Shown here in pieces: positions 1 to 32,000 of a DNA stretch of 32,000 nt; the first letter of the stretch is position 1; each line of letters opens with the position of its first letter. Below the pieces are notes generated by a model, which was not told the DNA's origin, made no database searches, and worked only from the letters and a program-made list of their open reading frames with translations. The DNA comes from Halorhodospira halophila SL1 (GTDB lineage: Bacteria > Pseudomonadota > Gammaproteobacteria > Nitrococcales > Halorhodospiraceae): the NCBI RefSeq assembly GCF_000015585.1, contig NC_008789.1, forward strand, positions 30,001 to 62,000, read 5' to 3'. Both the position numbers and the translations under genes were made by a program.

Positions 1-540
1 GACCGGCATCGCGGCTCGATAATGGCCGTCCGCCACCTGACCGATGGCCTCATCGGCCGGGATCACGTGCGACCAGATATCCTCGTGCTCCTCGTCCAGC
101 CCATGGACCCCTCCCGCCTGGCTGGTGTCACAGCGGGCGCAGTAAAGTACGACCCGCTCGGTGCTCCCGCCTGGGCTGGGCAGGTAGTCGGCAATCGGGC
201 GCAGATCCTCGATGTGCACATTGGCCTCTTCCAGCGCCTCGCGGATCGCCACCGAGCGAGGATCCTCACCCGGCTCCGCGATACCGGCGATGGTCTCGGT
301 GATCCAGGCACCGCGGTTGTCATCGATCGCACCGACCCGGAACTGCTCGACCAGGACCACCTCATCCCGCTCGGGGTCGTAGGGCAGGACACCGACGGCC
401 AGGCCGCGGACCAGGCACTCACGCGTCAGCTCCGGGGTCATCCCGCCTTCGAACTTGGCGTGGCGCAGACGGACCCGGTCCAGGCGCAGGAATCCTTCGT
501 GACAGGGATCGCGGCCGAGGATCTCGAAACGGTGCGCCAT
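1..540 (-). CDS. nudF: ADP-ribose pyrophosphatase (Nudix hydrolase); C-terminus cut by the window edge
   Basis: Absent from the ORF track because no stop lies in the window. Manual translation from ATG (complement of 538-540) gives MAHRFEILGRDPCHEGFLRLDRVRLRHAKFEGG...VLPYDPERDEVVLVEQFRVGA...AGIAEPGEDPRSVAIREALEEANV (Nudix box)...SPGGSTERVVLY...HGLDEEHEDI. This is collinear with E. coli NudF as I recall it. An SD GAGGGAG lies about 7 nt upstream. Confidence 0.85.
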   Translation of the reverse strand, partial: MAHRFEILGRDPCHEGFLRLDRVRLRHAKFEGGMTPELTRECLVRGLAVGVLPYDPERDEVVLVEQFRVGAIDDNRGAWITETIAGIAEPGEDPRSVAIREALEEANVHIEDLRPIADYLPSPGGSTERVVLYCARCDTSQAGGVHGLDEEHEDIWSHVIPADEAIGQVADGHYRAAMPV

Positions 541-557
541 TGCTCTACTCCCTCGAT

Positions 558-1862
558 TCAGTCGCGGTCAAAGACCGCGAAGCTCTCCACATGGGCGGTA
601 TGCGGGAACATGTCCATGATACCCGCAGCATTCAGGCGGAAGCCGTGCTCGGCGACGAGAATCCCCGCATCGCGGGCCAGCGTTGCCGGGCCACAGGAGC
701 AGTAGACCACCCGCCGGGCCCCGGTGCCGGCAACCGCGGAGAGTACCTCCTGGGCACCGGAGCGTGGCGGGTCGAGGAGCACGGCATCGAACCCCCCCGC
801 CACGCGCCGGGTTCCCTCCTCGGTGGCCAGATCCGCCACAGCGAAATCGGCGTGCAGACCGTTGGCCGCGGCATTCTCCTCCGCTCGCTCGACGAGTCGT
901 GGGTCGCCCTCAATGCCGGTGACCGTCGCGCCCTCCCGTGCCAGTGGCAGGGTGAAATTACCCACGCCACAGAACAGGTCGAGTATGCGACGACCCGACT
1001 GCGGCTGCAGCCATTCCAGGGCGCGCTCGACCATGGCCATGTTGATGGAGGCGTTCACCTGGGTGAAATCCGTGGGCAGGAACGCCACCTCGACCCCGTA
1101 GGGCGACAGTGCATAGCTTAGCTGCGGGGCCGGTTGCGGTGCCACGGGGGTCACCGTCGATTCATCCCCCGGTTGCCGGAGGATCGTCAGGCCGGTGGCC
1201 TCGGCGAAATCGCTCAGCCGATCCAGATCATCCTCGGTCAACGGCGCCAGGTGGCGGAACACCAGCGCCGCGTGCTTGTCGCCGCAGGCTACCTCGATCT
1301 GCGGGATGCGGTCGGGGATGGAGAGCGAACCGACCAGCTCGGCCAGCCCCTGCATCCGCTCGCCCACACGCGGGTCGAGGACCGGACAGTACTCCACCGG
1401 GGCGACCAGCGGGCTGTGCTTCTCGCGGAAGCCGACCAGCACCCCGCCCTTTTTGGGCACATGCTTGACGGCGAGCCGTGCCTTGCGCCGATACCCCCAC
1501 GCGGGACCAGTCAACGGTGCCAGCCACTGCTCCGGCTCGACGCCGCCGATACGCTGCAGCTGTTCGGCCAGGACGCGCTCCTTGTGGGCGATCTGCGCCT
1601 CAGCGGGCAGGTGTTGGAGCGCACACCCCCCGCAGTTGCCGAAATGTTCGCAACCCGGCGCGATCCGCTCGGCTGCTGGCTCCAGAATCTCGATGGCCGT
1701 CGCCTCGGCCCGCTGACGGCGCAGCTTGGTATACCGGTAGCGGATCCGCTCGCCGGGCAAGGCGAAATCGACAAAGACCGGGCGACCCTGATCGTCGTGG
1801 GTGATCCCCCGCCCCTCGTGGGCCATGCCCTCGATACGGGCCTCCACCGGCTCGCGAGACAT
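558..1862 (-). CDS. rlmD: 23S rRNA (uracil-C5)-methyltransferase RlmD/RumA
   Basis: ORF 558..2081 trimmed to the internal ATG (complement 1860-1862; MSREPVEARIEG...), which lies 7 nt after the upstream gene's stop. It has a TRAM-like N-terminus, the Fe-S Cys cluster CEHFGNCGGCALQH, the SAM-binding motif LDLFCGVGNFTLPLA, LLDPPRSG, and the C-terminal YCSCGPATLARD. Confidence 0.9.
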   Translation of the reverse strand: MSREPVEARIEGMAHEGRGITHDDQGRPVFVDFALPGERIRYRYTKLRRQRAEATAIEILEPAAERIAPGCEHFGNCGGCALQHLPAEAQIAHKERVLAEQLQRIGGVEPEQWLAPLTGPAWGYRRKARLAVKHVPKKGGVLVGFREKHSPLVAPVEYCPVLDPRVGERMQGLAELVGSLSIPDRIPQIEVACGDKHAALVFRHLAPLTEDDLDRLSDFAEATGLTILRQPGDESTVTPVAPQPAPQLSYALSPYGVEVAFLPTDFTQVNASINMAMVERALEWLQPQSGRRILDLFCGVGNFTLPLAREGATVTGIEGDPRLVERAEENAAANGLHADFAVADLATEEGTRRVAGGFDAVLLDPPRSGAQEVLSAVAGTGARRVVYCSCGPATLARDAGILVAEHGFRLNAAGIMDMFPHTAHVESFAVFDRD

Positions 1863-1869
1863 GCGCCGC

Positions 1870-2643
1870 TTACGCCCCACGCCAGGCCTCCAGGAAGTTG
1901 CGCAGATGGGTCCGATCGGTGGCCTCGAGGGCCGCCGCGACGCGGTCGGTCTCGTTCTGGTAGTCGGTCTGGTCGAGGGCGCCGCGGAAATGCTGGAAGC
2001 GCAGATACAGCAGGTAGGTGTTGAGCACGTCGGTCTCGCAATAGTCGCGCACCGCCTCGATCTCGCCCCGGGCGACGGCATCGGCCACCGCAGCGCCGCT
2101 CATGCCCATCTTTCCGGGCAGGCCGCACAACGTGGCCACCTCATCCAGCGGGGCGGCCCCCCGCATCTGGAATGAAGACAGCACGTCCATCAGGTCGAGA
2201 TGGCGATCGTGGTAGCGATTGAGATAGTTGTTGAAACGGAAGGCGCGGTCGTGATCGCCGGTCTCCCAGTAACGGGGGGCGCTGACGCCGTTGATCAGGG
2301 CACGGTGATGTAACACCGGGATGTCAAAGCCGTTGCCGTTCCAGGAGACCAGGTTCGGGATGTAGCGATCGAGTCCCTCGAAGAAACGCTCGAGAAGGGC
2401 TGACTCGCCGTCCTCGGGATCCCCCAGGGACCAGACGCGGAAGCGCCCCTCGACCAGCCCGGCCAGGGAGATGGCCACCACGCGGTGCAGGTGGAGCCGC
2501 GGGAACTCGCTGCCGGTCTCCTGGCGGCGGCGCGCCGCCATGGCCCGGGAAACATCGGTGTCCTCCAGGCCCTCCAGGCCGTAGACCACCCGGCCACCGG
2601 CCAGGTCGGGAACGGTCTCGATATCAAAAGCGAGCACGTTCAT
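1870..2643 (-). CDS. Stand-alone DEDD 3'-5' exonuclease related to the PolB exonuclease domain (RNase H-like fold); function unknown
   Basis: 257-aa ORF with an SD GGAGAG upstream. Exo I AFDIETVPD, Exo II WNGNGFDIPVL and Exo III RDYCETDVLNTY are all present. It is packed tightly between acpS and rlmD. Confidence 0.75.
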   Translation of the reverse strand: MNVLAFDIETVPDLAGGRVVYGLEGLEDTDVSRAMAARRRQETGSEFPRLHLHRVVAISLAGLVEGRFRVWSLGDPEDGESALLERFFEGLDRYIPNLVSWNGNGFDIPVLHHRALINGVSAPRYWETGDHDRAFRFNNYLNRYHDRHLDLMDVLSSFQMRGAAPLDEVATLCGLPGKMGMSGAAVADAVARGEIEAVRDYCETDVLNTYLLYLRFQHFRGALDQTDYQNETDRVAAALEATDRTHLRNFLEAWRGA

Positions 2644-2661
2644 CGGTTCTCTCCATGTCGA

Positions 2662-3042
2662 TCAGCCGGTTACCAGGATCACGAAAGCTACGGCGTATTC
2701 CCGCTCGTCACTCAGGCTCAGGGCTGCCTCGCTGACGCCCAGGGCCACCGCCCGTTCGGCCGCCGCGCCGTGGAACCGCAGCGACGGTTGCCCCCGGACA
2801 TCGTGGACCACCTCGAGGTCGCGCAGGGTCACGCCATCGCTGAACCCGGTTCCCAGGGCCTTGGAGGCCGCCTCCTTGGCTGCGAAGCGGCGGGCCAGAA
2901 ACGCCGCCGTGGCGCCGCCCTCCCGAAAGTTGAGAAGCTCGGTCGGGGCCAGGATGCGTTGAGCAAACCGCTCACCGTGCCGCTCCAGGGCGCGTTCGAG
3001 CCGCACCACGGCTACGATATCCGTGCCGATGCCGGCGATCAT
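2662..3042 (-). CDS. acpS: Holo-[acyl-carrier-protein] synthase (4'-phosphopantetheinyl transferase)
   Basis: 126 aa, [19 protein letters not shown]...[14 protein letters not shown]. Its ATG overlaps the pdxJ stop (ATGA, 3039-3042), the same pdxJ-acpS order as in E. coli. Confidence 0.92.
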
Positions 3043-3773
3043 GCCGCCGACCGCATGAGGCGCTTCATCTCGGCGACAGCCGGGGCCAGTCCCTCAAAGA
3101 CCGCGCGGGCGACAATGGCGTGGCCGATGTTGAGCTCGGCCATGGCGGGCAGCGTGGCCACCGCCTCGACGTTGTGGTAGTGCAGACCGTGTCCGGCATT
3201 CACCTGCAGACCGGCATCGCGGGCCCGTGCCGCAGCGACCCGAAGACGCTCAAGCTCGCGGTGCTGGATCTTGGCGTCCGTGGCATCGGCGTACGCCCCG
3301 GTGTGCAGCTCGATCACCGGCGCCCCGGCGGTCGCTGCGGCGTCGATCTGCTCCGGGTCCGGGTCGATGAACAGCGAGACCCGGATACCGGCCTCGCCGA
3401 GGCGGCGACAGGCCTGCTCCAGCCGCTGGACGTCTCCGGCGACGTCCAGCCCGCCCTCGGTGGTCAATTCGGCGCGACGTTCCGGCACCAGGCAGCAGTC
3501 TGCAGGAGCTAGACGCGTCGCGATGCCGATCATCTCCTCGGTGACCGCCATCTCCAGATTGACGCGGGTTTGGACGTGGCGCTGCAGCTCCTCGACGTCA
3601 CGATCCTGGATATGCCGACGATCCTCGCGCAGGTGGACGGTAATCGCATCGGCACCGCCGCGTTCGGCCTCGGCCGCGGCGTAGAGGATATCCGGATAAC
3701 GCGTACCGCGCGCCTGACGCAGCGTGGCGACGTGATCGATATTGACACCGAGTTGAATACGCCCTGTGGACAT
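3039..3773 (-). CDS. pdxJ: Pyridoxine 5'-phosphate synthase
   Basis: [21 protein letters not shown]...[12 protein letters not shown]...ELHTG...NAGHGL. I chose the ATG at complement 3771-3773 (MSTGRIQ...) because GGGAGA lies 5 nt upstream and it avoids overlap with recO. The ORF-track start at 3800 is the alternative. Confidence 0.9.
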
Positions 3774-3796
3774 AGGTCTCCCAGAATGCCGTCCCA

Positions 3797-4546
3797 TCAA
3801 TCGCGCAGCGAGCGGAACATCTCGCGACTGCGCAGTCGGCGCCCACCCAGATGCTGCTGGATCACCGCCCGCATCAGCCGCCGCGCCTCGCTGCGCACCG
3901 GTTCTTCAGACAACCCCTGCCCTTCCGTGGCCGCTAGTGCCAGCAGTGTGGCACCACTGACCTCCACGCCGCACTCGCCCGTGCCTGCCCGGTCCGCCCC
4001 CCGTTCCGGGGAGTAACGATATCGCGCCTGCGCCACGACCGGCTCGCCGTGGACGTCCTGTTCCAATTCCAACCCGTAGCCGCTCTCTTCAAGAAGGGCC
4101 AGCTCGAAGCGCCGCAGTGCAGGCTCCGCATCGTCCGTGGCCAGGCAATCCACGGCTACGGCGTAGCGTTCCCACGTGCGCGGGTGCGGGTCCTCACGAC
4201 GGGTCAGGGCCAGCAGAACTTCCGCCATGTAAAAACCGCACGCCAGCGCCCCGCCCCGCAGGGCGTAACCGCGTCCTGCCTGATCGACGGTGGTCAGAGT
4301 CTTGAGGTCGCCGCGCCCACGCCAGCTCACCTGAAGCGGGATGAAGGGCTCGAGTTGCCCGCTCCAGCCCCGTCGCCGCACGCCGTTGGCGACCGCGCCG
4401 ATGCGTCCATACTCTTGGCTGAACAGTTCCACCAGGGTGCTGCTCTCCCGAAAGGCGCGGCGGTGAAGCACCCAGGCCGGCTGCCCCTGCGCGCCGTTCA
4501 ATCCGTATACCCGAGCTCGTCCAGCGCCCGGCGATCGTTCGTCCAC
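3797..4546 (-). CDS. recO: DNA repair protein RecO
   Basis: [33 protein letters not shown]...[14 protein letters not shown]...[16 protein letters not shown] is collinear with E. coli RecO. The track start is GTG 4546, overlapping era by 49 nt. An alternative TTG at 4499-4501 overlaps the era stop as TTGA and would give an N-terminus of E. coli-like length. The start is unresolved. Confidence 0.85.
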
Positions 4547-5415
4547 TGCTCCTTGATCTTGGTCCAGAGTTCCAGGTGGACCCGCTCGCCGAGCAGGTTC
4601 TCCATCTGCAACCGGGCGCTGCGACCGATCTTCTTCAGCCGTTCTCCGCCGCGGCCGATCACGATCGGTTTCTGCCCATCGCTCTCGACCCAGATGACCG
4701 CCGCCACGCGGGTCATGCCTTCCTCACGGTGAAGCTGTTCGATCTGCACGCTGGTGGTGTACGGCAGCTCGTCCCCGAGGTTGAGCATGAGCTGCTCGCG
4801 GACCAGCTCACCGAGCCGGAAACCCAGATCGCGATCGGTGATCTGATCGGCCGGGAACAGCGGCGGACCCGACGGCAATCGCTGGATGGTCTCCCGCTCC
4901 AGGGCGTCCAGGTTCTCCCCGCGTGTCGCCGAGACCGGCACCAGCGCAGCGAAATCCCGCTGCTCAGCCAGCCACTCCAGATGCGGCAGGAGCAGTCGCT
5001 TGTCCTGGACCCGATCGACCTGGTTCACCGCCACAATTACCGGGGCGTCCACGTCAGCAAGGCGCTCCAGGACCCGCTGGTCATCTTCCTTCCACTCGGT
5101 GCCGCGGACCACGAAGACCACCACATCGATGTCTTCCAGGGCACCGTGAGCGGCACGATTGAGCTGACGATTCAGGGCCCGCTTGGCGGACTGATGCATG
5201 CCCGGGGTGTCCACCAGCACCATCTGAGCATCGGGACGATTGAGCACGCCGAGGATACGATGGCGCGTGGTCTGCGGCTTGCGCGTGACGATGCTGACCT
5301 TCTCGCCTAACAAGGCGTTGAGCAGGGTCGACTTGCCGACGTTGGGCCGACCGACGAGGGCGCACAGGCCGCTGTGCTCCACTGTCGGGATGGCATCACT
5401 GGATGGTTCATTCAT
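4498..5415 (-). CDS. era: GTPase Era
   Basis: ORF 4498..5586 trimmed to ATG complement 5413-5415 (MNEPSSDAIPTVEHSGLCALVGRPNVGKSTLLN). G1 GRPNVGKS, G3 DTPG and a G4-like NQVD are present, with a C-terminal KH region. The start overlaps the rnc stop by 8 nt. Confidence 0.92.
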   Translation of the reverse strand: MNEPSSDAIPTVEHSGLCALVGRPNVGKSTLLNALLGEKVSIVTRKPQTTRHRILGVLNRPDAQMVLVDTPGMHQSAKRALNRQLNRAAHGALEDIDVVVFVVRGTEWKEDDQRVLERLADVDAPVIVAVNQVDRVQDKRLLLPHLEWLAEQRDFAALVPVSATRGENLDALERETIQRLPSGPPLFPADQITDRDLGFRLGELVREQLMLNLGDELPYTTSVQIEQLHREEGMTRVAAVIWVESDGQKPIVIGRGGERLKKIGRSARLQMENLLGERVHLELWTKIKEQWTNDRRALDELGYTD

Positions 5416-6112
5416 GCCCGGACCCTCCTCCTTCCGCCGACTCGGCTCCGATTTCGACCAGCATCGCCTCGGCGGCCCGCTGCTCGGCCTGCCTGCGGCT
5501 GCCGGCCTCGCCGAGGGTCGTTTGTTCGCTGTCGCTGAGCCGGCACTCGACCTGAAACCGCTGATGATGGGCTCGCCCCCGGACATCCAGGACCTGGTAA
5601 CCCGGCAGCGGCCGGCGAGTCGACTGCAGAACCTCCTGCAGACGGGTCTTGGGATCCTTGAGGACCGCCTTGTCGGGCAGGCTCTCCAGTCGTGAACGGT
5701 ACAACCCGGTGATCACCCGCGCTGCGGTTTCGAAACCGGCGTCCAGATAGACCGCGCCGAACACCGCCTCCAGGGCGTCGGCAAGGATGGAGTCGCGCCG
5801 GTGGCCGCCGCTTTTGAGTTCGCCGCCGCCCAGCCGGAGGTGGTCGCCCAGCTCAATATCCCGAGCGATGGCCGCCAGGCTGGAGCGATTGACCAGGCTG
5901 GCGCGGAGTCGCGACAGAGTCCCCTCGCTATCCGTCGGTCGCCGATGGAACACTTCGTGGGCGACGACGAAATTCAGAACCGAGTCACCGAGGAATTCCA
6001 GACGTTCATTGTGCCGGCCACCGGCACTTCGGTGCGTGACCGCCTCCTGGAGGCGCTCCAACTCCAGGAATTGGTAGTCGAGACGCTGTTGCAGGCGTTC
6101 CAGATCGGACAT
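5408..6112 (-). CDS. rnc: Ribonuclease III
   Basis: 234 aa with the signature NERLEFLGDSVLNFVV and a C-terminal dsRBD. rnc-era-recO order as in E. coli. Confidence 0.93.
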   Translation of the reverse strand: MSDLERLQQRLDYQFLELERLQEAVTHRSAGGRHNERLEFLGDSVLNFVVAHEVFHRRPTDSEGTLSRLRASLVNRSSLAAIARDIELGDHLRLGGGELKSGGHRRDSILADALEAVFGAVYLDAGFETAARVITGLYRSRLESLPDKAVLKDPKTRLQEVLQSTRRPLPGYQVLDVRGRAHHQRFQVECRLSDSEQTTLGEAGSRRQAEQRAAEAMLVEIGAESAEGGGSGHE

Positions 6113-6116
6113 GGGC

Positions 6117-6878
6117 TTATTCGATCCGCTGGCCGATACGGTCCCAGGCGATACCGCCCTCCTCGCTGTCCCAGCTCATCCAGATCAGGAACGCGCGGCC
6201 GGCCAGGTAATCGTCCGAGACCGGTCCCCACATGCGGCTGTCCGCGCTGCGGTCCCGGTTATCACCGACCGTAAAGTACTTGCCCTCGGGTACCGTGTAG
6301 GTGAAATTCGCCGACTGGGAGGCAGGATGGTGGAGGATGCTGTACTCACGCCCGGCGACGCGTTCGGTTCGCAGAACGGAGGGCTGATCCGGATCGGCCC
6401 CGGGGCCCGCGTAGCGATCCTCGCCCTCTTGCTCCAGACGCTCGCCGTTCACGTAAAACGTCCGGTCCTGGTAGCGGATCTCGTCCCCGGGGAGCCCAAT
6501 CACGCGCTTGATGTAGTCCTGGCTCGGGTCGACCGGATAGCGAAACACGGCCACTTCGCCACGCTCCGGCTCGCCGTCGCCGAACAGCCGGCTCCGCAGC
6601 ACCGGAAGCCGGACGCCGTAGGAGACCTTGTTCACCAGGATGAAATCGCCGGCCTGCAGCGTCGGCAGCATCGAACCGGAGGGGATGCGGAACGGTTCGG
6701 CGACGAACGAGCGGACCAGCAGCACGATGAGGATGATCGGGAAGAGCGATCGCGGTAGATCGATATACCACGGGTCGCGGTCGCGATCGATGTTCTCGCG
6801 ATGACGCAGCCACCGGTCCCATCCCCATACCAGGCCGGTGAGCAGGGTCAGTACAACAAGGAGGATCTCAAAGTCCAT
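6117..6878 (-). CDS. lepB: Signal peptidase I
   Basis: N-terminal TM segment, catalytic Ser box IPSGSMLPTL, Lys box YIKRVIGLPGD, and GDNRDRSADSR. Confidence 0.92.
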   Translation of the reverse strand: MDFEILLVVLTLLTGLVWGWDRWLRHRENIDRDRDPWYIDLPRSLFPIILIVLLVRSFVAEPFRIPSGSMLPTLQAGDFILVNKVSYGVRLPVLRSRLFGDGEPERGEVAVFRYPVDPSQDYIKRVIGLPGDEIRYQDRTFYVNGERLEQEGEDRYAGPGADPDQPSVLRTERVAGREYSILHHPASQSANFTYTVPEGKYFTVGDNRDRSADSRMWGPVSDDYLAGRAFLIWMSWDSEEGGIAWDRIGQRIE

Positions 6879-6887
6879 GGGCGTCCG

Positions 6888-8687
6888 TTAGTCTTTTGAA
6901 TCGTCGACCCGCAGCACGGCGAGGAAGGCGTCCTGCGGGATCTCCACCTTACCGACCTGCTTCATGCGCTTCTTGCCCTCCTTCTGTTTCTCGAGGAGCT
7001 TGCGCTTCCGAGAGGCATCGCCGCCGTAGCATTTAGCGGTCACGTTCTTACGCATCGCCTTGACGGTACTGCGGGCGATGATCTGTCCGCCAATGGCCGC
7101 CTGGATCGCCACCTCGAACATCTGCCGCGGGATGATCTCCTTGAGTCGCTCCACGAGGGCCCGCCCACGGTGATAGGAGTGCTCACGATGGACGATGTTC
7201 GATAGCGCGTCGACGCGATCACCATTGATCAGGACGTCGAGCTTGACCAGATCGTCGGCCTGGAAGCGCTTAAGCTCATAATCGAAGGAGGCGAAACCGC
7301 GGGTCGCCGACTTGAGGCGGTCGAAGAAATCGAGTACCACCTCGCTGAGCGGCATCTCGTAGACCAGCGAGATCTGCTGGCCGACGTACTGCATCTCCTT
7401 CTGAACCCCGCGCTTCTCCTCGCAGAGGGCGAGCACGTTGCCGATGTACTCCTGGGGCACCAGGATGCTTGCCTCGATGATCGGCTCCTGGATCTCCTCG
7501 ATCTCGCCGTTCGGCGGCAGGTTGGCCGGATTGTCGATCTCCAGCTCCTGACCGTCGCGGGTGATCACATGGTGGACTACCGTCGGCGCGGTCGTGACCA
7601 GATCCAGGTCGTACTCCCGCTCAAGGCGCTCCTGGATGATCTCCATATGCAGCATGCCGAGGAAGCCGACCCGGAACCCGAACCCCAGTGCCTGAGAGTT
7701 CTCGGGCTCGTAGTTCAGCGCCGCGTCATTGAGTCGCAGCTTGCCGAGCGCGGTGCGCAGGGCCTCGAACTCGTCGGAGCTGGTGGGGAAGAGACCGGCG
7801 AAAACCCGCGGTTGGACCTGCTTGAAGCCGGGGACCGGGGTCTCGGCGGGCTCCTGGGCGCGAGTCAGCGTGGCGCCGACCGGGGCGCCGTCGATGTCCT
7901 TGATCCCGGCCACCACATACCCGACCTGGCCGGTACCGAGACGGTCCTGGGGGGTGCGCTTGGGGGTAAAGATGCCCAGCTCGTCGACCTGGAACTCCCG
8001 ATCCGTGGCCATGACACGGATCCGGTCCCCCTTGCGCAGCTCGCCATCAAAAACCCGGGCCAGGCAGACCACACCCAGGTAATTGTCGAACCAGGAGTCC
8101 ATGATCAGCGCCTTCAGCGGTGCATCGGGGCGCCCTTTCGGCGGCGGGACGCGCTGGACCAGTGCCTCGAGCAGATCCTCGACCCCCTCACCGGTCTTGG
8201 CGCTGACCATCAACGCCTCGGCACCATCCAGGCCGATGATCTCCTCGATCTGCTCGAGCACCTGCTCCGGTTCCGCCGATGGCAGGTCGATCTTGTTCAG
8301 GACCGGGATGATCTCCAGATCCTGCTCCAGGGCCGTATAGCAGTTGGCGACGCTTTGCGCCTCGACCCCTTGGGAGGCATCCACCACCAGCAGGGCCCCC
8401 TCACAGGCAGCTAGGGAGCGCGAAACCTCGTAGGAGAAGTCGACGTGGCCCGGTGTGTCGATGAAGTTCAGCTCGTAGGTCTGACCGTCCCGGGCGTGAT
8501 ACTTCAGCGAGACGCTCTGCGCCTTGATGGTGATCCCCCGCTCACGCTCCAGGTCCATGGAATCGAGCACCTGGTCGCGGCTCTCCCGCTCGCTCAGGGT
8601 TCCGGCGACCTGGATGAATCGATCCGAGAGGGTGCTCTTCCCGTGATCGATGTGTGCGATGATCGAGAAGTTGCGGATATTCTCCAT
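6888..8687 (-). CDS. lepA: Translation elongation factor 4 (LepA)
   Basis: ORF 6888..8873 trimmed to ATG complement 8685-8687 ([23 protein letters not shown]). DTPGHVDF and NKIDL are present, and the C-terminus is LepA-specific. The 62-codon N-terminal extension in the track reads through the upstream terminator. Confidence 0.93.
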
Positions 8688-8723
8688 GCGTTGCTCGGTC
8701 CTGCCTTGCCGCCGGTTCCAACG

Positions 8724-8753
8724 AAAAAAAACGCCGCCCGCGCACGGGCAGCG
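8724..8753 (-). terminator. Rho-independent terminator downstream of mucD
   Basis: Minus-strand RNA reads GCUGCCCG-UGCG-CGGGCGGC, an 8-bp stem with one G-U pair and a 4-nt loop. It is followed by G and a run of 8 U (plus-strand A-run 8724-8731). It lies 26 nt after the mucD stop. Confidence 0.75.
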
Positions 8754-8778
8754 CCCGTATTCTACGCGTTTCGACGCC

Positions 8779-10248
8779 TCAGGGCATTTGCAATGCCAGA
8801 AAACTCGGGTGCCCGTCGCGAATGACCAGCACCGGCACGGTGCTACCGGGGTCGGCGGCAGCCGCACCGTCATTGAGGTCCTCCGCGGAGTGAACCGGCT
8901 GGCGATCGAAGCTCACCAACACGTCGCCGACCTGCAAGCCTGCGTCGGCCGCCGGCCCCTCCTCGACGGACGTGATCAGCACCCCGCCCTCGTCGTCTAG
9001 CTCCAACTGCTGTCGGGTGGTGTCGTCCACCGGCTCCACCTGCAGGCCCAGATCACTGCCACCGCCGCCCTCTACGGCGTCCGACGGGGCGGCGAGTTCA
9101 TCCTCGCCCGGCAACTCCGCCACCTCGACCTCCAGGGTCTTCTCCTCACCATCCCGCAGGATCAGCAACTCGACGGTCCGCCCAATGCTGGTACGCCCCA
9201 CCATGGGCGGCAGGGTCGCAGAGTTCTCCACCACCTCGCCGTCAAACTCGAGGATGACGTCGCCGCTCTCGATGCCGGCCTCGGCAGCCGGGCTATGGTC
9301 GAGCAGTTCCGAAACCAGAGCCCCGCGTGGACGCTCAAGGCCGAACCCCTCGGCAAGGTCTCGGGTGAGATCCTGGATGAGCACGCCGAGCCAGCCGCGC
9401 TCGACCTCGCCGGTGGCCTGGAGCTGCTCCGCCACATCGATGGCCAACTCGATGGGGATCGCGAACGACAGCCCCATGAAGCCGCCGGTGCGGCTGTAGA
9501 TTTGCGAATTGACCCCGACCACATCGCCCTCCAGATTGAACAGCGGCCCGCCGGAGTTCCCCGGGTTGATGGCCACATCGGTCTGGATGTAGGGCACGTA
9601 GTTCCCGTGGGGCAACGAGCGCCCCTTGGCGGAGACAATGCCGGCGGTGACCGAATGTTCGAAGCCGAAGGGCGAGCCGATGGCCAGCACCCATTCGCCA
9701 ACCTCGAGCTTTTCGGCACTGCCCACGGACACCGTCGGCAGCTCGTCGTCCGTATCGATCTCGACCACCGCCAGGTCGGTGCGCTCATCCGAGCCTACGA
9801 CGTCGGCGTCGTGTTCGCGACCATCCGAGAGGCGGACAATGACCTCGTCGGCCCGTGCCACGACGTGGTGATTAGTCAGGATCACTCCATCGTCGCTGAT
9901 CAGGAAGCCCGAGCCGAGGGATTGGCCGTCGTCACCGAACGGATCCGGTCCGGGCCGGGATCCTTCCAGGTCGGGGGTCTGCAGCGGGTCCAGCGGCGCA
10001 GAAACGGGACGCAGGCCAGAGGCCGGCGGCGGCCCCTGCTGGGGCTCGATCCCTTCGGGCAGCATCTCCTCCGGGGCCGACTGACCCGGAGCCTCCTGGC
10101 GGGTACTGATGTTGACCACAGCCGCGCTGTTCTCGCGAACCAGTTCGGTGAAGTCCGGCAGTTCGAGCGCACCGACGGGGGCGCTGACCCCCAGCCCTAG
10201 CCCGGCCGTCAGCGTGATCCGCGCCGGCCCCCGTTTGACTGTACCCAT
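8779..10248 (-). CDS. mucD: Periplasmic Do/DegP-family serine endoprotease (MucD/DegP type, two PDZ domains)
   Basis: 489 aa with a signal-like N-terminus. Catalytic His (ILTNHHVV) and catalytic Ser (GNSGGPLFN) are present, followed by two PDZ-like repeats. It sits directly downstream of rpoE-rseA-rseB, as in the pseudomonad algU-mucABCD cluster. Confidence 0.88.
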
Positions 10249-10312
10249 CGATCCTTACCTTTATGCCGGTCAACCGGGTCGCGGTGCCGCGCGATCCGCC
10301 GTTGATGGAATG

Positions 10313-11302
10313 CTAGCGCCGTCGCGTCTGCCTCGCGAACCGTTCCACGGTCTTGGCCGGGACATCGCCGATGGCGGTGACCTGATGGTCCTCCACGGGG
10401 CGCTCGTAGGCATGGAGGGCGCCGGCCCGCGCCTGGCCCTCGTTACCGCCCGGCTCTGGGGCGATATAGACGGAGACGGAGGCCAGGCCATCGCTAAACA
10501 GCAGGTGCTCGATGGGGTCCTGCCCCGGCTCGGGTGAGGGAATACGACCGTGTGCGATGCGTGAGAAACCCGCCGGTACATCGATCACTTCCCACTCCGG
10601 CTCGCCGCTGTCGTCGCTCTCCTCGGCCAGGCGCCGCTCGACCCGCCGCTGCGCCTCACCAACGGGCTCCAACTCTTCGGCGTCGATATCGTCACGAAGG
10701 GTGAAGCTCGTGAACAGCAGGCGTTCGATGACGCGGCGCCCGTCGAGCAACTGGGCATGAAGCGGTAGGCCGCTCTCCTCGTCGACCCACAGCCGGTGAC
10801 CGTAACGCAACTGATCCAGTGGTTCGACGGCGATGACCGTAGTCGGGCGGCCGGCGACCCGTCCCTCGCCTTGGAGCTGGATGCGGTAGAGGTCTTCGGA
10901 GATGCTGTCCGCCCGGGGCCACCCCTCGCCGAGGGAGGTGACCACGCCACTGCCACGCAGGCGATCGCCCTTAGCAATGGGGCCGGCAAGCAGGGCGCCC
11001 TCCGGGGTGCGGATCATCTCCCGATGGGAGCCGGTGAGCATCTCCAGCCGCTGATGGCGCCCCGAATCACCGGCTCTGTGCACGATGTGCACGGTCTCCA
11101 CCACCCCGGCCCGGGCGTAGACAAAGATCCCCTCATAGGAGTGCTGATCCAGGGCCTCGACCATCCGGTTGAGGGCCTCCCGGCCCTCTTCGCCCGCGCC
11201 CCGATCCGTACCCTCCGCCAGGGCCACCTGGCCGTTGGCGATCCAGAAAAGGCCGGCGCACAGGAGTGCGCGGAGGAACCACGCACGGTCAGGGATCCCC
11301 AT
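10313..11302 (-). CDS. rseB: Sigma-E regulatory protein RseB/MucB
   Basis: 329 aa with a signal peptide (LLCAGLFWIANGQVALAEG). ALNRMVEALDQHSYEGIFVYARAGVVETVHIVH is typical of the RseB/MucB N-domain. The start overlaps the rseA end by 14 nt. Confidence 0.85.
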   Translation of the reverse strand: MGIPDRAWFLRALLCAGLFWIANGQVALAEGTDRGAGEEGREALNRMVEALDQHSYEGIFVYARAGVVETVHIVHRAGDSGRHQRLEMLTGSHREMIRTPEGALLAGPIAKGDRLRGSGVVTSLGEGWPRADSISEDLYRIQLQGEGRVAGRPTTVIAVEPLDQLRYGHRLWVDEESGLPLHAQLLDGRRVIERLLFTSFTLRDDIDAEELEPVGEAQRRVERRLAEESDDSGEPEWEVIDVPAGFSRIAHGRIPSPEPGQDPIEHLLFSDGLASVSVYIAPEPGGNEGQARAGALHAYERPVEDHQVTAIGDVPAKTVERFARQTRRR

Positions 11303-11969
11303 GCTGCGGTACCCGTACCTGATGAAGCATGCTACCGGGATAATCGGACTCGGCCTGCTCGGCGTGATCGATCATGAAACGGTGCAGCCGCGAGGGCATG
11401 GCATCGGGCACCGGCTCCACAGCGGATTCGCCTGAGGTGCCGGCAGTAGCCCGATCGGTGCCCGGCCAGGGCAACCCGCCGCTGTCGCCCAGGGTCACCG
11501 GACGGACTGTCGTACCGCCCACGGCGCGCTCGCCCCCCGCCGGCGACTCAGCCACCTCGGTCGACGGCTCCCCGCCACCGGCCGTGGGCTCGGTCCCCGC
11601 CCCCGGGGGCGCACCGCCCTGCCACCAGAATACCGTCATCGCTGCGACACTGGCCGCGATCAGCCCGCCGAAGGCCGGTCGGCGCCAGTCTCTGGAAGCA
11701 GCTTGGCGCGCCGCGTCCCGGCGCGCGTCGTAGGCCGGCTCACTGGCCAACTCCGCGCGCACCCGCTCGACCAGATCGGTGCTCGGCTGAGGCGGAAGAT
11801 TGCGCTGCAACGCATCGCGCATCAGGAAGTAGCGGGCCAGCCGCCCACGGGCCTCGGCATCGTGGTCCAGGCGCCGCATCAGGAACGCCCGCTGCTCGCG
11901 CGGCAGCTCGTCATCGACCAGCGCGGAGAGCTGTTCGGCGAGTCGATCCCGATGTTGTTCTTCCGACAT
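11289..11969 (-). CDS. rseA: Anti-sigma-E factor RseA/MucA
   Basis: ORF 11289..12089 trimmed to ATG complement 11967-11969, with SD GGGGGA/AAGGG upstream. The N-terminus MSEEQHRDRLAEQLSALVDDELPREQRAFLMRRL is typical of the anti-sigma-E domain. There is a single TM segment (FGGLIAASVAAMTVFWW), and the gene lies between rpoE and rseB. Confidence 0.85.
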   Translation of the reverse strand: MSEEQHRDRLAEQLSALVDDELPREQRAFLMRRLDHDAEARGRLARYFLMRDALQRNLPPQPSTDLVERVRAELASEPAYDARRDAARQAASRDWRRPAFGGLIAASVAAMTVFWWQGGAPPGAGTEPTAGGGEPSTEVAESPAGGERAVGGTTVRPVTLGDSGGLPWPGTDRATAGTSGESAVEPVPDAMPSRLHRFMIDHAEQAESDYPGSMLHQVRVPQHGDP

Positions 11970-11998
11970 ACCCTTATCCCCCGAAAGCCACCATGCCC

Positions 11999-12583
11999 TT
12001 ATATCTCTTCGCCAGTCAGCGGCCGCAGTCGCTTGTCGATCGCCTCTCGGGCGCGGAAGATGCGCGAGCGAACCGTACCCACCGGGCACTCCATGACCTG
12101 AGCAATCTCCTGGTAACTCAGACCCTCGAGTTCGCGCAGCGTCACCGCAGTGCGCAGCTCCTCGGGCAGCTCGGCGATCGCCTCAACGACCGTCCGTTCA
12201 ACCTCGTCCCGATAGGCTTCGGCCTCCGGCGTATCCTGCTCGCGGAGCATGGTGTCGATGTCAAAACGCTCCGCATCCTGCGCGTCGACGTCCGAGTCCG
12301 GTGGCCGGCGCCCTTGCGCAACCAGGTGGTTCTTGGCCGTGTTAACCCCGATCCGGTAGAGCCAGGTGTAGAAGCTGCTCTCTCCCCGGAACCCGGGAAT
12401 CGCCCGGTAGGCCTTGATAAAGGCCTCCTGCGCCACATCCATTGCCTCCTGCGGATCGCGCACGTAACGCGAGATGAGCTTGACCAGCTTTTGCTGGTAG
12501 CGCAGCACGAGGATATCAAAGGCCTGTTTTTCACCGGCCTGTACGCGCTCCACGAGCTCGCGATCCGATTCCTCGGAGCTCAT
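11999..12583 (-). CDS. rpoE: ECF RNA polymerase sigma factor sigma-E (RpoE/AlgU)
   Basis: ORF 11999..12679 trimmed to ATG complement 12581-12583 (MSSEESDRELVERVQAGEKQAFDILVLRYQQKL), with SD GGAGGG upstream. Region 2 and region 4 (LEGLSYQEIAQVMECPVGTVRSRIFRAREAI) are present. Confidence 0.93.
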   Translation of the reverse strand: MSSEESDRELVERVQAGEKQAFDILVLRYQQKLVKLISRYVRDPQEAMDVAQEAFIKAYRAIPGFRGESSFYTWLYRIGVNTAKNHLVAQGRRPPDSDVDAQDAERFDIDTMLREQDTPEAEAYRDEVERTVVEAIAELPEELRTAVTLRELEGLSYQEIAQVMECPVGTVRSRIFRAREAIDKRLRPLTGEEI

Positions 12584-12627
12584 CGCCACCGGCGCCCTCC
12601 GATATCGGTGCGCCGGTACTTGCTGCT

Positions 12628-12654
12628 GTAGACACTCCGCTGGGGCGTGAGTTC
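12628..12654 (-). promoter_or_regulatory. Candidate sigma-E-dependent (autoregulated) promoter of rpoE
   Basis: The minus strand reads cGAACTC-N16-TCTACa, with the -35 at 12649-12654 and the -10 at 12628-12632. This resembles the recalled sigmaE/AlgU consensus GGAACTT-N16-TCnnA. The -10 lies about 45 nt upstream of the rpoE ATG. Confidence 0.4.
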
Positions 12655-12761
12655 GCGCACGGGTCCGAGAATCTGGCAATCGTGGGTGGGTGATTTGCCG
12701 CGGGTGGCGCGGCGTGCGAAGCTTTGCAGCCTATCCGATAGGCTGGCAAAAGCGCAACCAA

Positions 12762-14405
12762 ATGGCGGAACCAAGAACAGCTTACGACGTGGTGGTGATC
12801 GGCAGTGGGCTCGCCGGGCTGACCGTGGCGCTGCAACTCCCCGGCGATCTGAGAGTGGCCGTTCTCTCTAAGGGGACGCTGACCGAAGGCGCCACGCCCT
12901 ACGCGCAGGGTGGCGTGTCGGCGGCGCTGGATGCCGCGGACTCGGTCGATGCCCACGTCGCGGACACCCTGGAGGCGGGTGCCGCACTGAACGACCCGGA
13001 CGTCACCCGGTTCGTCGCCGAGCGCGCTCGCACCGCCATCGAATGGCTGGTCGACCAAGAGGTGCCGTTTTCGCGCATCACCCTCGGCGATGGCACCGCC
13101 GGCCTGCACCTCCACCAAGAGGGCGGGCACAGCCATCGGCGGGTTGTCCACGCCGACGATGCCACCGGCGCGGCGATCTCCCGGAGCCTGTCGGCGCTCG
13201 TGATCGAGCGGGGCAATATCGACTTACTAGAAGGTCGTTACGCGGTGGACCTGATCACCGGGGCCCGGCTCGGCGCAACGGACGACCGTTGCTACGGCGC
13301 CTACGTGTTTGACCAGGCCAGCGGCCGCGTAGAGCTGCTCAGCGCACCGTTTGTGGTGCTCGCCTGCGGCGGCGCGAGCAAGGTCTACCTCTACTCGACC
13401 AGCCCCTACGCCGCCACGGGCGACGGGATCGCCATGGCCTGGCGGGCCGGCTGCCGGGTGGGCAACCTGGAATTCAACCAGTTCCACCCCACCTGCCTGT
13501 ACCACCCGGACGAGCGGTCGTTCCTGATCAGCGAGGCGGTCCGCGGAGAGGGTGGCCATCTACTGCTGCCCAGCGGGGAGCGCTTCATGCACCGGTTCGA
13601 CGCGCGCGGCGAACTCGCCCCGCGCGATATTGTCGCCCGGGCCATCGACTACGAGATGAAACGCCTCGGCGCAGAATGCCTCTACCTGGATATCAGTCAC
13701 CAGCCGGATGCGCTGATCGAGGAGCACTTCCCGACCATCCTGCGGCGCTGTCAGGAGCTCGGCATCGATATGCGTCGCGAGCCGCTGCCGGTCGTACCGG
13801 CCGCCCACTACACCTGCGGCGGTGTCGTCGCCGATCGCCGCGGACGAACCGACGTACCCGGCCTCTACGCCGTCGGCGAGACGGCCTGCAGCGGGCTGCA
13901 CGGTGCCAATCGCCTGGCGAGCAACTCCCTGCTTGAGTGCCTGGTCTTCGGCGCCGAGGCAGCGCGCGATATTGCCGCCGAGGCGCAGCACGCGGTCTCG
14001 ATGCCGGAACTCCCGGCCTGGGATGAAAGCCGGGTCACTGACTCCGACGAGCAGGTGGTGGTCAGTCACAACTGGGCCGAACTCCGCCGCGCGATGTGGA
14101 ATTACGTCGGTATCGTGCGCAGCGACCGCAGGCTGGAACGGGCAGCACGGCGCATCGACCTGCTCTCCCGGGAGGTTCATGAGTACTACAGCCATTTCCG
14201 CATCAGCGGCGATCTGATTGAGTTGCGCAACCTCATCGAGGTCGCCAACCTGACGGTCCGATGTGCGGGGCGTCGCCGCGAGAGTCGCGGCCTCCACTTT
14301 ACCCTCGACTTCCCCGAGCGCGACGACGAACAGACCACGGCCACCATCCTGCGCCCGCCAAAGCCCCGCCCCTTCGGCCACCTGCGCTCCTGCCGCGAAG
14401 CCTAG
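12762..14405 (+). CDS. nadB: L-aspartate oxidase
   Basis: ORF 12690..14405 trimmed to ATG 12762 (MAEPRTAYDVVVIGSGLAGLTVAL, dinucleotide fold). It shows fumarate reductase/succinate dehydrogenase-family flavoprotein motifs (HYTCGGV, GETACSGLHGANRLASNSLLE). It is divergent from rpoE, as in E. coli. Confidence 0.92.
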   Translation: MAEPRTAYDVVVIGSGLAGLTVALQLPGDLRVAVLSKGTLTEGATPYAQGGVSAALDAADSVDAHVADTLEAGAALNDPDVTRFVAERARTAIEWLVDQEVPFSRITLGDGTAGLHLHQEGGHSHRRVVHADDATGAAISRSLSALVIERGNIDLLEGRYAVDLITGARLGATDDRCYGAYVFDQASGRVELLSAPFVVLACGGASKVYLYSTSPYAATGDGIAMAWRAGCRVGNLEFNQFHPTCLYHPDERSFLISEAVRGEGGHLLLPSGERFMHRFDARGELAPRDIVARAIDYEMKRLGAECLYLDISHQPDALIEEHFPTILRRCQELGIDMRREPLPVVPAAHYTCGGVVADRRGRTDVPGLYAVGETACSGLHGANRLASNSLLECLVFGAEAARDIAAEAQHAVSMPELPAWDESRVTDSDEQVVVSHNWAELRRAMWNYVGIVRSDRRLERAARRIDLLSREVHEYYSHFRISGDLIELRNLIEVANLTVRCAGRRRESRGLHFTLDFPERDDEQTTATILRPPKPRPFGHLRSCREA

Positions 14406-14841
14406 TGCGCACCGCGGGCTCACCGGGCAGCGAGCGCGTCCAGACCCGCAGGCGCCGGTGGTGCTCCGCGCCGAGCTGACCACGGGGAATAAACAGGTCG
14501 TAACGGCAGCCGTCCACCGTTCGAACGCTCAGCGCCACCAGCCAGGGGTGAGTAAAACGCGTGAGCACCCGGGCCCCCAGCCGGCGCCCGTCCCGGTACT
14601 GGAGGTGGATGCGACCGTCAGTCTGAAGGTGGCACCGGCGCAGCCGTTGCAGACGACTCTGGCTTCGCCGGGCAACGACCAGCGCCCCCACTAGGCTCCC
14701 AGCCCATAGCAGGAACAGTGGCAGCGGCAGGGCGCGGTCGGCCAGCAGGATCACCGTCCCGCAGGCCGTGACCGCCAATGCCGCCAGCCATGCGCCGCTA
14801 ACGCGGGGGCGAAAACTCAGTGGTTCGGATAAGTTCGACAA
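14299..14841 (-). CDS. ygfX: YgfX/CptA-like inner-membrane protein, with an atypical C-terminal tail
   Basis: It lies immediately downstream of sdhE. FRPRVSGAWLAALAVTACGTVILL...LFLLWAGSLVGALVVARRSQ (two TM segments)...GRIHLQYRDG...PWLVALSVR...EHHRRLRVW parallels E. coli YgfX (DLRVSWRAQWLSLLIHGLVAAVILL...EAEWRDLRRIL) as I recall it. The start is uncertain. No ATG is available; TTG at 14839-14841 is chosen and TTG 14880 is the track start. The frame has no stop until 14299. Confidence 0.55.
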   Translation of the reverse strand: MSNLSEPLSFRPRVSGAWLAALAVTACGTVILLADRALPLPLFLLWAGSLVGALVVARRSQSRLQRLRRCHLQTDGRIHLQYRDGRRLGARVLTRFTHPWLVALSVRTVDGCRYDLFIPRGQLGAEHHRRLRVWTRSLPGEPAVRTRLRGRSAGGRRGGALAGAGWWPWSVRRRARGSRG

Positions 14842-15058
14842 TCCGGTGCAGTTCCCCGTCCGTGGGCGATTGCCCGGCAATCAACCAGTCCTGCAGGAAG
14901 TGGTCCTCGAGCCCGAGCAGCCGCTCGAACGCGGCCTGGTCGTGGCTATCGAGCTGCGCGAACCGGTCTTCCAGAAAGCGCTCCAGGAGCAGATCCAGCT
15001 CCTTGGTGCCACGGCGGCAGCGCCAACGCAGCCGCTTGCGTACCGCCGCGGTGTCCAT
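14798..15058 (-). CDS. sdhE: FAD assembly factor SdhE (flavinylation factor of SdhA; CptB)
   Basis: ORF 14798..15178 trimmed to ATG complement 15056-15058. MDTAAVRKRLRWRCRRGTKELDLLLERFLE...D matches the SdhE/DUF339 signature RxxWxxRRGxxELD. The product is 86 aa, and the gene lies 17 nt downstream of sdhB. Confidence 0.88.
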   Translation of the reverse strand: MDTAAVRKRLRWRCRRGTKELDLLLERFLEDRFAQLDSHDQAAFERLLGLEDHFLQDWLIAGQSPTDGELHRIVELIRTTEFSPPR

Positions 15059-15075
15059 GGCTTGATCCGACGCCC

Positions 15076-15864
15076 TCACGTCTCCCGCTCGGCGATCAGC
15101 CGTTTGATGGCACCGATCGCCTTGCCCGGATTCAGGCCCTTCGGGCACGTCGCGGTGCAGTTCATGATGGTATGGCATCGATAGAGCTTGAACGAGTCGT
15201 CGAGCTCATCGAGACGCTTGCCGGTTGCCTCGTCGCGGCTATCGGCGATCCACCGATAGGCCTGCAACAGGGCCGCAGGACCGAGGTAGCGGTCACCGTT
15301 CCACCAGTAACTTGGGCAGGAGGTCGAACAGCAAGCACACAGGATGCACTCGTAGAGCCCGTCGAGGGCCTCACGCTCCTCCTTGGACTGCAGCCGCTCC
15401 TTGTCCGGCGGCGTCGGCGTCTCGGTCTTGATCCACGGCTCCAGCGAGGCGTACTGCGCGTAGAAGTGATTCATGTCGGGGACCAGATCCTTGACCACAT
15501 CCATGTGCGGCAGGGGATAGACCTTCACATCGCCCTTGATCTCGTCCATGCCCTTGGTGCAGGCGAGGGTATTGGTCCCGTCAATGTTCATGGCGCAGGA
15601 GCCGCAGATTCCCTCCCGGCACGAACGCCGGAAGGTCAGCGTCGGGTCGACCTCATCCTTGATCTTGATCAGGGCGTCGAGGACCATCGGACCGGCGCTG
15701 TCGGCATCGATCTCGTAGGTGTCCATACGCGGGGTCGCACCGCCCTCCGGGTCGTAACGATAGACCCGGATGCGCCGGATATTTTCGCTCTTCTCCGCGT
15801 CGGGGGCACGGTAGGTGTAGCCCTTGCGGATGCGGGAGTTGGCGGGAAGCCTGAACTCTGCCAT
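15076..15864 (-). CDS. sdhB: Succinate dehydrogenase iron-sulfur subunit
   Basis: 262 aa with three cluster motifs: [11 protein letters not shown] (2Fe-2S), [12 protein letters not shown] (4Fe-4S) and [12 protein letters not shown] (3Fe-4S). Confidence 0.95.
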
Positions 15865-15883
15865 ATCTGTCTCCCTGGATTCT

Positions 15884-17674
15884 TTAGTACACCCGGGCCT
15901 TGGGAGGGATCGCCTCCACGTCGTCGCTCAGGGTATGGAGGTGGACGGGGCGATAGGCGATATCCACGGAGCCGTCGCTGCGCAGCGTCGACAGCGTGTG
16001 CTTGAGCCAGTTCTCGTCATCGCGCTCGGCGTAATCCTCGCGGGCGTGGGCCCCGCGACTTTCGAGCCGGTTGCGCGCTGAGTGAATCGTGGTCACGGCA
16101 CTACCCAGGAGATTCTCCAGCTCCAGCGTCTCGATCAGGTCCGAGTTCCAGATCAGCGACCGGTCGGTCACCCCGACATCGGCGAAGCCACGGAAGACAT
16201 CGTCCATCCGGTTGCAGCCCTGCTCCAACACATCCCCGGTACGGAAGACCGCGGCGTAGTTCTGCATGGTGTTCTGCATCTCTCTGCGCAGCTGCGCTGT
16301 CGGCTTGCTGCCGTTGGCGCGGCGCAGCCGGTCCAGTCGCTGCAGAGCCAGATCCGCGGCGCCGGCGGGCAGCGGCGCATGGGGCTTGCCGCGGCCACCG
16401 ATGACCTCAGCCGCTCGGTGGGCGGCCGCACGGCCAAACACCACCAGATCGAGCAGCGAATTCGAACCCAGGCGATTGGCGCCGTGCACCGAGACGCAGG
16501 CGGCCTCTCCGATCGCCATCAGTCCCGGAACCACGGCGTCGGGATCGCCGTCCTTGAGGTGCACCACCTCGCCCATGTGATTGGTGGGGATCCCGCCCAT
16601 GTTGTAGTGGACGGTGGGCAGAACCGGGATCGGCTCCTTGGTGACATCCACGCCGGCAAAGATCTGTGCCGACTCGGCAATCCCCGGCAGTCGCTCGTGG
16701 ATGACCTCCGGGCCGAGGTGCTCCAGGTGCAGGTGGATGTGATCGCCGTGCTCGCCGACCCCCCGCCCCTCACGGATCTCGATGGTCATCGACCGCGATA
16801 CCACGTCCCGCGAGGCCAGGTCCTTAGCATTGGGGGCGTACCGCTCCATGAAGCGCTCGCCCTGGGCGTTGGTGAGATACCCGCCCTCGCCTCGCACCCC
16901 CTCGGTAATCAGGCAGCCCGCGCCGTAGATGCCGGTGGGGTGGAACTGGACGAACTCCATATCCTGCAACGGCAGACCGGCCCGCAACACCATGCCGTTA
17001 CCGTCGCCCGTACAGGTGTGCGCCGAGGTGCAGGAGAAGTAGCTACGGCCATAACCGCCGGTGGCCAGTACGACCTGGTGGGCCCGGAAGATGTGGACCG
17101 TACCGGTCTCCATATCGAGCGTCACCACACCCCGACAGACCCCATCGTCCATCATCAGGTCGATGGCGAAGTGCTCGATGTAGAACTCCGCCTTGTGCTT
17201 GAGCGCCTGCTGATACAGCGTGTGCAGGATCGCGTGCCCGGTCCGGTCAGCAGCGGCGCAGGTCCGCTGGGCCGTCCCCTCCCCGAAGTGGGTGGTCATG
17301 CCGCCAAACGGGCGCTGGTAGATCTTGCCGTCTTCAGTGCGCGAGAAGGGCACGCCGTAGTGCTCCAGCTCGACGATGGCCGGCACTGCCTCGCGGCACA
17401 TGTACTCGATGGCGTCCTGATCCCCGAGCCAGTCCGAGCCCTTGATGGTGTCGTACATGTGCCAGCGCCAGTCGTCCTCACCCATGTTGCCGAGCGCCGC
17501 GGAGACACCACCCTGGGCAGCCACGGTATGGCTGCGCGTAGGGAATACCTTGGTAACGCAGGCGGTATTCAGCCCCTGTTCCGCCATGCCGAAGGTCGCC
17601 CGTAGGCCGGCGCCACCGGCACCGACAACAACGACATCGTACTGGTGCTCGACCGTTTTGATCGGTTCTGTCAT
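15884..17674 (-). CDS. sdhA: Succinate dehydrogenase flavoprotein subunit
   Basis: 596 aa with [15 protein letters not shown], the covalent-FAD His context [14 protein letters not shown], and [21 protein letters not shown]. Confidence 0.95.
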
Positions 17675-17681
17675 CTGCGCC

Positions 17682-18065
17682 TTAGCCCCCCAGAACGATT
17701 TGGATGACCGCCAGGATCCCGGCGACGGCCACCAGGAAACACGCGAAGTAAACAGCGAGGTTGCCGAACCACTTCAGCCCCTCCAGGTGCACGTAGTCTT
17801 CGATGACCACCTGGACCCCGAGCGCCCCGTGATAGAAGAGCATGATGATGGCCGCGATGAGCAGCGTGGCGTTGAACGGGTTCGCCACCCATGCCCGGGC
17901 CGCCTCGAAGTCGGCACCCGCCTGCAGGGCCAGTCCGATCCCCAGCCACATCATCAGCGGGACCAGCACCAGCGCCGTAAGGCGTTGGTGCCACCAGTGG
18001 TGGAAGCCGTTCTTAGCCGAACCGAGGCCGCGGGCCCGGGAGACGGCGGTCTCGTACCTGCGCAT
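17682..18065 (-). CDS. sdhD: Succinate dehydrogenase membrane anchor subunit
   Basis: ORF 17682..18212 trimmed to ATG complement 18063-18065 ([32 protein letters not shown]...). It has three hydrophobic segments, and the ATG lies 2 nt after the sdhC stop. Confidence 0.85.
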
Positions 18066-18067
18066 GA

Positions 18068-18457
18068 TCAAAACTCCCCTGCGTAAGCGATCACCCACAC
18101 CAGAGCGGTCAACAGGACACTCGCAGCGAGCACCATGTAGCCGCCGCGATAGACCGCCTTGAGCTCGAAGGCGCGTACGGTGTCCCAGACTAGGTGCCGA
18201 ATCCCGTTGCACAGGTGGTAGGCCAGGCTGAACGTGATCCCCAGCAGCACCAACTGCCCCAACCAGTGCCCCAGCACCTGGGTCAGTAGCTCGTAGTACT
18301 CGGGGCCGGCGGCCAGGGCCATCACCCAGGCGACGAGCAGAACCGCCGCCATGGTGACGAACACCCCGGTGCCCCGGTGCAGCACGGAGAGCAGCGAGGT
18401 CAATTGCGGCCGGTAGATGGTCAGGTGCGGAGAGAGCGGACGATTCGGATTTCTCAT
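18068..18457 (-). CDS. sdhC: Succinate dehydrogenase cytochrome b556 subunit
   Basis: 129 aa. MRNPNRPLSPHLTIYRPQLTSLLSVLHRGTG is the canonical SdhC N-terminus. It has three TM segments and is the first gene of the operon. Confidence 0.9.
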   Translation of the reverse strand: MRNPNRPLSPHLTIYRPQLTSLLSVLHRGTGVFVTMAAVLLVAWVMALAAGPEYYELLTQVLGHWLGQLVLLGITFSLAYHLCNGIRHLVWDTVRAFELKAVYRGGYMVLAASVLLTALVWVIAYAGEF

Positions 18458-18717
18458 GGATGTTTAGCTCCGCTGAGCCGAGTCAGAACCTGCGGCGCAC
18501 GATAAGAATGAAGAAGCGGGATGATAAGCTATATTGCGGATAACCGTAATGCAAGCATTAACAAGAAGAAATGCTGACGCCAGCAGAAGATTAACGATCC
18601 CGCGCCGTTGGCGAGTGATGCCCTGCAGCGAGGATCACCCACAATGACTACGATGTCAGTATACGTGTTCCGCCCCTAGAGTGGCACGGGAAGAGAAACA
18701 AGCCCCGAGGAGGCCCA
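18458..18717. promoter_or_regulatory. Divergent control region between sdhC and ygfZ
   Basis: This is the only clearly AT-richer stretch of the window, 260 bp with no plausible ORF. It contains a 14-bp palindrome TAATGC-AA-GCATTA (18547-18560) and three GATAA(G/C) motifs (about 18501, 18524 and 18539). The ygfZ SD GAGGAGG lies at 18706-18712. The promoters themselves were not identified. Confidence 0.5.
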
Positions 18718-19674
18718 ATGCCCCAAGAGTTTCCGGCCCCACCGGACAGCGCTGAAACCCCGTCCGCTCAAGCGGACTGCTACCACGCCGGCGCTGGCTA
18801 CGCCGTCGTTGCGGTCACCGGCGACGAGGCCCAGGACTTCCTGCAGCGCATCCTGACAGCGGACATCCCACCGCCGGCCGCCAAGCACAGCGTGCTCGCC
18901 GGACTGTGCACCCCCAAAGGACGTCTGCTGGCCCTGGCCCGGCTGATCCCCTGGGACGACGGGTACCGGCTGGTTCTCCCCGACGACGTGGCCGGGGCGA
19001 CCGTGTCGCGCCTGCAGATGTACGTGCTGCGCTCCCGGGTCACCGTTGCACCGCCGACCCCTGACTGGCGCCTGGTCCGAGCCGCCGGCCCCGGGGCCCG
19101 CGCCGTGCTGGCGGAGCGCTGCGGACACCCCCTACCGGAGGTCGACGGTGGGGTCAGCCACAGTGCGGACATGGCCATCGTGCGCATGCCCGGCACTCCG
19201 GAGCGCTACTGCGCGGTGGGTCCCGCGAGCCCTGTTCAGGCCCTGGAACACGCGCTTGCCGAGTACCTTCCGTCGGCCGATACCGCGGCCTGGCGGGCGA
19301 TCGAGATCCGCGCCGGGCAACCGGAGATCCGCGCACCGGGGCGCGAGCTCTTCATCCCGCAGATGGTGAATCTCGATCGCCTCGGCGGGGTCAGCTTCAG
19401 CAAGGGGTGCTTCCCCGGTCAGGAAGTGGTCGCGCGGACCCATTACCGGGGCAAGGTCAAGCAGCGGATGTTCCGGGCCGCCGGCACGGGACCCGCACCG
19501 GCGGATGGCTGCGAGATTCGTGACGCCGAAGGCCAGCTGGCCGGCCACATCGTCTGCGCGGCGGAGGTGCCCGAAGGGTTCGTCGCCCTCGCCTCGCTGC
19601 GCGAGGCGCAGCTGGAAACCGCCCCGCTGAGCGCCGACGGCCAGCGGCTCCGGCTCAGCGAGGCGGGAGCCTGA
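18718..19674 (+). CDS. ygfZ: Folate-binding Fe-S cluster maintenance protein YgfZ (GcvT-like)
   Basis: 318 aa with the family signature KGCFPGQEVVARTHYRGKVKQR (KGC[YF]xGQE). A strong SD is present. Confidence 0.85.
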   Translation: MPQEFPAPPDSAETPSAQADCYHAGAGYAVVAVTGDEAQDFLQRILTADIPPPAAKHSVLAGLCTPKGRLLALARLIPWDDGYRLVLPDDVAGATVSRLQMYVLRSRVTVAPPTPDWRLVRAAGPGARAVLAERCGHPLPEVDGGVSHSADMAIVRMPGTPERYCAVGPASPVQALEHALAEYLPSADTAAWRAIEIRAGQPEIRAPGRELFIPQMVNLDRLGGVSFSKGCFPGQEVVARTHYRGKVKQRMFRAAGTGPAPADGCEIRDAEGQLAGHIVCAAEVPEGFVALASLREAQLETAPLSADGQRLRLSEAGA

Positions 19675-19686
19675 ACCCGCGGCTCC

Positions 19687-21174
19687 TTAAGACTCGGGGC
19701 GCATGGCGGGGAACAGAAGGACATCGCGGATCGAATCGCAGTCGGCGAGCAGCATGACCAGCCGATCGATCCCGATCCCCTCGCCGGCGGTCGGCGGCAG
19801 GCCGTACTCCAGGGCACGGATATAGTCCGCGTCGTAGTGCATCGCCTCCTGGTCGCCGGCATCCCGCTCCGCCGCCTGGGCCCGGAAACGCGCGGCCTGG
19901 TCCTCGGCGTCGTTCAACTCCGAGAAGCCGTTGGCGATTTCGCGGCCACCGACGATCAGCTCGAAGCGCTCGGTGTAGCACGGGTCGTCGTCGAGCGGAC
20001 GGGCCAGCGGCGACACCTCCTTCGGGTAGTCGGTGACGAACACGGGGCCGTGCAGGCGGGGCTCGGCTGTCTCCTCGAACAGGGCCGCCTGGATCTTGCC
20101 CAGCCCGTCGCCGGGAGGCACCTCGATCCCGCGCGCCTGCGCCGCCTGGGCCGCCCGCTCGCGCTCAGTCAGATCTTCGATGCCGAGGTCCGAATTGAAG
20201 CGAAGTACCGCTTCAATCAGTGATATACGCTCAAAACTTGATGCAAAGTCGTAAGTTTCACCCTGCCAGGTCACCTGCCCGGAGCCCAGCGCCTGTTCGG
20301 CCAGGTGGCGGAGCATCTCTTCAGTGAGGTCCATCAGGTCTCGATAATCGGCGAAGGCCTGATAGAACTCCAGCATGGTGAATTCCGGATTGTGCCGGGT
20401 CGATACGCCTTCATTCCGGAAGTTGCGGTTGACTTCGTAGACGCGTTCGAACCCGCCGACCACCAGCCGCTTGAGGTAGAGCTCCGGCGCGATGCGCAGA
20501 TACAGATCCCGCCCCAGGGCGTTGTGGTGGGTCACGAAGGGCCGGGCCGCAGCGCCCCCGGGGATCGGCTGCATCATCGGGGTCTCGACTTCCATGAAGC
20601 CGCGCTCGTCGAGGAAGCGGCGCATGGCAGCCAACACCCGGGTGCGCAGGGCGAAGACCCGTTGACTCTCCTCATTGACGATCAGATCCAAGTAGCGCTG
20701 GCGGTAGCGGATCTCGTGATCGTTCAGCCCGTGCCACTTCTCCGGCAGCGGTCGCAGGGATTTGGTCAGGAGCCGGATCTCCTCGCACTGGATCGATAGC
20801 TCCCCCTTCTTGGTGCGAAAGATCGTCCCGGTGGCACCGACGATATCGCCCACATCCCAGCCCTTGAAGGCGGCGTAAGCACCTTCCGGCAGGTCGTCCC
20901 GACGCAGATAGAGCTGGATCCGGCCAGAGCTGTCCTGCAGCTGCGCGAAGCTCGCCTTGCCCATCACCCGTTTGGCCATCATGCGTCCGCCAACTGTCAC
21001 CCGGGCGCCCTCCTGCTCCAGGGCCTCGCTATCCAGCGGGCCGTAGCGCTCGTGAAGGTCGGCGGCCAGCGCATCGCGGCGGAAATCGTTCGGGAAGGCC
21101 TGGCCGGTCTCGCGCAGGCCCTGCAACTTCTCGCGGCGCTGGGCGATGAGCTTGTTCTCGTCGCTATCGGACAT
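19687..21174 (-). CDS. lysS: Lysine--tRNA ligase (class II)
   Basis: 495 aa with an OB-fold N-domain and class II motifs ([24 protein letters not shown]). It lies downstream of prfB, as in E. coli. Confidence 0.95.
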
Positions 21175-21209
21175 GCTGACTCCGGGCTGTAGCTGGCTGA
21201 AGGGAAGCG

Positions 21210-22308
21210 TCAGAGGCCGGCCTTGAGGCTCGCCTGGATGAACGGATCGAGATGGCCGTCGAGCACCGCCTGCGTGTTGCCGATTTCGACCCCCGTCCGC
21301 AGATCCTTGATTCGGGACTGATCGAGGACATAGGAACGGATCTGATTGCCCCAGCCGATATCGGACTTGGTGTCTTCCTGCGCTTCGGCCTCGGCACGGC
21401 GGCGCTGCATCTCCAGCTCGTAGAGCTTGGCGCGCAGCTGGCTCATCGCCGTCGCACGGTTCTTGTGCTGCGACCGGTCGTTCTGCGACTGCACCACGAT
21501 GCCCGTCGGTTCGTGGGTGATACGCACCGCTGACTCGGTGGTGTTGACGTGCTGCCCCCCGGCACCCGAGGCGCGGAAGACGTCCACGCGCAGATCCGAT
21601 GGATCGATCTCGATATCGACATTCTCTTCGTCGATCTCGGGGGAGACGAACACCGAGGAGAACGAGGTGTGCCGACGCCCCCCTGAGTCGAAGGGCGACT
21701 TACGCACCAGGCGATGCACACCGGTCTCCGTGCGCAGCCAGCCGAAGGCATACTCGCCGGAGACCTTGATCGTGGCGCTCTTGACCCCCGCCTCTTGGCC
21801 GGCGGTGACCTCGATAACCTCGGTCTCGAAGCCGCGCGCCTCGGCCCAGCGCAGATACATTCTCAGCAGCATCTCGGCCCAGTCCTGGGCCTCGGTGCCC
21901 CCGGAACCGGCCTGGATATCCAGAAAGGCGTTGGAGGTGTCCATCTCGCCGGAGAACATCCGGCGGAACTCCAGGGTCTCGACCTGCCCGGCAACACGCT
22001 GGATGTCCGCCTGGACCGCCTCGAGGGTCTCTGCGTCCCCCTCCTCCCGGGCCATGGCGACCATCTCGTCGGCATCATCGAGCACCGAGCCGATCTCACC
22101 GAGAGTATTCAGGACCGACTGCAGTTGCGAGCGCTCGCGGCTCAGCCCCTGGGCCGTCTCCGGTTCACTCCAGACGTCGGGGTTCTCCAGCTCACGCAGG
22201 ACTTCTTCTAGCCGTTCACGTTTGCCGGCTTCGTCAAAGATACCCCCTCAGGGCCTCAAAACGCCCTTGCAGGTCTTCGATTTGTTCAAGCAGCGGGTTG
22301 ATCTCCAT
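21210..22308 (-). CDS. prfB: Peptide chain release factor 2, expressed through a programmed +1 frameshift: join(complement 22237-22308; complement 21210-22235)
   Basis: Frame 0 starts at ATG complement 22306-22308 (SD GGAGGT) and encodes [24 protein letters not shown], then an in-frame TGA (22234-22236). The +1 frame continues [26 protein letters not shown]...[13 protein letters not shown]... into the track ORF 21210..22085. The SPF tripeptide (VRKSPFDS) and GGQ (SGAGGQHVN) are present. The total is 365 aa. Confidence 0.93.
22233..22248 (-). promoter_or_regulatory. RF2 autoregulatory +1 frameshift site with internal Shine-Dalgarno
   Basis: The minus strand reads AGGGGG TAT CTT TGA C, the same 16-mer I recall for the E. 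coli prfB shift site. The SD-like AGGGGG lies 3 nt before the slippery CTT, followed by a TGA C stop context. Confidence 0.9.
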
Positions 22309-22474
22309 GGGCACCTCCGGATACTAAGGGCGCGAATCGTACTATATTCACCCGCCTTTCAGCAGCCTTGAACCTTCGCGCCGGCGCCGCGCGCCGCCGA
22401 AGGGGGCTGTGGTCGCCGCCGGGTCCCGGCGGCGGGCGGCCGCCATCCACTGGCTGATCAGGATTGAGGATCCC

Positions 22475-23740
22475 ATGACGACGACAAGCAGTGCCGAGCC
22501 GGGCCATCAGAAACTTGCCTGGGCGCGTGCACACATGCCGGTGCACACCGCCCTGCGCGATCGCTACCGCGAGATACGCCCCTTCGCGGGACTCTGCATC
22601 GCGGTCTGCTCGCACATCGAGGCCAAGACCGGCGTCTTCCTTGAGACACTCGCCGCTGCCGGCGCCGAGGTGGTCTTTACCGGGAGCGAGCCTGGTTCCA
22701 GTCAGGACGACGTCGTAGCGGCGCTGAACGAGCAACCGGGGATCAGCGGCTACGCCCGGCGCGGGGTCAACGAAGAGGAACTGGCCCGCCTCCACAGCCG
22801 CGCCCTCGACCACCAACCGAACCTGATCCTCGACGACGCGGCCGAACTCACCGCGCGTCTGGTGCACCAGCGCCCCGAGTTGCTCGACGGACTGCGCGGC
22901 GTCTGCGAGCAAACCACCACCGGGGTGCAGCGCATCCAGGCCATGCTCGCCGATGGTGCACTGCGGTTTCCCGCCTACGCCGTCAACCACACACCGATGA
23001 AGCACGAGTTCGATAACATCCACGGCACCGGCGAGTCGGCATTGACCAACCTGATGCTGACCACGAACCTGCTGCTCGCCGGCAAGCAGGTGGTGGTCTG
23101 CGGCTACGGCGACTGCGGCGTCGGCATCGCCCACAAGGCGCGTGCCTGGGGCGCACAGGTCACGGTGACCGAGGTTGAGCCACGGCGGGCGCTGCGTGCC
23201 CACATGAACGGCTTCGCCGTGCGTCCCATGGACGAAGCTGCCGGCATCGGCGAGTTCTTCATCACGGCCACGGGCAACCGGGACGTGATCCGGGGCGAGC
23301 ACTTCCGCCTCATGCGCGACGGTGCCATCCTGGCCAACGCCGGGCACTTCAACGTGGAGATCGATGCCGCCGGACTGGCCGACGAGGCCGAGGCCCGCTA
23401 CACGGTGCGCCCGGGGATTGAGGCCTTCCGCATGGGCGATGGCCGCGAGATCCACTTGATCTGCGAGGGCCGCCTGGTCAACCTGGCCGCGCCGACGGCC
23501 ATGGGGCACCCGGCCGAGGTCATGGACCAGACCTTCGCCATGCAGTTCATGGCCGCTGAGGACTTGCTGCGCCGGCGTGACCAGCTGAACGCCGGCGTTC
23601 ACGCCGTCCCCGACGCCGTTGATGCCGAGGTGGCCAGCCTTAAGCTTAAGACGCTGGGTGTCGGCATCGACGCCCTGACCGACAGCCAGCGGCGTTTCCT
23701 GGAGGCGTGGCGGGCCGACGATATCCTTGAGTCGCCCTGA
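22475..23740 (+). CDS. ahcY: Adenosylhomocysteinase, short (archaeal/Thermotoga-like) form
   Basis: ORF 22409..23740 trimmed to ATG 22475, with SD GAGGA 4 nt upstream. It contains HQKLAWARAHMPV, CSHIEAKTG, EQTTTGV, NIHGTGES, the NAD fold VVVCGYGDCGVGIA, TATGNRDVI, NAGHFNVEID and LVNLAAPTAMGHPAEVMD. The product is 421 aa. Confidence 0.88.
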   Translation: MTTTSSAEPGHQKLAWARAHMPVHTALRDRYREIRPFAGLCIAVCSHIEAKTGVFLETLAAAGAEVVFTGSEPGSSQDDVVAALNEQPGISGYARRGVNEEELARLHSRALDHQPNLILDDAAELTARLVHQRPELLDGLRGVCEQTTTGVQRIQAMLADGALRFPAYAVNHTPMKHEFDNIHGTGESALTNLMLTTNLLLAGKQVVVCGYGDCGVGIAHKARAWGAQVTVTEVEPRRALRAHMNGFAVRPMDEAAGIGEFFITATGNRDVIRGEHFRLMRDGAILANAGHFNVEIDAAGLADEAEARYTVRPGIEAFRMGDGREIHLICEGRLVNLAAPTAMGHPAEVMDQTFAMQFMAAEDLLRRRDQLNAGVHAVPDAVDAEVASLKLKTLGVGIDALTDSQRRFLEAWRADDILESP

Positions 23741-23838
23741 AATGTGCCCCACGGAACCGCCGACGACCAGCGTCCAGTGGACGCGGTTCCACCCGGCGAC
23801 TTGCCTGAGGCGAAAACGCGCACTAGGGTATAGACGCT

Positions 23839-24336
23839 ATGGCTGAATACAAACGCGACGACAATCCGGACCGTCACGAGGGACACAGTCGGACCTCACC
23901 CTATCCGGTGAGCCGACTCTCCGCGCCCATCGACCTGGTCGATACGGCCCGCGAGATCCAAGAGGCAGACCAGGCGATCAACAACCGCACCAGCTCCAAG
24001 CTGACGGTGATCGCCGATCAGATCCGTGCCCTTCAGGAGCAGGCGCGGGAGGTCCTCGAGGAGAGCCAGCGGGACATGGACCTGCACCGGGCCAAGTGCA
24101 ACTTCACGCGGCGGCCGGGCAGCATTTATCACCTCTACGAACGCGACGATGGCGAGCTGTACTTCTCCATGCTCGCCCCGGAGGACTGGCGAAATGGTCC
24201 GCCCCACACCTACAAGGGGTCGTACCGCCTTGAGGCCGATCTCTCGTGGACGCCCTTCGAAGAGATGGACCAGCCCGACGCCACCCGGGACATGGTGCAG
24301 CGGCTGATCGCGGACCACCGCGGCGGCGCCGGCTGA
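23839..24336 (+). CDS. Conserved hypothetical protein (resembles the DUF2452 family as I recall it)
   Basis: 165-aa ORF with good coding look (charged and balanced, not Arg/Pro-rich). NPDRHEGHSRTSPYPVSRL...KLTVIADQIRALQEQA...LHRAKCNFTRRPGSIYHLYERDDGELYFSMLAPEDW...GSYRLEADLSWTP. The family assignment is from memory only. Confidence 0.6.
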   Translation: MAEYKRDDNPDRHEGHSRTSPYPVSRLSAPIDLVDTAREIQEADQAINNRTSSKLTVIADQIRALQEQAREVLEESQRDMDLHRAKCNFTRRPGSIYHLYERDDGELYFSMLAPEDWRNGPPHTYKGSYRLEADLSWTPFEEMDQPDATRDMVQRLIADHRGGAG

Positions 24337-24355
24337 AACAGCCGGCGCCGCCGCG
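24319..24355. terminator. Perfect 17-bp GC-rich hairpin between convergent genes (possible bidirectional terminator or RNA-stability element)
   Basis: CCGCGGCGGCGCCGGCTG-AAA-CAGCCGGCGCCGCCGCGG. 24319-24335 pairs perfectly with 24339-24355 around a 3-nt loop. The left arm overlaps the last codons and the TGA of the upstream CDS. There is no U-tract on either strand. Confidence 0.45.
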
Positions 24356-24364
24356 CGCCGTCCT

Positions 24365-27076
<2,712 letters not shown>

Positions 27077-27172
27077 GCTCCCTCCTGTCCTGCGTTGGCA
27101 GGGCGTTTGGTCGAGTCGCAGCCCCGAGCCTGATACCATGTTCAGCTTCGATGGCAACCCTGACCGTTGAGA

Positions 27173-30100
27173 ATGGCCGCTATTAACCAGGAACCGACCC
27201 GTATTCGAGAGATTCCCTATAACTATACGTCCTTCTCCGACCGTGAGATCGTGGTCCGTTTCCTCGGCGAGGAGACCTGGGACCTGCTCAACGAGCTGCG
27301 AGGCGAGCGTCGCACCGGGATCTCGGCGCGCATGCTCTTCGAGGTCCTCGGCGATCTCTGGGTTGTCTCCCGTAATCCTTACATCCAGGACGACCTGATC
27401 AACACCCCCAAGCGGCTGCGCGCGCTGGTCAGCTCCATGCACCACCGCGTCGACCAGATCTTCGCGCGCGCCAATGGCAACCAGAAGGGCATCGATCTGG
27501 GTGAGCGCGCCCGTCGGGCCGTCCAGGAGTTCGAGCAGCACTACCGTCGTCAGCGCCAGCGCCGGCAGCGCATCAAGCGCCGCCTTGCGCGCTTCACGCG
27601 CAGCGACAACATCTGCTTCGACGGGCTCTCGCGCGTCTCCCACGCCACCGACGCGACGGACTGGCGCGTCGAAATCCCCTTCCTCGTCCTGACTCCGGAC
27701 ACCGAGGAGGAGATCGCCCCGCTGGTAGCAACCTGCATCGAAGAGGGTCTGACCATCATCCCCCGCGGTGGCGGCACCGGGTACACCGGTGGCGCCGTGC
27801 CGCTCGATGGCGACTCGGCGGTCATCAACACCGAGAAGCTCGACGCCATCTCCCCCGTCGAAGAGGTCGACCTCCCCGGGGTCGATACCCCGGTGAGCAC
27901 CATCCACGTCGGTGCCGGCGCCGTGACCCGCCGGGTCAGCGAGCGAGCCGAGGCCCACGGCCGCGTCTTTGCCGTGGATCCGACCTCCCAGGACGCCTCG
28001 ACCATCGGCGGCAACATCTCCATGAACGCCGGCGGCAAGAAGGCGGTGCTTTGGGGGACGACCCTCGACAACATCGTCTCCTACCGCATGATCACCGCCG
28101 AGGCCAAGTGGATCGAGGTGGAGCGCCTCGACCACAACCTGGGCAAGCTCGACGATCTCGATACCGTGCGCTTCCGGGTCACCCGGTATGCCCGCGATGG
28201 GCAGACCCAGGAGGGCGAGCCGGAGATCCTCAGCTTCTCGGGCACCTCGTTCCGCAAACCGGGGCTCGGCAAGGACGTGACCGACAAATTCCTCGGCGGC
28301 CTGCCCGGGGTCCAGAAGGAAGGGTGCGACGGGCTCATCACCTCGGCCCGCATGCTCGTCCACCGCATGCCTGAACACCAGCGCACCGTATGCCTGGAGT
28401 TCTACGGCGACGACCTCCACGAGGCCGTTCCGGCGATCACGGAGATCCGCGACGACCTGCTCGCCGACGAACAAGTGGCGCTTGCCGGGCTCGAGCACCT
28501 CGACGAACGCTACATCCAGGCCGTGGACTATTCGCCCAAGGCCAATCGCAGCGAAATCCCCAAGATGATTCTCCTCGCCGACCTGGCCAGTGATCATCCG
28601 GACGCCGTCGGCGAGGCGGCCTCGCGCATCGTGCGACTGGCCAATCAGCGCAACGGCGAAGGCTTCATTGCGGTCTCGGAGGAAGCCCAGCGGCGATTCT
28701 GGGCCGAGCGCTCGCGTACCGCGGCCATCGCCTCGCACACCAACGCGTTCAAGATCAACGAGGACGTCGTCATCCCGCTGGAGCGCCTGGCCGAGTACAC
28801 CGAAGGCGTCGAGCGCATCAACGTCGAGCAGTCCATGCGCAACAAACTCGCCATGCTCAGCGAGCTACTGGACTATCTCGGCGGCGACATGCCTGAGGTC
28901 CGTCAGGTCAAGGACTTTGAGGACAGCGAGGAAGGCGATCGAATCCTCGCCGACAAGAAGGCGGCGGCGCGGGATCACCTGAGCCAGGTCCGAGAACGCT
29001 GGCAACAGATCCTCGAGGCCTTTGACGCCGCGGCCGCCGACCGGGACGATCTGCTCGACGATACCGCCCGGGCGGACCTTCGCGCCGGGGATCGGATCAT
29101 CGACCTGCTGCTGCGCCGCAGTCTGCGCATCTCCTACCGGCGCGAGGTGGAGCGTCCCCTGGAGGAGTTCTTCAAGGGGCGCGATCTGCAGCCGGTGCGG
29201 GCCCGCTTCACCGAGATCCACGACCGCGTCCTGCGCAGCCGGCTGTTCGTCGCCCTACACATGCACGCCGGCGATGGCAACGTGCACACCAACATCCCGG
29301 TCAACTCCGGCGATTACGGCATGATGCGCGAGGCCGAGCGCATCGTGGATCGCATCATGGAGCTGGCGCAGTCCCTGGGTGGCGTGATCACCGGCGAGCA
29401 CGGCGTCGGCCTGACCAAGATGCAGTACCTGGACCCGGAGCAGGTCCAGCGTTTCGCTGAGTTCATCGACCGGGTCGACCCGGAGGGACGGTTCAACCGC
29501 GGCAAGCTCATGCCGGGTTCCGGGCTCGAGAACGCCTATACGCCCTCCCTGTTCCTGGTGGAGGAAGAGGCGCTGATCCTCGAGGAGAGCGAGCTCGGTG
29601 AGCTCAACCGCGATATCAAGGACTGCCTGCGCTGCGGCAAGTGCAAGCCGGTGTGCAGCACCCACGTGCCGCGGGCCAACCTGCTCTATTCGCCGCGCAA
29701 CAAGATCCTCGCGGCGGGGCTGATCATCGAGGCCTTCCTCTACGAGGAGCAGACACGGCGCGGACTGTCGTTGCGCCACTTCGACGTCATGAACGACGTG
29801 GCGGATCACTGCACCATCTGCCACAAGTGCCTCAAGCCCTGCCCCGTGAACATCGACTTCGGTGATGTCACCATCCGCCTGCGCGACATCCTGCAGCGGC
29901 GCAAGCAGCGTCGGACGCGGCTGCAGACGCGGGTGGCGATGGGCTTCCTGAACCTCACCGATCCGCGCCTGATCAAGGCCCTGCGCCTCGGCATGGCGCG
30001 CTTCGGGTTCGCGGCGCAACGCCAGGTATCCCAAGGCCTGAGGCGGATGGGCGTCTTCCCGCTCAAGCGGCGCCCGGGCAGCACCACGGAACGCTCGAGC

Positions 30101-31033
30101 ATCCCCGCTCAGGCCGTGCACTTCCTGGAGAAGCCGATGCCGGCCGCAGTGCCGCCGCAGGGCATGCGCCAGATCCTCGGCGCCGAGGAGTCGGATCACA
30201 TCCCGATCATCCGGGACCCGCAACGGACCGATGAAAACAGCGAGGCGGTGTTCTACTTCCCGGGCTGTGGCCCCGAACGGCTGTTCAGTCAGGTCGGGAT
30301 GGCAACCCTGGCGATGCTTCACGACTCCGGCGTCAAGACGGTGCTGCCCCCCGGCTATCTGTGCTGCGGCTACCCCCAGCATGCCGGCGGGTACATCGAC
30401 CGGGCTAAGGAGATCACTACGGCCAACCGGGTCCTCCTCCACCGCGTGGCCAACACCCTGAACTACATGGACATCCAGACGGTGGTGGTCTCTTGCGGCA
30501 CCTGCATCAGCCAGCTTGAGCTCTACGAGTTCAACCGGATCTTCCCGGGGTGCCGACTGATCGACATCCACGAGTTCCTGCTGGAAAAGGGCTATCGACT
30601 GGAGGGCAGTAAAGAGACGCAGTACCTCTATCACGACCCCTGCCACCCGTCGATCAAGACGCAGAACCCCACGGGGGTGGCCTCGGAGCTGATGGGGCAA
30701 CCGGTTCAGCTCTCCGATCGCTGCTGCGGTGAGTCGGGCATCTTCGCCGTATCGCGCCCGGACATCTCCAGCCAGGTGCGCCACCGCAAGCAGGAGGAGA
30801 TCCGCCAGGGCGTGCAGTCCCTGACCGGAGCGGCGCGTGCCGAGGACGGCAACGTGCGCATGCTGACCACCTGCCCCTCCTGCCTGCAGGGATTGTCGCG
30901 CTATCGCGAGGACACCGGTGTCGAGGCCGACTACATCGTCACCGAGATGGCGCGGGAGCTCCTCGGCGAGGACTGGCAGGAGCGCTTCACGGAGCAAGCG
31001 CGTAAGGGCAGTCTGGAGAAGGTGCTGCTGTAA
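27173..31033 (+). CDS. Giant FAD-linked oxidase / Fe-S (2x[4Fe-4S] + 2xCCG) oxidoreductase with an uncharacterised N-terminal domain (DUF3683-like as I recall)
   Basis: 1286 aa from ATG 27173; the track start at 27167 is TTG. N-domain: [42 protein letters not shown]-binding PCMH domain: [16 protein letters not shown] and [16 protein letters not shown]/GlcD-type C-terminal motifs: [11 protein letters not shown] and [13 protein letters not shown]. Ferredoxin motifs: [11 protein letters not shown] (29624-29656) and [12 protein letters not shown] (29810-29845). Two CCG modules: FPGCG...LCCGYP (30266-30370) and HDPCH...RCCGESG (30641-30730). Confidence 0.85.
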
Positions 31034-31060
31034 GGTCAGCACCACACAGGGGGCGCAGGG

Positions 31061-31396
31061 ATGATGGAGCTACTCGACGAGTTGCTATGGCGATCCGGCA
31101 CCTGGGTGCATGGGCATGTGCACGACATCGCCCTAGCGCTGATCGCCACGCTGCTCGTCGTCTATGGCAGCAGCATCAACCGGTTCGTCGCCCGCCCCCT
31201 GCGCCCCTACCCCTGGCTGATGCGCGTCGGCGCCTTTGTCCTGATGTGCGCGTTCGGCTACGGTCTGGTCACAGTGTGGGTCACGCCGCTGCTTGCCGAA
31301 GCCCTGCTCTACATCGAGACCCGTTACCTAGGGGTGGCCGTCATCGGCGCCTTCCTGGTGATCGGCTGGCTGGCCGAGCGCCGGAACCAGATCTGA
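31061..31396 (+). CDS. Small integral membrane protein (DUF3392-like as I recall)
   Basis: 111 aa, starting 27 nt after the preceding stop, with a G-rich SD (GGGGGCGCAGGG). It has three hydrophobic segments (IALALIATLLVVYG; VGAFVLMCAFGYGLVTVWV; LGVAVIGAFLVIGWL). Confidence 0.7.
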   Translation: MMELLDELLWRSGTWVHGHVHDIALALIATLLVVYGSSINRFVARPLRPYPWLMRVGAFVLMCAFGYGLVTVWVTPLLAEALLYIETRYLGVAVIGAFLVIGWLAERRNQI

Positions 31397-31434
31397 AGGC
31401 GCCCCAGCGGCTATACGACATATGGAGACCTACC

Positions 31435-32000
31435 ATGCTGATCCTGCTCCTGGGCCTGATCCTCTTCCTGGGCACCCACTCGGTCCGCGTCGTCGCCGAC
31501 GACTGGCGTTCCAACCAGATTGCCGCGTACGGCGAAATCCCCTGGAAGACCGCCTACTCGGCGCTGTCGCTTGTGGGCCTGATCATCGCCATCTACGGCT
31601 ACGGGCTGACCCGCGTCGATGCCGTCTGGGTGTGGATGCCGCCGAACTGGACGGCCCACCTGATGGCGCTGGTGATGATCCCGGCGTTCATCCTGCTCTT
31701 TTCCGCCTACGGGCCGGCCAATCGCATCCGCAACGCGGTCGGTCACCCGATGCTCCTGGCCGTGGCCCTCTGGGCGCTGGCCCACCTGATGGCCAACGGG
31801 CGGCTGGGCGATCTGGTCTTCTTCGGCGCCTTCCTGGCGTGGGCCTCGGTCACCTTCGTCGCGGCACGCGAGCGTGATCGGCGGCAGGCTGCGTCCCCCA
31901 CCCCGGCTCAGCGCTGGGGTAACGCCTGGGCCATTGGCGGCGGGCTGATCGGCTACATCGTCTTCGCCCTGTTCTTGCACATTCCGATCACCGGGGTCCC
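31435..32000 (+). CDS. NnrU-family membrane protein; 3' end beyond the window
   Basis: Absent from the ORF track because no stop lies in the window. It starts at ATG 31435 with SD GGAGA 6 nt upstream. Manual translation gives MLILLLGLILFLGTHSVRVVADDWRSNQIAAYGEIPWKTAYSALSLVGLIIAIYGYGL...HPMLLAVALWALAHLMANGRLGDLVFFGAFLAWA..., which is typical NnrU-like. The competing track ORFs 31422..31877(+) and 31411..31980(-) are Arg/Pro-rich shadows. Confidence 0.75.
   Translation, partial: MLILLLGLILFLGTHSVRVVADDWRSNQIAAYGEIPWKTAYSALSLVGLIIAIYGYGLTRVDAVWVWMPPNWTAHLMALVMIPAFILLFSAYGPANRIRNAVGHPMLLAVALWALAHLMANGRLGDLVFFGAFLAWASVTFVAARERDRRQAASPTPAQRWGNAWAIGGGLIGYIVFALFLHIPITGV

Follow-up and report, generated by a model that had tools for sequence, protein, structure and literature searches.

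The locus analysed here lies in a window of 32,000 nucleotides (the whole stretch of Halorhodospira halophila SL1 DNA that was examined), and raises the question of which substrate is oxidised by its 1286-aa product, a fusion of flavoprotein and iron-sulfur modules flanked by two domains of the DUF class. The product would be a soluble or peripheral flavo-iron-sulfur dehydrogenase for a D-2-hydroxy acid, and there is about an even chance that this description holds jointly with D-3-phosphoglycerate as the substrate and with a function in serine synthesis.

Domain architecture and active site

In the ORF listing of the window the frame runs from ATG 27173 to the stop codon at 31031-31033, encoding 1286 aa, and its longest upstream extension is of two codons, to TTG 27167. 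The Pfam families DUF3683, FAD_binding_4, FAD-oxidase_C, Fer4_8, CCG (twice) and DUF3400 were found in the protein (Table 1), which is the six-domain order of the DUF3683/DUF3400 oxidase family. Together with regular-expression searches, these matches bear out the anatomy described in an earlier note on this DNA, comprising an N-terminal domain, a GlcD/VAO flavoprotein, two CxxCxxCxxxC motifs and two CCG motifs. The same architecture recurs in more than 8000 database proteins with full-length matches, and across the 82 beta- and gammaproteobacterial orthologues aligned to assess conservation 385 of the 1286 positions are invariant in 81 or more, which places this architecture far beyond chance.

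Table 1. Features of the dehydrogenase gene and its neighbours (window positions)
Feature	Position	Strand	Basis
Whole gene, 1286-aa DUF3683 / FAD / 2x[4Fe-4S] / 2xCCG / DUF3400 dehydrogenase	27173..31033	+	ORF, translation, Pfam
N-terminal DUF3683 domain	27200..27586	+	Pfam PF12447
PCMH/VAO-type FAD-binding domain	27683..28120	+	Pfam PF01565, aa 171-316
Substrate/cap domain FAD-oxidase_C	28241..29509	+	Pfam PF02913
Family-specific helical insertion in cap domain, ~138 aa (aa 543-680)	28799..29212	+	Gap between LDHD blocks
Ferredoxin-like module for two predicted [4Fe-4S] clusters	29615..29854	+	Pfam Fer4_8, aa 815-894
Two CCG cysteine-rich domains, GlcF/GlpC/HdrB type	30248..30892	+	Pfam PF02754, two stretches
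C-terminal DUF3400, 45 aa	30896..31030	+	Pfam PF11880
DUF3392 small protein, three hydrophobic segments	31061..31396	+	Pfam PF11872, hydropathy
AMP-binding + PP-binding + acyltransferase gene, divergent	24365..27076	-	Pfam

The FAD-binding domain (FAD_binding_4, E 1e-26) pairs in alignment with residues 28-185 of mouse LDHD and contains GGGTG at aa 199-203, in which G199, G200, T202 and G203 are invariant in the 82 orthologues. FAD-oxidase_C was matched in two stretches, the last ending at aa 779 (E 3.5e-31), and this cap domain carries the putative catalytic residues R513, K527, H698, H705, E742 and H743, with the motifs HAGDGNVH at aa 698-705 and GEHG at aa 741-744. In alignments with wild-type and mutant mouse LDHD, H705 falls on the catalytic histidine that is mutated in the H405A crystal form, and H698, H705, E742, H743 and R513 map onto the catalytic set of the mouse enzyme. 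The catalytic residues are invariant across the 82 orthologues, the sole exception being E742, which is D in one of them, and the predicted fold matches mouse LDHD with a Foldseek TM-score of 0.81, normalised to the target. As judged from sequence, the PCMH fold, His-His-Glu site, catalytic histidine and carboxylate arginine would make this a metal-dependent VAO/GlcD-type D-2-hydroxy-acid dehydrogenase.

The alignment with mouse LDHD consists of three blocks (aa 144-312, 357-542 and 681-779), leaving approximately 44 aa (313-356) and 138 aa (543-680) as extra segments. The large insertion claimed in the earlier note is therefore real and corresponds to the ~138 aa between the second and third blocks. 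Helices are predicted here at aa 536-570, 586-615 and 655-687 (AlphaFold model), the sequence of the insertion is poorly conserved, and a Pfam search with it returned no match.

Two CxxCxxCxxxC motifs lie in the ferredoxin-like module (aa 818-828, and aa 880-890 with a P directly after it), and all eight of the putative cluster cysteines (C818, C821, C824 and C828; C880, C883, C886 and C890) are invariant in the 82 orthologues. The first of the two CCG stretches covers aa 1026-1115, and the CCG motifs lie at aa 1064-1066 and 1184-1186. Each CCG domain has five cysteines invariant in the same alignment, C1032, C1064, C1065, C1108 and C1111 in the first and C1157, C1184, C1185, C1234 and C1237 in the second. 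The arrangement, with two C...CCG...CxxC units behind a 2x[4Fe-4S] domain and 18 of 18 cysteines invariant, is that of the HdrB/GlpC/GlcF type, from which the cluster types in both modules are predicted. Residues 810-1213 are collinear with residues 17-369 of E. coli GlcF (22% match, BLASTP), and this half of the protein gave partial NCBIfam matches to LdhH, TfrB, GlpC and GlcF.

The N-terminal DUF3683 domain (aa 10-121, E 1.6e-49) opens with the motif R12-x-x-P15-Y-N-Y-x-S20-x-x-D23, which is invariant in 81 of the 82 aligned orthologues. In the AlphaFold model aa 1-21 have pLDDT below 50, and the motif is followed by an all-helical bundle at aa 23-138. A profile search of this domain against the PDB gave noise only (E >4) and no sequence relative, in agreement with the earlier note, which had called this N-terminal domain unknown. 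At the other end, the Neisseria, Paraburkholderia and Variovorax orthologues share the DUF3400 of the window protein (aa 1242-1286, E 1.5e-22). The invariant arm of DUF3683 (R12, P15, Y16, N17, Y18, S20 and D23) could serve in phosphate recognition or regulation; any role for DUF3683, the helical insertion or DUF3400 is one that we infer.

Orthologues and genomic context

On sequence comparison, the window gene is an orthologue of Burkholderia phytofirmans BPHYT_RS03150, Herbaspirillum seropedicae HSERO_RS19500 and meningococcal NMB0998, the last of which was taken as the meningococcal orthologue from gene order and length. Identity to the genetically studied BPHYT_RS03150 family was measured through the Paraburkholderia kururiensis orthologue as a stand-in (54% over aa 7-1286, BLASTP); it is 53-55% to other Paraburkholderia, Cupriavidus and Janthinobacterium loci, and 56% at 99% coverage to the N. 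gonorrhoeae orthologue. The Neisseria, Paraburkholderia and Variovorax orthologues contain the same Pfam families as the window protein, which is thus an ordinary member among thousands and no special variant. The gene is also kept in a 1.3-Mb Methylophilaceae genome, and none of the compared loci has a conserved catabolic operon around it; this retention, the absence of such an operon and the 385 near-invariant positions point to a housekeeping character.

In the window, the DUF3392 gene starts 28 nt downstream on the same strand. Among approximately 85 loci this adjacency was found only in the window and at two H. halochloris loci, so DUF3392 is probably no general partner of the dehydrogenase. 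The divergent AMP-binding gene, whose start is uncertain (GTG 27076 or ATG 27139), is a neighbour in H. halochloris too. No serA was found in the Pfam and ORF survey of the 32-kb window.

Elsewhere, in two Comamonadaceae (Variovorax paradoxus and Giesbergeria), the gene is immediately preceded by a canonical serA in the same orientation, and the Variovorax neighbour is a true SerA with 2-Hacid_dh, 2-Hacid_dh_C and ACT domains (Pfam). The ilvA gene lies near the dehydrogenase gene in 19 of 84 loci, and rpiA, which adjoins serA in E. coli, does so in five gammaproteobacterial loci. In approximately 30 loci (range 22-34 of 84), all betaproteobacterial, the genes downstream on the same strand encode a GBBH-like_N small protein, UbiE, a Tim44-like protein, UbiJ (SCP2) and UbiB (ABC1), a linkage that fits a quinone link; it is absent from the window and from the Halorhodospira, Thioalkalivibrio, Ectothiorhodospira and Neisseria loci. 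The serA adjacency and the ubi linkage are context newly found in the present analysis.

Link to serine synthesis

The earlier note regarded the protein as an undescribed enzyme with no assigned substrate. Neither view holds any longer: Price et al. 2018 (PLoS Genet, PMC5764234) had already described BPHYT_RS03150 and HSERO_RS19500, which have the same six domains, under the name 'FAD-linked oxidase involved in serine synthesis', had reported them as required for making serine where serA is missing, and had proposed a putative FAD-linked 3-phosphoglycerate dehydrogenase activity. Mutants of B. phytofirmans resemble serC mutants, being unfit in defined media with no such defect in LB, with casamino acids or when L-serine supplies the nitrogen, and serine rescues them in part; in H. 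seropedicae the gene is essential, serC and serB mutants are also rare, and the fitness screen found no other gene rescued by serine (PMC5764234). Neither genome yielded a standard serA, and the genes of both organisms failed to complement an E. coli serA mutant (PMC5764234). A later paper, relying on that study, calls a homologue 'likely SerA' (PMC11535334). The literature search found no enzymology for any DUF3683/DUF3400 family member, and D-3-phosphoglycerate stands as a published candidate substrate with genetic support.

Neisseria is a third lineage reported without serA yet carrying an orthologue: pathogenic Neisseria are stated to be without phosphoglycerate dehydrogenase, and N. meningitidis nonetheless grows without amino acids (PMC2323225, PMC3334622, PMC9973317, PMC13104608). 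NMB0998 is dispensable on rich agar (fitness +0.77), with losses on rich-agar passage (-1.09), in serum (-3.0) and in minimal medium (-0.93). In gonococci, 13C-glucose gave no 13C-serine, and serine was efficiently taken up from defined medium (PMC13104608, PMC9973317); with the orthologue present, this absence of label counts against D-3-phosphoglycerate as the substrate. The absence of a Rhodoferax homologue from the serA-complementing fragments in Coaux-Seq is weak evidence in the same direction, because those fragments (~2-3 kb) are shorter than the ~3.9-kb gene.

Proposed reaction

D-3-phosphoglycerate is a D-2-hydroxy acid, and a quinone-linked dehydrogenase for it is the favoured reading of the family, which we rate at about even odds. 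It would convert D-3-phosphoglycerate to 3-phosphohydroxypyruvate in the first step of serine synthesis. The 2-hydroxy-carboxylate would bind a divalent metal at H698, H705 and E742, R513 and H743 also contributing, in the manner of mammalian D-lactate dehydrogenase; hydride would pass to FAD, and electrons would then move one by one through the two ferredoxin-type [4Fe-4S] clusters and the CCG-domain clusters to the quinone pool. With quinone in place of NAD+ as acceptor, a strongly unfavourable reaction would become favourable. The NAD-linked SerA reaction is given as +33 kJ/mol in a quoted value in PMC9504171, and our calculation from standard potentials gives approximately -48 kJ/mol with ubiquinone and -14 kJ/mol with menaquinone. 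For the window protein itself, we infer both the substrate and the quinone acceptor.

Several lines of evidence favour this reaction: the energetics given above, the housekeeping character of the gene, the LDHD-type catalytic set in 82 orthologues with the fold match to LDHD and D2HGDH, the architecture shared with BPHYT_RS03150 and HSERO_RS19500 and their serine-linked mutant phenotypes, the orthologue in Neisseria, the genomic links to serA, ilvA, rpiA and ubi genes, and the precedent of PdxR, an FAD-linked oxidase-family enzyme to which the role of PdxB is assigned (PMC9997740). A fuller version, in which a quinone-coupled metal/FAD/Fe-S enzyme with a phosphate-recognising or regulatory DUF3683 arm replaces SerA in a large share of beta- and gammaproteobacteria (Neisseria, Burkholderia and methylotrophs among them, along with sulfur oxidisers and phototrophs like this Halorhodospira) and makes the first serine-synthesis step thermodynamically irreversible, is put forward more tentatively, at somewhat below even odds. 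To the 2018 proposal the present analysis adds the suggested role of DUF3683 and the connection to Neisseria.

Alternative explanations

The main rival is an elaborated YdiJ analogue working alongside SerA, in which a D-2-hydroxyglutarate dehydrogenase would re-oxidise D-2-hydroxyglutarate formed from 2-oxoglutarate by SerA-type enzymes, pulling serine synthesis forward; its loss would then cause a serine-responsive growth defect indirectly. YdiJ, which has the same core, is a proven and strictly specific D-2-hydroxyglutarate dehydrogenase (PMC9504171), and a passage in that paper citing Zhang 2017 reports that SerA-D2HGDH coupling drives serine synthesis. The side-by-side genes in Variovorax and Giesbergeria also fit such a partner of SerA and mirror the gene order of Acinetobacter, where serA adjoins a gene for an FAD-linked oxidase (ABUW_0331/0332; PMC12604733), and the failure to complement E. 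coli serA would be accounted for. Set against this, serA is reported to be missing altogether from B. phytofirmans, H. seropedicae and pathogenic Neisseria, and the H. seropedicae screen yielded no other serine-rescued gene (PMC5764234). Similarity to YdiJ is also very low (64 bits versus 1350, and 23% in the FAD domain only), and Achromobacter denitrificans and Ralstonia solanacearum already have characterised D-2-hydroxyglutarate dehydrogenases of the GlcD type (PMC9504171), so that the family gene present in an Achromobacter genome would be redundant. This explanation is considered unlikely.

Respiratory oxidation of another D-2-hydroxy acid (D-lactate, glycolate, D-glycerate, D-malate or 4-phosphoerythronate), with the serine phenotype secondary, is judged improbable. 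The closest solved structures and profiles are D-lactate dehydrogenases and glycolate oxidase GlcD, dld adjoins the Neisseria orthologue, and the substrate assignment of the family rests on genetics and sequence; yet no curated equivalog model reached its cutoff (NCBIfam), that serine or casamino acids rescue the mutants speaks against vitamin B6 and lactate, and a catabolic enzyme would fit poorly with the extreme conservation, with the essentiality in H. seropedicae and with the absence of any operon with transporter or regulator. A direct part in ubiquinone biosynthesis or its redox support, beyond quinone as acceptor, would explain the ubiE-ubiJ-ubiB group just downstream in roughly 22-34 of the 84 loci. 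This linkage, confined to betaproteobacteria and missing from the window and the other loci named above, may instead be inherited gene order, rescue by amino acids or serine is unexplained by a ubiquinone defect, and the predicted active site is of the 2-hydroxy-acid dehydrogenase type, making a ubiquinone role very improbable.

If the D-3-phosphoglycerate reading is true, it would close a gap in Neisseria metabolic models, in which the reaction has been 'assumed' or 'orphan' since 2007, and the same gap in Burkholderia and Herbaspirillum. It would also provide a second, respiratory-chain-coupled answer to the thermodynamic problem of the first serine-synthesis step, and would mark out a large, highly conserved enzyme, for which humans have no full-length counterpart, as a potential target in Neisseria and Burkholderia. 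The window gene itself, a typical orthologue under an already published idea, adds little.

Comparison with known systems

The suggestion of the earlier note that the protein stands apart from characterised relatives is supported for YdiJ, GlcD and LdhH by NCBIfam scores far under the cutoffs, and for E. coli YdiJ, GlcD and GlcF by BLASTP identities of 22-25%. Membership of the YdiJ-type D-2-hydroxyglutarate dehydrogenases (NF049975) was rejected at 64.4 bits against a cutoff of 1350, with only model positions 22-292 of 1018 covered, as was glycolate oxidase GlcDEF (TIGR00387, 185 versus 568; NF008408, 123 versus 897; GlcF NF008434, 41 versus 333). The quinone-linked L-lactate dehydrogenases LutABC/LdhH were matched by the Fe-S/CCG half only (NF045670, 86 versus 800; TIGR00273, 17.6 versus 445), and no 2-Hacid_dh or 2-Hacid_dh_C match was found by Pfam, making the relation to SerA one of analogy and not homology.

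YdiJ (PMC9504171) is likewise a VAO/GlcD-type flavoprotein fused to 2x[4Fe-4S] and 2xCCG modules, to which the window protein is 23% identical over 274 aa (FAD domain) and 21% over 266 aa (BLASTP); at 1018 aa it is shorter, as the earlier note had stated, and has no counterpart of DUF3683, of the helical insertion (138 aa) or of DUF3400. GlcD is the best curated model for the flavoprotein part (185 bits; 25-34% identity), and E. coli GlcD (25% over 392 aa) and GlcF (22% over 421 aa) match in the same order, the C-terminal half being collinear with GlcF. In contrast to GlcD/GlcE/GlcF, the window protein is a single polypeptide with extra N-terminal, internal and C-terminal segments and no GlcE counterpart, and Pfam found no GlcE-like gene among the neighbouring ORFs. 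In structure the protein matches mammalian LDHD (PDB 8jdc and related) and D2HGDH (6lpn) best (TM-score ~0.81, normalised to the target), and these enzymes share its predicted metal-binding and catalytic His/His/Glu, Arg and Lys, whereas they are ~470-aa enzymes without Fe-S modules and only ~20% identical.

PdxR offers a working analogy, likened by description only, as an FAD-linked oxidase acting on a phosphorylated D-2-hydroxy acid: it is assigned the 4-phosphoerythronate dehydrogenase role of PdxB, an NAD-dependent enzyme of the phosphoglycerate dehydrogenase superfamily (PMC9997740), and belongs to another family branch with another substrate. The closest counterparts remain BPHYT_RS03150 and HSERO_RS19500 (PMC5764234), with the same six-domain architecture, from which the window locus differs in its gammaproteobacterial host and in having no adjoining ubiE-ubiJ-ubiB, and NMB0998 with its N. 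gonorrhoeae orthologue ('putative oxidoreductase'), which carry the same six Pfam domains in a host reported without serA, NMB0998 lying between dld and dusC and being assigned to fumarate reductase in one metabolic model.

Architecture and surroundings of the dehydrogenase

The DUF3683 dehydrogenase combines six Pfam domains in one polypeptide, and pattern searches also recovered the flavoprotein hallmarks [13 protein letters not shown] and GEHG. No membrane helix was found in the protein, its highest 19-residue Kyte-Doolittle mean being 1.03. Alignment with D-lactate dehydrogenase (LDHD) runs in three blocks (aa 144-312, 357-542 and 681-779), which implies two family-specific insertions of ~44 aa and ~138 aa, the longer of them without a Pfam match. 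An earlier note had described the gene, its motifs, a large insertion and membership of the DUF3683 family from the nucleotides alone, a description that the ORF, Pfam, pattern and alignment results confirm.

Features of the dehydrogenase, the window and selected ortholog loci (aa, residues of the 1286-aa protein; L numbers, genomic loci of orthologs)
Feature	Position	Strand	Basis or remark
DUF3683 dehydrogenase, 1286 aa	27173-31033	+	ORF and translation; ATG at 27173, stop at 31031-31033
DUF3683	aa 10-121	+	Pfam, above curated cutoff
FAD_binding_4	aa 171-316	+	Pfam, above curated cutoff
FAD-oxidase_C, two stretches	last ending at aa 779	+	Pfam, above curated cutoff
Fer4_8	aa 815-894	+	Pfam, above curated cutoff
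CxxCxxCxxxC motifs	aa 818-828; aa 880-890	+	Pattern search; second followed by Pro
CCG, two stretches		+	Pfam, above curated cutoff
CCG motifs	aa 1064-1066; aa 1184-1186	+	Pattern search
DUF3400	aa 1242-1286	+	Pfam, above curated cutoff
rpoE-rseA-rseB	10313-12679	-	
L-aspartate-oxidase-like FAD_binding_2 flavoprotein	12690-14405	+	Divergent from rpoE-rseA-rseB
Cpta_toxin-family ORF	14299-14880	-	Adjoins L-aspartate-oxidase-like flavoprotein
sdhCDAB	15076-18457	-	Adjoins L-aspartate-oxidase-like flavoprotein
prfB ORF	21210-22250	-	PCRF and RF-1 domains
AMP-binding/PP-binding/acyltransferase protein, ~900 aa	24365 to ~27076 or 27139	-	Pfam
DUF3392 protein, 111 aa, three hydrophobic segments	31061-31396	+	28 nt downstream of dehydrogenase
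Canonical serA, Variovorax paradoxus	L056 8635-9867	as DUF3683 gene	Directly upstream of DUF3683 gene
Canonical serA, Giesbergeria sp.	L076 8575-9813	as DUF3683 gene	Directly upstream of DUF3683 gene
Downstream-block examples	L034 5847-8668; L033 19568-21145; L031 17578-18021	as DUF3683 gene	

The window has a G+C content of 66.6%, so long spurious ORFs are common. Two plus-strand ORFs (24740-26338, 532 aa; 26525-27133, 202 aa) were rejected as operon partners, having no Pfam match and overlapping a real minus-strand gene, and are artefacts of high G+C. That minus-strand gene, which encodes the AMP-binding protein, makes the dehydrogenase gene divergent from its upstream neighbour; its mechanical ORF continues to 28738, antisense to the dehydrogenase gene. 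The DUF3392 protein, 59% identical to its H. halochloris counterpart, is unlikely to be a membrane anchor or general partner, as the adjacency occurs only in Halorhodospira. Rfam, tRNA and promoter/terminator scans around the dehydrogenase gene returned no regulatory RNA, tRNA or clear promoter or terminator signal.

The remaining window consists of housekeeping genes, including a tRNA (uracil-5-)-methyltransferase-family gene, pdxJ, acpS, recO, era, rnc, lepB, lepA, a DegP-like protease gene, rseB, rseA, rpoE, a ygfZ-like gene, lysS, prfB, and the genes for S-adenosylhomocysteine hydrolase and a DUF2452 protein. The arrangement of the L-aspartate-oxidase-like gene with rpoE and sdhCDAB looks like ordinary gammaproteobacterial synteny. 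The prfB ORF begins at PCRF profile position 49 and carries a CTTTGAC heptamer at 22239 on the minus strand, consistent with the well-known programmed +1 frameshift in the gene for release factor 2. As in E. coli, the gene after prfB is lysS.

Distribution and conservation of the family

Homologs of the window protein number at least 8000 matches. The 120 matches listed are at least 65% identical to it, share its architecture without exception, measure ~1259-1456 aa (mostly ~1280-1300) and come from Ectothiorhodospiraceae, Chromatiales, Thioalkalivibrio, Acidihalobacter and others; the best among them are an ENA metagenome protein (96%), a Halorhodospira sp. MAG protein (85%) and the H. halochloris ortholog (75%), hits that place the window in a Halorhodospira-like gammaproteobacterium. 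More distant full-length members include a Methylacidiphilales (Verrucomicrobia) protein at 46% identity. A scan of species-representative genomes gave at least 80 ortholog loci in beta- and gammaproteobacteria, among them Paraburkholderia, Caballeronia, Cupriavidus, Janthinobacterium, Variovorax, Achromobacter, Neisseria, Thiobacillus, Methylotenera, Gallionella, Acidithiobacillus and Methylomonas, and the gene is kept in a 1.3-Mb Methylophilaceae genome. The window protein is an unexceptional member of this very widespread family.

An alignment of 82 full-length orthologs has 385 positions (of 1286) that do not vary in 81 or more of the sequences. Among them are all 18 cysteines of the clusters and a motif near the N-terminus (R12, P15, Y16, N17, Y18, S20 and D23). 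Such conservation marks an enzyme of core housekeeping, as opposed to accessory catabolism.

Active site and predicted fold

The best solved-structure match of the flavoprotein part is mouse D-lactate dehydrogenase (E 1e-27), followed by arthropod D-lactate dehydrogenase, RPA1076, LctD and human D-2-hydroxyglutarate dehydrogenase (D2HGDH). When aligned both with wild-type LDHD and with the crystal form of the H405A mutant, the protein shows H705 as the catalytic histidine, and H698, E742, H743, R513 and K527 align with the remaining conserved LDHD active-site residues. All six are invariant in the 82 orthologs apart from E742, which is aspartate in one.

AlphaFold models were built from an alignment of 42 sequences, separately for aa 1-800 (pLDDT 81, pTM 0.78) and aa 140-1286 (pLDDT 80, pTM 0.59). 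The predicted core is LDHD-like (Foldseek TM-score 0.81, normalised to target); the DUF3683 domain is modelled as all-helical, with helices between aa 23 and 138, and the ~138-aa insertion is also modelled as helical. The invariant first 21 residues have low model confidence, as would be expected of an arm docking onto a partner absent from the model. A PDB profile search gave only noise and no DUF3683 relative among solved structures, in agreement with the earlier note, which recognised no catalytic motif in this N-terminal domain; searching a representative library with this domain returned mostly truncated metagenomic fragments.

Genetic link to serine synthesis

Literature searches for DUF3683 and DUF3400 found, in the library covered, only Price et al. 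2018 (PMC5764234) and its preprint, and no enzymology of the family. That study reported that B. phytofirmans and H. seropedicae lack the standard serA and have a 'FAD-linked oxidase' with exactly the domain set of the window protein, predicted to supply phosphoglycerate dehydrogenase activity. The B. phytofirmans gene was needed in defined media and dispensable when cells grew in LB, were given casamino acids or used serine as their nitrogen source; serine rescued its mutant in part, like that of serC, and the H. seropedicae gene was essential. In E. coli, complementation of a serA mutant failed with both genes (PMC5764234). On the basis of this work a Rhodoferax protein, 68% identical, was accepted in 2024 as 'likely SerA' (PMC11535334). 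In Coaux-Seq the Rhodoferax homolog was not among the serA-complementing fragments, a result that says little given that fragments averaged ~2-3 kb and the gene is ~3.9 kb. The earlier suggestion of an undescribed enzyme therefore does not hold: a role of the family in serine synthesis was put forward on genetic grounds in 2018 and still stands as a proposal.

Pathogenic Neisseria are reported in four papers to encode no phosphoglycerate dehydrogenase, yet meningococci grow without amino acids (PMC2323225, PMC3334622, PMC9973317, PMC13104608), and both genome-scale Neisseria models add the reaction as assumed or orphan. By tblastn against the plasmid collection, N. gonorrhoeae has an ortholog with all six domains (56% identity, 99% coverage), located between dld and a dihydrouridine synthase gene. 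Two complete gonococcal chromosomes (~2.17 Mb; NZ_CP119140.1, here L005, and NZ_CP119142.1) are filed there as plasmids, almost without annotation; a tblastn of E. coli SerA against the same collection returned 2948 records, swamping them. In N. meningitidis MC58 the ortholog is NMB0998 (3834 bp, 'putative oxidoreductase'), flanked by dusC (NMB0999) and by dld (NMB0997), which at 1692 bp matches the gonococcal ORF in length. Model Nmb_iTM560 lists NMB0998 as 'fumarate reductase' and phosphoglycerate dehydrogenase as orphan (PMC3334622 Additional file 1); domain content gives the fumarate reductase assignment no support.

TraSH log ratios in initial rich agar, repeated rich passage, serum and minimal medium were +0.77, -1.09, -3.01 and -0.93 for NMB0998, +3.05, +0.75, -3.94 and -2.07 for glyA, and +0.13, -0.27, +0.19 and -0.65 for serB. 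The NMB0998 pattern fits a biosynthetic role, although the data are noisy. Evidence against such a role comes from gonococci, in which 13C-glucose gave rise to no labelled serine; the cells were in a defined medium and took up serine from it efficiently (PMC13104608, PMC9973317).

Gene neighbourhoods of orthologs

Neighbourhoods were counted from clustered ORFs of 84 loci. In betaproteobacteria a same-strand downstream block comprises genes for a GBBH-like_N protein (30 of 84 loci), a small protein of DUF971 type, together with ubiE (34), Tim44-like (22), ubiJ/SCP2 (30) and ubiB/ABC1 (26). The UniRef name 'Dimethylmenaquinone methyltransferase' on one ortholog protein (P0046) may be explained by this ubiE block. 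The ilvA gene lies near the ortholog in 19 of 84 loci; those of betaproteobacteria have it divergently upstream, whereas four gammaproteobacterial loci have it downstream. Five gammaproteobacterial loci have rpiA nearby, a gene that directly adjoins serA in E. coli. The window's neighbours are common to the H. halochloris locus; the Thioalkalivibrio paradoxus ortholog differs, with aceK upstream and an inositol-phosphatase-like gene downstream.

The most telling neighbour is a canonical serA in L056 and L076, inserted so as to separate the DUF3683 gene from a ugpBAEC-ugpQ-like transporter operon. Its product shares 62-63% identity with E. coli SerA across 410 aa and has 2-Hacid_dh, 2-Hacid_dh_C and ACT domains. 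The related Comamonadaceae loci L074, L084, L044 and L083 have the operon and lack serA at that position. In Acinetobacter, too, an FAD-linked oxidase gene adjoins serA (PMC12604733). The serA of L056 and L076 is independent genomic evidence linking the family to the first step of serine synthesis, but ambiguous evidence, fitting an analogous enzyme beside its counterpart and also a partner enzyme such as D2HGDH. Locus L074, from a record titled Pantoea sp. 18069, has the Comamonadaceae-type order of ugp operon, DUF3683 gene and ubiE block, and the protein it encodes shares 54% identity with that of the window, as do those of other betaproteobacterial loci; the record may carry the wrong organism name or come from a contaminated assembly.

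Proposed reaction and alternatives

The conserved parts are an LDHD-type metal and histidine active site, an FAD-binding fold, eight cysteines for two ferredoxin-type clusters and two five-cysteine CCG domains. From these we infer a path in which electrons would pass from the substrate to FAD, two [4Fe-4S] clusters, the CCG clusters and quinone, the protein, which has no transmembrane anchor, presumably sitting on the surface of the membrane. D-3-phosphoglycerate is favoured as the substrate on the basis of the genetics, the three lineages reported without serA, the housekeeping conservation and thermodynamics. A value of +33 kJ/mol is quoted for the NAD-linked reaction (PMC9504171); calculated from standard potentials, the 3-phosphohydroxypyruvate/3-phosphoglycerate couple lies at ~-150 mV, which would give ~-48 kJ/mol with ubiquinone (~+100 mV) and ~-14 kJ/mol with menaquinone (~-74 mV). 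There is a direct precedent in pdxR, of the FAD-linked oxidase family, which has been assigned the 4-phosphoerythronate dehydrogenase role of NAD-dependent PdxB (PMC9997740).

The strongest rival is a D2HGDH working with SerA, for which YdiJ provides a precedent and which would account for the serA adjacency and the failed complementation in E. coli. It agrees poorly with the reported absence of serA from three lineages and the very low similarity to YdiJ; moreover, canonical D2HGDHs exist in Achromobacter and Ralstonia (PMC9504171), and an Achromobacter genome also has the DUF3683 gene. Another 2-hydroxy acid is possible as the substrate. The ubi linkage could suggest a direct role in ubiquinone synthesis, which is unlikely because the linkage is confined to betaproteobacteria and serine rescues the phenotype. 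The idea that the family may supply the SerA missing from Neisseria, Burkholderia and many autotrophs is a worthwhile one that can be tested directly; it is not new, and the window contributes nothing special to it.

Comparison with characterised enzymes

The window protein scores below the cutoff of every NCBIfam equivalog: GlcD (TIGR00387; 185 bits, cutoff 568), LdhH (86, cutoff 800), TfrB (80, cutoff 385), GlpC (70, cutoff 278), YdiJ (64, cutoff 1350) and GlcF (41, cutoff 333). The scores against the YdiJ, GlcD, GlcF and LdhH models all fall far short, in line with the earlier note's separation of the protein from known dehydrogenases. E. coli YdiJ aligns at 23% identity over 274 aa and 21% over 266 aa, and E. 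coli GlcD at 25% over 392 aa and 34% over 109 aa. E. coli GlcF aligns at 22% over 421 aa, collinear with residues 810-1213, and the two five-cysteine CCG domains are of the kind found in GlcF, GlpC, LdhH and TfrB.
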